Notes under the pieces: generated by a model
The model's input: only the letters and a program-made list of their open reading frames with translations
Databases searched by the model: none
Told to the model about the DNA's origin: nothing
From: an uncultured Rhodobacterales bacterium
GTDB taxonomy: Bacteria; Pseudomonadota; Alphaproteobacteria; Rhodobacterales; CAZPXZ01
Length of the DNA: 61,021 bases
Direction of reading: 5' to 3'
NCBI GenBank assembly: GCA_964590405.1
Contig: CAZPXZ010000005.1
Coordinates: forward strand, 1-61,021
Program-made: the position numbers and the translations under genes
Shown here: positions 1-61,021 of the stretch, in pieces
Position numbering within the stretch: the stretch's first letter is position 1
Layout of the letters: every line of letters begins with the position of its first letter

Positions 1-1177
1 CAAGAAGGACGCTCTTCCGACCTACCGTTCGGCGAACGGGACATGTCCGGGCGAGCGGGGATACCTGCCGCTGAACTGCTTCCTGTCGGAGCTTGGCATG
101 ATGCTCTACTCGGAGATGCGGGATGGCAACGTCCCCGCCCGGGAGGGGAATGCTCGATTGCCGGAGACGGTTCGGGAGGTGACGGTTCGAAGCGATTCCA
201 CGGGACACGGCGCGGAGGTGATCCGGTTCTGCAACCGGCCGGAGCTTCGGCCGGAAGCGACGCGGCGGTTCGGAGTAGTCGGATTTGCGATCTCGGCGGT
301 GCGCTCGTCGGAGTTGAAGGCGGCGGTGGAGGCGACGCCGGAGGCGGCATGGTCTCCCCTGCGGCGGCTGGAAGAGCGGACACGGCAAGTCTTGTCGATC
401 CACGCTGCCCGTCTCGTCCCTCACGGCCGACAGTTGATCCTGAAGTTGCGCGAGCAGGGCACCGAGGAGTTGCAGGCGGCTCTGGAGCGATTGGGCGCCC
501 GACCACCGGTGCCTGGTACCTGCCTGACGCAAGCCATTCGTTCCCGCTGCCGCGCGCCCGGGAAGCCGGACCGCATCTGGATATTGTTCAAATCTCTGCA
601 AGTTGGGCCCGGAAGGGCTGTCGAGTGAGATCGCAACGGCCGAACGCAGCCTCGCAAGCAGGCGAATCGCTTCTCGCAGTTCATCAGAACCCCGTTGCCC
701 CCGACATGGGGCCAGGGAGACCAAAATCAGCGAAAATGGTGGCAAACGCTCGCCCAACTCCCCGGCCCGATGAGTTGATCGCGGATCCGGGATCGCAGCG
801 ACCGGTCGACAATCTCATCGAAAGCCTCACAGTGTCGCCCCATCATCAGGATGAATTCAACGGTGTCGTTGTCAACAGTTCTGTTGAATTGTGGGCATTG
901 ATCATCACTGCTGTGCGGGCAGTTTCCCGGACAGTACCGGGCGCACTCAGATTTGTGCGTTGACGGGCCATCCCCTCGGGACCGGGTGTTCCGGAACCTT
1001 GGGCAGAAACCCAAAGCAGCCTTCGATCAAGTACGCCGAGGGCAGCAGTAACCCGTTTCGCTGAACCGAATCGAGCGACGTGAACGCTTTCCGCCCACCC
1101 AGAGACGTGAGAGCTTCGCTTGAGAATAGTTAAAATGTATCAGAGAGCTGCTCTTTCCCTTGATACTTGTGTTCTGT

Positions 1178-2257
1178 CTACTGACACTGTTCTCGGCAGC
1201 TTGTCTTCGCAAAGCCCGAGAAATGGTCAATGCGAGAAAGAATGTCGAAGCCTGGGGAATGACGGTCAGCCATCTCCCGCATCTCGGCTGCAGCGACATT
1301 CGCGCGTTCGGCCAGGACATCGCCGATCTCGGCAACGCTGATGTTCTCGGTTGCCTTGTGCGCGAGAACACCCGTCGTCATCCCGACCAGCAGAGCAAGA
1401 CCCGCCGGTCCTCCAAGCGTTCCGACCATTGTTACTGCTGCGAGCGTCGCACCGCTGCCTGCGGCACCCTTGAGTTGGCCATCGACGAACTCGGCGTACT
1501 CACCGGTCTGGTGGGCCTTGTGGAAGGCCCGCGCCAGCGCAACCACAGTAACGATCAGGAGTAGCGGATTTGTGCTTGCGAGGGCGGATACTCCCATCCC
1601 CCCGACGAGCCTGGCGAACGACTCCGTGTCCGCACGATTCCAGCAGAGCGCCGTCGCGACAACCCCGATGACACCTCCGAGAAGTTGCGGAGCGTCAAAG
1701 CTGTTGAGATCGTAGAACCAGTCTTTCGGGATGCCGAACTCCGATGCCAGGTATCCGGCCACCTCGTCATAGGTCGCCTTGTCCCACGTCGCGAGCGGGA
1801 GACCCTTGGGCGTGGTCATGTCCCGAAAGAGACCTTGCAGGAAGCCCATCGCCTCCTCGACGATGGTGTCGTCCGGAGATGCATCGCGGACAGCCCTGAA
1901 AGCACCGAGTACCGTGTGTCCGCCGTCAAACATCCGATGGTTTCCGCCACCGATGTAAGTCGCAAGGTACTCGGCATCCATCGCCTTGTCGTAGATGGTT
2001 GCGGATCCCTCCACCATGCCGGCCAACAGGCCGTTCAGATCGGTGGCCAGGCTGCTCGCCAGAAGTCCCTGGGTGGTCGCAAGAAGCCCGTCCGCATGGC
2101 GGCCCACGGAATCCAGGGTCGTTCGGGACATGTCCTTTACCCGGTTCACAGTCGCACGGGCAGACACCTCCGGAATGGTGTCCTGGATTGCCATTGCTGC
2201 AGAAGATGCCGTTTCCATGACCCTTTCCCTGGTGACTCTTTCCCGGAGCTTCTTCAT
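1178..2257 (-). CDS. hypothetical protein with a soluble N-terminal region and Gly/Ala/Val-rich hydrophobic C-terminal segments
   Basis: ORF 1178..2278. AGGAGA lies about 6 nt upstream of the ATG at 2257 (MKKLRERV...). Composition is protein-like. It contains the motif YIGGGNHRMFDGGH and hydrophobic runs (LLGGVIGVVATALCW, LLLIVTVVALA, GLALLVGMTTGVLA). I recognise no family. Confidence 0.55.
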   Translation of the reverse strand: MKKLRERVTRERVMETASSAAMAIQDTIPEVSARATVNRVKDMSRTTLDSVGRHADGLLATTQGLLASSLATDLNGLLAGMVEGSATIYDKAMDAEYLATYIGGGNHRMFDGGHTVLGAFRAVRDASPDDTIVEEAMGFLQGLFRDMTTPKGLPLATWDKATYDEVAGYLASEFGIPKDWFYDLNSFDAPQLLGGVIGVVATALCWNRADTESFARLVGGMGVSALASTNPLLLIVTVVALARAFHKAHQTGEYAEFVDGQLKGAAGSGATLAAVTMVGTLGGPAGLALLVGMTTGVLAHKATENISVAEIGDVLAERANVAAAEMREMADRHSPGFDILSRIDHFSGFAKTSCREQCQ

Positions 2258-2790
2258 CACATTCTCCTGTCGGGCCAACTGGTTCGGACCGCTGCCAGAC
2301 TAAGAGAAACACGGCAAACTTGAAAGTCCGCTCACATAGGACGTCAGCAAACCTCGATGAAGTGCCGCACTGGAGAATCCCTGGCACTTCACCCGACGCC
2401 GGTTCCCGGAATTCCGGCTTTGCCAGCCTCCACACGAATCTCGGGACATCTTGCGGGATGCGGCAATCGGACCGGTTTCATCCATCGAACCCGATTGGTC
2501 CCGAGACGCAAGAAATTCGCATCCATGCCGGCCATGGGCCAGGGGTACCACAGAATCCGGTGCCGCAGCATTCTGGAGCTGTACACACAGACAACCGCAC
2601 CGCCATCAAGTGGAGCGCAACGACAGTCGATTCAAACAGTACCTGCAACCCGTTCACGTCGCCCCAATCTCCAAGAAACTGTAGTTGCGATTGACACAAC
2701 GTTTGGACTCCAGTCGAGTGCGTCCCTTGAATCCTTGCGTCCAAATGTATGTACACCTTCGGATATGTGAAATCGAAACCGAAGGATCCG

Positions 2791-3292
2791 ATGAAATCCG
2801 CATCCCATTTCGCCCTTGCACTCGCGATCGCCGCCGCACCCTTGGCCGTTGCCGCCCAGAACGATTTCCCCAGCAAGCCAATCGAGGTTGTCAATAATTC
2901 CAGTTACAGTGGCGGCACCGATACCACTGCCCGCATGACAATGATCCGGTCCCGACGCAATCTCGAGACCGACATGTACGACGTCTCAATGCGCGTTGGC
3001 GCTGACGCGAACGCTTAGAATAACGTCCTGTCGAGAGATGTTGACGGTTACACCATCATGGCCCTGACGCAGCCGCACCTCTGCACGATGGATCAAGGCA
3101 CGTCGAACATGTCCATCGACGACATCACCAGCATTGCCCGAGCCATGGACGACCCGACCTTCATCGCCGTCAGCACGAAAGGCGAATGCCAGACCCTCGA
3201 GAACCTTGTCTCGGCCGGTATGGAGCGTGGACTGAACAGGGTTCGGCGGCACAGGGCATGTCGGGCTGGCCCAATTCTCCGACCGGACCGCG
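2791..3292 (+). pseudogene. tripartite tricarboxylate transporter substrate-binding protein (TctC/Bug family), frameshifted and 3'-truncated
   Basis: Signal peptide MKSASHFALALAIAAAPLAVAAQ followed by the DFPSKPIEVV motif. The homology continues in two other frames (..ALTQPHL..SIDDITSIARAMDDPTFIAVSTKGECQTLENLV.., then TGFGGTGHVGLAQFSDRTA) with stops between them. Confidence 0.6.
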
Positions 3293-3541
3293 CGATTTCC
3301 CCCACCGCGGAGCTTGCCAAAACAGGGCATTTCCGCGAGTATTGTCGTCCCGGGCATAATCGACACATCCATGGCGCCTCGGCCGGTGCCGACCCGCAAT
3401 TTGCTCGGAAGGGAAGGGACACCGGCGGAAGCCGCGCATCACGTCGTCAGCCCGTGCCACTCGAACACGACCTTCACAACGGGAAAGACCGTCCACGCGA
3501 ATGGCGGCGTGCAGTTGGCCCAGACTCATCCTGACGCGTGA
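3293..3541 (+). pseudogene. C-terminal fragment of a short-chain dehydrogenase/reductase (SDR), fused in frame to the TctC remnant
   Basis: ..GISASIVVPGIIDTSM....LLGREGTPAEAAHHVVSPCHSNTTFTTGKTVHANGG matches the SDR C-terminal pattern (PG.IDT.M, R.G.PEE.A, ITG....VDGG). No Rossmann N-terminus is present. Confidence 0.55.
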
Positions 3542-3566
3542 ACCGTCCAAATCCGGGAGTGCATCC

Positions 3567-4931
3567 ATGAAGGCAATCGCGGAAACCCTCGCCGACTGGG
3601 CCCTGGATCTCGACATCGGCAACATTCCGACCGACGTCGTCCGCACCCTTGGCCGCACGCTTCTCGACTCTGCCGGCCTGATAGTCGCTGGCCGAACTCG
3701 AGACTACGTGGCCGCAACCGCCGCAACCTGCGATGCAACCGGCGATTGCACGGCAATCGGACATGCACGCGGCTTCACCGCAAGCGATGCCGCGTTCGTC
3801 TCCGGCGTTGCAGCACATGGCGAGGACTATGACGATACCTTCGAGGGTACGCCTGTCCATGTCGGCTCGGTCATTGTCCCGGCGCTTCTCGCCGCCGCCG
3901 AGCAACATTCTCTCGGCGGGGAGCGATTGCTCGCGGGCCTGGCGACGGGAGGTGAATTATGCTGCCGCATGGCGGTGGTCGCACCAACCGCGATCCATCG
4001 GGCGGGCTTTCATCCCACCGCGGTGATCGGTGCCATGGGCGGCGCACTTGGCGTGGCAACCGCCATGCGTCTAACCCGGAAACAAACCGCGTCTGCGCTC
4101 GGCATTGCCGGCAGCATGGCATCCGGTGTGATCGAATACCTGGCAGAAGGAACATCCACCAAGCGCCTGCATCCCGGTTGGGCCGCCCAGTCGGGCCTCC
4201 GCGCAGCGGCACTTGCGGCAGCCGGATTCTCGGGGCCACGCACAATCTTCGAAGGCGAACACGGCTTCTACAAGGCCTTCGCGGAACCCGGCATTCCCCG
4301 CGACTACAACCGGCTTGCGGGAGGCCTCGGCGACACTTGGGAAGTCGCAAGCCTCGCCTTCAAGCCCTATGCCTGCGGAACCATGGCCCAGCCCTTCATC
4401 GATGCGGCCATTCGCCTGCGCACGGACATCCCGGATCCCGGACAGATCGAGGAGATCACCGCGCCTACTTCTGAAGCCGTTGTCCACCGCCTCTGGGAAC
4501 CGGCAACGGAGAAGGCAGCACCATCGACTCCGTACTCGGCGAAGTTCAGCGTGCCGTACTGTGTCGCGCTCGGACTGGTGGATGGAGCTGCCGGTCTGGC
4601 GCAGTTCAGCGAAGAGAAGATCCGCGATCCGGATCTCCGGTCGCTTGCCGCCAGAGTCCACTACAAGATCGACCCCTCCGACCCCTATCCGGAGAACTAT
4701 GTCGGATGCCTCCGGGTCCGGCTGTACGGAGGCAAGGTTCTCGAAGCAACACAGCCGCATCTCCGCGGTGGTCGCAGGGAACCGCTGAGCGATGCCGAAC
4801 TCGAGTCCAAGTTCCGCGCAAACACCGCGCTCGGCGGCTGGTCGAGGTCTCTCGCAGACGCCTTCCTGGCATTCACCCGTAGCGCTTTCGAAGCGAATGA
4901 CATGGCCGGACTTGCCCGGTTCCGCTGCTGA
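3567..4931 (+). CDS. MmgE/PrpD family protein (2-methylcitrate dehydratase-like)
   Basis: ORF 3501..4931. GGGAG lies 7 nt before the ATG at 3567 (MKAIAETLADWALDL). Length and N-terminal pattern are typical of the family (DTLG..lAG.., HGEDYDDT). Confidence 0.8.
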   Translation: MKAIAETLADWALDLDIGNIPTDVVRTLGRTLLDSAGLIVAGRTRDYVAATAATCDATGDCTAIGHARGFTASDAAFVSGVAAHGEDYDDTFEGTPVHVGSVIVPALLAAAEQHSLGGERLLAGLATGGELCCRMAVVAPTAIHRAGFHPTAVIGAMGGALGVATAMRLTRKQTASALGIAGSMASGVIEYLAEGTSTKRLHPGWAAQSGLRAAALAAAGFSGPRTIFEGEHGFYKAFAEPGIPRDYNRLAGGLGDTWEVASLAFKPYACGTMAQPFIDAAIRLRTDIPDPGQIEEITAPTSEAVVHRLWEPATEKAAPSTPYSAKFSVPYCVALGLVDGAAGLAQFSEEKIRDPDLRSLAARVHYKIDPSDPYPENYVGCLRVRLYGGKVLEATQPHLRGGRREPLSDAELESKFRANTALGGWSRSLADAFLAFTRSAFEANDMAGLARFRC

Positions 4932-4942
4932 AAGGAGGAAAC

Positions 4943-6136
4943 ATGCCGCACTTTCCCGCTTCCCCGGCGCTGTCCCATCTCCGGGTTCTCGACCTGACGC
5001 GGGTGCGCTCCGGACCGACGGCTGTGCGCCAGCTCGCGGACTGGGGTGCGGATGTGATCAAGATCGAGCAACCGGAGTCTCTCGAGGCGGACGGAGCGCT
5101 GGGTGCCGGACGGAACACTGCAGACTGGCAAAACCTGCAGCGTAACAAGCGCAGCCTGACGCTGAACCTCAAGGACCCCCAGGGCCTGTCCCTGTTCATG
5201 CGCCTGGTCGCTGGTGCCGACGTGGTGGTCGAGAATTTCCGGCCCGATGTGAAGGACCGTCTTGGCGTGGATTATGAAAGCCTCAGATCCGTCAACCCTC
5301 GCATCATCCTCGCGAGCATATCCGGCTTCGGCCAGACCGGCCCCTACGCAAAGCGACCCGGTTTCGACCAGATCGCACAGGGGATGGGCGGTCTCATGTC
5401 CATCACCGGCGAACCCGGTCGAGGCCCGATGCGAGTGGGAATTCCAATTGCAGACCTCACGGCGGGCCTGTTCTGTGCCATCGGAATCCTGACCGCGCTC
5501 ATTGAGCGGGAGAAGTCGGGAGAGGGGCAGTGGCTGTGCACATCTCTCCTGCAATCGCAGATCTTCATGCTGGATTTCCAGGCGGCACGCTGGCTGATGC
5601 AGGGCGAAGTCGCACCCCAGGTCGGCAATGAACATCCCACAAGCGTTCCCACAAACCGCTACGAAACCCGGGACGGCGCCATCAACATCGCGGTGGCCGG
5701 GGATGCGATCTGGCGACGGCTCTGCGAAGCGCTGGGCCGCCCGGACTGGGCGGAGGATGGGAATCTCGCCAACAACGACCTCCGCAAGGCGCACCGGAAC
5801 GAATTGAACGCCTCGATCCAGGAAATCACCAGGACCCGATCAAGCGCGGAATGGGTCACCATCCTGGCTGAAGCGGGCGTGCCCTGCGGTCCGGTGTATC
5901 GGATCGACGAGATGTTCGACGATCCCCAGGTACGGTGCCTCGGCGTGTCCGAACCGCTTCAGACCGAACCGTTCGGCGAAACGCAAGCGTTGGCACAGCC
6001 CTTCCGGATGTCCAGGACACCCGTTGCCCTGACCGCCGCACCGCCGGCGCGCGGACAGCACACCGACGAGATCCTTCGGGAATTGGAGGTCTCCGAAGAA
6101 GAAATCGCCGAACTGCGAGAGAATTCGATCGTCTGA
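4943..6136 (+). CDS. family III CoA-transferase (CaiB/BaiF)
   Basis: 397 aa. AAAGGAGGA RBS. L.HLRVLDLTRV.SGP....LADWGADVIKIE is the hallmark N-terminus, and GIPIADLTAG is also present. Confidence 0.9.
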   Translation: MPHFPASPALSHLRVLDLTRVRSGPTAVRQLADWGADVIKIEQPESLEADGALGAGRNTADWQNLQRNKRSLTLNLKDPQGLSLFMRLVAGADVVVENFRPDVKDRLGVDYESLRSVNPRIILASISGFGQTGPYAKRPGFDQIAQGMGGLMSITGEPGRGPMRVGIPIADLTAGLFCAIGILTALIEREKSGEGQWLCTSLLQSQIFMLDFQAARWLMQGEVAPQVGNEHPTSVPTNRYETRDGAINIAVAGDAIWRRLCEALGRPDWAEDGNLANNDLRKAHRNELNASIQEITRTRSSAEWVTILAEAGVPCGPVYRIDEMFDDPQVRCLGVSEPLQTEPFGETQALAQPFRMSRTPVALTAAPPARGQHTDEILRELEVSEEEIAELRENSIV

Positions 6137-6159
6137 ACCATCCCAGGGGGGACCCCGCC

Positions 6160-6987
6160 ATGAACACCCATGCAACAGCCGCCGTCGCGCTTTCCTTGCC
6201 GACCGAGAAGATCCAGGCCCACAGCGAAGGAGCCATCGGCCATATCGTGTTCAACAATCCGGAGCGCCACAACGCCGTTTCGCTCGAGATGTGGGGAGCT
6301 GTCGACATCGCTCTCAAGACCTTCGCCGAAGACGATGCAACACGGGTCGTCATCCTGTCGGGCGCGGGCGGCAAGTCGTTCGTATCCGGTGCCGACATCT
6401 CCAAATTCGAGAAGGAGCGCGGCTCGAAGGAAGCAGTCGACCACTACAATGCTCGCCTGAAAGTGATTTTCCGCGTCTTCGAGAGATATCCGAAGCCCAC
6501 CATCGCGATGATCAACGGTCACTGCATCGGCGGTGGCCTCAATCTCGCCGCCTGCAGCGACCTTCGCTACTGCTCGGAGAAGTCCAGGTTCTCCATGCCG
6601 GCAGCACGGCTTGCCCTGGGCTATCCGTATGACTCCATCCGCCGCCTGATGAACGCGGTGGGCCCCTCAGCAGCGAAGCAGCTCATGTTCACCGGACGGA
6701 GCATCGATGCCGAAACGGCATTTCGTATCGGTCTCGTGCATAGCGTGGTCCCGGAAGACGCACTCGAGGCACATGTCCGGGAAATCGCGGAAGGCATTGC
6801 AGAAAATGCTCCCCTGACCATCCGGGCGATGAAGTTCATCGCGAGTCAGGTCATGGAGCCGGACCCGGCCAGTCGTGACCTCGACCGGTGCGATGAGCTT
6901 GTTGCTGCCTGCTTCGCTTCGGCGGACTACGTGGAGGGACGGACCGCATTCATGGAGAAGCGCAAGCCCGTATTCCGGGGACATTGA
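6160..6987 (+). CDS. enoyl-CoA hydratase/isomerase (crotonase) family protein
   Basis: The in-frame ATG at 6160 gives MNTHATAAV... IGHIVFNNPERHNAVS, SGAGGKSFVSGADI and INGHCIGGGLNLA are crotonase motifs. Confidence 0.85.
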   Translation: MNTHATAAVALSLPTEKIQAHSEGAIGHIVFNNPERHNAVSLEMWGAVDIALKTFAEDDATRVVILSGAGGKSFVSGADISKFEKERGSKEAVDHYNARLKVIFRVFERYPKPTIAMINGHCIGGGLNLAACSDLRYCSEKSRFSMPAARLALGYPYDSIRRLMNAVGPSAAKQLMFTGRSIDAETAFRIGLVHSVVPEDALEAHVREIAEGIAENAPLTIRAMKFIASQVMEPDPASRDLDRCDELVAACFASADYVEGRTAFMEKRKPVFRGH

Positions 6988-6990
6988 GAC

Positions 6991-7731
6991 TTGGACCTCG
7001 CACCGGCAACGCTGCTCTACCTCGGAACGGCTGCTCTCGCGACTGCCACGTTGCACAGCGTCGGCGGCTTTGCCGGGGCGCTGATGATGGCGATTGCCAT
7101 CGCGCCGGCTGTCGGTGTGAAGGCGACGGTCCCGATCGTGGCAACGGCGATGATCGTGAGTCACGCTTCCCGGGCCTGGCTGTTTCGAAACGCAGTGAAC
7201 TGGTCGGTATTCCGGGTTGTCTTCCTGCCCGCACTGCCGTTCATCGTCCTGGGGGTGATCTTCTATGTCGAACTCCCGGAAGCCGCGGTGGCTCTCTTCC
7301 TGGGTGCATTTCTGATCGTCGCACTGCCGATGCGGCGCATTCTGGCGGGCCGCAAAGTCCCGATCCCCCACGCCGCACTGGCGGGTATCGCCGTTCCCTA
7401 TGGGTTCCTTTCCGGTGCGAGCTTCGGAGTCGCCATGATGATGGGGCCCTTCCTTCTGGGGGCCGGGCTGGCCGGAGAAACACTGATCGGCACGATGGCG
7501 GTGATCGGCATCCTTCTGAACGTCATCAAGACCGTCGCCTTCGGCCTGTCGCCGCTCCTGACAATGGAATACGCTCTAGTCGGCGCCGGAATGGGTCTCT
7601 GCACAATACCGGGTCATTGGATCGGTCGGTGGATCGTGCGACGTACATCGATCCGTGTCCATACGCTGATCCTGGAGGGATTTATTGGCGTCGGTGCAAT
7701 CTACTTTCTCTTCAAGGGACTCGCCGCATGA
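6991..7731 (+). CDS. TSUP (TauE/SafE) family membrane permease
   Basis: 246 aa and polytopic, with a duplicated GG.aG..mm / G.sfGvamm pattern. TTG start 3 nt after the crotonase stop. Its stop overlaps the next ATG (ATGA). Confidence 0.75.
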   Translation: MDLAPATLLYLGTAALATATLHSVGGFAGALMMAIAIAPAVGVKATVPIVATAMIVSHASRAWLFRNAVNWSVFRVVFLPALPFIVLGVIFYVELPEAAVALFLGAFLIVALPMRRILAGRKVPIPHAALAGIAVPYGFLSGASFGVAMMMGPFLLGAGLAGETLIGTMAVIGILLNVIKTVAFGLSPLLTMEYALVGAGMGLCTIPGHWIGRWIVRRTSIRVHTLILEGFIGVGAIYFLFKGLAA

Positions 7732-9245
7732 ATCCCCTGGCAGCTGCGCTTGTCTCACCTCTGGCCGGACGGCAGGAACCGCTGCTGTTTCTCCCGGACG
7801 CTTCCATGATCAACGGGGCAACCCTGCACGAGATCTCCGGTCGAGCGGCCAATGCATTGAAGGCGCTGGGTGTTCGACCGGGCGACCGTGTCGCGATGCA
7901 GGCGGAAAAGTCGCTGATGTCACTTGCCCTCTATCTTGCCTGCCTGCGAGCGGGAGCCGTGTTCCTGCCCCTGAACACCGCCTACACGGCGGTGGAAATG
8001 GAGTATTTCGTCCAGGACGCAACGCCCCGTGTCATGGTCGCCGATCCCACTGCGGAAGCAGCGCTGCGTCCGGTGGCGGAGAGTCACGGTGCGACATTCC
8101 TGACTCTGGATGCATCTGGAGAGGGGTCTTTCGCAAAGCAAGTCCGGACTACGGGTCCGGCATTCGGCACCGTCCCCCGCGCCGAAGAGGATCTCGCGGT
8201 CATTCTCTACACCTCCGGAACCACCGGGCGACCGAAGGGTGCGATGCTGACACATCGCAATTTGCTGTCCAACGCGAATGCCCTGGTCGAGACCTGGCGC
8301 TTCACGGAACGGGACATACTGCTGCATGCCCTGCCCATCTATCATGCCCACGGGCTGTTCGTGGCGACCAATGTCATTCTTCACTCCGGTGGCGCCATGA
8401 TCTTCCTGCCCCGGTTCGACCTTGACCAGATCATCGCCCACCTGCCGCGGGCAACGGCGATGATGGGTGTGCCGACCTTTTACACGCGCCTCCTCGGCGA
8501 TCCGCGCTTTGACCGGGAACTCGCCCGGCACATGCGAGTGTTCATCTCCGGGAGCGCACCACTCCTCGCGGAAACCCATCGCGCTTTCGAGGCGCGCACC
8601 GGCCACCGCATCATCGAGCGCTACGGCATGACGGAGACGAGCATGAACACCTCGAATCCCTATGACGGGGAGCGCCGGGCAGGTGCGGTCGGCTTTCCAC
8701 TTCCGGGCATCGACGCGCGGATCGCCGATCCCGAGACCGGGAACAGGCTTCCGCAGGGCGAGATCGGCATGCTAGAGATCAGCGGTCCGAACGTGTTCAG
8801 GGGATACTGGGGGATGCCGGAAAAGACGAAAGAGGAATTCCGTTCCGACGGGTTCTTCATTACCGGCGACCTGGCCCGGATCGACGCGGATGGATACATC
8901 CACATCGTCGGTCGTGCCAAGGACCTCGTGATCTCGGGGGGCTTCAATGTCTATCCGAAGGAGGTCGAGAGTGAAATCGATGCCTTGGACGGCATCATCG
9001 AATCCGCTGTCTTCGGCATTCATCATCCGGACTTCGGAGAAGGGGTCGTCGCGATCGCAGTTCGCGCCCCGGGATCCGCGATCTCCGAAGCCGACGTCAT
9101 CGCGGCCCTGGTCGATCGTCTTGCAAAATTCAAGCAACCAAAGCGGGTTCTGTTTGTGAAAGACCTTCCCCGGAACGCCATGGGCAAGGTGCAGAAAAAC
9201 CTGCTCCGCGACCGTTACGGCGGTCTGTTCGCAGAATCATCCTGA
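7728..9245 (+). CDS. matB: malonyl-CoA synthetase (malonate--CoA ligase)
   Basis: The 753-aa ORF is real only from the ATG at 7728 (MNPLAAALV). It aligns by eye along its whole length with my memory of Rhizobium MatB (LYLACLRAGAVFLPLNTAYT, ILYTSGTTGRPKGAMLTH, ISGSAPLLAETH, RYGMTETSMNTSNPY, PRNAMGKVQKN). Confidence 0.85.
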   Translation: MNPLAAALVSPLAGRQEPLLFLPDASMINGATLHEISGRAANALKALGVRPGDRVAMQAEKSLMSLALYLACLRAGAVFLPLNTAYTAVEMEYFVQDATPRVMVADPTAEAALRPVAESHGATFLTLDASGEGSFAKQVRTTGPAFGTVPRAEEDLAVILYTSGTTGRPKGAMLTHRNLLSNANALVETWRFTERDILLHALPIYHAHGLFVATNVILHSGGAMIFLPRFDLDQIIAHLPRATAMMGVPTFYTRLLGDPRFDRELARHMRVFISGSAPLLAETHRAFEARTGHRIIERYGMTETSMNTSNPYDGERRAGAVGFPLPGIDARIADPETGNRLPQGEIGMLEISGPNVFRGYWGMPEKTKEEFRSDGFFITGDLARIDADGYIHIVGRAKDLVISGGFNVYPKEVESEIDALDGIIESAVFGIHHPDFGEGVVAIAVRAPGSAISEADVIAALVDRLAKFKQPKRVLFVKDLPRNAMGKVQKNLLRDRYGGLFAESS

Positions 9246-9264
9246 ATCCGGAAGACGCGCCAAC

Positions 9265-10827
9265 ATGAAGACCATGACCGCCAGCGAGACGCGGGATCGC
9301 CTGCGCAGTCCAGCGGAAATCGCAGTGATTGATGTCCGCGAATTTGGACAGTACGGCGAGGGACACCCGTTCTTTGCGGTCAACGTCCCCTACAGTCAAC
9401 TGGAACCGCTTGCTTCACGGCTCCTGCCCCGACATTCCGCCCCGATCGTGCTGTGCGACGGAGGAGACGGCATTGCCGAGCGCGCGGCAAGTCGTCTTCA
9501 CCAACTGGGATATGACCAGATTTTCCTCCTGGAGGGCGGCGTCCCGGCATGGGTGACCGAGGGTCACAGGCTCCATAGGGGCGTCAACCTGCCCTCGAAG
9601 ACGCTGGGCGAAATGGTGGAGAATACCCTCGGAACACCGCGCCTCCCGGTTGACGATTTCCTGGACATGCGGAGGGCTGGAAGGCCGATCCTGCTTCTCG
9701 ATGGCCGCACCGAGGCCGAACACCGGCGGTTCACCATTCCTGGTTCCCTGAGTTGTCCGAATGCCGAATTGGGTCTGCGTCTTCCGGACACATTGGACCC
9801 GGATACCATGATCGTCATGCACTGTGCCGGAAGAACGCGCAGCATCATCGGTGCGGAGACCCTCCGGGCGCTGGGTACACCGTACCCTGTTGCAGCCCTG
9901 GAAAACGGCACGCAGGGCTGGCAACTCGCAGGGTATGAACGGGAATGCGGTGCCAACCGGGTTCTGGCCGACCGCATGACGCCGAACATGCGCTCCCGTG
10001 CACTTCGACGCGCCGCATCATTCTGCCGTGATCACCGGATATCGAGGGTCGACACCGCAACACTTTCAGCCTGGCGCCGGGATGCCATGCGCACCCTCTA
10101 CCTGTTCGATGTCAGGACGGCCGAAGAATACAGGGGAGCCACAGTTCCGGGAGCTGTCCATGCACCCGGTGGACAGTTGATACAGGCCACTGACCATTGG
10201 CTGGCCGTGCGCGGCGCCCGCGTCGTGGTCTGGGACGACAGCGAGATCCGCGCCGCATCGACCGCCTACTGGCTGCGTGCGATGGGGTGGGATACGGCCA
10301 TGCTGGTCGGACCGGTTGAGGCTGCTGCGCCTGACCGCAAGGAGCCGAACCGTACCGCTGTGATCGAAGTGGAAGGACTCTTCCGCGCCGTCGAACATGG
10401 CATGCGACTGGTGGACGTCCGGTCAAGTTCCGAATTTCGGCTGGCGCATGTCCGGGGAGCCACCTGGTCCATCCGGCCATCGCTCGGAACGCTTTCCGGC
10501 GTCGTCGATGGACGGTTCGTGGTCATCGGCAACAGTATTGAAGTCGCGAGGCTGGCTGCGTGCGAACTTCTGGGTCATGGCGCCGCGGAAGCACGGATCC
10601 ATGTCGGAAGTCCCGGGCTGTGGCGGCAGAACGGACTGCCCTTAGCCTCCTCACCGGACGACCCGCCTGACGCCGCGAGGATCGACCATCTCTTCTTCAC
10701 CGCCGAACGGCATTCGGGCAATCTCGATCATGCCCGTCAATATCTTGCCTGGGAGCAGCAACTTCCTGCGCGGCTTCACGCATATGAGCGGGCGGCCTAT
10801 CGCCTCGAAACTCTCCGCTCCCCTTAG
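9265..10827 (+). CDS. multi-domain rhodanese-like sulfurtransferase
   Basis: 520 aa with about four rhodanese-like repeats (..IDVRE..EY..GHP.., [54 protein letters not shown]). Only the second repeat carries an active-site-like loop, HCAGRTRS. Confidence 0.8.
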
Positions 10828-10955
10828 TCGATACGCCGATGCGCAGGGTCTTGTGGCCGGCGGTACGCCGACCGTTCGCTCACGCTGCTAGAATGCGCGC
10901 GGCCTGGCCGGAACGTCCGGTCGGGATCCCCGAGGCTTCCGAGGAGAACGGATGC

Positions 10956-11735
10956 ATGTCCTACGAAACGATCCTGACCGAACAGCGCGACGGCGGCGTC
11001 GGACTTGTTACGCTGAACCGGCCACAAGCGTTGAACGCGCTTTCCGGAGAACTGGTCGACGAACTCGGCGACGCGCTGCGCTTGTTCGACGAGAGTGACT
11101 CGGTCGGTGCCATCGTCATCACCGGGAGCGAGAAGGCGTTTGCCGCCGGAGCTGACATCAAGGAAATGAAGGACCAGACCTTCGCCGATGTCTACGGTGG
11201 TGAATTCATCACCCGGAACTGGGACCCAATCGCCCGGGTCCGCAAGCCAACGATCGCTGCCGTTGCCGGATATGCCCTCGGCGGGGGGTGTGAACTCGCC
11301 ATGATGTGCGACATCGTGATTGCCGCGGAGAACGCGAAATTCGGCCAACCGGAAATCAATCTCGGGGTCATCCCCGGTTCCGGTGGAACGCAACGACTTG
11401 CGCGTGCCGCAGGCAAGTCCAAGACCATGGACATGTGCCTGACCGGTCGCATGATGGATGCTGCGGAAGCCGAGCGGTCCGGCCTTGTCAGCCGGGTCTA
11501 TCCCGTCGAAACCCTTGTCGAGGAAGCTGTGGGTATTGCCCGAACCATTGCCGGTCAAGGCCGACTCGCCGTTTACGCGGCCAAGGAGGCTGTCGATGCA
11601 TCCTTCGAGACCGGGCTTGCGGAAGGCGTTCGGCTGGAACGCCGCCTGTTTCACGCGCTGTTCGCGACCGAGGACCAGAAGGAAGGCATGGCCGCGTTTG
11701 CGGAGAAACGCAAGGCAAATTTTCGTAACCGTTGA
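10956..11735 (+). CDS. enoyl-CoA hydratase (short-chain crotonase)
   Basis: GAGGAGAA RBS and ATG at 10956 ([29 protein letters not shown]). [14 protein letters not shown] and [16 protein letters not shown] are present. 259 aa. Confidence 0.9.
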
Positions 11736-11756
11736 TCCCGTCCGGTCCGTTCAAGC

Positions 11757-13199
11757 GTGCCTCTCTCGGAGCCTTCGCCAGCGCTACTGGCTGCACTGCG
11801 CGCCGTTCTCGGCGAGAACGGGTGGGCCGCGCCTGACAGGGAATCACGTTATCTAGTCGAACCGCGAGGTTGGCTTCAAGGCCGTGCCGCCATCATCCTG
11901 AAGCCCTCCTCGACGACCGAAATTGCCGAAGTCGTATCCCTGTGCCATCAGGAGCAGGTAGGCATCGTGCCGTATGGTGGTGGGACCGGGCTCGTCGGCG
12001 GTCAGATCGCCCTTGATGCGCAGAATCCCGTGATCCTCAGCCTGGAGCGGATGCGCCAGATCCGCAAATTCACACCCGAGGATGACGCCATCATCGCGGA
12101 AGCTGGCTGCACTCTCGCCGACATCCGCGCGGCGGCTGCAAGGTCAGGACGTGCGTTCCCTCTGCGCATCGCATCGGAAGGCACGTGCCAAATCGGTGGG
12201 GTCCTCGCCACCAATGCCGGCGGCATGCAGGTCCTTCGCTACGGGAATGCACGTGAACTCTGTCTCGGTGTCGAGGCGGTCTTTGCGGATGGTAGCGTCT
12301 GGAATGGTTTGCGCACCCTTCGCAAGGAAAGCTCGGGCTATGATCTCCGCCATCTGCTGGTCGGGTCCGAAGGCACCCTTGGAATTATCACGGCAGCTGC
12401 GCTTCGCCTCTTCCCGGTTGCTGCCGAGGAGGCGACGGCCCTGGTAGCCGTACCCGATCCTGAAGCAGCTACGGAACTGGCGCTCGACCTTCGCCTCTTC
12501 CTCGCGGAAATTCTGAGCTCTGTCGAGATCATGCAACAATCCGGAATCGAATTCATCCGTGAAAACTATCCCGCGGTTTCCTTGCCGCTGCCGGGAAACC
12601 ATCCCTGGTACGTGATGATCGAGGTGGAGGGTGGAGCCGGAAGCGAAGCCGGAAGCCGGCTCGAGGCCGTGCTTGGGAGGGCGCTGGAACAGGAACGGAT
12701 TCTCGACGCCGTCATCCCACAAAGCAGCGTGCAACGTGATGCCATTCGCACGATTCGGGAAACCATTCCCATTGCGAACCGGAGTGTCCGTGCCGTCGCA
12801 ACCCATGACATTGCCGTTTCGCTGGAACGTGTTCCCGAATTCGTCCACGAGTTTCACCGCATCGTTCATTCGCTGGATTCCCGGTTCCGCACCAATGTCT
12901 TCGGCCATCTTGGCGACGGCAACCTGCACGCAAACATCTTTCCGCCAAAGGGGCGGCCAGCCAGCGACTTCCTGGAGCGGAAACTCGAAATCAATCGCGC
13001 CGTGTTCGATGCGGTCCGACGCCTTGACGGGGCCGTGAGCGCCGAACACGGCGTCGGGCGAATTCTCAAGGAAGCAACTATCGGGCACCTGCAGGCGACC
13101 GAGCAGCGTGCCATGCGCGCGATCAAGGGAGCTCTGGACCCTCTCGGAATCCTGAACCCCGGCGCGGTCGTCGATGGTCCGGACAACGGTGCAGCATGA
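11757..13199 (+). CDS. FAD-binding oxidoreductase (GlcD / D-2-hydroxyacid dehydrogenase family)
   Basis: 480 aa with a GTG start. PYGGGTGLVGG FAD-binding motif and a C-terminal ..EHGVGR.. motif. Confidence 0.85.
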   Translation: MPLSEPSPALLAALRAVLGENGWAAPDRESRYLVEPRGWLQGRAAIILKPSSTTEIAEVVSLCHQEQVGIVPYGGGTGLVGGQIALDAQNPVILSLERMRQIRKFTPEDDAIIAEAGCTLADIRAAAARSGRAFPLRIASEGTCQIGGVLATNAGGMQVLRYGNARELCLGVEAVFADGSVWNGLRTLRKESSGYDLRHLLVGSEGTLGIITAAALRLFPVAAEEATALVAVPDPEAATELALDLRLFLAEILSSVEIMQQSGIEFIRENYPAVSLPLPGNHPWYVMIEVEGGAGSEAGSRLEAVLGRALEQERILDAVIPQSSVQRDAIRTIRETIPIANRSVRAVATHDIAVSLERVPEFVHEFHRIVHSLDSRFRTNVFGHLGDGNLHANIFPPKGRPASDFLERKLEINRAVFDAVRRLDGAVSAEHGVGRILKEATIGHLQATEQRAMRAIKGALDPLGILNPGAVVDGPDNGAA

Positions 13200-14233
13200 G
13201 TGAATGCACCGACCGAAGCCGCTTCTTCGAAGATCTCCTGCCGGGAGAATCATTCTCCTTCGGCCCGTACGAAATGACGGAAGAACGAATTATCGCCTTC
13301 GCACGCGCCTTCGATCCACAGCCGATGCATCTCGACCCGGTCGCCGGACATGCGTCGCCACTCGGCGGACTCGCGGCAAGCGGCTGGCACACCGCGTCCG
13401 TCCTGATGCGGCTTGTCTACGACAGCTGGCTCTGCAAATGCAGGAGTCTCGGCAGTCCCGGAATCGAAGGCACGGCTTGGCCCCGGGCCTTGATGGCCGG
13501 GGAATCGATCGAGGGAGAAGGCCGGCTGCTCGCAAAGCGGGTGTCGAGATCAAGACCGGATACGGGGCTCGTGCAAGTCGGGATTGCCATGCAGGACACA
13601 AGACACGGAACGGAGGTCCTGCGCGCAACCTGGTGGCTCATGCTGGAGCGCCGGTCGACAGAAGTCCCGGCGGTGTCCGAGATACCGGAGCGACGGCCTC
13701 CCGTTGATCGTTCGGACCCGCCACGGCGAAGTACGGCAGTAGCGCCAAGCTTGCAGATGCTGCATCTCGGGAGCGTCGAACCAGGGAAGCCCATTTATCT
13801 CGGGGAAACCTCGGCTAGCGAAAACGAAATGATCTCCTTCGCCCGTGCCTTCGATCCGCAGCCCTTCCACCTGGATCGGAAAGCCGGTGAAACCGGTATC
13901 TTGGGCGGACTTGCATCAAGCGGATGGCATACCTGCGCACTCTGGATGCGAACCAACGTACGGGCACGACAAGCGCTGCTTGCCGAATTGCCGGAAACGA
14001 AGCGCCAGCAACTGGAACACAGTGCAGCCATCGGACTCGGCTTCGAAGACCTCTCCTGGAACCGGCCCGTTCGTCCCGACAACCTGCTTCACGCGTTCAT
14101 CACGCCCCTAGACTCGAGAGAAAGCCGGTCGCGGCCAGACTGGGGAATTGCTCGCTGGCGAGCAGAAATGACCGATGACGACGAAAACCGGGTCCTTTGC
14201 TTCTACCCTTCGCTCCTGATGCGGAAACCCTGA
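13196..14233 (+). CDS. double MaoC-like (hot-dog fold) dehydratase
   Basis: 345 aa. Two internal repeats (FARAFDPQPMHLD..GGLAASGWHT and FARAFDPQPFHLD..GGLASSGWHT). The start overlaps the previous stop (ATGA). Confidence 0.8.
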   Translation: MSECTDRSRFFEDLLPGESFSFGPYEMTEERIIAFARAFDPQPMHLDPVAGHASPLGGLAASGWHTASVLMRLVYDSWLCKCRSLGSPGIEGTAWPRALMAGESIEGEGRLLAKRVSRSRPDTGLVQVGIAMQDTRHGTEVLRATWWLMLERRSTEVPAVSEIPERRPPVDRSDPPRRSTAVAPSLQMLHLGSVEPGKPIYLGETSASENEMISFARAFDPQPFHLDRKAGETGILGGLASSGWHTCALWMRTNVRARQALLAELPETKRQQLEHSAAIGLGFEDLSWNRPVRPDNLLHAFITPLDSRESRSRPDWGIARWRAEMTDDDENRVLCFYPSLLMRKP

Positions 14234-14294
14234 ACCCGAAATCGATCCAATCCGTCCGGAACGCCGGAAAGATCAGACACCATTGCAATGGAAA

Positions 14295-14584
14295 TGGTGG
14301 GCCCGGAAGGATTTGAACCTTCGACCTGCCGATTACGTCCCACTTCGGCTTGCGCCGCCCCCGCATGCGCGGAGTTCGTGGGCTGGACTATCCCTTCGCC
14401 GTATCCCGCAACGCGGAACGTAGGCGGGCGCCGTCTAGTCTCTACACCTTCCCCCTGTAGGGGCTTGGCTCGGGATTGCCCCGCCTGGACTGGGTTTCCC
14501 CGAATTTGACGCCTGTCCACCCGACGGTTTCCCGTCGGGGCTCCCATCTGAAAGTCGGTTGCTCTACCCCTGAGCTACGGGCCC
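14295..14584 (-). tRNA. tRNA-Lys(UUU), interrupted by an intron within the anticodon
   Basis: Exon 1 is 14551-14584 (GGGCCCGTAGCTCAGGGGTAGAGCAACCGACTTT). Exon 2 is 14295-14335 (TAATCGGCAGGTCGAAGGTTCAAATCCTTCCGGGCCCACCA). The joined exons form a 75-nt cloverleaf: acceptor GGGCCCG/CGGGCCC, D stem GCTC/GAGC, T stem GAAGG/CCTTC, anticodon stem ACCGA/TCGGC (one A.C mismatch) and loop CUUUUAA. CCA is encoded. Confidence 0.85.
14336..14550 (-). ncRNA. group I intron (IC3-like, Azoarcus tRNA-Ile intron type)
   Basis: 215 nt. The core blocks GUCAAAUUCGGGGAAACC and GAGCCAAGC...GAAGGUGUAGAGACUAGACGGCGCCCGCCUA are near-identical to my memory of the Azoarcus intron. Exon 1 ends in U, which can wobble-pair with the internal guide GGAG (intron nt 7-10). 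The intron ends in G. There is a P2-like hairpin CCCGACGG-GAAA-CCGUCGGG, a P7-like pairing GACUA/UAGUC, and a GCAA tetraloop in the 3' extension. Confidence 0.85.
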
Positions 14585-14922
14585 GGGCCCCGGATTCCAG
14601 ACGATCCGGGAGCGGCGGAAGCCTAGCCGAGTGCGTGCCCTGCGGCAAGCCCGGCACGCGGTGCGGTGACCGGAACGGAACGACCGGCCATACCCCAATC
14701 TGGAATTGCCGACCCTTTGCCTGTGAAGACTCCCGGGAAACAGGCCACCCAAGTCTCTCAGGATCCGTCTTCCGGGCGACTGACGGCGGAACGCCGCAAA
14801 CATGCCCCAATTGATGGGAGTCGTACTGCTATAGTCTCGGGTACGCGGCGCAACCACACGGAATCTTGCATTCCTGCATGTGCAGATTGCGCCAATTGCA
14901 TACCAGCCTCAGGAGAGTCGCC

Positions 14923-16308
14923 GTGCTCAAGAGCAGCGCTGCCCGCTCAGCCATCGACCATGCGGTGTCCCTGGGCGCAGATTTCGTGGACATCTTCGTG
15001 GAGCGTAATCAGGTCAGCACCATCTCCACGCTTACGAGCGCGGTACAGGATATCGGTTCGGGTATTGAATTCGGTATCGGCATTCGCCTCGTCTACGGCG
15101 GCAGGGTGCTCTACGGGTTTACCAACCGGACCGAGGTAGAGGAACTTCAGCGAATCGTGTCCGATCTCGCTGCGAAGGATCGTCGTGATCCCGCGTCGAC
15201 CGCTCAGGCTTTCGACTACCGAGAAGTGACGGATTTGCATGCTGCGTATCGGTCTCTCTCATGTAATCCCGAGACGGAGAGCAAGGTGGCGTGGCTGCTC
15301 GCGGCCGACCGCACCGCCCGCGATTCGAGCAATCGCGTCTCGCAGGTGCGAGGTTCCTGCGGCCAGCGCGAACAGGCGGTCGAAATCTTCAACAGCGAAG
15401 GTCTGCATGTCCGGGACACACGTCACTACACCCGACTGAGCGTTGTTTCCATAGCGACCGACGGAACCCAGCAAGCCACCGGAACCGCAACCGAGGGAGC
15501 CCTCCAGGGATGGGAACTCTCGGAGACGGTCGCGGCAGAGGAATTGGGTGCGGAGGCAACACGCCAGGCACTCGTCAATCTTGAGGCGAAACCCTGCCCA
15601 TCCGGCCGGATGCCGGTAGTGATCGGCAACGGCTTCGGTGGCGTGATCTTCCACGAGGCGTGCGGCCACTCGCTGGAAACGACTTCGGTCGCCAAGAAGG
15701 CATCGGAATTTCACGACCGGATGGGCGACATGATTGCCAATCCCGTGGTGAACGCGGTCGATGACGGCACCCTGGTCCGCGAATGGGGTTCGATCAACAT
15801 CGATGACGAGGGAATGGCCACTGAACGTACCCAGCTCATCCGAGAGGGCAAACTGGTCAATTTCCTCGCGGACCGGATCGGTTTCGAGCAGACCGGTTAT
15901 CCCCGTACCGGGTCGGGGCGACGGCAAGGCTATGCGTTCGCCCCCGCTTCGCGCATGCGCAATACATTCATCGAGCCCGGCGAGCACAGTTTCGACGACA
16001 TGATCGCGTCAGTCCCGCGTGGAATCTACGCGGCCCGCATGGGCGGAGGTTCGGTACAACCGGGAACCGGCGAGTTCAACTTTGCAGTAACCGAAGGCTA
16101 TTACGTCGAGGGCGGCAGGATCCGACATCCTGTCCAGGCAGCCACCCTTATCGGCAAGGGCTGCGAGGTACTCGAACAGATCTCCATGGTCGGCCAGGAC
16201 ATAACTCTCGCAACCGGAATGTGCGGCTCAGTCTCGGGTTCGGTGCCCGTTACGGTCGGACAACCGACCATCAAGGTCGAAAACATCCTGGTTGGCGGAA
16301 ACGACTGA
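14923..16308 (+). CDS. tldD: metalloprotease TldD
   Basis: ORF 14866..16308. AGGAGA lies 6 nt before the GTG at 14923. HEACGHSLE metal-binding motif. About 461 aa. Confidence 0.85.
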   Translation: MLKSSAARSAIDHAVSLGADFVDIFVERNQVSTISTLTSAVQDIGSGIEFGIGIRLVYGGRVLYGFTNRTEVEELQRIVSDLAAKDRRDPASTAQAFDYREVTDLHAAYRSLSCNPETESKVAWLLAADRTARDSSNRVSQVRGSCGQREQAVEIFNSEGLHVRDTRHYTRLSVVSIATDGTQQATGTATEGALQGWELSETVAAEELGAEATRQALVNLEAKPCPSGRMPVVIGNGFGGVIFHEACGHSLETTSVAKKASEFHDRMGDMIANPVVNAVDDGTLVREWGSINIDDEGMATERTQLIREGKLVNFLADRIGFEQTGYPRTGSGRRQGYAFAPASRMRNTFIEPGEHSFDDMIASVPRGIYAARMGGGSVQPGTGEFNFAVTEGYYVEGGRIRHPVQAATLIGKGCEVLEQISMVGQDITLATGMCGSVSGSVPVTVGQPTIKVENILVGGND

Positions 16309-17648
16309 TGCCGATCCGTGATGACATTCGGTCGCGGGCCGAACGAGTGCTCGAACTGGTAACCAGCGAAAAGGCAAGTGGCGACCTGATGGTGATGGAC
16401 GACACTTCGCTCTCGCTCAAGGCCCGGGACGGCGAACTCGAAGAGCACGCGGTCAGCAGCAGGCGTATCTTCGGCGTACGGGTCATCAAGGACGCACGAA
16501 CGGGAATCGCCTACAGCGAAGCGTCGGACAGCGATGCGCTCCACTCGATGGTTGCCCAAGCGCTGGACAACACCAGATTTGCTGGGGCAGATCCGCACGA
16601 GCAGATCCCCGACCATGCAGGAACCCTCGAAACCGAGGATGCCATTCTCTGCCCGACCGATGATACGACACTCGAAGGAAAAGTAGATCGGGTGCTTGCC
16701 ATGGAACGCAAGCTCCTGGCCTGCGAAAAGGTAAGGAACGTTCCATACAATGGCGTTCTGGATCAAACGCGGGAGCAACACCTGTTTTCGACAGCGGGGC
16801 TCTGCGCGTACAGCAAGGGCCGTGTCTGCTCCGCTTGGAGTTATGCGCTTACCGAGGATGGCGATCACAACATCCTCGCGGGGGTCGGCCGCTCCGCGCG
16901 CCGGTTCGGCGATCTCGACACCGACGAAATTGCCGACGAAACCCACGCGCGGTGCCTCGCCCTCCTGGACGGAGTGTCCGTGCCAAGCGGGCATTACGAT
17001 GTGCTGTTCGACACCGAGCGTCAGGGCAACCTCTTCGGAGTCTTCAGGATGATGTTCTCCGGAAAGGCCGCGCAGGACGGAATCAACCCGATGCGCGACA
17101 AGATCGGAGATCCGGTCTCGGACGGGGCGCTCAACGTATGCGACGCACCGCATCGAACCGAAGGGCTCGGCTACGCCTTGTTCGACGACGAAGGGACCGC
17201 AACTGCCCCCACCCGCTTCATCGATGACGGATGCCTTGCGACCCTCGCTCACAACAGTGCGACTGCATCCCACTTTGGCCTTCGCTCAACCGGCCACGCA
17301 GTTCGCTCACCGCGGTCACCGCTCAACGTCCGACACCACCAGCTGGAGATCGAGGCCGGGCAGGAGACAGAAGCGGCACTCACGAGCGGCAAGTATCTCG
17401 AGATCGTCGACCTTGCGGGACTGCATTCCGGAGCAAATCCCGTTTCGGGCGACTTCAGCTTCGGGGCGGCGGGCTTCCTGTGCCAAAACGGCGAACGCCT
17501 GCATGCGGTACGAAACATCACGGTCGCTGGCAATTTCTACGAACTCCTGATGCGTATTGCCGGCGTGGGCGACATCCAACATTGGAACGCGATGCGTTCA
17601 GCGCTCATGGCGCGTATCCGGTTCGCGGACGTCGCCGTATCGGGATAG
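16308..17648 (+). CDS. pmbA: TldD/PmbA family protease partner (PmbA/TldE)
   Basis: The ATG at 16308 overlaps the tldD stop (TGATG). MPIRDDIRSRAERVLELV... About 446 aa. It shows PmbA_TldD family architecture but lacks the HExxxH-type motif. Confidence 0.8.
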   Translation: MPIRDDIRSRAERVLELVTSEKASGDLMVMDDTSLSLKARDGELEEHAVSSRRIFGVRVIKDARTGIAYSEASDSDALHSMVAQALDNTRFAGADPHEQIPDHAGTLETEDAILCPTDDTTLEGKVDRVLAMERKLLACEKVRNVPYNGVLDQTREQHLFSTAGLCAYSKGRVCSAWSYALTEDGDHNILAGVGRSARRFGDLDTDEIADETHARCLALLDGVSVPSGHYDVLFDTERQGNLFGVFRMMFSGKAAQDGINPMRDKIGDPVSDGALNVCDAPHRTEGLGYALFDDEGTATAPTRFIDDGCLATLAHNSATASHFGLRSTGHAVRSPRSPLNVRHHQLEIEAGQETEAALTSGKYLEIVDLAGLHSGANPVSGDFSFGAAGFLCQNGERLHAVRNITVAGNFYELLMRIAGVGDIQHWNAMRSALMARIRFADVAVSG

Positions 17649-18103
17649 CACCGAGTCTTGAACGCCGGCAACGAATTCGCACAGGACGAATGCGAGCGCA
17701 TGTCGAGGCAAGATGCGGCGAGAGATCGAACAGCCGTGCCCGCACCTGCACTCGGTGCTGAACATTCCCTTGTTCCGGCGTTGGATGACGGGAGACATCA
17801 TCACGCGTTCAATCGTGTGTTCGCTCGGTGTCGTCGAGCAAGATCCTGGCGTAAAGACTGTCGAAATGGAAACGGAGTGAGCAGGCAACCGGCTGTAATC
17901 GCGAACCTTCTGTTGCGTTCCACATGATCTCGGATCCACGCGACGGGTCGGCATGGTTCACGGTTTGCCTCCGAGCCATAGCGATTCCATTTCGATGGTT
18001 GCCACACCAGCAGGCGGAGCTGACGGACGACATCGTTCCGCGGTCGCTGTTCAGTCACCATGAATTTGCCCCACGGCTGGCCGCGATGCCAAACCGCAAG
18101 AAT

Positions 18104-18560
18104 TCATGTGACACTCCAGCATTCAGAAAAATCGGATTCTGAGGTTCGCCCCTCGACACAAGGGATCGATGTCGCTTGGTCGCCACCTCCAGCGTCCACC
18201 AGGCAAGGATTGTTGGTCCGACGTCCGAGAAAGACGACAATTTCGTCGGGAATGATCCCGTAGGCGGCGAATGCGCTGGTGACCTTTCGATAAATGCGTC
18301 GGGCGTTTACGGTTTCGAGTCCTTTGCCGGGGAGCCTGGCACGGCGCATCCGGCCGGGATCATGCGGCTGCCGGGCATGTCGGCCTGCGCCGGAGTGCCA
18401 TCCAGAGCGCACTGGGCGAGGTCGGACGCGAACTGGAATCCGGTCGCCTCCGCCACGCCGGCATGCACGGCAGGCAAGCAACCGTGCGGCCAGCTTCGAC
18501 AGCACATGGCAGACGGCATTCAACCTGCCGGCCCGGTCATCCCCGGGTTGCCCCCACTGG
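18104..18560 (-). pseudogene. possible tautomerase-family (PF14552-like) gene with frameshifts
   Basis: Fragments lie in at least two minus-strand frames: ..AVHAGVAEATGFQFASDLAQ.. and ..GKGLETVNARRIYRKVTSAFAAYGIIPDEIVVFL... These fit the pattern G[RK]..E.....Y.........G..P.D..V.L. The call is weak. Confidence 0.3.
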
Positions 18561-18589
18561 AGATTGCAGTGGCAGAATGACCGACAAGC

Positions 18590-19266
18590 TCAGCTATGGG
18601 GAAGACTCTGCCGGATATCCGGGATTCCGGTCCGGAAGATCGCATCGGCCTGACAACTCCAAGGGGCCTGGAAAATGTACCCGTTCCAGTGGTTGGGCTC
18701 CGGACCGTACTTCATCAGATGACCGTATGGATCGTCCGTCCTTGGCAATTTCTTCGCCCTTATTCGCGAGGGTTCGCGCTCCAGACAGTCGATGAAGGCG
18801 CGTTCGGTATAGTCTCCGATGACGTTGGGCGCGTTGTACACGATGTGCTGTCGGCAGGATGGAATGCAACTGCCTATGTTTCCCGGCTTCTGCCGAACCG
18901 CACGTCGAACAGCTCCCACATCCAGAAGTCGCTCGGGGTCAACGGGCTCATCGGCGGCCCGCTCGGAACGTACTCGTCCTCGGTGTCGCCGACGATCCTG
19001 ACCCAGGACTTCGCTTCTCTCAGCCCCGAAATGGATTCGGCCATGAGGGATGCGACGTTCTGCGTTACCAGGTACCGGGCCGTGCAACGGTCGTGGACCG
19101 CGAGCCTCTTGTCCAGAGCCAGACCGTCGACACTGAAGTCGGCTTGGAGAGCCGTCTTTCTGCCTTCGCGCCAGCGGGCCAAATCGACGGCCTTCGACCC
19201 CCAGGACCAGAGCATAGTCTTCGCGATCTTGCCTGCTACGGAACCCATGGAATGCCCTCTTTCCAT
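18590..19266 (-). pseudogene. unknown-function gene (~225 aa) broken by one frameshift near 18880
   Basis: Frame A reads MERGHSMGSVAGKIAKTMLWSWGSKAVDLARW...SDFWMWELFDVRFG. Frame B continues GNIGSCIPSCRQHIVYNAPNVIGDYTERAFIDCLEREP...YGPEPNHWNGYIFQAPW. Both are protein-like. I recognise no family. Confidence 0.4.
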
Positions 19267-19329
19267 TTCACTCGCGGAGGTTGGCCGTCCACAACCCCAC
19301 GCCGTGCTCCTCCGGTTCATTCGCCGACC

Positions 19330-19805
19330 GGGGAAGCCCAGCAGGCAGACGATCAGCCGCAGCATGAGTTCCTGTACGACGGGCATCTTCGGCGACCAGC
19401 AACCCCATCGCGGTCAGCGCCCGCGATTTGAGCCGGTGGTCAACCCACTCCTGCCGTAGGTAGAGGGGTAACAGCAGCGAGTCGACGCGCTTGTGGCCAT
19501 TGGCGAAGGGGTTGTCCTTGACGACGACAGAGGGCAGATGCGCCGCGTTGTCCTCACGGCTTCGGTAGACGGGTTCGCCGAACATGGTCTACTCGATGTT
19601 GCCAAGTGTGGCGGCCAGTGTATCGCCCCCGGGAACTGCCGAACGGCGGCAACGCCTCGTTTCGCGCCATCAACTCGCGAGGGAACTCCGCGATCATGCA
19701 AGTGGCGAGCCCGTGATCCAGCACGCCGACCGCGCCTTCGGCCGCACACCTGGTTACACAGGCCTCGCCAGGGACAGGCTGAACGAGGTCCGACTTCTTC
19801 ACCAT
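19330..19805 (-). pseudogene. Doc/Fic-family toxin remnant (frameshifted, degenerate active-site motif)
   Basis: MVKKSDL...AAEGAVGVLDHGLATCMIAEFPRE reads in one frame. After a frame change near 19590 it continues FGEPVYRSREDNAAHLPSVVVKDNPFANGHKRVDSLLLPLYL. NPFANGHKR stands where the Doc core HPFxDGNKR would be. Confidence 0.4.
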
Positions 19806-20017
19806 TCTTTCGCCGACCACGCAGGCCATGAACCCGCGATTCGCCGCGCGCCACAGAACTGTTCGATCACCCCTGATCGTGCCGGACAAGGGGATCAATT
19901 GTGCCGACGGCGGCTCCCGGCATGCCCATCGCAAAGTCCGGCGGTCGATCGCAGACACCGGCAAGGAAGGGATCGTCGATGAGAGATCGGGATACAGCGT
20001 CAGCCGACCGAAAGAGC

Positions 20018-20479
20018 ACTACGGAGATCTGGCTTGGTATCGGGCGGATCCTGTGTCGCGCACTGTACCTTGCTTCCCCGCATGGTCTGCAGATTCTCTG
20101 GCACAATCACGACTTCGAATATGCCTTGCTGCCCGATGGTTCCCGTACCATTGATCGAATTCTGGAAGGTGGGAGCGCAGACGTGGGTTATGAACTCGAT
20201 GTCGGTTGGTTGACGCGAGCCGGTGTACGTCCGGAAGCAGAGTTTGAACGGTATGGCGACAGGATCTTCGCAATACAGGTCAAGGACACTGCCCCGGACG
20301 GCTGCCTCGAGGAGGATGGCTGGACCGCTACAGGCGACGGAATCATAGACTGGATCTCGTTACTGCCGAGCTTCGATCAGACACCGGCGACCCACATTGG
20401 CGTCGAACATGACAATCCTGCGGACTGGAAACGATTTGCTGAGCCATCCATCCGGTATGTGCGGCAAATCTGCCTGTGA
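20018..20479 (+). pseudogene. 5'-truncated sugar phosphate isomerase/epimerase (xylose isomerase-like TIM barrel)
   Basis: Only the C-terminal ~150 aa is recognisable: GLQILWHNHDFEY...YELDVGWLTRAGV...IFAIQVKD...GDGIIDW...IGVEHDNP. The N-terminal ~110 aa expected for the family is absent from this frame. Confidence 0.6.
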
Positions 20480-20885
20480 GAACCAGTTGCCGAGACACTG
20501 CGCGACAGGCGCTGGTGACCGGCATCGGCGTGGCTCTGGCTTCCTGTCCGCGGATTGCTCTGCCGAACGCCATTGCGACTTCGGGACACGGCATGCAAAT
20601 GCGGCCATTCCGCAGAATTTCATGGACGGAATAAGAGTGAATTGACAAATTACTCAAATCCTTGAATTCCTCCGATCGCGACTCTAGGACGGGCACCGAT
20701 TCGCATCACAACCATAAGTGGGGTATAGAGTAACAGGCGTGTGGGCCTGCATACTGCTCTCTGGCCGCATCGATGCCGCCCGGACTGAATGGCACCGTTA
20801 TTTCAATTTTCCCCCTGGCTCCTCGCGATGCGTCTACCTGATCCCGCGTTCATTCATCGCAGCGGAGTGTGAGGCGCGGTTCGCG

Positions 20886-21812
20886 ATGCAGATCTACCTG
20901 CCTATCGCGGAACAATCCGTCAACGCTCTTCTCCTGCTTGGTGCAGGAGGCGGCGTTGGCTTTCTCTCCGGATTGTTCGGCGTTGGCGGCGGATTTCTCA
21001 TGACACCGTTGCTCATCTTCATCGGCATCTCGCCGGCCGTCGCCGTTGCCACGGAAGCCAACCAGATCGTCGCGGCCTCCTTTTCCGGCTACCTCGCGCA
21101 TCGAAAGCGACGCACGGTTGATGTCCGTATGGGAACAGTACTGCTCTCCGGGGGAGCCCTGGGTGCGTTCATCGGCGTGCAGGCCTTCAAGCAACTCCGT
21201 GAAATCGGTCAGGTCGACCTGGTGGTTACACTGAGTTATGTCATCTTTCTCGGCGCCATCGGCAGCCTGATGTTCTACGAAAGCGTCCGGGCGTTCCTGC
21301 GCAGAAGAAGGGGAATTCATCCCCCGCACCGCCGTCGCCGCACATGGGTCGACGCCCTGCCCCTCAAGGTCCGGTTCCGGACCTCGAAAATCTACATGAG
21401 CGTGATTCCGCCCTTCGTGATCGGCGCCATCGTTGGCGTACTTGCAGCGATCATGGGGGTCGGTGGGGGCTTCATCATGGTACCCGCCATGATCTACATT
21501 CTTCACATGCCGACGCGCATCGTGGTCGGCACCTCCCTGTTCCAGATCATGTTCGTCACCGGGATAACGACCGTGCTGCATGCAGTGGAGAACCAGACCG
21601 TAGACGCTGTACTTGCGCTGGTGCTCCTGATCGGTGGCGCGATTGGTGCACAGATCGGTGCCCGCATCGGCGATCGAATCAAGGGAGAGGAACTGCGCGT
21701 GCTTCTCGCTCTGGTCGTTCTCGGTGTCTGCGGAAAGCTCGCCTATGATCTCTTTGCAACCCCGGCCGAATTGTATTCCATCGCGGCGCTTCTCAACGGT
21801 ACCGAACGATGA
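20886..21812 (+). CDS. TSUP (TauE/SafE) family membrane permease
   Basis: The ATG at 20886 gives MQIYLPIAEQSVNALLLLGAGGGVGFLSGLFGVGGGFLMTPLLIF. A second GVGGGFIMVPAMIY repeat is present. 308 aa. Confidence 0.85.
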   Translation: MQIYLPIAEQSVNALLLLGAGGGVGFLSGLFGVGGGFLMTPLLIFIGISPAVAVATEANQIVAASFSGYLAHRKRRTVDVRMGTVLLSGGALGAFIGVQAFKQLREIGQVDLVVTLSYVIFLGAIGSLMFYESVRAFLRRRRGIHPPHRRRRTWVDALPLKVRFRTSKIYMSVIPPFVIGAIVGVLAAIMGVGGGFIMVPAMIYILHMPTRIVVGTSLFQIMFVTGITTVLHAVENQTVDAVLALVLLIGGAIGAQIGARIGDRIKGEELRVLLALVVLGVCGKLAYDLFATPAELYSIAALLNGTER

Positions 21813-22603
21813 TCCGCTTCCTCATCACATCTCTTGCCTGCGTGATGGCCCTGATCCTGGTCGCCCATGCGGATGACGAGCGGGAACCTCTGCAGGAGAA
21901 GATCGCTGTCGGTTTGTCCCAGGAGGATGTGGATATCACGGCAGACTTTTCCGGGGAGGAAATCCTCGTCTACGGTGCTATCGAGCGCAGTCGCTTTTTG
22001 CACGAATCCGAGGCTCCACCCGATGTGATCATCGTGGTCGAAGGACCCTCACGCCCGAATGTCGTTCGCAGGAAGGAGCGGATTGTCGGTGTCTGGGTGA
22101 ACCGCGCCCATACTGTCATCAGCGCTGCTCCCAGCTTCTATGCCGTGGGAAGTACGCGCCCGCTTGACGAAATCCTGACACCGCACCAGATCGAAATCCA
22201 TGATATCGGTCTGGAGCAGGTGCTTCTCGTGCCAGGGGAGGTCTCGGACGGCGGCGACCCCGAACTCTACCGTGATGCTGCGGTACGCCTCCTCCGCAAC
22301 GCAGGCTTCTACCGGATCCTTCCAGGCAGCGTGCGCGTCCCCGGGGAGTCCCTTTTCTCGTCTCGCATCCGGCTGCCGGCCAGTATCGTGGAAGGTGATT
22401 ATCGCCTCCGGATCCATCTTGCTCGCGACGGGATCGTCACCGATACGCATGAACTCATCATTCCCGTTCGTCGGGCAGCCCTGGAGCAGTGGATCTACAG
22501 ATCTGCACATGAAGACCCTCTGGGCTACGCGCTTGCATCCATCCTCGTTGCCATCCTCGCTGGCTGGGGCGCATCGGCTCTCTTCCGTCGAATCCGCATC
22601 TAA
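21809..22603 (+). CDS. conserved alphaproteobacterial membrane-anchored protein (TIGR02186-like, from memory)
   Basis: 264 aa. N-terminal signal/anchor and a C-terminal TM segment (LASILVAILAGWGASALF). The start overlaps the TSUP stop (ATGA). I recall this family as the habitual neighbour of a TauE-like gene. Confidence 0.6.
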   Translation: MIRFLITSLACVMALILVAHADDEREPLQEKIAVGLSQEDVDITADFSGEEILVYGAIERSRFLHESEAPPDVIIVVEGPSRPNVVRRKERIVGVWVNRAHTVISAAPSFYAVGSTRPLDEILTPHQIEIHDIGLEQVLLVPGEVSDGGDPELYRDAAVRLLRNAGFYRILPGSVRVPGESLFSSRIRLPASIVEGDYRLRIHLARDGIVTDTHELIIPVRRAALEQWIYRSAHEDPLGYALASILVAILAGWGASALFRRIRI

Positions 22604-22682
22604 TGGTTCTCGCTAATCTCGTGACCTGACGTATACAATGACATTGTCGCGTTCCCTCGCGACGCAAAGAGCGGAGAAACCG

Positions 22683-23882
22683 ATGCCCGCCAGCAGTCAT
22701 CCGAAACCCAGGACCTCCCTCGTACATGCCGGAGCGAGGCGAAGCGCGTTCGGAGAACTCTCCGAAGGTCTCTTTCTGACCCAGGCCTACCTGTATCCCA
22801 CCGCGGAGGAGGCCGCCGCGCGCAGCGCCGACGATGATGCGGAGGTTTATGTCTACTCCCGTTTCAGCAACCCGACGGTATCCATGTTCGAAGCCCGGCT
22901 CGCCGCGTATGAAGAAGCGGAATCCGCCTGCGCCTTTGCAACCGGGATGGCCGCTGTTACGGCCAGTCTCCTGTGCACGCTCGAGGCCGGTGATCATGTT
23001 GTCGCTTCTCGGGTTCTCTTCGGTTCCTGCCGTTGGATCGTTGCCGACCTGCTTCCCCGTCTCGGGATCGCCACGACGCTGGTCGACGGACGGACTGCGG
23101 CTGCCTGGGAAGCAGCCATCCGACCGGAAACAAAGGTGCTTTTCACGGAAACTCCGGCCAATCCAAATCTTGAACTGGTCGATATCCCGGCGGTTTCCGA
23201 GCTTGGCCGCAAGGCAAATGCTCTTTTCGTTGTCGACAACGCTCTTTCGTCGCCGGTCTGTCAGCGCCCATTGGAACTGGGCGCAGATGTTTCCGTCTAT
23301 TCGGCAACCAAGCACATAGACGGTCAGGGTCGCTGCATGGGAGGTGCTGTGCTGGGACGGCGCGAGTTCATTCGCGGACCCTTGTTTACCTTCCTCCGGA
23401 ATACCGGCGGCACCATGAGCCCTTTCAATGCCTGGACACTTCTGAAGGCCCTGGAAACCCTGGAGTTGCGGGTCGACGCCCAGTGTGCCACCGCACATCG
23501 CCTGGCGGACCACTTTCACGGTCATCCGGCCCTCGTTCGCTGCCTGTATCCGGGTCTGCCCTCCCACCCGCAGCACGATCTCGCCAAACGTCAGATGCGA
23601 TCTTCCGGTTCCCTGTTCACACTTGATCTCAGGGGCGGTCGCGATGCTGCGTTCCGTTTCCTGAACTCACTCGAGATCGTAAAAATCTGCAACAATCTGG
23701 GCGACGCAAAGAGCCTTGCCACGCACCCGGCAACCACCACGCATGGCCGCCTTCCTGCCGAACTTCGAGCCGAACTGGACATTCCCGAGGGCATGGTCCG
23801 GATCTCCTGCGGTCTGGAGGACCCCGAGGATCTCATCGACGACATTGCCAATGCCCTGGCAAAAGCCGGCAGGGACAACTGA
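22683..23882 (+). CDS. metZ: O-succinylhomoserine sulfhydrylase (Cys/Met-metabolism PLP enzyme)
   Basis: YSRFSNPTV.MFE.RLAA.E.AE, SATKHIDGQGRCMGGAV (PLP lysine) and the C-terminal RISCGLEDPEDLI. About 399 aa from the ATG at 22683. Confidence 0.85.
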   Translation: MPASSHPKPRTSLVHAGARRSAFGELSEGLFLTQAYLYPTAEEAAARSADDDAEVYVYSRFSNPTVSMFEARLAAYEEAESACAFATGMAAVTASLLCTLEAGDHVVASRVLFGSCRWIVADLLPRLGIATTLVDGRTAAAWEAAIRPETKVLFTETPANPNLELVDIPAVSELGRKANALFVVDNALSSPVCQRPLELGADVSVYSATKHIDGQGRCMGGAVLGRREFIRGPLFTFLRNTGGTMSPFNAWTLLKALETLELRVDAQCATAHRLADHFHGHPALVRCLYPGLPSHPQHDLAKRQMRSSGSLFTLDLRGGRDAAFRFLNSLEIVKICNNLGDAKSLATHPATTTHGRLPAELRAELDIPEGMVRISCGLEDPEDLIDDIANALAKAGRDN

Positions 23883-24051
23883 CATCCAACCGCGACATGA
23901 CCCATCACCCGCCAGTTCTCCGCATGGAACACGGTGAGCGTATCTTCATCGAATGGCTTGGCGACTGTCCAGCGCCCGGAGGCCGCGATCCCCGAGTCAA
24001 AGAGTTGCTCCCCAAGTTCATCCAGACACGGCGTTAGACGGAAGCGGGCAA

Positions 24052-25500
24052 ATGCTTGATTTGGCTCCCGTTTCATACGCTATCGGCCTTGTTGTGGCCG
24101 GCGTCGGTGCCATCATGGGAATTCCCGCCTTTGTTGAATTCCTCAACGGAAGCGATGCGGCAGGCGATTTCCTCTATTGTTCCGCCGTGTCCATCGCGTG
24201 CGGTGTCCTGCTTGCCATACCCTTCCACGGCCATCGGTCCGCCCGTCTCTCCGTACGCCAGGCTCTTGTCCTCATCGCCCTTCTCTGGGTTGCCGTCCCC
24301 CTCTTTGGGGCCTTGCCGTTCCTCGCGGCCGAAATCGGCCTCACGCCAACGGATGCCTTTTTCGAAGCCATGTCGGGATTCACGACCACGGGATCTACCG
24401 TCATCGACAACCTGGAATCCCGACCTGCGGGAATCCTCCTCTGGCGCGGATTGCTGCAATGGATGGGCGGAATCGCCGTGGTCGTTGTCGCGATCCTGTT
24501 TCTTCCCCGCATCGGCGTCGGCGGCATGTCACTTTTCCGAAGTTCCCTCGGCGAGGGCACCGACAACATCCAGCCACGCATTCGCAGCGTTTTCCTGCTC
24601 ACCTGTATCGCCTACGGCATCCTTTCCCTACTCTGCGCTTTCACGTATCTCAGCTTCGGCCTTGGTCCACTTGAAGCCTTCGTACTTGCCATGACGACCG
24701 TCGCCACCGGCGGATTCGCCACGCGAGACGCTTCCTTCGCAGACTATCCGCCGGCAATCGAATATGCCGCTGTCTTCTTCATGCTCCTGGCGAGCCTGCC
24801 CTTCCTTCGTTACGTCCAGATTCTCGAGGGTCGGCTGCGGCCCTTCCTCCGGGACGGTCAAGTCAAGGCCTTTTTTCTGGCAGCCACCGCAACCGCGGCA
24901 ATGCTCGCTGCCTGGCTCATCATCACGAACGGCACCGACGCGGAAACCGCAATCCGCAAGTCCCTGTTCAACGGAATATCCATCCTGACGGGAACCGGTT
25001 ACGCCAGCGCCGGTTACGATTCCTGGGGCGGCTTTGCCGTATCGCTCTTTCTCCTGATCGGGCTGATCGGTGGTTGTGCCGGCTCCACAACCTGCAGTAT
25101 CAAGGTATTTCGCTTTCAGGTCCTGCTGGCTTCCCTCCTGGCTGAAATAAGGCGGGTTCGCAATCCGCGTGGCATCTATACGCCGCACTACGAAGGTCAA
25201 ACCATTCCGCGCGATGTTCTCGCCTCGGTCTCCGCCTTCCTCTTTCTCTTTGCTGCATCTCTCATTTCATTGACTATCCTCCTGTCCATGACCGGACTGG
25301 ATTTCCTGACCTCGGCGTCAGGCGCTGCCACGGCGCTCGCGAATGTCGGTCCTGGCCTCGGTCCGATCATCGGTCCGGAAGGAAATTTCGCTTCCTTGCC
25401 GGATGTCGCAAAGTGGCTGCTAACACTTGGAATGCTGCTCGGCAGGCTGGAGATCCTGGGTGTGCTGGTATTGTTCCAGCTTTCCTTCTGGCGTGATTAG
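24052..25500 (+). CDS. trkH: Trk-type potassium uptake protein TrkH
   Basis: 482 aa and polytopic. Repeated selectivity-filter-like motifs (SGFTTTGSTV, TTVATGGFAT, LTGTGYAS, LANVGPGLG). Confidence 0.85.
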   Translation: MLDLAPVSYAIGLVVAGVGAIMGIPAFVEFLNGSDAAGDFLYCSAVSIACGVLLAIPFHGHRSARLSVRQALVLIALLWVAVPLFGALPFLAAEIGLTPTDAFFEAMSGFTTTGSTVIDNLESRPAGILLWRGLLQWMGGIAVVVVAILFLPRIGVGGMSLFRSSLGEGTDNIQPRIRSVFLLTCIAYGILSLLCAFTYLSFGLGPLEAFVLAMTTVATGGFATRDASFADYPPAIEYAAVFFMLLASLPFLRYVQILEGRLRPFLRDGQVKAFFLAATATAAMLAAWLIITNGTDAETAIRKSLFNGISILTGTGYASAGYDSWGGFAVSLFLLIGLIGGCAGSTTCSIKVFRFQVLLASLLAEIRRVRNPRGIYTPHYEGQTIPRDVLASVSAFLFLFAASLISLTILLSMTGLDFLTSASGAATALANVGPGLGPIIGPEGNFASLPDVAKWLLTLGMLLGRLEILGVLVLFQLSFWRD

Positions 25501-25529
25501 GCAAGCCAGAAGAGCAATATCCTGAAATG

Positions 25530-25604
25530 TGGCGCGCCCGACGGGAATCGAACCCGTTCCTCCGCCTTGAAAGGGCGACATCCTGACCGGTAGACGACGG
25601 GCGC
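25530..25604 (-). tRNA. tRNA-Glu(UUC)
   Basis: The reverse complement is GCGCCCGTCGTCTACCGGTCAGGATGTCGCCCTTTCAAGGCGGAGGAACGGGTTCGATTCCCGTCGGGCGCGCCA. Anticodon loop CUUUCAA. Acceptor GCGCCCG/CGGGCGC. Confidence 0.9.
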
Positions 25605-25809
25605 GCTAGCGACGTTGTACGGCAACAGACTGATTTATGCAATCCTTTTCAGGGACTGTTGTTCAAACGAGGAAAGAAAAACAAGAATTATGAAATTACA
25701 ACATTCTCCTTTTTCTCCTATCCTTGCGGATACTGTTGAACCGGCAATTCTTCAACCAGCGCTATCTCGAGAAGGAGAACCGAAGCGCAAGAGCGGGAAG
25801 TTTAACGGA

Positions 25810-25827
25810 TGTGGAAAGTGTGGATAA
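25810..25827 (-). promoter_or_regulatory. two abutting DnaA boxes (CTTTCCACA and a perfect TTATCCACA on the minus strand)
   Basis: The plus strand reads TGTGGAAAG-TGTGGATAA. The second 9-mer is the exact complement of the consensus TTATCCACA. Confidence 0.6.
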
Positions 25828-25861
25828 TGTCCTTAACTCCTCTTGGAACCAACTGGTTACT

Positions 25862-25870
25862 TATGGATAA
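25862..25870 (-). promoter_or_regulatory. DnaA box with one mismatch (TTATCCATA on the minus strand)
   Basis: The plus strand reads TATGGATAA. A weaker box, TGTGGAGGT, follows at 25873-25881 in the same orientation. Confidence 0.45.
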
Positions 25871-26051
25871 TATGTGGAGGTGAGAGACGCGATAGACAAT
25901 CGACTACGTAATTTCACGTAGTAGTCCGGCGTTTGTTAACAGGTTTTCCGCCTAGTATACCAGCCGATGGATACTCGTACGGGTCGGTGAAAACGGGGTG
26001 TCGGACGGGGGCGAAATCGGGATGTCGGGATGGGACAGCAGATTGTTTCCC

Positions 26052-26074
26052 GCGGAAAACTACCGGTTTTCCGC
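26052..26074. repeat. 9-bp inverted repeat GCGGAAAAC-taccg-GTTTTCCGC upstream of maf
   Basis: The arms are perfect. The 10-mer GGTTTTCCGC (26065-26074) also occurs at 25942-25951. Confidence 0.7.
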
Positions 26075-26113
26075 AATGTTTCCCCGAACTTGATGGCAGG
26101 CAGGAGAGACGGC

Positions 26114-26716
26114 ATGCGGAAAGACGTTCTCGTGCTGGCCAGCGGCAGCAGGAGCCGAGCCGGACTCCTCGCAGCGGCCGGAGTGCCGTACGAAATCGCT
26201 CCGGCCAGCGTTGATGAGGAAACCGTTCGGATGTCCATGGAAGCGGAAGGCTTCGGACCCGAAGAGGTTGCAGATGCGCTTGCGGAAGTGAAGGCCTGTC
26301 GCGTGTCCGCGATGCGCGAAGGCCAGCTGGTCCTTGGTGCGGACCAGGTGCTGTTCAGCGAGGGTGAAGTTCTGGCGAAGCCGCAGAGTCTTGATGCCGC
26401 CAGGTTGCAGCTCCAGGCATTGCGCGGAAAGGAGCATGCGCTCATCTCCGCGGCCGTGCTGGCGAAGGACTCCTCACCGATCTGGCGATGTACAGGAAAG
26501 GCTGTCCTGCGAATGCGTGATTTCTCGGATGGCTTTCTGGAGGAATATCTCCGAAGAGAAGGGGAAGCGGTGTGCGAGTCCGTCGGTGCATATCGTCTCG
26601 AAGCAATGGGGTCGCAACTGTTCGAAACGGTTTCCGGTGACTATTTCACCATACTTGGCTTGCCGTTGCTGCCGTTGCTGCAGCAGCTCCGGGAATTGCG
26701 CATTCTGACTGGATGA
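26114..26716 (+). CDS. maf: Maf-like nucleoside triphosphate pyrophosphatase
   Basis: AGGAGAG RBS and ATG at 26114. LVLASGSRSRAGLL N-terminal motif. About 200 aa. Confidence 0.85.
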   Translation: MRKDVLVLASGSRSRAGLLAAAGVPYEIAPASVDEETVRMSMEAEGFGPEEVADALAEVKACRVSAMREGQLVLGADQVLFSEGEVLAKPQSLDAARLQLQALRGKEHALISAAVLAKDSSPIWRCTGKAVLRMRDFSDGFLEEYLRREGEAVCESVGAYRLEAMGSQLFETVSGDYFTILGLPLLPLLQQLRELRILTG

Positions 26717-27576
26717 AGGCGGAAGAGGGCATCATGCGGAAGGATACACTCGAAGCGGGTGTCGTTGGCTGGCCGGTCGCACATTCCCGGTCGCCACAGA
26801 TCTTTCGGCACTGGTTTCGGCGATACGGCATTGTCGGTCATTACGATCGACATGCGCTGGAGCCGGGAGCTTTCGAGGAGGGAATCCGCCATTTGCTGGA
26901 CGAGGGCTTTCGTGGCTGCAACGTGACCGTGCCGCACAAGGAAAGCGCGTTCCGGATTGCGGATATACGGACGGAAACCGCGAATAGAATTGGCTCCGTC
27001 AACACGCTTGTCTTTCACAGCGATGGCCGTATCGAAGGCGATAGCACGGACGGTTACGGCTTCCTGGAGGCACTGCGGCAAGGAGTCGGAGGGAAAGTGC
27101 CAGTGAATGGGCCGTCCGTTATCCTCGGGGCGGGGGGAGCAGCACGCGCGGTGGCCGACAGTCTGGCCGACGCGGGAGCAGTCGAGGTACGGATTGTCAA
27201 CCGGACAATCACGCGCGCCCAGCGTCTGGCGGAAGAAATACCCGGTCCCCTCGTCGCGGTTGCGGTGAAGGATGCGGGGTACGCGCTTCGCGACGCCAGG
27301 TTGGTGGTCAATACGACGAGTCTCGGCATGAAGGGAGGTGCTCCGCTGTTTGTGGACAGCACCGGAGCTCCAAGGGAAGCGGTCGTCATGGACCTGGTCT
27401 ATTCGCCCCTGGAAACGGAACTCCTGCGTCGTGCCCGCGCCGCAGGTCAGAAGGTCATCGACGGTCTCGGCATGTTGCTCCACCAGGCTCGGCCGGGCTT
27501 TCACCGCTGGTTCGGGGTCGACCCGGAAGTGGATGCTTCGCTTCGCAAGGCTGCACTGGAGTCGCCTGTGCCATGA
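26713..27576 (+). CDS. aroE: shikimate dehydrogenase
   Basis: GWPVAHSRSPQIF, GCNVTVPHK, ILGAGGAARAV. The start overlaps the maf stop; an alternative ATG lies at 26734. Confidence 0.85.
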   Translation: MKAEEGIMRKDTLEAGVVGWPVAHSRSPQIFRHWFRRYGIVGHYDRHALEPGAFEEGIRHLLDEGFRGCNVTVPHKESAFRIADIRTETANRIGSVNTLVFHSDGRIEGDSTDGYGFLEALRQGVGGKVPVNGPSVILGAGGAARAVADSLADAGAVEVRIVNRTITRAQRLAEEIPGPLVAVAVKDAGYALRDARLVVNTTSLGMKGGAPLFVDSTGAPREAVVMDLVYSPLETELLRRARAAGQKVIDGLGMLLHQARPGFHRWFGVDPEVDASLRKAALESPVP

Positions 27577-28208
27577 TTGTGATCGGCCTGACCGGGTCCA
27601 TGGGTATGGGCAAGTCCGAAACCTCTCGAATGTTCACGGAGGAAGGCGGCGGACCGGTTCAGTCGGCTGACGACGTTGTGCATCATCTCTATCGCGCCGG
27701 TGGGCGAGGGGCCAAAGCGATCGAAGAGTTGGAACCGGACGCGATCGGCAGAGACGGATCCGTCGATCGACAGCGACTCCGGGAACGGTTGCGCCTGGAT
27801 CCCGACTTGCTGGAGCGTGTGGAGGCTGTCATTCATCCCCTGGTGCAGGAAGAGCGTCATAGCTTTGTCGCCAGGGCGCAGGAAGCTGGCGCGACGTTCG
27901 TGGTTCTTGAGATTCCGCTATTGTTCGAGACGGGTGCAGAGAAGGGAGTGGATACGGTGGTTGTCGTGACTGCGCCCGAGTCGGTCCAGCGCGAGCGCGT
28001 ACTCGCGAGACCGGGAATGGACCAGGAATCGTACCGAAGAATGCTCGCAAAGCAGACCCCGGATGCGGAGAAGCAGCGGCGGGCCGATCACATCATCCAG
28101 ACCGGTGACGGGATGGAGGCGGCGAGAACCCAGGTTCGCGCGGTACTGGCGAAGCTGGGGCTCCGTCCGCCAAGCGAACGGCGATCGGCTACCGAGGCCG
28201 GTTCCTGA
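27573..28208 (+). CDS. coaE: dephospho-CoA kinase
   Basis: MIVIGLTGSMGMGKSE P-loop. About 211 aa. The start overlaps the aroE stop (ATGA). Confidence 0.85.
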   Translation: MIVIGLTGSMGMGKSETSRMFTEEGGGPVQSADDVVHHLYRAGGRGAKAIEELEPDAIGRDGSVDRQRLRERLRLDPDLLERVEAVIHPLVQEERHSFVARAQEAGATFVVLEIPLLFETGAEKGVDTVVVVTAPESVQRERVLARPGMDQESYRRMLAKQTPDAEKQRRADHIIQTGDGMEAARTQVRAVLAKLGLRPPSERRSATEAGS

Positions 28209-28230
28209 GGTTAACGGGAACAGGACAGTC

Positions 28231-28947
28231 ATGCGTGAGGTAATTCTCGATACGGAAACAACAGGCCTGTATGTCGATCGCGGCGATCGGATCATAGAGG
28301 TTGCATGTATCGAGCTTCTTGACCGGGCGCGAAAGGGTCAGTCCTTTCAGCGCTATGTGAATCCGGAACGCCCGATCGATGCGGATGCCAGGCAGGTTCA
28401 CGGTATCACCGACGAAATGCTGCGCGACAAGCCGCGCTTTGCAGATATCGTGGATGAGTTTCTCGCCTTCATCGGCGAGGATCCACTCGTGATTCACAAT
28501 GCGCCGTTCGACATGGGGTTTCTGAACGAGGAACTTCGTCGTTGCGGTCGCCCACCGATTCCGCGCCAGCGGTCGGTGGACACATTGGAAATATCAAGAC
28601 GCCGACATCCGGGAGCCCGGCACAGTCTCGACAAGCTGGCAGAGCGGTACCGTATAGACACTTCGTCGCGCACGCTTCATGGTGGCCTGATCGATGCCGA
28701 CATTCTTCTGGAGGTGTATCTCGAGCTTACCGGAAGTCGCCGGCAGGACCTTGGATTCGACGCCATCATGGTGGATTCCACCGACGATGACGGCAGTCCG
28801 GCCCGGAAGCGGCCGACAGCGCTTGCGCCCCTCTCGACCGAGGCGGAGCGGAACGCGCATCGGGAATACATCCGCGAATCCATCGGAGAGCATGCGCTCT
28901 GGCTGCGTCAGGAGGAGGACAACCCCGCCTCCGAGCCGGTTGTATGA
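28231..28947 (+). CDS. dnaQ: DNA polymerase III epsilon subunit (3'-5' exonuclease)
   Basis: The ATG at 28231 gives MREVILDTETTGL (Exo I). VIHNAPFDMGFL (Exo II) and HGGLIDADIL (Exo III) are present. Confidence 0.9.
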   Translation: MREVILDTETTGLYVDRGDRIIEVACIELLDRARKGQSFQRYVNPERPIDADARQVHGITDEMLRDKPRFADIVDEFLAFIGEDPLVIHNAPFDMGFLNEELRRCGRPPIPRQRSVDTLEISRRRHPGARHSLDKLAERYRIDTSSRTLHGGLIDADILLEVYLELTGSRRQDLGFDAIMVDSTDDDGSPARKRPTALAPLSTEAERNAHREYIRESIGEHALWLRQEEDNPASEPVV

Positions 28948-28971
28948 CCCTGGAGCTAGGTTCGGCGCAGG

Positions 28972-30840
28972 ATGGTCGAGGTGAAAGCTGTCGGGGACGC
29001 GGTAGGGGGCGTCGTGGTCATCCGAAATTCCCTTGCCGGTTTGGGAAGGGGTCCCGGCGTTTACCGCATGCTCGATACGCGCGGCGCGGCGCTTTATGTC
29101 GGCAAGGCGCGAAACCTGAAACGGCGGGTTTCCGCCTATACAAAGCCGGGCAGTCACCAGACTCGCATCCAGCGGATGATCGCCGCTACCGCGTCAATGG
29201 AATTCACGACCACCGCCACGGAAGCGGAAGCGCTGCTGCTCGAGTCCATCCTGATCAAGCGTCTGAAACCCCGCTACAACATTCTCCTCCGGGACGACAA
29301 GGCCTTTCCCCAGATTCTCATCAAGGGCGGTCACCCGTTTCCGCAACTCATGAAATACAGGGGAACCAGACAGCAGGAGGGCCGCTACTTCGGGCCCTTC
29401 GCTTCGGCCGGAGCGGTCAACCGGACATTGAACCAGCTGCAGAAGGCGTTCCTGCTGCGCACCTGTTCCGACACGACCTTTGTCAACCGTACCCGGCCCT
29501 GCCTGCTGCACCAAATCCGACGATGCTCAGGCCCCTGCGTGGGGCTTGTTTCCGAAGCGGAGTATGCACGGCAGGTCGAGGATGCGTCGCGATTTCTCCG
29601 GGGCCAGTCGACGGCAGTGCAACGAGGCCTTGCCAGGCAGATGCAGGAAGCAAGCGATGCGCTGGAATTCGAGCGGGCAGCCCTCTTTCGCGACCGTATA
29701 CGGGCGCTGACGGAAGTGCAGGCGCGGCAAGGAGTGAACCCGAGGACGGTGCGGGAGGCCGATCTGTTTGCCTTGCATCTCGAGAGCGGGCAGGGCTGTG
29801 CCCAGGCCGTGTTCTTCCGGGCACAGCAACATTGGGGGGACCGGACGTATTTCCCGCGATTTGCCGCAGAGGACGGGGAGGCGAACATCCTCGGAGCGCT
29901 GGTCGGACAGTTCTACGCGAACCGCATTCCTCCACCGGTCATCCTGCTGTCTCACCCGGTCGAGCGGCCGGATCTCCTGGAGTCGGCGCTTGCCGTGCGC
30001 CGGGGTAGCAATGTACGCATCCTGGTACCGAAGCGAGGCGAGAAGCGGCATCTCGTGGAATTGGCAAGCAACAACGCTCGTGAAGCCCTTGCGCGGAGAA
30101 TGGCGGAGGCATCGGTGCAGGATGCGTTGCGGGAAAGCCTGGCAGAAACATTCGAACTGGACGCACCGCCAAGGCGGATAGAGGTGTACGACAACTCCCA
30201 TATCCAGGGTTCGGCTGCGGTGGCGGCAATGGTCGTGGCGGGGCCAGAGGGTTTTCAGAGTTCCCAGTACAGAAGGTTCAATCTGGATGGTGAAGATATC
30301 TCGCGTGGAGACGACACCGGCATGCTTCGCGCTGTCTTGTACCGCCGTTTCGGCAGGCTTCTGCGGGAGGATCCCGATCGAGGAGAGACCTGGCCTGATC
30401 TGGTGCTGATCGATGGCGGTGCGGGGCAGCTCTCGGCTGCACTGTCCGTGCTGGCGGATTTGGGTCTGGAGGACGTACCACTGGTTGCCATCGCCAAGGG
30501 ACGGGATCGTGACGCCGGTCGGGAAATCTTCTTCCAGGACGGCCGGCAGCCATTCGGTCTTCGGCGAAGGGATCCGCTACTCTATTATCTGCAGCGTCTA
30601 CGAGACGAGGCCCACCGGTTTGCGGTCGGGTCGCATCGTGCGAGGCGCAAGCGAGCCGCGGTCCGGTCTCCCCTAGATGAGGTGCCCGGGATCGGGACGG
30701 CAAGGAAACGGGCGCTCCTGGAGCGCTTCGGTTCGGCAAAGGCCGTTGGTCGGGCCGGCATACCGGATATTGCATCCGTTTCCGGCATCAGCAAGGGGCT
30801 CGCTCGTCGCATCTACGAGGCGTTTCGCAACGAGGGGTGA
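28972..30840 (+). CDS. uvrC: excinuclease ABC subunit C
   Basis: 622 aa. GIY-YIG N-terminus (GVYRMLDTRGAALYVGKARNLKRRVSAY), a UvrBC-interaction region and a C-terminal (HhH)2. Confidence 0.9.
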   Translation: MVEVKAVGDAVGGVVVIRNSLAGLGRGPGVYRMLDTRGAALYVGKARNLKRRVSAYTKPGSHQTRIQRMIAATASMEFTTTATEAEALLLESILIKRLKPRYNILLRDDKAFPQILIKGGHPFPQLMKYRGTRQQEGRYFGPFASAGAVNRTLNQLQKAFLLRTCSDTTFVNRTRPCLLHQIRRCSGPCVGLVSEAEYARQVEDASRFLRGQSTAVQRGLARQMQEASDALEFERAALFRDRIRALTEVQARQGVNPRTVREADLFALHLESGQGCAQAVFFRAQQHWGDRTYFPRFAAEDGEANILGALVGQFYANRIPPPVILLSHPVERPDLLESALAVRRGSNVRILVPKRGEKRHLVELASNNAREALARRMAEASVQDALRESLAETFELDAPPRRIEVYDNSHIQGSAAVAAMVVAGPEGFQSSQYRRFNLDGEDISRGDDTGMLRAVLYRRFGRLLREDPDRGETWPDLVLIDGGAGQLSAALSVLADLGLEDVPLVAIAKGRDRDAGREIFFQDGRQPFGLRRRDPLLYYLQRLRDEAHRFAVGSHRARRKRAAVRSPLDEVPGIGTARKRALLERFGSAKAVGRAGIPDIASVSGISKGLARRIYEAFRNEG

Positions 30841-30843
30841 TCC

Positions 30844-31392
30844 ATGGGCCTGGCGAACTGGCTGACTCTCGCCCGCATGCTGGCGGTTCCACTGCTTCTG
30901 GCGCTGTTCTTCGCCCCGGGATCGGAGGGCGAAGTGCTGCGGCTTGTCGTGTTTCTGCTGGCGGCGATCACAGACTGGCTGGACGGCCGGATCGCCCGTC
31001 AGCGCGGGCAGACATCGCGGCTCGGTGCGGCGCTGGATCCGGCGGCGGACAAGATGCTGGTGCTCGGCGCGATTCTGATGCTGGCCGGCACCGGCGGGAT
31101 CGAGGGCTGGTCACTCCTTGCCGCCGCAGTCATCCTGCTTCGGGAAATCCTGGTGTCCGGATTGCGGGAGGCTGTGAGCCAGCAGGGGGAACCGCTTGCA
31201 ACGGCGACCGCGGCAAAGTGGAAGGCCGCAGCGCAAATGGCAGCACTTGCCATCCTGATCGCGGGATCGCTGGCTGACCGGATCCATCCCCTCTTGCCCG
31301 ATCTCGGCATTGTTCTGCTTTGGGTTGCGGCGGCACTGGCGGCATGGAGCGGTGGATCCTATGCGTCGGTCGCATGGCGCCGACTGCGATAG
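30844..31392 (+). CDS. pgsA: CDP-diacylglycerol--glycerol-3-phosphate 3-phosphatidyltransferase
   Basis: The CDP-alcohol phosphatidyltransferase motif DWLDGRIAR...GAALDPAADK. 182 aa and membrane-embedded. Confidence 0.85.
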   Translation: MGLANWLTLARMLAVPLLLALFFAPGSEGEVLRLVVFLLAAITDWLDGRIARQRGQTSRLGAALDPAADKMLVLGAILMLAGTGGIEGWSLLAAAVILLREILVSGLREAVSQQGEPLATATAAKWKAAAQMAALAILIAGSLADRIHPLLPDLGIVLLWVAAALAAWSGGSYASVAWRRLR

Positions 31393-31412
31393 AAACACTT
31401 CGGAGCGGGACA

Positions 31413-31673
31413 ATGATGAGAATGCGAGTCCGGTATTTTGCCTGGGTCCGCGAGCGGATTGGGGTGGGAACGGAGGAAGTGGAACTGCCGGATCACGTCG
31501 GTACCGTGGAGGAGTTGATTGTGTGGCTCCGGAACCGCGGGGCACGCTACGACCGTGCGTTCGACGATCCGGCCGCGATCCGGATTGCCATTGACCAGGA
31601 GATGGCGGAACCTTCGGCATCGATCAGGAATGCAACGGAAGTGGCGTTCTTTCCGCCCATGACCGGGGGGTGA
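31413..31673 (+). CDS. moaD: molybdopterin synthase sulfur-carrier subunit
   Basis: MRVRYFAWVRERIG... ending in the diagnostic C-terminal GG. The start is at 31413 or 31422. Confidence 0.8.
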   Translation: MMRMRVRYFAWVRERIGVGTEEVELPDHVGTVEELIVWLRNRGARYDRAFDDPAAIRIAIDQEMAEPSASIRNATEVAFFPPMTGG

Positions 31674-32131
31674 GCGCAATGGCCGTATCGGTGCAGGCGA
31701 AACCGTTCGATGTGGCAGCCGAAATTGCCGCGGTAACCAAGGCGGCCGGAGATGCGGGTGCGGTTGTTAGCTTCACCGGTATCGTTCGCCGGGGAGCAGA
31801 AGGCGTCGAAACGCTTACCCTGGAGCACTTTCCGGGCATGACCGAACGGAAGCTCGAGGAAATCGAGAGCGAAGCGCATGCGCGCTGGCCGCTCCTGGCG
31901 TCGAAGATCGTGCATCGAGTTGGAGCGCTCTGTCCGGGGGAGTCGATTGTACTGGTGATAACCGCAAGCGCGCACCGGCACGCAGCCTTCGAAGCGGCGA
32001 TGTTCCTGATGGACTATCTCAAGACGCGGGCGCCGTTCTGGAAGAGCGAACGCACGGTGAAGAGCGAGCACTGGGTCGAGGCGCGTGGAAGCGACGACGA
32101 GGCCGCAGCGCGCTGGTCAGCGGAAGGCTGA
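31670..32131 (+). CDS. moaE: molybdopterin synthase catalytic subunit
   Basis: 153 aa. The start overlaps the moaD stop. GAVVSFTGIVR and ..KTRAPFWK.E motifs. Confidence 0.85.
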   Translation: MSAMAVSVQAKPFDVAAEIAAVTKAAGDAGAVVSFTGIVRRGAEGVETLTLEHFPGMTERKLEEIESEAHARWPLLASKIVHRVGALCPGESIVLVITASAHRHAAFEAAMFLMDYLKTRAPFWKSERTVKSEHWVEARGSDDEAAARWSAEG

Positions 32132-32154
32132 CGAAGAAACATGGCTTGGAAAGC

Positions 32155-32228
32155 TGGTTGAGGCGGGTGGATTCGAACCACCGTTTCCGGAGTCAAAGTC
32201 CGGCGTCCTGCCGCTGGACGACGCCTCA
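32155..32228 (-). tRNA. tRNA-Gln(UUG)
   Basis: The reverse complement is TGAGGCGTCGTCCAGCGGCAGGACGCCGGACTTTGACTCCGGAAACGGTGGTTCGAATCCACCCGCCTCAACCA. Anticodon loop CUUUGAC. Confidence 0.9.
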
Positions 32229-32636
32229 AGCGCGGCGCATTCTAGCACATGGATTGCTACTTACCGGCAACGCCGACCGGGGCGGCGGTTGTCAGCATGA
32301 TTGTGCCTTTCCCGGTATCCGCGGGACAACACGATCCGACCGGTTACTCCGAAAGCGATCCAGTTCGTCGACAAGAGGACGTTCCGGGTCGGCGCCGCCA
32401 AGCGGGAAGTGCGTTTTGAATCCGACGGGCAGCGGGTTGCCGGGATGCAGAATCGGGTCAGGACCCGTTATGTTGACACTTGCCTCGAGCCTGTTCCGAA
32501 CTTGCCGTGGAATGACGATCCCGCGTTGTTCGCCCAGATTGAGGAATTGACGCCCGAGAGAATGTCGTAACCGTTCGACGCCCGTCTGTCGGACACGCAG
32601 ACATGGTTCGCCGGAAAAGTATGAGGAGAAAACGAA

Positions 32637-33314
32637 ATGAAGCGCTCCGAGATCAACGCCATTATCCGGGATGCCGAGGAATTCATCGAATCCTTCCGGT
32701 TTCTCCTGCCACCATTTGCATCCTGGACGCCCGCACGTTGGCGCGTATCCGGCGATGAAACGGCAGAACTCTGCCGTGCCGGATGCGGGTGGGATATCAC
32801 GGATTTCGGACAGGGTGATTTCGCAAGGAAGGGCCTGGTGCTGATTACCCTCCGCAACGGAAATGCCGCGGACCTGGCAAGCGGCCGGGGCATGCTTTAC
32901 GCCGAGAAGCTGCTGATCCTTCGCGAAGGGCAGATGGCGATTTCTCATTACCACAAGGTGAAGACGGAGGACATCATCGTGCGCGGGGGTGCGCCGATGA
33001 TCGCGAAGCTTCACAACGTGCTTCCGGACGGACGACAGGACCAGGAGACCCCGGTCGAAGTCCGAAAGGACGGAATCCTGCACCGCGTCGAGGCGGGTGG
33101 AACCATTTGCGTCGAACCCGGGGCATCGATCACGCTTGAGCCGGGTTGCGCCCATGCATTCTGGACCGAGGGCGGCGACAGCCTTCTAGGTGAGGTCTCA
33201 ACGGTCAATGACGACACGACGGACAACTACTTTTTCGAGGAAACTGCACGGTTCCCGGCGACCGAGGAGGATGAACCCGCCTATCGCCTGATCGTGCCGG
33301 ACTACATGAAGTAG
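32637..33314 (+). CDS. D-lyxose/D-mannose family sugar isomerase (cupin)
   Basis: 225 aa. MKRSEIN..I..A..F, LPPFA.W and the cupin metal motif ..ISHYHKVKTEDII..G. It matches my memory of YdaE-type D-lyxose ketol-isomerases. Confidence 0.75.
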   Translation: MKRSEINAIIRDAEEFIESFRFLLPPFASWTPARWRVSGDETAELCRAGCGWDITDFGQGDFARKGLVLITLRNGNAADLASGRGMLYAEKLLILREGQMAISHYHKVKTEDIIVRGGAPMIAKLHNVLPDGRQDQETPVEVRKDGILHRVEAGGTICVEPGASITLEPGCAHAFWTEGGDSLLGEVSTVNDDTTDNYFFEETARFPATEEDEPAYRLIVPDYMK

Positions 33315-33472
33315 ACCGAATGACGGGGTCGCGCTCACGGTGGGTGCAGCGAGATCGTCAGGCAAGGAACAGACTCTGCAATCTGGAATTCGACAGCATA
33401 GCCAGAGGACAGGACCGCAGCGGGTGTTCCCGGAAGAGGGAGACCCGCAACATCGTTCATGGAAGAGTCGAG

Positions 33473-34072
33473 ATGAAGAACAGACGATTTCCCTCCTTGG
33501 CACTGGCCATGTTCATGCTGTGCAACGTTGATGCTGCCATTGCGCAGGGAGAACGATCGCTGGAGGAGCATGAGCCAGCGGGCCCGGGACTTCACGCCCG
33601 CCTGTTCGAGACCCATCTCCAGCCCTTGACGGAAGTTTGTGCAGGGCAGGAACACGACATCTCCTGCATCAACGATTTCTGGGACGTTGCGGATGTTTCC
33701 GGCGATGGCGAACTGGGCGTCGCAGAAATTACCAGAATGCTCCGTATCATTACCGGCGAGCTGGCACACGACCACTACCTTCGGAGTCACGCGGAATTCC
33801 GGGCGTCGTCTGTCTCGAAAGCGGAGGATCTACCACCGCTGAGTGAAGAATCGGCTGCAGTGGTATTGATGGCCACAGTGGGGCCTGTAGTTTCCCACGC
33901 CGCGATCGCAAATCTGGATTACGATTCCAACGGGTCACTTTCCAAGCGAGAGGTTCTGCACGATGTCGCTACGGACATCCTGCTGGAATCGGTTGACACG
34001 CTGCCTTCGGAATTCCGGTCCAGTGCCTCGAAAGCCGTCGAGTATCTCCTGGAGTTTCTCTGGACTGAATGA
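33473..34072 (+). CDS. secreted EF-hand calcium-binding protein
   Basis: Signal peptide MKNRRFPSLALAMFMLCNVDAAIA. Two canonical 12-residue EF loops, DVSGDGELGVAE and DYDSNGSLSKRE. Confidence 0.7.
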   Translation: MKNRRFPSLALAMFMLCNVDAAIAQGERSLEEHEPAGPGLHARLFETHLQPLTEVCAGQEHDISCINDFWDVADVSGDGELGVAEITRMLRIITGELAHDHYLRSHAEFRASSVSKAEDLPPLSEESAAVVLMATVGPVVSHAAIANLDYDSNGSLSKREVLHDVATDILLESVDTLPSEFRSSASKAVEYLLEFLWTE

Positions 34073-34316
34073 CCACGGAACAGGGGCTGACAATCGCTGT
34101 CCCTACCCGGGCATGTGGTGAGACTCACACCGCGTCCCGCCCTCTTTGTCCTCCGAACACGGGATCTGAGGGCCGTTCTCCCCGGGCATCCGCGGTCTTG
34201 ACCGGCAGAGTCGTTGCCGGAAACCGTGCGGACCGATCCCCACTGTGCTAGCGTGCGCGGTCTGCCGGATTTTCCGGCACTGAATGGATGACCTACACAA
34301 AGAGGGAGAGCCCTAC

Positions 34317-35297
34317 ATGAAGAAGTTGTTTTCCGCAGCTCTCGGCGCAGCAATTCTCACTGCGGCGATGGCAGCAGGTCCAGCCGCTGCGCAGGACAAG
34401 AAACTCACGATCGCCCTGATTCCCGGTCTGACCACGGATGCCTTCTACATCACCATGCGGAAAGGCGCGGAGCACGCCGCGAACGCGCTTGGCGTGGATT
34501 TCGTGTTCCAGGGAGCGCCGGAGTTCAATCCGACGCTGCAGGTCCCGGTGCTGAACGCCGTGATCGCAAGGCAGCCCGATGCCATTCTGATCGCTCCGAC
34601 CGACAAGCAGCAGTTGATTGCACCACTTCGGACCGCGGTGGAACAGGGCATTACCGTGATCACGGTCGATACGTTCATCGATGACGGAATGTACCAGGAT
34701 GGCTCCGGGCCGGGCGACTTCCCGCTGACCTATGTCGCTTCCGACAACGTGCTCGGAGGTGTCATGGCCGGTCGGGCGCTGGCTGCGGCGGTCGGAGGAG
34801 AGGGCAAGGTCTACGTTTCCAACGTGAAGCCAGGAATTTCGACAACGGACCAGCGCGAGGAAGGCTTCATCATGGCCATGGAAGCGTTTCCCAACATCGA
34901 GGTTCTGGAAACCCAGTTCAACGATGATGACGCGAACAAGGCCGCGGCACAGTTGCAGGCGGTACTGGCCCGCAATCCGGATCTTGCCGGCGTCTTCGGT
35001 GCGAACCTGTTCTCGGCGGTTGGTACCGCGGACGGCGTGAAAGCGGTCGGCAAGAGCGGCGAGATCAAGGTGGTCGCGTTCGATACGCCGACGCGTATTG
35101 TCGACGACATCAAGTCTGGACTGATCGACATGGCGATTGCACAACATCCGGCGGAGATCGGCTATTACGGTGTGGTTACCGCCTATGCAGCCCTGACCGG
35201 ACAGTCCGTCCCCGTCGCGATCGGGACCGGCTTCACGGTGATGGACAGTTCGAACATCGACGATCCAGAAATCCTGAAATACGTCTACTCCGACTGA
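34317..35297 (+). CDS. sugar ABC transporter periplasmic binding protein (CUT2, RbsB/FrcB-like)
   Basis: AGAGGGAGAG RBS. Signal peptide MKKLFSAALGAAILTAAMAAGPAAA. Periplasmic-binding-protein type I pattern. Confidence 0.85.
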   Translation: MKKLFSAALGAAILTAAMAAGPAAAQDKKLTIALIPGLTTDAFYITMRKGAEHAANALGVDFVFQGAPEFNPTLQVPVLNAVIARQPDAILIAPTDKQQLIAPLRTAVEQGITVITVDTFIDDGMYQDGSGPGDFPLTYVASDNVLGGVMAGRALAAAVGGEGKVYVSNVKPGISTTDQREEGFIMAMEAFPNIEVLETQFNDDDANKAAAQLQAVLARNPDLAGVFGANLFSAVGTADGVKAVGKSGEIKVVAFDTPTRIVDDIKSGLIDMAIAQHPAEIGYYGVVTAYAALTGQSVPVAIGTGFTVMDSSNIDDPEILKYVYSD

Positions 35298-35354
35298 TAA
35301 CCATTGACGGCAGGCGGTCTCCGCACCGCCTGCCGTAACCAAGGCCAGAGCGAC

Positions 35355-36398
35355 ATGAGCAGCAGTACCGACACGCAGGATTTTTCGCCCGAGCGGGAAG
35401 AGCGGGCGCGCCTGCTGCGCCTTGTCGCGGCGACCTGGTCCTGGTTCTTTCTGATCGCCCTGCTGATCTTCTTCGAGACCTGGGCACGCTCGGTCTACGG
35501 AGCCTCCTTCCTCTTCAATCCGTTCAACATCCAGAGCATCGCCCTGTTCACCGCCGCACCTCTGCTTCTCGGCGTCGGGCAGACCTTCGTGATCATTGCC
35601 GGGGGAATCGACCTTTCCGTGGGATTCGTCATGGGCCTGGCCGCGGTTGTCATGGCGCGGATCATGAACCTGGATGTGCTCACCGGAGTGCCGGGTCTGG
35701 CGCTGGCGATCGGAATTTGTGTCGCATTCGCGGTTGCGCTTCTTCCCGGCGCAGTCAACGGCGTCTTGATCGCGAGGCTACGGGTTCCCGCATTCATCGG
35801 TACGCTCGGCATGTACGGTGTCGCGAGGGGGTGCGGATTCCTGGCTGCGGACGGTACCACCGTGCCGGTCAACAATGACTGGCTGTTCCTCATGGGAAAC
35901 GGCAAGTTCCTGAGTATTCCGGTCCCGGTCTGGATCACGGTCGGTGTTGTTCTCATTCTCTATTACGTGCTGTCGCAGACACGTTTCGGCCAGTACACCT
36001 ATGCCATCGGCGGCAACCGACAGGCGGCAATCCGCGCCGGTATTCCGGTACGACGCCACACGATGTTCATCTATCTCATAGCCGCCGGGTGCGCTGGTGT
36101 TGCCGGCATGGTGTACACCTCACGTTTCTCGGCCGGCGCGGCGCAAGCGGGAGAGCCACTGCTCCTGGACTCCATTGCGGCAGTGGTCATCGGGGGCGCG
36201 AGTCTCTTCGGCGGCTCCGGCACCATCATCGGTACCGTGATTGGCGCGCTGATCATCGCGGTGATCCAGTACGGACTGGTTTTCATCGATGTGGAACCCT
36301 TCTGGCAATTCGTGGCGGTTGGTGTCGTCATCATCTTTTCCGTGCTGGTTGACCAGTCTCAGACCCGACTAACCGGCGAGGCGCAGGATGGAGACTGA
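35355..36398 (+). CDS. sugar ABC transporter permease (CUT2, RbsC-like)
   Basis: About 347 aa and polytopic. GGIDLSVG motif. Confidence 0.85.
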   Translation: MSSSTDTQDFSPEREERARLLRLVAATWSWFFLIALLIFFETWARSVYGASFLFNPFNIQSIALFTAAPLLLGVGQTFVIIAGGIDLSVGFVMGLAAVVMARIMNLDVLTGVPGLALAIGICVAFAVALLPGAVNGVLIARLRVPAFIGTLGMYGVARGCGFLAADGTTVPVNNDWLFLMGNGKFLSIPVPVWITVGVVLILYYVLSQTRFGQYTYAIGGNRQAAIRAGIPVRRHTMFIYLIAAGCAGVAGMVYTSRFSAGAAQAGEPLLLDSIAAVVIGGASLFGGSGTIIGTVIGALIIAVIQYGLVFIDVEPFWQFVAVGVVIIFSVLVDQSQTRLTGEAQDGD

Positions 36399-37137
36399 AC
36401 CGATCCTTTCCGGGGTAAACCTGACCAAACGGTTCGGGGGCGTGCTGGCGTTGAACGGGGTTTCCTTCGATCTGCATCGCGGCGAGGTCCTGGCGCTGGC
36501 CGGCGACAACGGTGCCGGAAAGTCGACGCTGATCAAATTGCTCTCGGGCGTGCACCAGCCGGATGGCGGCGAGATCATCTATCGCGGCGAGACGGTGGAG
36601 TTGGCCAATCCCCGTGCAGCACGGGAGATGGGGATCGAGACGATCTACCAGGACCTGGCGCTGGCCGACAATCTCGATGTCGGTTCGAATGTCTTTCTGG
36701 GACGGGAACCGTCCCGTCGGCTGGGCGGCCTGCTTCCGGCAATCGATCGCAAGCGCATGCGGAAGGAGTCCTTTTCGGTGCTCGAGACCCTGGATATCGA
36801 GTTGCCTGCGCGAGCACTGGGGCAGCCGGTTCGTCGGCTATCCGGGGGTCAGCGGCAGGCAGTTGCCATCGGACGCGCGATTTTCTGGCAAGCCGAAATC
36901 CTGATCATGGATGAGCCCACGGCCGCTCTCGGTGTTCCCGAGCAGCGGAAGGTGATGCAACTGATCCGTGGCCTCAAGGAAAGCAACGTGGCGGTGATCT
37001 TCATTTCGCACAACATGGGCGATATCCTGGCAGTGAGCGATCGGGTTGTCGTGCTGCGACGAAGTGAGAAAGTCGGAGAGGTTGTGACATCCGAGACGAC
37101 CAGCGATGAAGTGGTTCGCTTGATGGTCGGCGGATAA
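36388..37137 (+). CDS. sugar ABC transporter ATP-binding protein with a single NBD
   Basis: 249 aa. Walker A GDNGAGKST, signature LSGGQRQ, Walker B ILIMDEP. It has one NBD, unlike the two-NBD RbsA type. Confidence 0.85.
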   Translation: METEPILSGVNLTKRFGGVLALNGVSFDLHRGEVLALAGDNGAGKSTLIKLLSGVHQPDGGEIIYRGETVELANPRAAREMGIETIYQDLALADNLDVGSNVFLGREPSRRLGGLLPAIDRKRMRKESFSVLETLDIELPARALGQPVRRLSGGQRQAVAIGRAIFWQAEILIMDEPTAALGVPEQRKVMQLIRGLKESNVAVIFISHNMGDILAVSDRVVVLRRSEKVGEVVTSETTSDEVVRLMVGG

Positions 37138-37157
37138 TCGCGACCGAGAGTCACGAC

Positions 37158-37176
37158 CAGGGCCGCACCGGCCCTG
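37158..37176. terminator. GC-rich hairpin between convergent genes
   Basis: CAGGGCCG-CAC-CGGCCCTG is a perfect 8-bp stem. It has no clear U tract. Confidence 0.4.
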
Positions 37177-37219
37177 CGCCTCATCATGCAGTCCAGGCTG
37201 ACCGTATGCTGTTTCCGGT

Positions 37220-38242
37220 TCAGATCGGCATTTCACGGTGACCGTATTGTCCGGCGTCCGCGAGACACTCCTCCCAGGTGCCGATCGCGCTGACCGTGTC
37301 CAGGCTGGAAAGGCAGACGGCGGCCGTTGCGACGGCGAGTTCCAGCCCGCGATGCGGTGGCCAGTCTTCGTGCAGGCCGTAGAGCATGCCTGCAGCGAAG
37401 GCATCTCCGCATCCCACAGCACTCACGATCCGGGATTTGGGCCAGAGGACGGAGGGTTGCCGCCAGACACCGCCCTTGCCATCCGCAGCAACGCCGCCTT
37501 CCGGGAAGTGGATGGCGGCGAGTTGCCGGACACCGAGTGCGCAGAGTTTCTCGCAGGCAGCCGCAGCCGCATTCCAGTCGAGTTCCTCCCCCTTCCGGAT
37601 TGGTATGCCGCTGACCTTTCCTCCTTCCACCTCGTTGATGATGATGCTGTCGAGCAGAGGCAGACACGGACGCACGATCGGACGAATGAAATCCGCTTCT
37701 GCGAACACCATTTCCATGTTCGTGCGCATTCCGGCTTCGCGCGCCCGCTTCAGCACCCGCGTCCAGCCATTTCCGTTTCCGTCCGCGTTGGGGCGGTCGA
37801 GAATTTCATGGAGTCCGCAGGCTCCGGCATGAAATATCCGGGCCGAACGTCCGGAAAGATCAAGATGATCGGGGCTGAGCAGGCTTGCAGTACCGTGACG
37901 AAGGAAGAAGGTTCGACGGCCGGAGGCCTGCGAGGACATGACCTCGGTGTGACACTGCTCGGCATCCTCGGTCCACTTGAGACCGCAGGGGTCGATGCCG
38001 GCATCCTGGATCGACCGTTGCACCACGGCACCGTTGGAATCATCGCCTATGAGGCTCTGCACTTCGGCGGGAAGCGTGGGATCCAGCCGTCGCAGCATGG
38101 CCGGTGCGTTGAATGCCGGTCCACCCGTGGACCAGGTGCGGTTCAGGACGACCGCGCCCTCGTCTTCCATCGGATATCGATTGATGGCCGTGTTGATATC
38201 GGTCACCACGGACCCGTACGAAAGGAAACCACGGCGGCTCAT
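37220..38242 (-). CDS. PfkB-family carbohydrate kinase
   Basis: AAGGAGGAGAA RBS before the ATG at 38242 (MSRRGFLSYGSVV). C-terminal VSAVGCGDAFAAG (the PfkB DTxGAGD-type motif). 340 aa. Confidence 0.8.
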   Translation of the reverse strand: MSRRGFLSYGSVVTDINTAINRYPMEDEGAVVLNRTWSTGGPAFNAPAMLRRLDPTLPAEVQSLIGDDSNGAVVQRSIQDAGIDPCGLKWTEDAEQCHTEVMSSQASGRRTFFLRHGTASLLSPDHLDLSGRSARIFHAGACGLHEILDRPNADGNGNGWTRVLKRAREAGMRTNMEMVFAEADFIRPIVRPCLPLLDSIIINEVEGGKVSGIPIRKGEELDWNAAAAACEKLCALGVRQLAAIHFPEGGVAADGKGGVWRQPSVLWPKSRIVSAVGCGDAFAAGMLYGLHEDWPPHRGLELAVATAAVCLSSLDTVSAIGTWEECLADAGQYGHREMPI

Positions 38243-38283
38243 TGTTGCTTCTCCTCCTTGCACCGTTCGACGGTCCACATCGT

Positions 38284-39282
38284 TCATTCGCTTTGCAGGA
38301 GTGTCGGTTCCGTGACCCGAAGATCCGCATCCAGATCTCGCGAGGGCTGCAGACCCTTTTCGTGCAGGGCAGCGTGATACTGTCGGACAGCCTCTTCCGG
38401 CGTCGCCTCGCCGTCCGACACTTCCCGCATCCATCGCACCATGTCAGGAGGGGATTCCGCAAGGCGGATCTTGCGCCCGAACAGTGCCACCCATGCTCCG
38501 TTGCGCTGCGCCGCCGAGAGCAATTCAAACGTATCGCGGGTGGTGCCGGCGGAGCCTCCCAGAACGCCGACGACGAGTTCCGGGTCGTAGGAGGCGAGTT
38601 CCTGCATCGGACGAGCGCCGTTGAAGGCAATCTTGAGAAACAGGGGCCGCTCCTGACGAGTGAGGCCGGCAAGGGTTCGGAGAATGCAGTCGCCGACGTA
38701 ATCTCCGATTTCGTCAGGAGAAAGGCCGCAATCCACATTGGGATTGAAGACTTCGAGGAAATGCCGCATTCCGTTCGACTTGGCATCTTCGCGAAACGCC
38801 GCATACGCTTCCAGGCTCCGGACATCCGCGTCAAGGTCGTTGTTGAATGTGACAGAGTACAGGCCAAGGTCACAACCGAGTTCGCGGGCCCGGGCCAGCG
38901 ACGCGGTCCGGAACGGTCGCGAAGGGGATGACTTGTAACGGCTGCCGCGCATGCCCCAGATGTCGGTCGCCTCGTTCGCCCGGATGGCCGGGGTTACGGG
39001 GCAGCCAGCAAAGGTATCTTCGCCAAGGCGTTCGAGGACGGAGGCAGACATCAGCATGATGTCGGCAATCTCCTGCCGTACGATGGCACGGACATCCTCG
39101 ACAAATTGCGGAAGGGTCTTCGAAGCACCCGTTTCCCGGCCCGTCTTGTCGCGAACCGGCCCTGGAGCGCTCCTTCCGCCGCCCATGTCAGGGTCCTTTG
39201 CGTCAGCAATGATGAAATCCCGTCGGCTGCCTTGTCCATTCCGAATTCGTTCAAGTTTGCTGTCCAGTCGTTTCGCGGTCAT
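38284..39282 (-). CDS. class I aldolase-like (beta/alpha)8 protein; resembles proteins annotated as Cgl0159 family (from memory)
   Basis: The ATG at 39282 gives MTAKRLDSKLERIRNG... About 332 aa. It resembles the DhnA/FbaB-like pattern (..FLKIAFNG.., GVLGGSAGTTRDTFEL). Function unproven. Confidence 0.55.
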   Translation of the reverse strand: MTAKRLDSKLERIRNGQGSRRDFIIADAKDPDMGGGRSAPGPVRDKTGRETGASKTLPQFVEDVRAIVRQEIADIMLMSASVLERLGEDTFAGCPVTPAIRANEATDIWGMRGSRYKSSPSRPFRTASLARARELGCDLGLYSVTFNNDLDADVRSLEAYAAFREDAKSNGMRHFLEVFNPNVDCGLSPDEIGDYVGDCILRTLAGLTRQERPLFLKIAFNGARPMQELASYDPELVVGVLGGSAGTTRDTFELLSAAQRNGAWVALFGRKIRLAESPPDMVRWMREVSDGEATPEEAVRQYHAALHEKGLQPSRDLDADLRVTEPTLLQSE

Positions 39283-39580
39283 GGTGATTCCCCTGTTTGC
39301 CTGTGGTCCCATTCGGGAGCGGAGCCAGTCTAGCCACAATTGGCAGTCGGTGATGCAACCATCGCGGTACCCCGGAGTGTTGCAGCCGGTGGCAGGTTCG
39401 CATTCGCATTCATTACGACATTACTGCGAAGACGGTTTGCTTCTGACTGCTTGTCTCTACGGTCAAAGGGCAACCCGGTTCGACCGGAATGGGAGCGGGT
39501 CGCCCCATGGCCCCCGGAAAGCGTAGAATGGCATTGCACAAACGCGGGAGAACCGCAGAAGGATGAGTCGGGGAGGAGAC

Positions 39581-40498
39581 ATGAATAGCAGAATTGCGGT
39601 TCTCGGCATCTTTGTCGCGGATGTAGTCTTCCGTACCGAGCGATTGCCACAACTCGGGGAAACCATTATCGGTCGCGGATTCTCCCTTGGTCCGGGAGGC
39701 AAGGGCTCAAACCAGGCCGTAGCTGCGGCGCGTCTCGGTGCCGATGTCCGGTTGCTGACCAAGATCGGAGACGATCCCTTCGGCGCGATCGCGCACTCCA
39801 TCTGGTCCGGCGCAGGAGTGCAAGCGGAATTGGGCGATTCCCTGGGCGAGGGGACCGGTGCCGCAGGAATCTTCGTGCTTGAGGACAGCGGAGACAATGC
39901 CATCGTTGTTTGCCCAGGCGCTTCGGGAACCATCTCCGTATCCGATGTGGAGGCCTGGACGGACTCGATCTCCAGCGCCGGGATCTTCCTCACACAGCTT
40001 GAACAGCCGGTGGAGCCGACCTTTCGAGCCCTGCAAATTGCCCGGCAAGTCGGTGCCCTGACCGTTTTCAATCCCGCTCCCGCAGCATTGCTCCCGGAGG
40101 GAACGTTGACGCTATGCGATTATGTGACACCCAATGAAACGGAACTTTCGCAACTCACCGGCATGGAGTGTACTTCTCTGGAAACTGCGGCAAGGGGAGC
40201 ACGTCGCTTGCTGGACGAAGGCGCCGGCGCGGTGATCGCGACCCTTGGTGGGCAAGGGGCATTGTACTGCGCTTGCGACACCGAGATCCATGTACCTGCG
40301 TATGATGTCGGCGCAGTGGTGGACACGACCGGGGCTGGCGATGCCTTCAACGGTGCGTTCGTTGTTGCGCTGGCGGATGGCTGCGATCCCGTCGAAGCCG
40401 TGCGCTTCGGCTGCGCAGCCGGATCGCTGTCGGTTACTCGTCCCGGAACCGCATCCGCGATGCCGGAACGGAAGGCGGTGGAAGCCCTGCTCGCATAG
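39581..40498 (+). CDS. rbsK: ribokinase
   Basis: GGAGGAGAC RBS and ATG at 39581. GPGGKGSNQAVAAARLG and VVDTTGAGDAFNGAF motifs. Confidence 0.85.
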   Translation: MNSRIAVLGIFVADVVFRTERLPQLGETIIGRGFSLGPGGKGSNQAVAAARLGADVRLLTKIGDDPFGAIAHSIWSGAGVQAELGDSLGEGTGAAGIFVLEDSGDNAIVVCPGASGTISVSDVEAWTDSISSAGIFLTQLEQPVEPTFRALQIARQVGALTVFNPAPAALLPEGTLTLCDYVTPNETELSQLTGMECTSLETAARGARRLLDEGAGAVIATLGGQGALYCACDTEIHVPAYDVGAVVDTTGAGDAFNGAFVVALADGCDPVEAVRFGCAAGSLSVTRPGTASAMPERKAVEALLA

Positions 40499-40753
40499 GG
40501 TCGGACAAGAACGTCAAGGTGGCCGCGCCCGGTTCTTGCCGGAATTCATATCACGCATTAACTAATCTAATGCCTTTCCGATGCTGCGTTGCACCGGGTT
40601 GTCGCTGGGTCCTGTACATCATGTGACGCCTGACCCGGAGCCGGCTGACGGTATTTGCTTTCTTCCCGCTCTGGGGTTAGCGCGAGAGTTGCTGCGGCGC
40701 TCTGCTGTTTCCTCGTTGCGCCAATTCCGACTTAGTTTTCCTGGAGAATGAAC

Positions 40754-41767
40754 ATGTTCCGCTCTTTTTTTCTTGATCGGCAGTGGTGGCATTGGTCAGT
40801 GCTTGGCACCTTGCTGATACTGGGCACGAACTGGGTGGTCGTGCAGATCGACGTCCGGATCAATGAGTGGTTTGGCGAGTTCTACGACTTTATCCAGTCT
40901 GCGCTAGCGGAGCCGGGACAGACGACACTGGGCGATTTCTTCGGGCACCTGACGGTCTTCGCACAGTTCGCCGCGGCCGCGATCGTGATTCAGACCCTTC
41001 TTGGATTCTTCGTCAACCACTATGTATTCCGGTGGCGTACCGCGATGAATGACTACTACATGTCGGCCTGGCCGCGGATTCGCCACGTGGAAGGGGCGGC
41101 ACAGCGGGTGCAGGAAGACACGATGATCTTTGCACGCATCGTGCAGGGCCTCGGCGTATCGTTTATCGATTCCATCATGACCCTTGTCGCTTTCATGCCG
41201 GTTCTCTGGGGCCTGAGTGGCCATGTGCAGGAACTGCCATGGATCGGCCAGGTCGACCAGGCTCTGGTGTTTGTTGCGATCATCTCGGCGGCGGGAGGGA
41301 CGGTGATTCTCGCATTGGCCGGCATCAAGTTGCCGGGGCTTGAGTTTCGGAATCAGCTGGTGGAGGCCGCGTACCGGAAGGAACTGGTGTACGGGGAAGA
41401 CGATGCGACACGCGCGGCGCCGATCACCGTACAGGAGCTGTTTGGCAACGTACGGAAGAACTACTTCCGGCTGTATCTGCATTACTTCTACTTTGGCTTT
41501 GCGAGGATCTGCTACCTGCAGACCAGCGTTCTCATACCGTACGTGGCGCTCGGACCGACAATCGTCAGCGGAATGATCACCCTCGGCGTCATGCAGCAGA
41601 TCATCCGTGCATTCAGCCGCGTGGAGAGTTCCTTCCAGTTCCTGGTTTACAGTTGGGGAACCATCGTGGAGCTGATTTCGGTCTACAAGCGCCTCAAGGC
41701 ATTCGAGCGGGAAATGCGGCGGACGGTGCCACCGACCCCATCATCGCCCGCCCTTGCCACGGGCTGA
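40754..41767 (+). CDS. SbmA/BacA-like peptide transporter, short form
   Basis: MFRSFF start, with GGAG 7 nt upstream. YVFRWRTAMNDYYM, IEGAAQRVQEDTM.FA, IKLPGLEFRNQ.VEAAYRKELVYGEDDATRA and RKNYFRLY all match my memory of E. coli SbmA. Confidence 0.8.
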   Translation: MFRSFFLDRQWWHWSVLGTLLILGTNWVVVQIDVRINEWFGEFYDFIQSALAEPGQTTLGDFFGHLTVFAQFAAAAIVIQTLLGFFVNHYVFRWRTAMNDYYMSAWPRIRHVEGAAQRVQEDTMIFARIVQGLGVSFIDSIMTLVAFMPVLWGLSGHVQELPWIGQVDQALVFVAIISAAGGTVILALAGIKLPGLEFRNQLVEAAYRKELVYGEDDATRAAPITVQELFGNVRKNYFRLYLHYFYFGFARICYLQTSVLIPYVALGPTIVSGMITLGVMQQIIRAFSRVESSFQFLVYSWGTIVELISVYKRLKAFEREMRRTVPPTPSSPALATG

Positions 41768-41925
41768 GCCGCAGGAAGCGAGGGCGGCGCTGCACACGCT
41801 CGTGCCGCTCTCGTACACTCCCGACAGCGAGTACACCACTCGCCCAGTGGTCCTGTACTTGTCGGTAAATGCCTGCTACAGTGATATGATTGGTATTGTG
41901 AATCGCAAATGCGAGGTATCAAGTC

Positions 41926-42681
41926 ATGAAGTGCTCAAGTCGTTGGGTGGCCTTCCTGCGCTCCTGTTCTGTGTTTACGGTGCAGATGTTGCTGCTGACA
42001 GGCTTTGCGGCTGCTCAATCCATCGAGGAAGCGCAGTCTGCGTATGCCGAGGGCCGGTTTCTCGAAGCGGCCCGGATAGGAGAATCCCTGGGGACCTCCG
42101 AAGGGCTTGCGCTGGCCGCGGAGTCGCTGACCCTCCACACCCAATATCAGGCTGAGGACGGCGACAAGGAGTCTCTGTTCGAAGATGCCGTCAAGTTGGC
42201 GAGAGAAGCCGTTCGCGCCGATACCGGGAATACATATGCCCATGTACAGGTGGCGCACGCCATTGGTCGGCTTGCTCAAACGGTCGGTTCCTTCGAGGCG
42301 TCGAATCGCGGATACGCTGAGCAGATTCGCGAGGCGGCGGAAACCGCACTTCGACTCGATCCCGACATGGCTGCGGCCCATGTCACCCTGGGCCGATGGC
42401 ATGCGGAGGTGGTCGGTGTTCTGGGTTCGTTTCTGGCCCGCATCACTTTCAAGGCCCGGGAAGAGGATGCCATCAGTCACCTGAACCGGGCGCTGGAACT
42501 TGCTCCGAACGTGAAAGCGGTACCACTGGAGTACGCGCTTGGACTCCTGATGCTGGATGAAGACAAGAACCGCGACAGAGCACGTGAATTTCTGCAACAA
42601 TCCATCGAGATACCGGCAAAGAACGCTTACGATCACATTCTCCATGATCGGGCGATTGAACACCTGAAAGAACTGGAGTAG
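41926..42681 (+). CDS. secreted all-helical (TPR-like) protein of unknown function
   Basis: 251 aa. N-terminal hydrophobic signal (VFTVQMLLLTGFAAAQS) and helical-repeat composition. I recognise no family. Confidence 0.55.
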   Translation: MKCSSRWVAFLRSCSVFTVQMLLLTGFAAAQSIEEAQSAYAEGRFLEAARIGESLGTSEGLALAAESLTLHTQYQAEDGDKESLFEDAVKLAREAVRADTGNTYAHVQVAHAIGRLAQTVGSFEASNRGYAEQIREAAETALRLDPDMAAAHVTLGRWHAEVVGVLGSFLARITFKAREEDAISHLNRALELAPNVKAVPLEYALGLLMLDEDKNRDRAREFLQQSIEIPAKNAYDHILHDRAIEHLKELE

Positions 42682-42986
42682 CGGGCGGCTGACTCTCTGA
42701 CTGCCTGAACCGGCTGACCTGCATACCGTGAATGCCTGTCCCGGTCGTACACCGGTCGAAAGGAGGAATGCTAGTCGACGGTCCAGGGACGCGATTTCTC
42801 GATGTCGCGGAGTCATCTGGCAGTATGGTCGTTTGGATCTGAAAGACCCTGATGGGGTCACGGCAACAGTTCGCACGTAGTCCTATTTCGGGTATATCCA
42901 CAGGAACATCCGAAGGATGGCCGCACTCGAATGTATGAAGAGTGTCGTACGATTGAACCATCCGTACCGCGGAGAGCGAAATTGCC

Positions 42987-44013
42987 ATGGCATTGAGGCT
43001 CATCGATTTTCTGAAGGAAGAAAACAGCGACTTGCCTGTTACCGCACGTATTCGGGATTACGAGCACCGCTACGGCGGCACTGTGCATGGCGGCCGGGAC
43101 GAGCGCAAGGCGAATTACACCGAATTCGTAAACAGATACTACGACCTGGTCACCGATTTCTACGAATATGGTTGGGGCCAATCCTTTCGTTTTGCGCCGC
43201 GCGCCTCGAATGAGAGCTTCGCAGCGTCGCTTGCACGCACACGAACACTACATCGCCCACAGGCTGGGCCTGGCGCCAGGCATGACGGTGGTCGATCTGG
43301 GTTGTGGGGTCGGTGGATCGTTGATCGAAATTGCCCGCTTCTCCGGCGCACGGATCGTCGGAGTCAACAACAATGCGCTTCAACTCGAACGTGCCGCAAA
43401 GCGGAGCCGTGAAGCGGGCCTGGATCATCTGACAGAGTGGCTGAAATGCGATTTCATGCGGGTCGATGCGCCGGATGGCCGGTTCGATGCCGCATACTCC
43501 ATCGAGGCGACCTGCTGTGCACCGGACAAGAGGGGTGCATATGGTGAAGCGCTCCGATTGCTCAGGCCGGGCGGTCATTTGGCAGTCTACGAATTCTGTC
43601 TCACGGACCGGTTTGACGCCGACGACCCGCATCACCTTCAGTTGAAGTCCGATATCGAGCACGGTGGTGGGCTGCCCGGAATTGACCGTCCCCATGAGAT
43701 TGAAGGTGCGATGCAAGAAGTTGGTTTCGAAGTGATCGAGGCCCGCGACCTGGCTGCCGAAGCACCGCCCGGCATCCCCTGGTACCAGCCCCTCGTTGGA
43801 TCCGGCCTGTCTCTTGCAACCTTTCGCAGTTCGGATGCAGGGCGTCGAATCACCCAGAGTTCGCTGTGGTTGCTGGAACGGCTGACACTTGTACCGCGCG
43901 GCACTACGCAAGTGTCGAAGCTCCTGAATCTTGCTGCAGTCAGTTTCGCGGAGGCCGGACGTCTCGGCATTTTCACGCCGATGCAGTTCTATTTCGCTCG
44001 CAAACCGGAATGA
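42987..44013 (+). pseudogene. sterol 24-C-methyltransferase (ERG6/SMT)-like SAM methyltransferase, split by a +1 frameshift at ~43239 (or a sequencing error)
   Basis: Frame 0 reads ..YYDLVTDFYEYGWGQSFRFAPRASNESFAASLAR. Frame +1 continues HEHYIAHRLGLAPGMTVVDLGCGVGG...VGVNNN...IEATCCAP...PWYQPLVG...IFTPMQFYFARKPE. By eye it is collinear with yeast Erg6 over essentially the full length. Confidence 0.8.
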
Positions 44014-44558
44014 CGGCGCAACACCTGATCGTCACAGACATTTTTCCGACGATACGTTAGCCTGCCCCAGCCAGGTGAACTCCCGGCACGCGCCTGGCGC
44101 CCGATCGGCAATTCGCAAGTGCCCTGAAGCGGCGCAGAAAGGCAAAGGGAATGTGCTTGCTGTGGCAGGAGGTCGCCACCGGTCATTGCAGGGAACCTGT
44201 CATGAACGGGGACGCAACAGTGCGGCGGCCAATGGCTGACGTCTGAGAATCATCGTTGAAGAGGACGGTTCCAGCACGAGCAGAGTTCGCGAACGCAGGG
44301 CGACGCAATCACGAAGGGACAGCATGCCCATTCTGACAATCAGTGGTGGTTGCAAGGACCGGGGAAACGACAGTGCCGGGAGCACAGCCGGGGAATGTCG
44401 GGCGAAATTGCCGTAAACGCGAGAGCGTTACTCTCTACTGTAGATATCCGATCAAGGGCGGACGGGCAACACTGGACACCGTCACTCGGCTTTGTCGGTT
44501 CGAGTTACTGACGCTGAGGCGGGACTGCGCCGAAGGGGCCACAAAGGGAGATATTCTG

Positions 44559-45470
44559 ATGGTGCATCCGGAGTCGCGCCAAGGGAAAGCAGCCGGAATT
44601 CAGGCATACCGGACTTGCGTGGCCCGGCCGGCGAACTGTGTCACCCGAGGACAATGCGGCACACACTTCAAGGCCGTCGCCTGGTTCCTGACGTTTCTGG
44701 TGGGGACAATGGCTGCGGTGAAAGGCGGTCATGCCGCTGACAGTGCGGACCCGCACCCGCCGACTCTCGTTGAATGGACATCCCGAGAGAGCGGTGAGCG
44801 TCTTTCCCAATCATCCCACATGGTGGATTTCTTTCCGCTCAGCAATCATTTCATCAGCCAGGACAACAGCATATTCTGCGGCCCGGTGTCCTCGGCAATC
44901 GTGTTGAACGCGCTTCGACTGGGAAGGAGGAAAGGGCTGCCACGGGATCGGGCATCCATCGCCGAAGATGAGATGGCCTGGCTTCCGCCAGGGGCCGACC
45001 CGTTCTACGGCAAGTACACGCCCAACAATGTTCTCGGCGAGCAGACGAAGACACGACGTCAAGTCCTGGGCAAGCCCATACTCATCGATGGCGAAGCGAG
45101 AAGCGACTTCGGTTTGCAGTTGCGTCAACTCGCGCAGGTACTGCGCAGCCACGGTCTTTCGGTGGTGACCCGTGTGGTGGGCGAAAGCGCTGAGTCGGCC
45201 GTCATTCGGCGCGAGTTGGTGGAGAATCTCGGGAGATCGGAGGATTACGTGCTGGTCAACTATGCCCGGAAAGCGCTGGGCCAGGCCGGCGGGGGTCATA
45301 TTTCGCCGCTTGGTGCGTATGACGAAGACAGCGATTCCTTTCTGATCATGGATGTGAACCCCAACCGGGCTCCCTGGATATGGGTTGAGGCGAACGACCT
45401 GATTGCTGCCATGCGGACGTTTGATACGGTTGAGAACCGCGGCTATCTACTGGTTTCGGAAGGCGATTAG
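44559..45470 (+). CDS. phytochelatin synthase-like (papain-fold glutathione gamma-glutamylcysteinyltransferase family) protein
   Basis: AAGGGAGA RBS and ATG at 44559. QDNSIFCGPVSSAIVLNAL (catalytic Cys context), GGGHISPLGAYD (His) and FLIMDVNP (Asp). An N-terminal hydrophobic segment suggests export or anchoring. Confidence 0.75.
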   Translation: MVHPESRQGKAAGIQAYRTCVARPANCVTRGQCGTHFKAVAWFLTFLVGTMAAVKGGHAADSADPHPPTLVEWTSRESGERLSQSSHMVDFFPLSNHFISQDNSIFCGPVSSAIVLNALRLGRRKGLPRDRASIAEDEMAWLPPGADPFYGKYTPNNVLGEQTKTRRQVLGKPILIDGEARSDFGLQLRQLAQVLRSHGLSVVTRVVGESAESAVIRRELVENLGRSEDYVLVNYARKALGQAGGGHISPLGAYDEDSDSFLIMDVNPNRAPWIWVEANDLIAAMRTFDTVENRGYLLVSEGD

Positions 45471-45664
45471 ACCGACAGGAGGGTTTCGGTCGTCGACGTT
45501 GTAGCCGGGGCTTGATGCCCGAACATCAGCCGGATGATGAACGGATGATGGACACGTAGTGCATCCGCTTCGGGCATTGTGCCTGTATCCATGTTGCTTC
45601 ACCAGACCGGCCAATGCGGGGCTCTCGAATGCGACCAACGAATTGGCTCCAAGGTCCTCGTTGA

Positions 45665-46789
45665 TCACGTAGGGTCTTGATCAGGCAAGTCACAGTCTCC
45701 GCCGTTGGAGATCGCGACAGGCTGCCCGGTACGGATACTCTGTTCCGCAGCCGCGCCCATGGCTACCGCCAGTCTTCCATCACGAACCGAGACCGCCGGA
45801 TCGCTACCGGTTTGCAGCATCCGGAGAAACTCGCGGTGCTGGAAGAATGTTGCCCCGTGGTGATCGCCGGCAGCCTGAATCGCCGGATCTCCCGGAATCT
45901 CCTCGACGATTGTCCGCTGCGTGTCGCGGGGATGGATGACCAGTTCGCTGGGCCGGTCCCGACCATCCGGGTCAAAGCGCGCAGGTGTCGGGATACGAGC
46001 ATCGATGCGGGCCCTGTCACCGACGAGGGCAATCTCCTCCTGCCAGCGGGCACCTTCGGCGAACATGCAAAGGTCCAGCATTGCACGTGCGCGCGAGGCA
46101 AATTCGACGACGACAAAGGCGTTGTCCAGAATGTCCGGCTTGCCCTGGTCGTACGTCTCGTCGAGAAAGTTCACGTCCATTCCTCCCGAAGCAAGGATCC
46201 GGACCGGCTCCGACTTCAGGATGAGGCGCATCAGGTCGAAGAAGTGGCAACATTTCTCGACCAGTGTCCCTCCGGTGTGCGCATTGAATCGATTCCAATC
46301 GCCGACCTTTCTGAGGAACGGATATCGATGTTCCCGGATTGCGAGCATTCTCGGCGTTCCGGCAGTTCCCTTGTCGATTTCCTCCAACAGACGCTCGATT
46401 GCCGCCATGTAGCGGTATTCCATCGCGACCCAGAATGGCGCCTTTCGCAGGCTCTGCCGGCGTTCGATTTCGGCGCACTGGGATACGCTGATTCCAAGCG
46501 GTTTCTCACAGAGGATGGCGATATCCGTGTGGAGCAGTTTCTGGAGTATGGGGTGGTGAAGATGGTTTGGCGCCGCCACTACGACCGCATGCAGGTCGGT
46601 GCGGTCCATCATTTCGCAATCTGTCTCGAAGCTAAGGCAATTGGGACCTGCCAGGCGACTTCCCGCCTTGCGCATTCCGGGATCCGGATCAGCAATGGCG
46701 TGGACAGAGGCGCCCTCCAGAAGTTTGATATTGCGGATGTGCTCCTGGCCCATCATCCCTGTGCCGATGATTCCGTACCGATGAATCAA
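45665..46789 (-). CDS. Gfo/Idh/MocA family oxidoreductase
   Basis: 374 aa. N-terminal Rossmann YGIIGTGMMGQEHIRN and EKPL motif. Confidence 0.85.
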   Translation of the reverse strand: MIHRYGIIGTGMMGQEHIRNIKLLEGASVHAIADPDPGMRKAGSRLAGPNCLSFETDCEMMDRTDLHAVVVAAPNHLHHPILQKLLHTDIAILCEKPLGISVSQCAEIERRQSLRKAPFWVAMEYRYMAAIERLLEEIDKGTAGTPRMLAIREHRYPFLRKVGDWNRFNAHTGGTLVEKCCHFFDLMRLILKSEPVRILASGGMDVNFLDETYDQGKPDILDNAFVVVEFASRARAMLDLCMFAEGARWQEEIALVGDRARIDARIPTPARFDPDGRDRPSELVIHPRDTQRTIVEEIPGDPAIQAAGDHHGATFFQHREFLRMLQTGSDPAVSVRDGRLAVAMGAAAEQSIRTGQPVAISNGGDCDLPDQDPT

Positions 46790-48195
46790 TGGGTTCTGTC
46801 CTCTCCGAGTTCGATCACCGGTAGACCGGTTGCCGCCGCGAACGAACGAAGGGCCGGCCGGTGTTCGCCATAGGCGAGTGCGAGATGATGCTCGAGGCCG
46901 GAAGCCATCACGTCCCGGAGCACGGTGTTTGCGGGGCGGTCGAATCGAACCACGCCGGACGTTCCCGCAAAGGAGTTCGGCCGTTGCAGCATCTCGCCGC
47001 CGGCGATCACCAATTTGGGAGTACCCCTCGCCTGGCTGACCCGGACAAGGGTTACCCGTCCGGGACGGAGGGGGAATTCGTAAAGCAGTGGCATCCTGCG
47101 GTTGGAATGTACGGTTGCCTGGATGGCGGTATCGGTGTCCGCCATCTCGAGGGGAGCCTGCCCGCAGTGCCAGACGACACCGGTGTTGTCTTCAGCCTGG
47201 ACATCCACGAGGTCCGTCAGGAAAACGGGTTCGCCGGTCGTGATCCGAAGCAGCAACTGTGTCAGCGCACCATAGATGTCCGCTTCGCAGGCGCAGGGGA
47301 TGCCCGTCGAACCCAGCAGGGAGGCGGGACCGCAGAGCGCGCCGCCATATTCCGTGAACGCTTCCGGCCAGCAACGGATGGCCAGCGCGTCCAGTCGCCT
47401 GGAACCGGCGATTTCATCGAGCGCGAGCTTCAGGCGCAGTGAGCGCTCCAGTTCTTTCTGGTTCAGCACTTCGAGTCCGGAAACCTGCTGCGCGACCGTA
47501 TCCCGCAACGTCTCCACGTCCGGTGCCTGCGACTTGCGGGCTTCACTGAAAAGATCGGACAAGGGAATATCTTCCACGGCGATTCCGGACAGCCTGGCGA
47601 GTGCACGGGGATCATACGCACATGTGTGGAAGCCTTCCGGGTGAGATCCAATCCGCCCGATGCGGCACTTCCCCAGTCGTTCGGCAAGCTCTCGGCCAAG
47701 ACCCGGGTCTACTTCCGGCGGTGCTCCTTGCAGCGGTTCGAACGAGCATTCTCCCTTCAGCAGGCCCTTCAGATCAGCGATTTCGGGATCTGCGTAGAGC
47801 CAGCCGAAATCACGCTGGCAGAGACCGAGTGCATGCGATGCGAGATTCAATCCACAGAACGCATTCAACCGCAACCGTCCTCCAGTGCGAGGCTCGGGAA
47901 CTGCCCAGATCAGGATCGGCGCATCGACCTTCTCCGAGACTTCGATGGTCAGCGCTGCATCCGTAAAGGTAACCTGCAGCACCAGAAGGCAGTCGATGTC
48001 GGCCGAGCGAAGGCTGGCGATCGTCCGGTGCGTGTCTTCCGCTTCCAGGAGCAGCGTGCGCGAGCCCGTGACCTCCATGCCGAGTTCGTCGATCCTGGAC
48101 AGCATTGCGGACAGCCTGGAATTGGCGTAGTCGACATCGAAGGTCGGTCGTGCGAGGGGAAGGATGCCGATCCGGGTCATTTCGGGTGTAGCCAT
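46786..48195 (-). CDS. L-fucose/L-arabinose isomerase family-like protein
   Basis: 469 aa. N-terminal IGILPLARPTFD... and RLNAFCGLNLASHAL resemble that family as I remember it. It overlaps the downstream oxidoreductase by 4 bp. Confidence 0.6.
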   Translation of the reverse strand: MATPEMTRIGILPLARPTFDVDYANSRLSAMLSRIDELGMEVTGSRTLLLEAEDTHRTIASLRSADIDCLLVLQVTFTDAALTIEVSEKVDAPILIWAVPEPRTGGRLRLNAFCGLNLASHALGLCQRDFGWLYADPEIADLKGLLKGECSFEPLQGAPPEVDPGLGRELAERLGKCRIGRIGSHPEGFHTCAYDPRALARLSGIAVEDIPLSDLFSEARKSQAPDVETLRDTVAQQVSGLEVLNQKELERSLRLKLALDEIAGSRRLDALAIRCWPEAFTEYGGALCGPASLLGSTGIPCACEADIYGALTQLLLRITTGEPVFLTDLVDVQAEDNTGVVWHCGQAPLEMADTDTAIQATVHSNRRMPLLYEFPLRPGRVTLVRVSQARGTPKLVIAGGEMLQRPNSFAGTSGVVRFDRPANTVLRDVMASGLEHHLALAYGEHRPALRSFAAATGLPVIELGEDRTH

Positions 48196-48226
48196 TCGAG
48201 GACGGGAAGCACAGGACGATACAGCA

Positions 48227-49627
48227 TTATCGATCGATCTCCAGCCCGCTCGGAACGCGGTCCGGAATGCCCAGCCTTCCGTCGATGCTCGATGTTCCGG
48301 TCAAGGCATGGAGGAAGGCGACGAGTTCGTCGATCTCGGTTTCATTGAGCGGGATTGGTCGGATGTCGACCCTTGATCGGAGGCGGTCCATTTCCCGCTG
48401 GTCGTCGAACACGACGAAGTCGGTTGCAGCGAGCCAATCGGCTTCCGGCAGGCGCGCATTCTCGGGCGACCATTTGTCGAGCGAACCGATGGGATCGAGA
48501 TGGTGCCGGACGATGCCGTACAGGTCGCGATAGGCACCGTTATGGCCGTAGGGGGCGGTCAGGGCCACATTGCGCAGCATGGGCGTGCGGAAGCGGTAGG
48601 CGTCCTCGATGCGGTCGCTCTCTGCCATGCGACCGACATCGCGGGCATAGGGGTCGAAGAGCCTGGTGCGCCCGGGGCCAAAATTGGGAAGAGCCAGAGC
48701 ATGGAAATCCTGGTCGGAGAGCAATCGACCGCTGTGACAGCTACTGCATCCGGCCTTGCCGAAAAAGAGGTTCATTCCGCGGATCTGTGGCGGCTCCAGG
48801 GCGCCGGTGTCGCCGGCCAGAAACTGATCATACGCACTATCAAAACTGCGGAACTCGAAGTTCACGAAGTCCGCCAGCGCATTCGCGATATGCCGGATGC
48901 CGATTTCCTCTCCGGCCACAAGCTCCGGATAGGCCTTCCGCAACCTGGACGCATACTCCGGAATGGCCCGCACCCGATTGGCGATCGCCTTCCAGCCTTC
49001 GGAAAGCCGTCTGCGGGATGCCTTCGCGATATCATTGTCCTCCCGTTGCCCAACCATTTCGAACTCCGAGGTCACCGGCAGAAGTGCCTGGGCGGCGAGC
49101 ACCGTGGACAATCCGTCGGGCAGGTCTTCCGCCGCAGGTGTGTCGAAGCCGTTACCATGAAGGTTCGAGACCGAGACCCGACCATCATGCAGGAGCACAC
49201 GGATCTCTCTTGCACCCAGGTTCCAGAGGCCCGGCGCATTGCGCGGGATCCGTTTCCGGATGCGGGTGTTTCCGGACCCCGCATTCCGTGCCGGACCGAG
49301 ACCGGAGCCACCCTCACCAAGCCCGAGGCTCAATCCGTCCGAGGTACCATGCCTGGGGTGATGGCAGGTGGCGCAGGCGATATTCTGGTTTCCGCTCAGG
49401 ATGGGATCAAAGAACAACAGCCGTCCCACTTCGACGGCCTTGGGGTTAACCGGATGAAAATGGCGATCGTCAAGGCCCGGGGTACCGGCGACTGCACAAT
49501 GTGCGAAGGAGGCAAGGACCAGACCGAGACATGTACTTCTCGAGTCCGGGCCAGTCGAGCGCTGAGAATGAGCGGCCTTGCGCTGCTGCTGCTTCTTTCG
49601 CCAACGGCCCAGGCAGATATCGAGCAT
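48227..49627 (-). CDS. di-haem cytochrome c peroxidase (CCP/MauG family)
   Basis: Two CxxCH motifs (CATCHH and CSSCHS). PMLRNVALTAPYGHNG motif. The start is uncertain: the first in-frame ATG that leaves a hydrophobic leader is at 49627. Confidence 0.8.
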   Translation of the reverse strand: MLDICLGRWRKKQQQRKAAHSQRSTGPDSRSTCLGLVLASFAHCAVAGTPGLDDRHFHPVNPKAVEVGRLLFFDPILSGNQNIACATCHHPRHGTSDGLSLGLGEGGSGLGPARNAGSGNTRIRKRIPRNAPGLWNLGAREIRVLLHDGRVSVSNLHGNGFDTPAAEDLPDGLSTVLAAQALLPVTSEFEMVGQREDNDIAKASRRRLSEGWKAIANRVRAIPEYASRLRKAYPELVAGEEIGIRHIANALADFVNFEFRSFDSAYDQFLAGDTGALEPPQIRGMNLFFGKAGCSSCHSGRLLSDQDFHALALPNFGPGRTRLFDPYARDVGRMAESDRIEDAYRFRTPMLRNVALTAPYGHNGAYRDLYGIVRHHLDPIGSLDKWSPENARLPEADWLAATDFVVFDDQREMDRLRSRVDIRPIPLNETEIDELVAFLHALTGTSSIDGRLGIPDRVPSGLEIDR

Positions 49628-50035
49628 GCCCGCCAATTGATGAAGGCCGGCGCCTTCGAGGAAGCGCACCGGGAACTTTGGCCGGCAGCGCGTTCGGGAA
49701 ACGCTGACGCGGAAGAACTGATCGGTGTGATGTATGCGCTTGGCCTTGGAGTCGAGCGGGACGATATCCGTGCCTTCGAATGGTACCTGCGCGCAGCGAT
49801 GAAAGGGCATCCAGGTGCCCAATCCGGGGTGGGCTGGTACTACGAGATCGGACGCGGCATGCCTGCGCCTGACCTTGTCCGCGCGTATGTCTGGTATGTG
49901 CTCAGTACCATCGGCGGCGATCCCGACGCGGCGATCAGCCAGGAGGAAGTCATCAAGAAAATGACCCGCCAGGAGATTGAGCACGCTCATGAGCTGATCG
50001 ACGACTACCGTGTCTGGTTGTATCCGTTTCGATGA
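49568..50035 (+). CDS. Sel1-repeat (SLR) protein, secreted
   Basis: MSGLALLLLLSPTAQA signal peptide. Sel1-type repeats (AEELIGVMYALGLGVERDDIRAFEWYLRAAMKGHPGAQSGVGWYYEIGRG). Confidence 0.7.
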   Translation: MSGLALLLLLSPTAQADIEHARQLMKAGAFEEAHRELWPAARSGNADAEELIGVMYALGLGVERDDIRAFEWYLRAAMKGHPGAQSGVGWYYEIGRGMPAPDLVRAYVWYVLSTIGGDPDAAISQEEVIKKMTRQEIEHAHELIDDYRVWLYPFR

Positions 50036-50041
50036 CAGGTT

Positions 50042-50071
50042 CTGGCGAGGCTGCCGAAGCAGCCTCGCCAG
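50042..50071. terminator. bidirectional hairpin terminator candidate
   Basis: CTGGCGAGGCTGC-CGAA-GCAGCCTCGCCAG is a perfect 13-bp stem lying between the convergent Sel1 and dctP genes. Confidence 0.6.
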
Positions 50072-50089
50072 CTAATGTGCGTGTAGTCG

Positions 50090-51151
50090 TCAGTTCAGTT
50101 CGTTCGCATAGACGTCCGCCAGATCACCCTCCACTTCCGCGACGGTGGAAGTCAGGGCGTCGAAGATCTCTTCACCGCCATCGATATTGGCCTTGAACCA
50201 CTCGTAGACGGGCTCGGCAGCTGCCGCAAATGCGGCCTTCTCCTCGGGAGTCGGCACATAAATGTCACCGCCTCCGGCCGCGAAGTCCTCATAGGCCTGG
50301 ATGGACTTGCGCTTCGGAGAAGCGAACGTCGCCTGCTGAAGCTGGTAGAAACCGTCCGAGACGACCTTTCTCAGATCCTCTGACATCGACATGAACCGGT
50401 CATTGTTCATGAACCACAGGGCACCCATATAGGCATGGCCGTCAAGGGTCACGTACTGGAGCCCGGCATCCGGGAATTTCATGTTCATGATGTCAGTGAT
50501 GCCATTCTTCGATCCCTCGACAACACCGGTCTGGAACGAGGTGAACAGCTCGGGCCACGGAATGGGTGTAGGCGAAGCACCGAGCGCCTTGACCAGTTCC
50601 TGCGGAAGATCAGCGACAACGGTCCGGATCTTCAGTCCCGCAAGATCATCGGGATTTTGAACCCGGCGCTTGGTGTTGGCGAAATTGCGCCAGCCGCCGG
50701 TATTTCCGATGGTCATCAGGCGAACCGCACCGCCGGACGAATCCTGGACCATGGACTGCATGGTGCGAATGAAGCCGCTCCCATTGGACAGCGCCGCCTC
50801 GGCAATGCGGTCGTCGGCCATGAGATACGGCAGGTCGAGCACTTGCACGAACGGAAAGATCCCCGCAGTTCCACCGGAAGTCGAGATGTAGATGTCGATG
50901 GAACCATCGGCGATACCCTGCATGCATTCCGTTCCGTTGGAGCAGAGTTGCGTGCCGATGAAGAGTTCGACCTCGATGGCGCCGTTCGAAGCGGCTTCGA
51001 CATACTGCTTGAAAACATTCAGGCCGTCGGCGTCTTCGTCGGCTTCGTTCGAGTTGGCGGTTGCACGAAGCGTGTAGTCGGCGGCCTGCGCGACACCGCC
51101 GGCGACCATCATTGCGATCATCAGTCCACCAAGGACTGTTCTTGTTGCCAT
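50090..51151 (-). CDS. dctP: TRAP transporter substrate-binding protein (DctP family)
   Basis: Signal peptide MATRTVLGGLMIAMMVAGGVAQA. DctP-type pattern. Last gene of a Q-M-P operon. Confidence 0.8.
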   Translation of the reverse strand: MATRTVLGGLMIAMMVAGGVAQAADYTLRATANSNEADEDADGLNVFKQYVEAASNGAIEVELFIGTQLCSNGTECMQGIADGSIDIYISTSGGTAGIFPFVQVLDLPYLMADDRIAEAALSNGSGFIRTMQSMVQDSSGGAVRLMTIGNTGGWRNFANTKRRVQNPDDLAGLKIRTVVADLPQELVKALGASPTPIPWPELFTSFQTGVVEGSKNGITDIMNMKFPDAGLQYVTLDGHAYMGALWFMNNDRFMSMSEDLRKVVSDGFYQLQQATFASPKRKSIQAYEDFAAGGGDIYVPTPEEKAAFAAAAEPVYEWFKANIDGGEEIFDALTSTVAEVEGDLADVYANELN

Positions 51152-51233
51152 GGGTTCCTCCATGTCTTGGCTAAGGGAGCATCAAAGCGCCGCGTCTGAC
51201 GCGGCGCGTGCTTTCCTGCTCGCTTGACGGGCT

Positions 51234-52724
51234 TCACTGGATGAATCCCGCGAGCCTCGGGATGGTGAGGGAGATTGCAGGAAAGAACGTGATCAGGAAG
51301 ATTACCAGAACCTCGACCGCAAGAAAAGGCAGGATGGCGATCGATATGCTCTCCATCTTCTCCCCCGATACGGATGAGGCCACGAAGAGAACCAGTCCCA
51401 TGGGCGGCGTTGCGAGACCGACGGTCAGGTTGACGGACATGATCATCGCGAAATGCACGGGGTGTACGCCGAGATCCACGAACACAGGTCCGAGGATGGG
51501 TCCCAGGATGATGATCGCCGGACCGGCATCGAGGAACATTCCCACGACGAACAGGAGAATGTTGATCAGGAACAGCAGCACCAGCGGGTTGTCCGACAGG
51601 CCGAGGATAAAGTCCGCGAGGAACTCGGGCGCGTGGCTCAGGCTGACAACGGTCTTGAACGCAACGGCGGCTCCGACGAGCAGCAGAACCGTGGATGATG
51701 CGAGCGCGGATTTGGTGAAGACTGCCGGCAAGTCCCGCCATTTCATGTGCTTGAGAAGGAAAAGGCTGATCAGCAGCGCGTAGAGCACGGCGATGACCGA
51801 GGCTTCCGTAGGTGTGAACACCCCGATCAGGATGCCGCCGAGAATGATGATGGGGGTCTGCAATGGCACCACGGCGCGCTTGCAGACGATCCTGAAGTCA
51901 TGACTGATCCTGGTTCGCAGCCAGAGAAGGAGCAGGTGGGACGGTATCAGGAACCCTGCGAAGGCAATCCACTTGCCGGTGGCAGCTATCGTGGTCCCGG
52001 TTAGCGACAGGATCAGCGTGAACCCGGCAAACATGACAGCCGCGAGGTTCAGTCGCAGGAGAACGAAGGAGATCAGGCCCTCGGCCGTCGAAATTTCCAC
52101 GTCCTTCTTCACGATCCGTTCGGCCTTGGGAAGGTCGTACCGGTCCGCGAGAAGGCGGACCATGCACATGAGACCCACGCCGACCAGAACGCCGGGCACA
52201 ACGCCGGCCAGGAACAGCGCCGCCACGCTTTCACCCATGACATAGGCGTAGATGATCATGATTCCGGAGGGCGGAATGATGGGACCGATCACCGACGAGG
52301 CTGCCGTGATCGCCGCGGCGAAACGACGTGTGTAGCCGTTTTTCTCCATCGCCGGAATCAGGGTGGAACCGAGGGCAGACGTATCGGCCACGGCGGAGCC
52401 GGAAAGACCTGCGAAAAGAATGGATGAGAGAATGTTCACATGGGCCAATCCACCGCGCAAATGTCCCATGAGTGCCTGGCTGAACTCGACGAGTCGGATC
52501 GTGATCCCGCCACGGTTCATCAATTCGCCGGCGAGCATGAAGAAGGGCAGCGCCATGAGAGGAAAGCTGTCCATGCCGGAATACACGTTGCGGTACAGGA
52601 TCGCGAGATCCCGCTCCTGTCCGTTCAGCCAGAGTAGGACGCCGGGTGCGGCCAGCAGGGCGAAGAACACCGGCATACCGACCAGGAGGAGCAGCAGGAA
52701 GGCGGGCAGGAACCAGACCAGCAT
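51234..52724 (-). CDS. dctM: TRAP transporter large permease (DctM) with an internal insertion
   Basis: 496 aa. MALPFFMLAGELMN, ILGGILIGVFTPTEA and the C-terminal half are typical of DctM. About 60-65 extra residues lie between DRYDLPKAE and PLQTPIIILGG. Confidence 0.85.
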   Translation of the reverse strand: MLVWFLPAFLLLLLVGMPVFFALLAAPGVLLWLNGQERDLAILYRNVYSGMDSFPLMALPFFMLAGELMNRGGITIRLVEFSQALMGHLRGGLAHVNILSSILFAGLSGSAVADTSALGSTLIPAMEKNGYTRRFAAAITAASSVIGPIIPPSGIMIIYAYVMGESVAALFLAGVVPGVLVGVGLMCMVRLLADRYDLPKAERIVKKDVEISTAEGLISFVLLRLNLAAVMFAGFTLILSLTGTTIAATGKWIAFAGFLIPSHLLLLWLRTRISHDFRIVCKRAVVPLQTPIIILGGILIGVFTPTEASVIAVLYALLISLFLLKHMKWRDLPAVFTKSALASSTVLLLVGAAVAFKTVVSLSHAPEFLADFILGLSDNPLVLLFLINILLFVVGMFLDAGPAIIILGPILGPVFVDLGVHPVHFAMIMSVNLTVGLATPPMGLVLFVASSVSGEKMESISIAILPFLAVEVLVIFLITFFPAISLTIPRLAGFIQ

Positions 52725-53356
52725 CAGTCGGCACTCACCATGATGCGGTCGGGATCGTCCTCCAGCGGGGCGTCCGGGTCGATCAGCAGGATCAGGTTGC
52801 GAAGGATCAGTTCAACGGAAACCGCGATGAGAAGCAGGATGCCCACGAACACGGACAGGAACATCCATGTGAGCTTGACGCGGTTCCACTCGAGCCCGCC
52901 CCATGCGATGGTCTTTGTCTTGCAGGGGCTTAGCCAGTTCACCTCCAGCGTGAAGGGAACGTAGAGTGTTGCGGAATTGAACAGGCATCCGGACTGGATG
53001 TGCTTGAGTCCGAACGGGACAGCGCTCAGGAGTACCACAAGGCAGAAGCACAGGAGAACCATGTTCAACAGGATCCCGCCTCGCTGGGGCAGGGCGCGGG
53101 GAAACATGTCGATTGCGACGAACCCGCCCCAGCGAAAGGCCGATGGAGCGACCAGCCCGGTCATCCAGAGCATCAGGAATCGAGCCAGTTCGTCGGGCCA
53201 CGGAAGTGCGTTGTTCAGTCCGTATCGAAAAACGACTTGCAGGAAGATCACCACGACCATGGCCGCCAGCGCCATCCAGGCGAGATGTCGGCCAAGGCGC
53301 AACACCCACGTGTTGAAGGCGGCTATGGCGAGCAGGATTCCGCGTAGCACTGTCAA
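52724..53356 (-). CDS. dctQ: TRAP transporter small permease (DctQ)
   Basis: 210 aa with four or more hydrophobic segments. It abuts dctM. Confidence 0.75.
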   Translation of the reverse strand: MTVLRGILLAIAAFNTWVLRLGRHLAWMALAAMVVVIFLQVVFRYGLNNALPWPDELARFLMLWMTGLVAPSAFRWGGFVAIDMFPRALPQRGGILLNMVLLCFCLVVLLSAVPFGLKHIQSGCLFNSATLYVPFTLEVNWLSPCKTKTIAWGGLEWNRVKLTWMFLSVFVGILLLIAVSVELILRNLILLIDPDAPLEDDPDRIMVSAD

Positions 53357-53782
53357 TCAACTGTTCCCGCACATGACAGCTTCGCCGGTCGGCAAATGGT
53401 GCAATCCGGCAGACCGTAGGCAAGCCCCGAAGTCTAGTCAAGCAAGACGGACTGCGACGAGGACTGTTCTCGACGGAGTACCGCATCCCCACATGGTCAG
53501 CGCAACCGACAATCTCGAGACATCCGAGCACCGTGTTGGTGCCGACCTCCGTCGAATTCTCGCGGTGTTCGGGAGAATCCGGCAATCCCGCAGGCTCCAG
53601 GAAGTCACGATGTCTCTTGTCCGGGGCACGGTGCCAACCGCCCGGACAACCACATGTCTTCCGGTCGGCCAATTCACGGCACGCAGTGCCAACCCAATTG
53701 TAGACATGCGTGCAGTGTGCGAGTCCGCGCAGGGCCACCCGCCGGGCAGACCTCCAGGAACGGACTCGCAAGGACAAGAGCG

Positions 53783-55813
53783 TCACTCCGACAGACTCTC
53801 GGCAAGTCGCATGAGCGACACGGCTTCGCTCCGATACGCGAACGGATCGTCGCCCCGGTTCGCCTGTGCAAGGGCAATCGCGTCTGCATAGGACCAGTCG
53901 TCAAGATAGGTGCTGCCCCTCAGAATCTGCCCAAATCCCGCGATGGCCGCCGCGAACAACGTGTCCCGGTTGCCGGTACCCATACCCGGGTTGATCGCCA
54001 GTTCGAGCAGTTTGCTCGCGTCGTGTCCGGGCTCCTTGTACCTGATCCGCAAGAAGGCAAGTTCACCATCCGTTCCCGGACGGGTTTCGGGCGAGGCCGC
54101 GTAGCGCAACGGACTATTGAGAATGGCGGGCGAGTCGACCGGCGTGATCTCGTAAATCGCCGTAACGGAATGACCTGCGCCGATCTCGCCCGCATCGACC
54201 CGGTCGTTGTTGAAGTCCTCGCGCCGGAGCGCACGCGTTTCGTAGCCGATCAGGCGATACTCAGCCACTGTCGCGGGATTGAACTCCACCTGGATCTTTA
54301 CGTCGTTGGCGATCGGGAAGAGGGCGCCGGTCAGCTGATCGACGAGCACCTTCCGGGCTTCGGAAAGCGTGTCGATATACGCTGCCTGGCCGTTCCCGTT
54401 CTGAGCGAGGGACTGCATCGTTGCGTCATCCAGGTTTCCGCGACCGAACCCGAGGACAGAGAGATAGACTCCATCGTCGCGCCTGCCGGCGATGAGGTCC
54501 TTCAACTGATCGGGATCCGAGATGCCGACATTGAAGTCACCATCCGTCGCGAGGATCACGCGGGTCACCTCTCCGTCGGAAGCCATCTCTCCGGCGACCC
54601 GATAGGCCAGGAGCAGTCCCTCGGCCCCGGCGGTTGAACCGCCGGAATGGAGTCGGTCGAGCGCAGAATGGATGGTGGACAGGTCAGACGCCGTGGTCGC
54701 ATCCAGCACCACGCCCGCGCTGCCGGCGTGGGCGACGATGGCAATCTCGTCTTCCGGGCGCAATTGGCCGACCAGCAATCGAAGTGACCGGACCAGCAAC
54801 GGCAACTTGTTGAGCTCGTCCATGGACCCCGACGTGTCGATGAGAAAGACGAGATTCAGCGGCGGACGATCGGCGGTCGCAGGCAATCGGCCCTGGAGCG
54901 CCAGGTGAACCAGCTGCGTGTCGGGATTCCACGGCGTCGGTACAACGGTCACGCTCGGCCTGAACGGCGCTTCGTCCGCTTCCGGAGCAGGGTAGCCATA
55001 GGGAAAGTAGTTGATCATTTCCTCGATGCGAACGGCATCGGCGGGAGGCAGGAAACCGTTCATCAGCGAGGAGCGGACCACTGCGTAGCTGGCAGTGTCA
55101 ACATCGATGGAGAATGTCGAAACTGGCTCCTCAAGAGTAACTTTCACCGGATCGGGATCAAGATTGGCAAAGGTCTCGGTGCCGTCGAAATCCCTGGAAT
55201 CCAATGCCAGCGATGGGTGTGACCAACGTTCCATGGCGGGGGAACCGAAGGAGTCGAGCGTGGCCGCCTCATCGGCCGCGAAGGTGGATCGCGAAAGTCT
55301 CTTTCCTTCCTCCAGGCGCCTCGCGAGGTGGGGAGCTTGCGCCGCCATCGGGGGCTGCACAACCGGACTGGCGGCGATGATCGACGATTCCGTGGCGATC
55401 GGCGATTCCATATCGTTCCATTCCGCTTCCGTAACCGCGTCCGCCTCTGGCGGTGCCTGGGATTCCTGCTGCAATTCGACGCTCCGGGAGGCATCCGGTC
55501 TGCTGCCCAGGAGAGGCAGGTACGAATCCTGGCGCAGGAACGGCACGATGACGAGAATGACCAAGGCAACGGTCACGGTGGCGGCCGTGATCGCGGGTCG
55601 TGTGGCAAGGGTCGCGAGCATTCTTTCTACTCCTCTTCCGAGATTCGCCCATCTGGCAGGGCGGTTACGAGTAGGACGCTCTTCCGACGCCAATTCTTGG
55701 AATTGATCGAAGACTTCCAGTGCACGTTCCAGATTTGCCGCGCGCCGCGCGGCATCCGGAGCAGGTGTGGCGCTTTCGAAAGCGCGTTTCACCTGGTCGA
55801 TCGGGTCCGTCAT
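53783..55813 (-). CDS. anti-sigma factor fused to a von Willebrand factor A (YfbK-like) periplasmic domain
   Basis: 676 aa. Short cytoplasmic N-terminus, one TM (AITAATVTVALVILVIV), then the vWA/YfbK pattern (VSTFSIDVDTASY, NLVFLIDTSGSM MIDAS). The start overlaps the ECF sigma stop. Confidence 0.75.
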   Translation of the reverse strand: MTDPIDQVKRAFESATPAPDAARRAANLERALEVFDQFQELASEERPTRNRPARWANLGRGVERMLATLATRPAITAATVTVALVILVIVPFLRQDSYLPLLGSRPDASRSVELQQESQAPPEADAVTEAEWNDMESPIATESSIIAASPVVQPPMAAQAPHLARRLEEGKRLSRSTFAADEAATLDSFGSPAMERWSHPSLALDSRDFDGTETFANLDPDPVKVTLEEPVSTFSIDVDTASYAVVRSSLMNGFLPPADAVRIEEMINYFPYGYPAPEADEAPFRPSVTVVPTPWNPDTQLVHLALQGRLPATADRPPLNLVFLIDTSGSMDELNKLPLLVRSLRLLVGQLRPEDEIAIVAHAGSAGVVLDATTASDLSTIHSALDRLHSGGSTAGAEGLLLAYRVAGEMASDGEVTRVILATDGDFNVGISDPDQLKDLIAGRRDDGVYLSVLGFGRGNLDDATMQSLAQNGNGQAAYIDTLSEARKVLVDQLTGALFPIANDVKIQVEFNPATVAEYRLIGYETRALRREDFNNDRVDAGEIGAGHSVTAIYEITPVDSPAILNSPLRYAASPETRPGTDGELAFLRIRYKEPGHDASKLLELAINPGMGTGNRDTLFAAAIAGFGQILRGSTYLDDWSYADAIALAQANRGDDPFAYRSEAVSLMRLAESLSE

Positions 55814-56358
55814 TGACTCAGTTCCTCCTTCCGCAGGGACCGCAGGCGCCTTCGTACTTCCGACAGGCGCCAGCTGACGGTGCCTTCGGACACGCCGAGA
55901 ACCTGCGCAGCCTCCGCGTGGGTCATTTCCGCATCGACGGTAAGCGCCACTGTGTCCCGCAGGTCTTCCGGCAGGGAATTCATGGCCCGTCGCAGCCAGT
56001 CGAGGCGTTCGACCGTGTCTTCGGCCGCAGCGGTGCGGTTCCGTTCCCAGTAACCCCAGCCCTCGGCGGTTCTTGCGCGGACGGCGTTCCGTCGACGCCG
56101 GTCATGGGCGGCATTGACAGCTATCCGATAGAGCCAGGTGGACAATCTGGACTCTCCGCGGAAACGCCTGAGCTTGGCCGGCAGCGCGAGGCAGATGTCC
56201 TGCGTCATGTCCTCCGCGGCTTCCCTTTGTCCCGTGAGACGGAAGCACAGCCGGAACAACCCGTCGTAATGACGTTCGAGCAGCGTCGCGAACGCTTCCC
56301 GATCACCGTTGCCGGCCGCCAGGGCGAGGTCGTTGTCACCGACTTTCATGCGCATCAC
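55810..56358 (-). CDS. ECF-type RNA polymerase sigma factor
   Basis: 182 aa. Region 2 (FATLLERHYDGLFRLCFRLTG..AEDMTQD) and region 4 HTH (MTHAEAAQVLGVSEGTVSWRL). Confidence 0.85.
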   Translation of the reverse strand: MMRMKVGDNDLALAAGNGDREAFATLLERHYDGLFRLCFRLTGQREAAEDMTQDICLALPAKLRRFRGESRLSTWLYRIAVNAAHDRRRRNAVRARTAEGWGYWERNRTAAAEDTVERLDWLRRAMNSLPEDLRDTVALTVDAEMTHAEAAQVLGVSEGTVSWRLSEVRRRLRSLRKEELSQ

Positions 56359-56587
56359 ATTGACTTTGACGCATCCCGCCCGTCAAACCTTGGCAAAATC
56401 CGTTCGCCGTTCCGGGTTCGAGGATGCTGTCGGGCCAGATGCATGGGGCGTTGTGGGCGAAACGTATCTATCTTGCCGTATTCTCGACAGGATTTCAGCG
56501 GCTGTCCGACGCAGCATTTACCTTGCGCCACTTGCGCGCTAAGGAATTGCGTGGTTTCACGAAAGAGCAACAGCAGAGGACGACGCC

Positions 56588-57472
56588 ATGACAGATGTCC
56601 CGGCCTATGAACCCCCGAGAGTCTGGAAATGGGACCGCGAGAGCGGCGGCCAGTTCTCCTCCATCAACCGCCCCATCGCTGGCGCAACGCACGAGGCGGA
56701 ACTGCCGCGGGGCAAGCACCCACTTCAACTCTATTCGCTTGCAACGCCCAATGGCGTGAAGGTTACGGTAATGCTGGAAGAACTGCTGGCAGCCGGGCAT
56801 GCAGGTGCCGAATACGATGCCTATGTCATCAATATAGGAGATGGTGATCAGTTCGGATCCGGCTTTGTGGAGATCAATCCGAATTCGAAGATCCCGGCTC
56901 TCGTGGACTACTCGCTGCCAAAGCCGACCAGGGTGTTCGAATCCGGGGCAATCCTCCTCTACCTGGCCGAAAAGTTCGGTGCCTTCCTGCCGGAGGACCC
57001 TTCGGACCGGGCCGAGTGCCTGTCCTGGCTCTTCTGGCAAATGGGTTCAGCACCGTATCTCGGGGGCGGCTTCGGGCATTTCTATGCGTATGCACCGTAC
57101 AAGATGGAGTATCCCATCGATCGCTACACCATGGAGGCCAAGCGCCAACTCGACGTTCTCGACAAGCGATTGGCGGAGACCCGTTTCATATCCGGGGATA
57201 GCTACACCATCGCCGATATCGCGATCTGGCCGTGGTACGGTGTCCTGACAACCGGCAAAATCTACGACGCGGGTGAGTTCCTCTCGGTACGTGAATACAC
57301 GAATGTTGTTCGCTGGCACGACGAAATTGCCGCGCGCGACGCGGTCGTTCGTGGACGCATGGTCAACCGGATCAGCGGTTCACCGGAGCACCAGCTGCGT
57401 GAACGCCATGACGCGTCGGACTTCGAACTTCGCACGCAGGACAAGTTGGAAACAACGGAAACCGAGACGTAG
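56588..57472 (+). CDS. YghU-type (Nu-class) glutathione S-transferase
   Basis: 294 aa. Y.PP.VW.W....GG.F..INRP.AG...E..LP.GKHPLQLYSL.TPNG.KV is the N-terminus I associate with YghU/YfcG-class GSTs. Confidence 0.8.
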   Translation: MTDVPAYEPPRVWKWDRESGGQFSSINRPIAGATHEAELPRGKHPLQLYSLATPNGVKVTVMLEELLAAGHAGAEYDAYVINIGDGDQFGSGFVEINPNSKIPALVDYSLPKPTRVFESGAILLYLAEKFGAFLPEDPSDRAECLSWLFWQMGSAPYLGGGFGHFYAYAPYKMEYPIDRYTMEAKRQLDVLDKRLAETRFISGDSYTIADIAIWPWYGVLTTGKIYDAGEFLSVREYTNVVRWHDEIAARDAVVRGRMVNRISGSPEHQLRERHDASDFELRTQDKLETTETET

Positions 57473-57584
57473 ACACGCAGGGCACAAGACACGGTCAACA
57501 GGAAGGCGGCTGAAATCAAACCGGATCGAGCGAGTTGACCGGAAGTGGCCACTAGTGCGCTCGATCCAGGGCCTTCAATGGCCC

Positions 57585-59113
57585 CTACCGAGAGTACTCG
57601 AAGAGGGACCATGCAGATTCTCCAGGTTCAACAACCCATTCCAGCAAGCGGTAGTGTCGTGTGCACGGCATTACCCAGTTTTCAGCATGTTCGTCAAGCA
57701 AGGAAATCAGACGGTTCCAGAACCGCATGCAGGTTTGACGCGCATCGGTGCGGAAGCAGGGCCAAAAGGTGGACCAAATCCTTGGCCAGGCGCGATAGCG
57801 GCTAGTGAACTGCCACTGTCGGGGCCTGCGGCAGAACGGTTCACCACGACCGTAATTGTGCGCTTACGCGAGCGGTGGTTTGGTCGATTGGTCGGCGTTG
57901 AACCGGCGGTAGGCGCCCAACAATGCGCCTCGGCGAGTGGACAGGTTCTACTGGGGAAGGGGTTTACGAGGCCCTGACCGAGCATGTCGGTGTACGAACC
58001 GACTGCAATTCCTCCATCACGTTCGCCTCGCACCAGCAATTGGTCCGGGCATTCGAAGACTCGCCCGGCCGCCCGACATCTTGCTCCCTATTCCTTCCAA
58101 CCGCCGAGTAGCTCGTGCAGAAGCGAACTCCCCGCAGAGTCCTCTCTTTCGAAGGCGTTGCCCGTTGCCGCCACGTCAGGTCCGAAGCGAGCTGCCCACG
58201 ATCCGTTGTCGTCGCAACCCGCGAAGTTACCCCCGTCTGTTCTTATCTCGCTGACCGACAGCCGATCGCCGCGACGCTGGTAATTCTGACATGGGTTCCG
58301 CCAGGCGCTCGTTGATACAGATTGGAGAATTTGCCAGAGGAGTCCGTTGCGGACGTCCCGAAATCCGCAACCATGGAAGAGTCGCCTTGGAAAGGAACAC
58401 GGCCGGAAGAAACGCTCATGCTGGGCCTTGCGGCTTCGCACCCCAAGACATGGAAATATGGGAGTCTTCACGGCAAAGGACAGTCTTGTCGCCGGGCTGT
58501 TCAGCAGCCCTCACCCTTCCGTCATAGGTAGCCGCTCCACTGACCGGCATTGGTCTCCGTCGCAGTTCCGAGCACGAGGACAGGCTCGCTGGAACTCTCA
58601 TGGTCCTCCCGCCGCTCGACGAAAGATAGATCGGCATTCGCCGCGAAATCCGCATTCGGCCAACCGTACACGTCCAGGTAGTCGAACTACGCGGCAGGAT
58701 CCACCTAGAATCCCGCATTCTCTTCTGACCGGGTCCAAGCTTCCGCTTCGATGCCGAAGCGCCTGATGAAGACATCCGGAAACTCGGGATTGCTTCCTGG
58801 GTCGGCTCATCGTGAACTCGACCGTCCTGCCGTTTGCCGTCATCCTCGACATCCCTCGGCCGCGTTCCCCAAGGCTGCCGGCAGTCCTGCCAGACACTTG
58901 CCCCGGGGGCATCAAGCAGCAGCGCTACGCGCAGACGGGCTCACGGTTGAACCGGAACGTTTCACTTCTCATACCGGGCTGGTTCATTACCCGCAGCGAC
59001 ACGCCGTCCAAGCCTCCGGCGCCCGGTCGTGGATATCCCGGTGGACAGTCCGAATTCATGATCAAACAGGGCCGACTCTCGCGCAACGCCCGCAGCACCT
59101 CGTGCTCCGCGAC
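57585..59113 (-). pseudogene. decayed coding remnants of unknown family
   Basis: Protein-like minus-strand stretches lie scattered over three frames and are broken by stops, e.g. FPDVFIRRFGIEAEAWTRSEENAGF*VDPAA*FDYLDVYGWPNADFAANADLSFVERRE and ..FWNRLISLLDEHAENWVMPCTRHYRLLEWVVEPGESAWSLFEYSR*. No intact ORF has a start and RBS. Confidence 0.35.
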
Positions 59114-61021
59114 CTAGGCGCCTGTCGCTGACTCGGTGGTTACGTTTCGGGTGCGGGAATATTCGAAGCCCAATACACAGAACAGGATTAGGGCAGCAAC
59201 AGCCGAGGTCCAAATCGCAGGCGCCACGACAAGAAGGACCACCACCACCAACAGTCCCAGTTTGGGCAGCGACAGTGCGCGGAACGCATACCGTTCGCCG
59301 AGGGCAGCCATGCTGATCACGGCGACGATTCCTCCTGCTGCAGCCACGGCCACCTGCCAGAGCGGCGAACTCTGCCAGAGCACCAGCGCCGGGGCGAAGA
59401 CGAATACGAAGGGCACCACATACGCTGCCATGCCGAGCCGCATCGCGGTGAAGCCCGATTTCATCAACGGCGCATTGGCAATTCCCGCCCCGACATAGGC
59501 CGCGAGCGCTACCGGTGGCGTAATCGCCGAGACCCCGCCCCAGTAATAGCAGAAGAGATGCGCGACAAGCGGCGGTAACCCCATCTCGACGAGGCTCGGC
59601 GCCGCCAGAGTCGCGGTGATGATGTAGACCGATGTCGTCGGCAGGCCGAAGCTGAGAAAGAGCGACGCTCCAGCTGCGAGCAGCAAAGCAGGCAGCAGGT
59701 TGCCATCAGCGATACCGATAATGGATTGCGTCATCAGGAGGCCGATCCCGGAAAGTGCTGCTGCACCCACGATGAACCCTACCGCGGCGCAAGCGATCGC
59801 GGTCGAGATGGTGTTGCGTGCGCCCAGCACCAGTGCGTCGACGATGTCCCGAAGGCTCATCCGTGTATGCGCCCTCAGAGCGCTGATGACGATCACACCG
59901 AAGATCGAGAAAAAGGCGGCAAAGAGCGCCGTGAAGCCAAAGAGCAGCATCCCGATCAGAAGGAAGATTGGCAGCACCAGATGGCCATGCGACAGTACAA
60001 CGTCGCGGACGATGGGTAACCGGTCGCGCGGCAGGCCTTGCATCCCGAGCTTCCGCGCTCGCAGATGCACCTGAAGATAGACTGCAGCATAGTAAAGTAC
60101 CGCGGGCAGGATTGCCCCGAGGGCGACCTGCGCATACGGCATCTGCAAGTATTCGGCCATGATGAAGGCCGACGCCCCCATGACCGGGGGCAGGAACTGT
60201 CCGCCGCAGGACGCCACGGCCTCCACCGCAGCGGCAAAATACCCCTTGAAGCCTAGCCGCATCATCAGCGGGATCGTGAAGACGCCGGTGGAGGCGACGT
60301 TAGCCGCAGACGATCCTTGGATCATGCCCATCATGCCGCTGGCGAGGATGCCCACCTTTGCCGGCCCGCCGGGGCTGTGACCGGCCGCGGCAAAGGCGAG
60401 GTTGGTGAAAAAGGTCGTCGTGCCCGACTTCTGCAGAAAGGCACCGAAAAGGATGAACAGATAGACATAGGTCGCCGACACGCCCACCGCGACGCCGAAG
60501 ATCCCCTCGGTAGACATGTACATCTGGCGGATTATCCGCTCGTAACTAAACCCGCCATGGGCCAGCACGCCCGGCAGGCTCGGCCCGAAGTACAAATAGG
60601 ACAGGAAGATCACCGACAGCACCACGAGGAACATCCCGATCGTCCGCCGTGCCGCCTCGAGCACGACGAGACAGAAGACCGTTCCTACCACGACATCGGT
60701 CTCGGTGGGATATCCGCCGCGCATCACAATGTCGAGGTAGTTGTAGGCGAGGTAATAGGCCGATCCGGCGCCTACCAGGGCAAGAATTACATCGGTAATG
60801 CCCGGATTGCCCGCTAGTCGTGACTTTGCTGCCGGGTAGAGCAGAAAACCGAGAAACAGCATGAACGCCATGTGGATCGGCCGCTGCTCCATAGCTGGAA
60901 GCGGCCGATATCCGGCGGTGTACAGGTGAAAGAGCGAGGCTACCACCGCGACGGCGGCAAAAATGAACGCCCAGTGCGCGGTCAATTGTCGCGTAGTTGA
61001 GGGGACCTCGCTCTGGCCTTG
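59114..61021 (-). CDS. TRAP transporter fused permease (TAXI-type, DctQM fusion); 5' end probably beyond the window
   Basis: At least 623 aa and highly polytopic. SLFHLYTAGYRPLPAMEQRPIHMAF is typical of fused TRAP permeases. The reading frame stays open upstream of the TTG at 60985 to the window edge. Confidence 0.8.
   Translation of the reverse strand, partial: QGQSEVPSTTRQLTAHWAFIFAAVAVVASLFHLYTAGYRPLPAMEQRPIHMAFMLFLGFLLYPAAKSRLAGNPGITDVILALVGAGSAYYLAYNYLDIVMRGGYPTETDVVVGTVFCLVVLEAARRTIGMFLVVLSVIFLSYLYFGPSLPGVLAHGGFSYERIIRQMYMSTEGIFGVAVGVSATYVYLFILFGAFLQKSGTTTFFTNLAFAAAGHSPGGPAKVGILASGMMGMIQGSSAANVASTGVFTIPLMMRLGFKGYFAAAVEAVASCGGQFLPPVMGASAFIMAEYLQMPYAQVALGAILPAVLYYAAVYLQVHLRARKLGMQGLPRDRLPIVRDVVLSHGHLVLPIFLLIGMLLFGFTALFAAFFSIFGVIVISALRAHTRMSLRDIVDALVLGARNTISTAIACAAVGFIVGAAALSGIGLLMTQSIIGIADGNLLPALLLAAGASLFLSFGLPTTSVYIITATLAAPSLVEMGLPPLVAHLFCYYWGGVSAITPPVALAAYVGAGIANAPLMKSGFTAMRLGMAAYVVPFVFVFAPALVLWQSSPLWQVAVAAAGGIVAVISMAALGERYAFRALSLPKLGLLVVVVLLVVAPAIWTSAVAALILFCVLGFEYSRTRNVTTESATGA

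Follow-up and report, generated by a model that had tools for sequence, protein, structure and literature searches.

A predicted group I intron of the Lys.4Ug class inside the anticodon of a tRNA-Lys(UUU) gene from an uncultured Rhodobacterales bacterium

In this study, we examined a 61,021-nt stretch of DNA (called the window below, at its full length) and describe a tRNA-Lys(UUU) gene on its minus strand that is interrupted, the two halves (14551-14584 and 14295-14335) being separated by an insert of 215 nt (14336-14550). Judging from the sequence and its homologues, we consider it very likely that this region represents a functional tRNA-Lys(UUU) gene interrupted by an ORF-less group I intron of the Azoarcus/IC3 type and of the Lys.4Ug class. 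By its sequence the intron is a member of that class, which is catalogued in a preprint of 2020 where four classical hosts were expanded to 21 settings (Williams 2020, doi 10.1101/2020.01.27.920355), and neither host nor site is new. The structural interpretation offered by a first-pass annotation of this DNA is correct; its claim of novelty fails.

Results

Anatomy of the interrupted gene

The elements of the gene are, in the order of the minus strand:

14551-14584, minus strand: tRNA-Lys(UUU) 5′ exon, 34 nt, sequence GGGCCCGUAGCUCAGGGGUAGAGCAACCGACUUU (14584-14551); acceptor 5′ strand, D arm, anticodon stem 5′ strand, and loop nucleotides C32 U33 U34 U35
14336-14550, minus strand: predicted group I intron, 215 nt, IC3-like, without ORF; first base C (14550), omega G (14336)
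14295-14335, minus strand: tRNA-Lys(UUU) 3′ exon, 41 nt, ending in ACCA, sequence UAAUCGGCAGGUCGAAGGUUCAAAUCCUUCCGGGCCCACCA (14335-14295); U36 A37 A38, anticodon stem 3′ strand, variable loop, T arm, acceptor 3′ strand, discriminator A and encoded CCA
14278-14299, minus strand: terminator-like hairpin overlapping the CCA end and followed by UCUGAUCUUU; a weak candidate, with 1 site against 0.9 expected by chance

The insert begins with CAGAUGGGAG and ends with GUGGGACG, the last letters of which are GGGACG. When the exons were joined, ARAGORN scored them as a tRNA, calling tRNA-Lys(ttt) of 75 nt. This call and the reading of the sequence agree exactly with the coordinates and sequences that the first-pass annotation had given for both halves and the insert. 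The same holds for its placing of the split, since an anticodon loop that reads CUUU-UAA (the hyphen marking the insert) puts the break between U35 and U36. In the ARAGORN drawing, the spliced tRNA has a 7-nt anticodon loop, CUUUUAA, a discriminator A73 and a 3′ CCA. Across an alignment of 23 homologues A73 is invariant, and the acceptor, D and anticodon stems are paired in 95-100% of cells. The cloverleaf had been described as perfect and canonical, which stands for its 75-nt form but not for the top pair of the anticodon stem, an A·C mismatch (14559 with 14328). No homing endonuclease gene is encoded in the 215-nt intron, and a search for a sigma-70-like promoter upstream of the split gene found none.

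Fold of the intron

The Rfam model of group I introns (RF00028, Intron_gpI) matches positions 14366-14561 of the minus strand over its full length (1-253) with 47.4 bits under permissive thresholds, corresponding to E = 6.8e-11 when 701 nt are searched and 5.9e-9 when the window is searched whole. Rfam's curated gathering score for this model is 50, so that the match, significant by its E-value, lies 2.6 bits below the threshold; the first-pass annotation had staked its reading on a significant match, and this is borne out by the former measure and not by the latter. A sub-threshold score is expected here, because the Rfam seed used by Williams held no bacterial introns, and matches from about 18-20 bits upwards were accepted in that work (Williams 2020).

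The secondary structure was drawn by hand, the Rfam alignment and the consensus of the seed alignment of Williams serving as guides. All helices from P1 to P9 can be drawn, and 67/67 proposed intron pairs are standard in the window. In order along the minus strand, the elements are:

14541-14554, minus strand: P1, exon C32-U35 and intron C1 with G6-G10 (CUUUC/GGGAG), loop AGAU
14520-14539, minus strand: P2 hairpin, 8 bp with a GAAA tetraloop (L2), CCCGACGG-GAAA-CCGUCGGG; two-sided changes in 7/8 pairs among homologues
14508-14513, minus strand: P3 5′ strand, GGCGUC, partner 14427-14432; 4/6 pairs compensatory, 100% of cells paired
14446-14503, minus strand: P4-P5-P6-P6a domain, including J4/5 AAA and J5/4 CAA, from the Rfam alignment
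14436-14442, minus strand: P7 5′ strand, G-(A bulge)-GACUA, partner 14385-14390; pseudoknot with P3
14427-14432, minus strand: P3 3′ strand, GGCGCC
14397-14426, minus strand: P8 stem-loop, base CCUACG/UACGG; 8/11 pairs compensatory
14385-14390, minus strand: P7 3′ strand, UAGUCC, preceded by J8/7 AAGGGA (14391-14396)
14339-14382, minus strand: P9 with inner hairpins P9a (loop GCAU) and P9b (GCAA tetraloop), followed by A-C-G, the last being omega G

At the 5′ splice site, the internal guide that had been placed opposite the exon-terminal U does pair there; its sequence, however, is GGGAG and not GGAG. Here U35 (14551) and G7 (14544) form a wobble pair, which is U·G in 22/23 homologues. Since P1 contains two adjacent wobbles (U34·G8 and U35·G7), the 5′ splice site would be set by the need for a terminal G together with the 7-nt loop, and not by P1 alone. 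P10 is weak, with about two pairs (G6·U36 and U5-A37). Three further elements named by the first-pass annotation were found as it described them: the 3′-terminal G (at 14336, and G in 23/23 homologues), the P2 GAAA hairpin with its 8 bp, and two core blocks resembling the Azoarcus tRNA-Ile intron, which match that intron at 17/18 and 29/31 bases in the Williams 2020 seed alignment.

Taken together, the P2 GAAA and P9b GCAA loops, a simple P5 hairpin, a receptor-like motif in P8 and the alignment with IC3 seeds suggest that the group I intron is probably IC3-like. Bacterial tRNA introns are filed under subgroup IC3 in GISSD. The base of P8, CCUACG/UACGG, may be read, from its sequence and by analogy with the known architecture of the Azoarcus intron, as a departure from the canonical 11-nt tetraloop receptor, CCUAAG/UAUGG. 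Thermodynamic folding of the intron alone yields only local hairpins, namely P2, P6a, distal P8, P9a and P9b (z = -2.2), as would be expected because the ribozyme is pseudoknotted, and the case for the core does not draw on it.

Homologues and covariation

To place the intron among its relatives, species-representative genomes were scanned with a pattern composed of the exon end, the guide and the P3-P4 strand. Among the 39 loci returned, 22 are complete tRNA-Lys(UUU) genes split at the same point (GACUUU-...G-UAAUC) and another is truncated at the end of its contig; the remainder comprises 15 chance matches in coding DNA and one tRNA-Leu(UAA) intron. Most of the carriers belong to the Alphaproteobacteria (Rhodobacterales, Neomegalonema, Sphingobium, Parasphingorhabdus, Rhodospirillales, Defluviicoccus and Hyphomicrobiales); a few belong to the Gammaproteobacteria, and two are MAGs, one of the Mycobacteriales and one of the Bacteroidota (Owenweeksia). 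JGI metagenome contigs supplied 22 further complete cases of a split tRNA-Lys(UUU).

The window sequence and the 22 complete pre-tRNAs of the genome scan were aligned (n = 23). In this alignment the proposed structure is paired in 93.8% of cells, compared with 34-49% when partners are slid by one to three columns. Both sides change in 47/88 pairs, and 0/500 shuffles reach any of the observed measures. Most of the compensatory changes fall in P2, P3, P8, P9, P9a and P9b and in the acceptor and T stems of the tRNA; within the three helices of the P9 region they affect 3/5, 5/6 and 4/4 pairs. P4 (UCGGGG/UCCCGA) is near-invariant and 100% paired, and P5, P6 and P6a are supported as well. P7, the guanosine-binding helix of group I introns, is paired in 100% of cells with compensatory changes in 2/6 pairs, being otherwise, like P4, invariant or nearly so. 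The base directly 5′ of the intron is U, and the last intron base G, in 23/23 sequences. Together with the RF00028 match, the drawable core and the seed alignment, this covariation supports the earlier reading of the insert as an Azoarcus-like (IC3-type) group I intron.

The same data bear on whether the intron still splices. It might be a decayed, non-splicing relic in a dead tRNA gene, with tRNA-Lys(UUU) supplied by another copy, and an RF00028 score slightly below the gathering score would fit such decay. We regard this as very improbable. All core helices are intact, and the strands of the catalytic core (J3/4, P4, J6/7, P7 and J8/7) are invariant or near-invariant across 23 species. Where the species differ, the differences are compensatory, which points to selection on the fold. 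Moreover, the exons are 99-100% identical despite neighbouring MaoC proteins that are only 54-63% identical, and the low Rfam score is what a seed lacking bacterial introns, as used by Williams, leads one to expect. A functional, intron-containing tRNA-Lys(UUU) gene is therefore the reading we retain.

Isotype of the tRNA

A second question is whether the tRNA is tRNA-Lys at all. Run in its intron mode (-i), ARAGORN reports the genomic region as tRNA-Thr(tgt) with a 215-nt intron, and does the same for many homologues; the split gene would then be a tRNA-Thr(UGU) with the intron one base further 5′ (CUU-u...c-GUAA), which likewise restores a 7-nt loop. With this boundary, however, the last intron base would be C in the window and C, U, A or G among the homologues, as opposed to G in 23/23 on the Lys reading, and the terminal G that group I chemistry needs would be missing. 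Genuine tRNA-Thr(UGU) genes also look different: uninterrupted copies beginning G1-C2 share a contig with the split gene in four cases and are 59-70% identical to it, and their C2-G71 pair stands against a 2-71 pair in the split gene that varies (GC, GU, AU, CG). A real intron-split tRNA-Thr(UGU), that of Tritonibacter mobilis, has G1-C2 and carries its intron after U36. Furthermore, the pipeline of Williams, which uses tRNAscan-SE isotype models, filed the corresponding gene of Neomegalonema perideroedes as Lys (Williams 2020). We thus reject the Thr reading, to which we assign next to no probability, and continue with tRNA-Lys(UUU).

As a source of isotypes the intron mode of ARAGORN was set aside, for although it locates the gene, its boundaries are displaced and its isotypes wrong (Thr, Glu, Arg, SeC, Ile); that sister loci are called Glu, Arg, SeC and Ile makes it unreliable for this purpose. 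BLAST of the spliced tRNA against annotated phage and E. coli tRNAs returned mixed labels (Lys, Ile, Met and Arg, at 76-83% identity) and does not discriminate.

Inheritance of the intron

In the window, the gene order is enoyl-CoA hydratase, FAD-linked oxidase, MaoC-type dehydratase, the split tRNA on the opposite strand, and TldD/PmbA. The MaoC protein has few close relatives. In 5/6 contigs of these relatives the MaoC-type gene is directly followed by the split tRNA-Lys, encoded on the other strand; in one syntenic contig (L072) no tRNA was found at the MaoC-adjacent place. At three other loci MaoC-type matches adjoin the split gene, and a fourth has the upstream enoyl-CoA hydratase and FAD-oxidase genes in common with the window. 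Intron identity is 93% where the MaoC proteins are 83% identical, 86-87% where they are 54-63% identical and 75% where they are 45% identical; the exons, over the same comparison, keep 92-100% identity. Intron identity that falls with MaoC identity while the exons are kept fits long vertical inheritance, with selection on both tRNA and ribozyme, and speaks against a dead gene. These observations suggest that, in the lineage of the window (uncultured Alphaproteobacteria that are filed as Rhodobacterales), the intron has long resided in this gene and has been passed on vertically.

An alternative is that the intron arrived recently in this gene by horizontal transfer, through reverse splicing or homing. 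The scattered occurrence of Lys.4Ug, from Alpha- and Gammaproteobacteria to the Mycobacteriales and Bacteroidota (Owenweeksia) MAGs, suggests some lateral movement, or mis-binning, at a large scale, and sister intron classes occupy other tRNAs. Within the window's clade, on the other hand, all syntenic loci examined except L072 have the intron, its divergence follows that of the host proteins, the 215-nt intron is devoid of a homing endonuclease gene, and among the loci examined no intron-less allele was seen at the orthologous site. A recent arrival therefore appears improbable to us, and we favour old residence. The clade's exact 28-nt signature of an uninterrupted anticodon arm gave 0 matches in JGI metagenome contigs, where the interrupted form of the clade is absent too; this zero is uninformative as to an intron-less allele, because the clade is missing from that collection.

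Discussion

Introns in tRNA-Lys have a place in the existing catalogue. The seed alignment of Williams contains Mpe6.Lys.4Ug, which has the same host, tRNA-Lys(UUU), and the same site as the intron described here, as well as Lys.3Ug and Lys.2Ug (Williams 2020), so that neither the host nor the site described here is new. The first-pass annotation, which named four hosts and no tRNA-Lys among them, had raised the possibility of an undescribed host or insertion site and had recommended a check of the literature; that check yields these three Lys classes, and dozens of other genomes or contigs carry the same arrangement as this gene. In the literature searched, we found neither a peer-reviewed description nor a splicing assay of a group I intron in tRNA-Lys. 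A 2017 claim of tRNA inserts was considered as prior art and dismissed, since inserts of 22-49 nt leave no room for a group I ribozyme.

The split gene of the window agrees with the definition of Lys.4Ug in each element: a tRNA-Lys host, an intron that follows the fourth nucleotide of the anticodon loop, a U at -1 and an omega G (CUUU-c...g-UAA). Compared with 13 Williams seeds, the intron is nearest to Mpe6.Lys.4Ug (75-78% identity), the other 12 being 41-71% identical. Mpe6 denotes Meganema (now Neomegalonema) perideroedes, strain DSM 15528 of which was found by our genome scan with a sequence identical to the seed. The two introns share the CUUU-...g-UAA site and the guide (U)GGGAG, align throughout and have the same set of helices, including P2 with GAAA and a P9 that encloses two hairpins, of which the second ends in a GNRA loop. 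They differ in lineage (Neomegalonema as opposed to the uncultured Rhodobacterales-like MAGs of the window), in length (232 nt for the seed and 215 nt here, where the P5, P6a and P8 loops are smaller), in P7 (GGCCA/UGGUC in the seed, GACUA/UAGUC in the window) and in the L9b loop (GAAA in the seed, GCAA in the window).

More distant systems show both what is common to such introns and what sets the window intron apart. The IC3 intron in tRNA-Ile(CAU) of Azoarcus sp. BH72 (seed Aol6.Ile2.5Ug) is likewise compact, ORF-less and located in the anticodon loop, with GAAA on P2, a receptor-like motif in P8 and the same P3-P8 core organisation. It differs in its tRNA-Ile host and in its site after U36 of CAU (position 5), and its seed is 62-63% identical to the window intron over alignable columns. 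Its P9 is a single short hairpin, whereas that of the window is branched into two, and its receptor has the canonical CCUAAG/UAUGG in place of CCUACG/UACGG.

The tRNA-Leu(UAA) intron is the classic bacterial case of a break within the anticodon, its split gene being known as the sole source of that tRNA. This intron (Leu.3Ug; cyanobacteria, plastids and some Proteobacteria) likewise interrupts the anticodon proper, between U34 and A35, and the Ncf2 seed is 68-71% identical to the window intron; in contrast, its host tRNA, guide sequence and splice position are different, and it has been studied experimentally, whereas the literature searched yielded no experimental work on Lys.4Ug. Closer by host but not by sequence are Mle24.Lys.3Ug and Dba165.Lys.2Ug, anticodon-loop introns of tRNA-Lys inserted one or two positions further 5′, with 54% and 41% identity to the window intron, respectively. 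This far lower similarity indicates invasions separate from that of Lys.4Ug.

From the known chemistry of group I introns, we infer splicing and the tertiary contacts of the intron as follows. Transcription of the minus strand would give a precursor of about 290 nt, in which P1 would form between the guide GGGAG and exon CUUU, with U35 as the U of a U·G wobble. A free guanosine bound in P7 would attack after U35, and the terminal G (14336) would next occupy the same P7 site. An attack by the freed 3′-OH of U35 after 14336 could then link ...GACUUU with UAAUCGG..., so that the loop again reads CUUUUAA. Docking of two loops, GAAA of P2 and GCAA of P9b, on P8 and P5 would probably clamp the fold as in the Azoarcus intron.

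How much the host depends on this reaction turns on gene number. Among lysine codons in six flanking genes, 12/48 are AAA, a usage that calls for a tRNA with a UUU anticodon. No uninterrupted tRNA-Lys gene was found in the window or in the fetched loci, which cover only small parts of the genomes. That the split gene is the sole tRNA-Lys(UUU) gene of the whole uncultured Rhodobacterales-like clade is a proposition on which we are evenly divided. Were it true, decoding of AAA would have depended on ribozyme self-splicing throughout the divergence of the clade, and the Lys.4Ug intron would constitute an essential step in supplying the tRNA, one that might be sensitive to guanosine or Mg2+.

For the study of these introns, the one described here opens no new question, being a further member of a publicly catalogued class. 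What it adds to a class known from a preprint only is a well-conserved, syntenic and apparently vertically inherited lineage, and its compact 215-nt ribozyme with rich natural covariation could be used for testing the Lys.4Ug class.

There is also a practical consequence for annotation. Over the whole window, default ARAGORN and Rfam at gathering thresholds returned tRNA-Glu and tRNA-Gln only, with nothing at the split gene. Given this blank, genomes of the clade would seem to be without an AAA-reading tRNA. According to the tRNAscan-SE 2.0 paper, that program was not designed for detecting such introns, and in the analogous case of an intron-split tRNA-Leu the listed E. coli RefSeq records (NCBI annotation) hold no feature. 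The expectation voiced at the outset, that standard finders would miss this gene, is thereby sustained. In two sister contigs, gene callers put ORFs of 206 and 173 aa, neither with a Pfam domain, in or near the same interval.

Detection and gene calls at the split tRNA-Lys locus

The intron mode of ARAGORN detects group-I-split tRNA genes, both at 14295-14584 in the window and among L002-L040 (loci from the scan of species-representative genomes), L068-L073 (contigs carrying relatives of the adjoining MaoC-type dehydratase) and L076 (Tritonibacter mobilis). Its intron boundaries ignore the rule of U(-1) and a terminal G, and as a result a single family of Lys genes is labelled Thr, Glu, Arg, SeC or Ile. 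Public gene calls in or near the same locus in two sister contigs include ORFs that lack any Pfam domain:

L068, 4200-4820 (-): 206-aa ORF, overlapping the intron-split tRNA-Lys
L069, 5240-5761 (-): 173-aa ORF, starting just past tRNA-Lys

Both were probably called in error on DNA that is high in GC, encodes RNA and lacks annotation. In the window, the ORFs at 14203-14547 (-) and 14442-14810 (-) fall into this category too.

Structurally, the anticodon stem carries an A·C mismatch at its top pair (27-43), formed in the window by 14559 with 14328 and common to the window and its close relatives (signature AACCGACUUUUAAUCGGC); in more distant Lys.4Ug hosts this pair is A-U or G-C. Besides the split tRNA-Lys, the only RNA genes detected in the window were two ordinary, uninterrupted tRNAs, and no tandem repeats were found across its whole length:

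25530-25604 (-): tRNA-Glu(UUC)
32155-32228 (-): tRNA-Gln(UUG)

Distribution and related introns

In a syntenic relative (L072, 5038-6000; MaoC 47% identical), no tRNA follows the MaoC gene. Because a DruA/Tn5-like transposase gene lies nearby, this locus may be rearranged. The Lys.4Ug arrangement was also found in a Mycobacteriales MAG (L009, labelled Actinomycetota) and an Owenweeksia MAG (L038, labelled Bacteroidota), both remote from the alphaproteobacterial bulk of the class; either the intron-bearing gene has spread laterally or the sequences were misbinned.

A related intron is present in Tritonibacter mobilis, a cultured member of the Rhodobacterales, on the 1.26-Mb replicon of strain F1926:

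L076, about 1420-1747 (NZ_CP015231.1): tRNA-Thr(UGU), split by a group I intron after U36

This intron, which corresponds to class Thr.5Ug of Williams, is about 70% identical to that of the window, and F1926 could be an experimentally tractable relative.

A split tRNA-Leu(UAA) in a resistance module

A complete split gene was also identified on plasmid pCTX-M3, and again in L075:

L074, 2886-3184 (NC_004464.2, 61823-62121): tRNA-Leu(UAA), split by a group I intron

Its 213-nt intron (36.8 bits, Rfam Intron_gpI) occupies the classical CUU|..g|AAAA site, and the joined exons are called tRNA-Leu(taa) by ARAGORN. The gene sits within the IS26-flanked resistance module aac(3)-IId / truncated tmrB / ISCfr1, a module that is widespread. 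Related sequence matches 1262 PLSDB plasmids (Escherichia, Klebsiella, Salmonella, Acinetobacter and others), and the 299-nt gene itself, at an identity of at least 99%, was found in 657 records, which come from 636 of the 5426 complete E. coli genomes. Among the E. coli records listed, none has an annotated feature over it, and our literature search found no paper combining 'tmrB' with 'group I intron'. The split tRNA-Leu(UAA) might serve as a marker of the donor lineage of this module.

Follow-up and report, generated by a model that had tools for sequence, protein, structure and literature searches.

A probable sterol C-24 methyltransferase pseudogene in an uncultured alphaproteobacterium

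In a 61,021-nucleotide stretch of a contig from an uncultured Rhodobacterales bacterium, referred to here as the window, we found a gene of the ERG6-type sterol C-24 methyltransferase (SMT) family whose reading frame is broken by a single inserted base. It is probable, in our judgement, that this locus is a real and recently inactivated bacterial SMT gene in an uncultured alphaproteobacterial chromosome. By descent the gene is a member of the SMT family, within the bacterial branch, but as a working enzyme it most likely no longer is one. The case for inactivation rests on the indel, which a second assembly reproduced, and on the identity of the residue lost from the sterol-binding Region I, and not on bulk decay of the sequence.

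Anatomy and family identity of the divided gene

The first-pass annotation had read the two ORFs 42987..43412 and 43168..44013 as one full-length SMT homologue, and the repaired protein of 341 aa, which matches Sterol_MT_C, bore this out (Table 1). Frame 0 runs from the ATG at 42987 as MALRL...YEYGWGQSFRFAPRASNESFAASLAR, passes through YEYGWGQSFRF and ESFAASLAR, and then goes out of sense as far as the TGA at 43410-43412. Frame +1 reads ...HEHYIAHRLGLAPGMTVVDLGCGVGGS... on to FTPMQFYFARKPE and closes with the stop codon at 44011-44013. When one base was deleted at 43238-43240, a single ORF of 341 aa with no internal stop was obtained. The DNA alignment with the intact orthologue of locus L002 gave the exact position of the lesion, where GCACGCACACGAA in the window is matched by GCACG-GCACGAA in L002; the +1 frameshift by one extra base, which had been placed at about 43239, was thereby confirmed. 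In the protein alignment with the same orthologue, the N-terminus MALRLIDFLK pairs with MASRLIDILK. A continuous single reading frame for the whole enzyme is thus absent from the window copy owing to the +1 insertion at 43238-43240, and the 267-aa product of the gene caller (P0010) begins at an out-of-frame ATG at 43210.

Table 1. Features of the SMT locus and its upstream neighbour in the window
Feature	Position	Strand	Remark
Secreted TPR-like protein, intact, 251 aa, Pfam RMD1-3 type	41926..42681	+	Recurrent SMT neighbour
5' part of the putative SMT pseudogene, codons 1-84, original frame	42987..43238	+	ATG start codon at 42987
Region I (sterol-binding), YEYGWGQSFRF, residues 59-69	43161..43193	+	Codon 43188-43190 is CGT, Arg68
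Single extra base, +1 insertion CGC-A-CAC, frame shifted	43238..43240	+	Also in Logan contig L001
3' part of the putative SMT pseudogene, codons 85-341 and stop, frame +1	43240..44013	+	
Region II (SAM-binding), DLGCGVGGS, residues 103-111	43294..43320	+	Ser111 in place of the usual Pro (yeast P133)
Premature TGA of the frame-0 ORF, giving a 141-aa product with Region I only	43410..43412	+	
Sterol_MT_C domain, residues 278-341	43819..44010	+	PF08498, E 1.4e-20

In Pfam, the repaired protein matched the model Sterol_MT_C (PF08498), a resemblance well beyond chance: the score was 73.6 bits, where the cut-off is 21.7 (E 1.4e-20), and the match covered profile positions 3-66 of 66. The class I SAM-methyltransferase models Methyltransf_11, Methyltransf_25 and Methyltransf_31 were matched as well. 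The combination of Sterol_MT_C with Methyltransf_11/25 that had been anticipated from the letters of the sequence was thus obtained, and the motifs listed at that stage were all found in the window protein. BLASTP aligned the repaired protein with yeast ERG6 over 328 aa at 42% identity (E 1e-92). The numbering of the ERG6 sequence used was consistent with all the residue numbers given in the 2025 preprint on SMT residues. That preprint (Brown & Welander, 10.64898/2025.12.19.695621) lists 25 residues conserved in functional SMTs, and 23 of them were kept in the window protein, including the Region III Glu (E195) and the Region IV Gly (G217). Within the DxGxGxxGP motif of Region II, D103, G105, G107 and G110 were present and the last Pro was replaced by Ser111. 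As Ser was found at the yeast-P133 position in 17 of 118 close homologues and in 16 of 90 locus copies, this replacement is natural variation inside the clade, and little weight was given to it. The window SMT carries Gly at yeast position 249 and Tyr at positions 81 and 83, and its intact sister P0001 carries F81 and G249. According to the same preprint, G249 is necessary for propylation, F81 and F83 promote it, and the combination of F81 with G249 makes an enzyme a candidate for propylation (10.64898/2025.12.19.695621).

The inserted base and the Region I substitution

Logan contig L001 (run SRR22586461) was 100.000% identical to window positions 42399..44865, a stretch of 2,467 bases with the extra base included, and the truncated 267-aa product P0010 is encoded on it as well. 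The identity rules out a consensus or polishing error of one assembler, with systematic read error remaining if both assemblies share reads; if the window assembly and the Logan contig go back to one run, they are independent in software and not in data. No other certain frame break was observed among the approximately 42 window ORFs scanned, most of which gave full-length Pfam matches, or in the 9.3 kb that share synteny with L002 (33.4-42.7 kb), where all eight genes align at full length. When SMT genes were screened by tblastn in the first 87 fetched loci, none was found to have a frame break except the window's own DNA (L001); the match in L077 begins only at residue 51. An exact-pattern scan over the frameshift site with a gap of 0-3 nt found no intact near-identical allele in the JGI metagenome contigs, and the protein search yielded no homologue above 80% identity apart from the window's own product.

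The codon at 43188-43190 reads CGT (Arg68) in the window and CAT in L002, and it is equivalent to yeast H90 in the motif GWGxxFHF, which in the window reads GWGQSFRF. Region I is intact apart from this change. His was found at the H90 position in 118 of 118 close homologues and in 91 of 91 SMT copies of the fetched loci, and Arg in the window only. In yeast, H90 is one of five residues shown to be essential, and a role in substrate deprotonation has been suggested for it (10.64898/2025.12.19.695621). The His-to-Arg change is thus likely to be a second inactivating lesion; the first-pass annotation had noted the difference, as F(H/R)F, and had passed over its probable effect. Because singleton changes at otherwise invariant columns occur in 26 of 119 sequences, this argument rests on the identity of the residue and not on counts.

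The rate of evolution was compared between the window copy and its sister. In Tajima-type counts, amino-acid changes unique to the window exceeded those unique to L002 by 33:17 with L083 as the outgroup (p ~0.02-0.03) and by 32:18 with L084 (p ~0.05-0.065), and the excess was not significant with more distant outgroups. When each was compared with 40 other homologues, the window protein was more distant than P0001 from all 40, with a mean identity of 73.8% versus 77.6%. This excess of amino-acid change points to a modestly faster evolution of the window lineage than of its sister P0001/L002. The pairwise dN/dS between the window and L002 was 0.154 (dN 0.106, dS 0.69), and three-point branch values derived from the pairwise ones were ~0.18 for the window and ~0.12 for L002; most of the SMT sequence still looks constrained. 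At columns conserved to at least 97%, the window copy showed 2 deviations, where the mean was 1.1 and the maximum 5. Neither these deviations nor the singletons were outlying, and decay as judged by rare-residue counts was therefore rejected. The low overall dN/dS (0.15) suggests that the inactivation was recent and, together with the unremarkable rare-residue counts, that the gene was under selection until recently. If evolution after inactivation was neutral, the pseudogene stage would make up only a few percent of the branch.

The extra base could alternatively be an artefact of sequencing or assembly, or else a variant present in a minority, with an intact and functional SMT gene in the organism, and we consider this unlikely. 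A functional gene would agree with the dN/dS of 0.15 against the sister and the 23 of 25 signature residues retained, with a sole lesion in frame that amounts to one 1-nt indel, and with a start codon, a stop codon and a length that all fit the 341-aa family. However, the same base stands in the Logan contig, within 2,467 nt of complete identity, and the insertion site is not a homopolymer; the other window ORFs scanned and the 9.3 kb shared with L002 are without a certain frame break, the equivalent of the essential His90 has been lost as well, and neither the protein search nor the JGI pattern scan returned an intact near-identical allele. Between a pseudogene and an assembly error, which the first-pass annotation had left side by side, the identical second assembly, the lost Region I His and the rate excess lean to a real and recent pseudogene.

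It is also highly improbable that the gene is expressed in spite of the frameshift, whether by programmed +1 frameshifting, by transcriptional slippage or by the assembly of an active enzyme from two polypeptides. Such expression has no direct support, although both halves are still open and the N-terminal part has its start codon with a GGAG-like motif upstream. The site offers neither a slippery heptamer nor a homopolymer, the break separates Region I from the SAM-binding fold, and the catalytic His is mutated in any case. Nor is the frameshift conserved, since the screened loci are unbroken and the 118 full-length homologues are all ~330-365 aa long; programmed frameshifting in particular was rejected on the absence of a slippery site and of frame breaks in the SMT genes of relatives. 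Hardly more credible is a reading in which the protein is a generic UbiE/CFA-type methyltransferase of small molecules or lipids (hopanoids or fatty acids, for example) and no sterol enzyme at all. The window contains no sterol genes, and weak matches to CMAS, Ubie_methyltran and many NCBIfam methyltransferases were indeed seen, but the NCBIfam matches (UbiE, cyclopropane synthases, ArsM and others) all lay far under their cut-offs, for example 53 versus 550 bits. The protein has the C-terminal domain specific to SMTs along with Regions I, III and IV, close relatives (76-78% identity) were found inside sterol gene clusters, and members of the same bacterial group methylated desmosterol in vitro (PMC10070321). 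With Sterol_MT_C above its cut-off and the NCBIfam matches below theirs, the generic reading was rejected, and the assignment to an ERG6-type homologue in a bacterium withstood the comparison.

For the inactivated gene that we favour, the loss of function can be pictured from its intact relatives. These are class I SAM-dependent methyltransferases that bind SAM through Region II (DxGxGxxGP), and the aromatic Region I (YEYGWGxSFHF) holds the delta-24 sterol side chain and stabilises the carbocation formed by methyl transfer, its His being thought to take off the proton. The products of intact enzymes are 24-methyl(ene) sterols and, in some cases, 24-ethyl or 24-isopropyl sterols. In the window, the one-base insertion after codon 84 cuts the gene into two pieces, a 141-aa fragment that has Region I and lacks the methyltransferase fold, and a downstream frame that has the SAM-binding fold and the C-terminal domain and lacks Region I. 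With the Region I His now Arg too, neither product would be expected to methylate sterols, which suggests that side-chain methylation has been lost, or is being lost, in this lineage.

Relatives, genomic setting and the TPR-like neighbour

SMT homologues had been described in the first-pass annotation as rare in bacteria. Our protein search returned 2,913 relatives, and the best 120 were almost all intact proteins of ~341 aa with 60-80% identity. In bacterial and archaeal assemblies taken at one genome per species, 184 stretches encode a relative, mostly in MAGs of sponge symbionts; the taxa include Candidatus Poriferisocius, Binatia, Nitrospirales, Dehalococcoidia, Acidimicrobiia and Latescibacterota, and further MAG bins carry isolate labels (SB0664, RHO) and are apparently sponge-derived. 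With active enzymes published besides (PMC10070321), the emphasis on rarity and novelty was not borne out, and the argument from rarity is outdated. C-24 alkylated steranes, 24-isopropylcholestane among them, are taken as biomarkers of eukaryotes or sponges, and bacterial SMTs matter for such readings; the bearing on these biomarkers that had been proposed for the locus is thus relevant, but the point has already been published with active enzymes (PMC10070321). What the locus adds is that counts of SMT homologues in metagenomes can overstate capacity where some copies are dead, as this one probably is through its frameshift and the loss of the catalytic His. The gene caller still output a 267-aa 'Sterol_MT_C' protein for the broken locus, so automated counts can include dead copies.

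The window and P0001/L002 formed a sister pair in 95 of 100 NJ bootstraps. Because ERG6, on which the tree was rooted, is the sole eukaryotic sequence in it, closeness to the bacterial SMTs is drawn from the identity gap (at most 80% to bacterial MAG proteins versus 42% to ERG6) and from the context of the contig. The contig is prokaryotic, with bacterial housekeeping genes and an alphaproteobacterial UvrC, whose nearest named relatives are Rhodobacterales at ~62% identity and whose closer ones (up to 91%) were found only in metagenome assemblies; a protein of the Alph_Pro_TM family is encoded as well. The other functions of the window include CoA-transferase and hydratase genes, TldD/PmbA, UvrC, a sugar ABC transporter, PfkB kinases, SbmA/BacA, TRAP transporters and a phytochelatin-synthase-like protein. 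The last of these (44343..45470, + strand; PF05023, E 2.5e-37) lies directly downstream of the SMT. The tRNA and Rfam scans of the window gave two tRNAs only, neither of them relevant. The product of 19877..20476 (+ strand) matched AP_endonuc_2, a xylose isomerase-like TIM barrel, in its C-terminal half (profile positions 104-244 of 249), and the N-terminal half was absent upstream from all other frames; this ORF may be a truncated remnant and a second broken gene.

No oxidosqualene or squalene-hopene cyclase, squalene epoxidase, CYP51, Rieske/KshA_C protein or MMPL transporter was found among the ORFs scanned in the 61-kb window, in agreement with the earlier statement that squalene epoxidase and oxidosqualene cyclase are missing from it, and tblastn of the cluster proteins of L083 against the window returned the SMT itself only. 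Because the window is without sterol synthesis genes, the ancestral substrate may have been a host sterol or a sterol made by genes elsewhere in the genome. Relatives of the SMT were found in three settings. In L083, L085, L086, L088, L011, L006, L010 and L014 they lie in sterol clusters, where the partners are an amine oxidase, Rieske/KshA_C, a GPP34-P450 fusion, a second SMT, a DUF1329/TP_0789-like protein and an MMPL transporter. Others (L084, L087, L089) lie in mobile contexts, namely IS-rich regions and a circular, plasmid-like contig of 41 kb. The third setting is the window's own arrangement, which it has in common with L002. Synteny between these two stops right at the SMT stop codon, which places the SMT at a rearrangement boundary. 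The GC3 of the SMT and of its TPR-like neighbour (0.64 each) is the lowest in the window and only ~1.7 SD under the mean, and a foreign composition was thus not decisively indicated.

Several features of the related loci were recorded alongside. The P450 of the sterol clusters, presumably CYP51, is a fusion of 675-683 aa with an N-terminal GPP34 (GOLPH3-like) domain, and it recurs over several phyla (L083 6476..8503, L085, L086, L088, L006, L010 and L014). Among the mobile contexts, the 41,072-bp contig L087 (ena:ERZ25072670:ctg249105_58x_c, where '_c' apparently denotes a circular contig) carries an SMT 76% identical to that of the window, which adjoins an RND transporter, a Ser/Thr kinase and a sigma factor; the contig also encodes a ParA-like CbiA protein, an integrase and transposases. 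In L084 and L089, the SMT is flanked by IS elements, with a TrwC relaxase in L089, and the SMT clade of these three contigs looks mobile. Tandem SMT pairs were seen in L011, L041, L044, L045, L047 and L048, and a Binatia MAG (L003, 7641..11513) carries three tandem SMT paralogues and, after them, a C-terminal SMT fragment of 48 aa. In Nitrospirales MAGs (L004 7917..9801 and 4312..4758; L009 9424..9885), the MMPL homologue that adjoins an intact SMT is broken up into three frames, as seen in L004, and the Rieske homologue was found only in part, a hint that sterol-related genes decay repeatedly in the genomes of symbionts.

The SMT is immediately preceded by a gene for a protein of 251 aa, which has a signal-like hydrophobic segment at its N-terminus and gave weak TPR and RMD1-3 matches in Pfam. 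This gene is intact in the window, with a dN/dS of 0.28 against L002. Its family is small (247 proteins at E <= 1e-5), and homologues directly adjoin the SMT in L002 and in three Nitrospirales MAGs (L004, L007, L009) and lie within a full sterol cluster in L011, so that the adjacency occurs in at least two other phyla. An AlphaFold model of the protein, built on 45 sequences, reached a pLDDT of 91.9. The best compact match of this model in Foldseek was the TPR domain of PTPIP51 (7cc7; E 5e-7, TM 0.64/0.70), a domain which reportedly binds and transfers phospholipids. The model also matched 7T1S (E 1e-5, TM 0.61/0.66), as it did generic TPR proteins; 7T1S is BstC, a TPR-like sterol binder of Methylococcus capsulatus that binds 4-methylsterols and cholesterol (PMC10942540). 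A sequence profile of the TPR-like protein gave no similarity to BstC at the sequence level. Three homologues were sampled through the TPR search, independently of the SMT. One of them (L091, 3797..10022, in a 5.7-Mb genome) lies between dxs, ispH (LYTB) and a squalene/phytoene synthase gene, which is a second link of the family to isoprenoid lipid genes, independent of the SMT loci; another adjoins an amine oxidase, and the third has no lipid context.

The locus thus points to a recurrent, uncharacterised neighbour as a candidate sterol-binding partner, and we put forward the hypothesis, on the basis of the predicted fold, that the TPR-like protein may be a periplasmic binder of sterols or isoprenoid lipids. 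The pair of TPR-like and SMT genes is set among ordinary sugar-transport and housekeeping genes, and its TPR-like partner, BstC-like in predicted fold, is intact. A bolder proposal, which we regard as a long shot, is that the two genes form a small cassette that crosses phyla of sponge-associated bacteria and would serve to capture and alkylate host sterols in cells with no pathway of their own. The TPR-like protein would then be a new class of periplasmic sterol binder, with a fold analogous to those of BstC and the PTPIP51 TPR domain, and the window would show the cassette in mid-decay, with the SMT dead and the binder intact.

Comparison with known systems

The closest described enzymes are the bacterial SMTs of Brown, Olagunju, Giner & Welander (2023, Nat Commun 14:1859), who expressed 24 SMTs from metagenomes of sponge symbionts and the environment, most of which were active on desmosterol; three gave 24-isopropyl sterols, and consequences for the sterane biomarkers were drawn (PMC10070321). 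The window copy resembles them in its architecture of a class I methyltransferase with Sterol_MT_C and in its length of ~341 aa. Its identity to many proteins encoded in MAGs of the same kinds of organisms is 60-80%, it has Gly at yeast position 249 as most of the clade does, and some of its close relatives cluster with Rieske/KshA_C and P450 genes. It differs from them in being frameshifted, in having Arg for the Region I His and in carrying Tyr instead of Phe at positions 81 and 83. It also lies outside any sterol cluster within the 61 kb, with the TPR-like protein as its only partner; however, only 13 of the 24 published SMTs were associated with other sterol genes (PMC10070321), so that such an association is not strictly defining.

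An SMT from a Chlamydiae MAG, whose genome has no other sterol synthesis genes and for which modification of host-derived sterols has been suggested (PMC10070321), is alike in being encoded in a genome region without a de novo sterol pathway. That enzyme is intact and propylates in vitro, whereas the window gene is broken and is known from 61 kb of its genome. With yeast ERG6 (EC 2.1.1.41), the window protein shares Regions I-IV, the C-terminal FTPM...ARKPE and 42% identity over nearly the entire catalytic region. It differs from ERG6 in its bacterial host, in the lack of an N-terminal extension, in the changes H90R and P133S, in having G for D at position 249, and in its broken frame. Like the periplasmic BstC of M. 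capsulatus (7T1S; Zhai et al. 2024, eLife), the protein encoded at 41926..42681 is TPR-like, all-helical and secreted, and its gene adjoins sterol genes, but the two are only 16% identical in the structural alignment, and BstC falls in the TRAP T-component Pfam family whereas the neighbour matches RMD1-3. The SMT itself is of a known kind, and the window copy is a new, degenerate member of the bacterial SMTs and no new kind of system.
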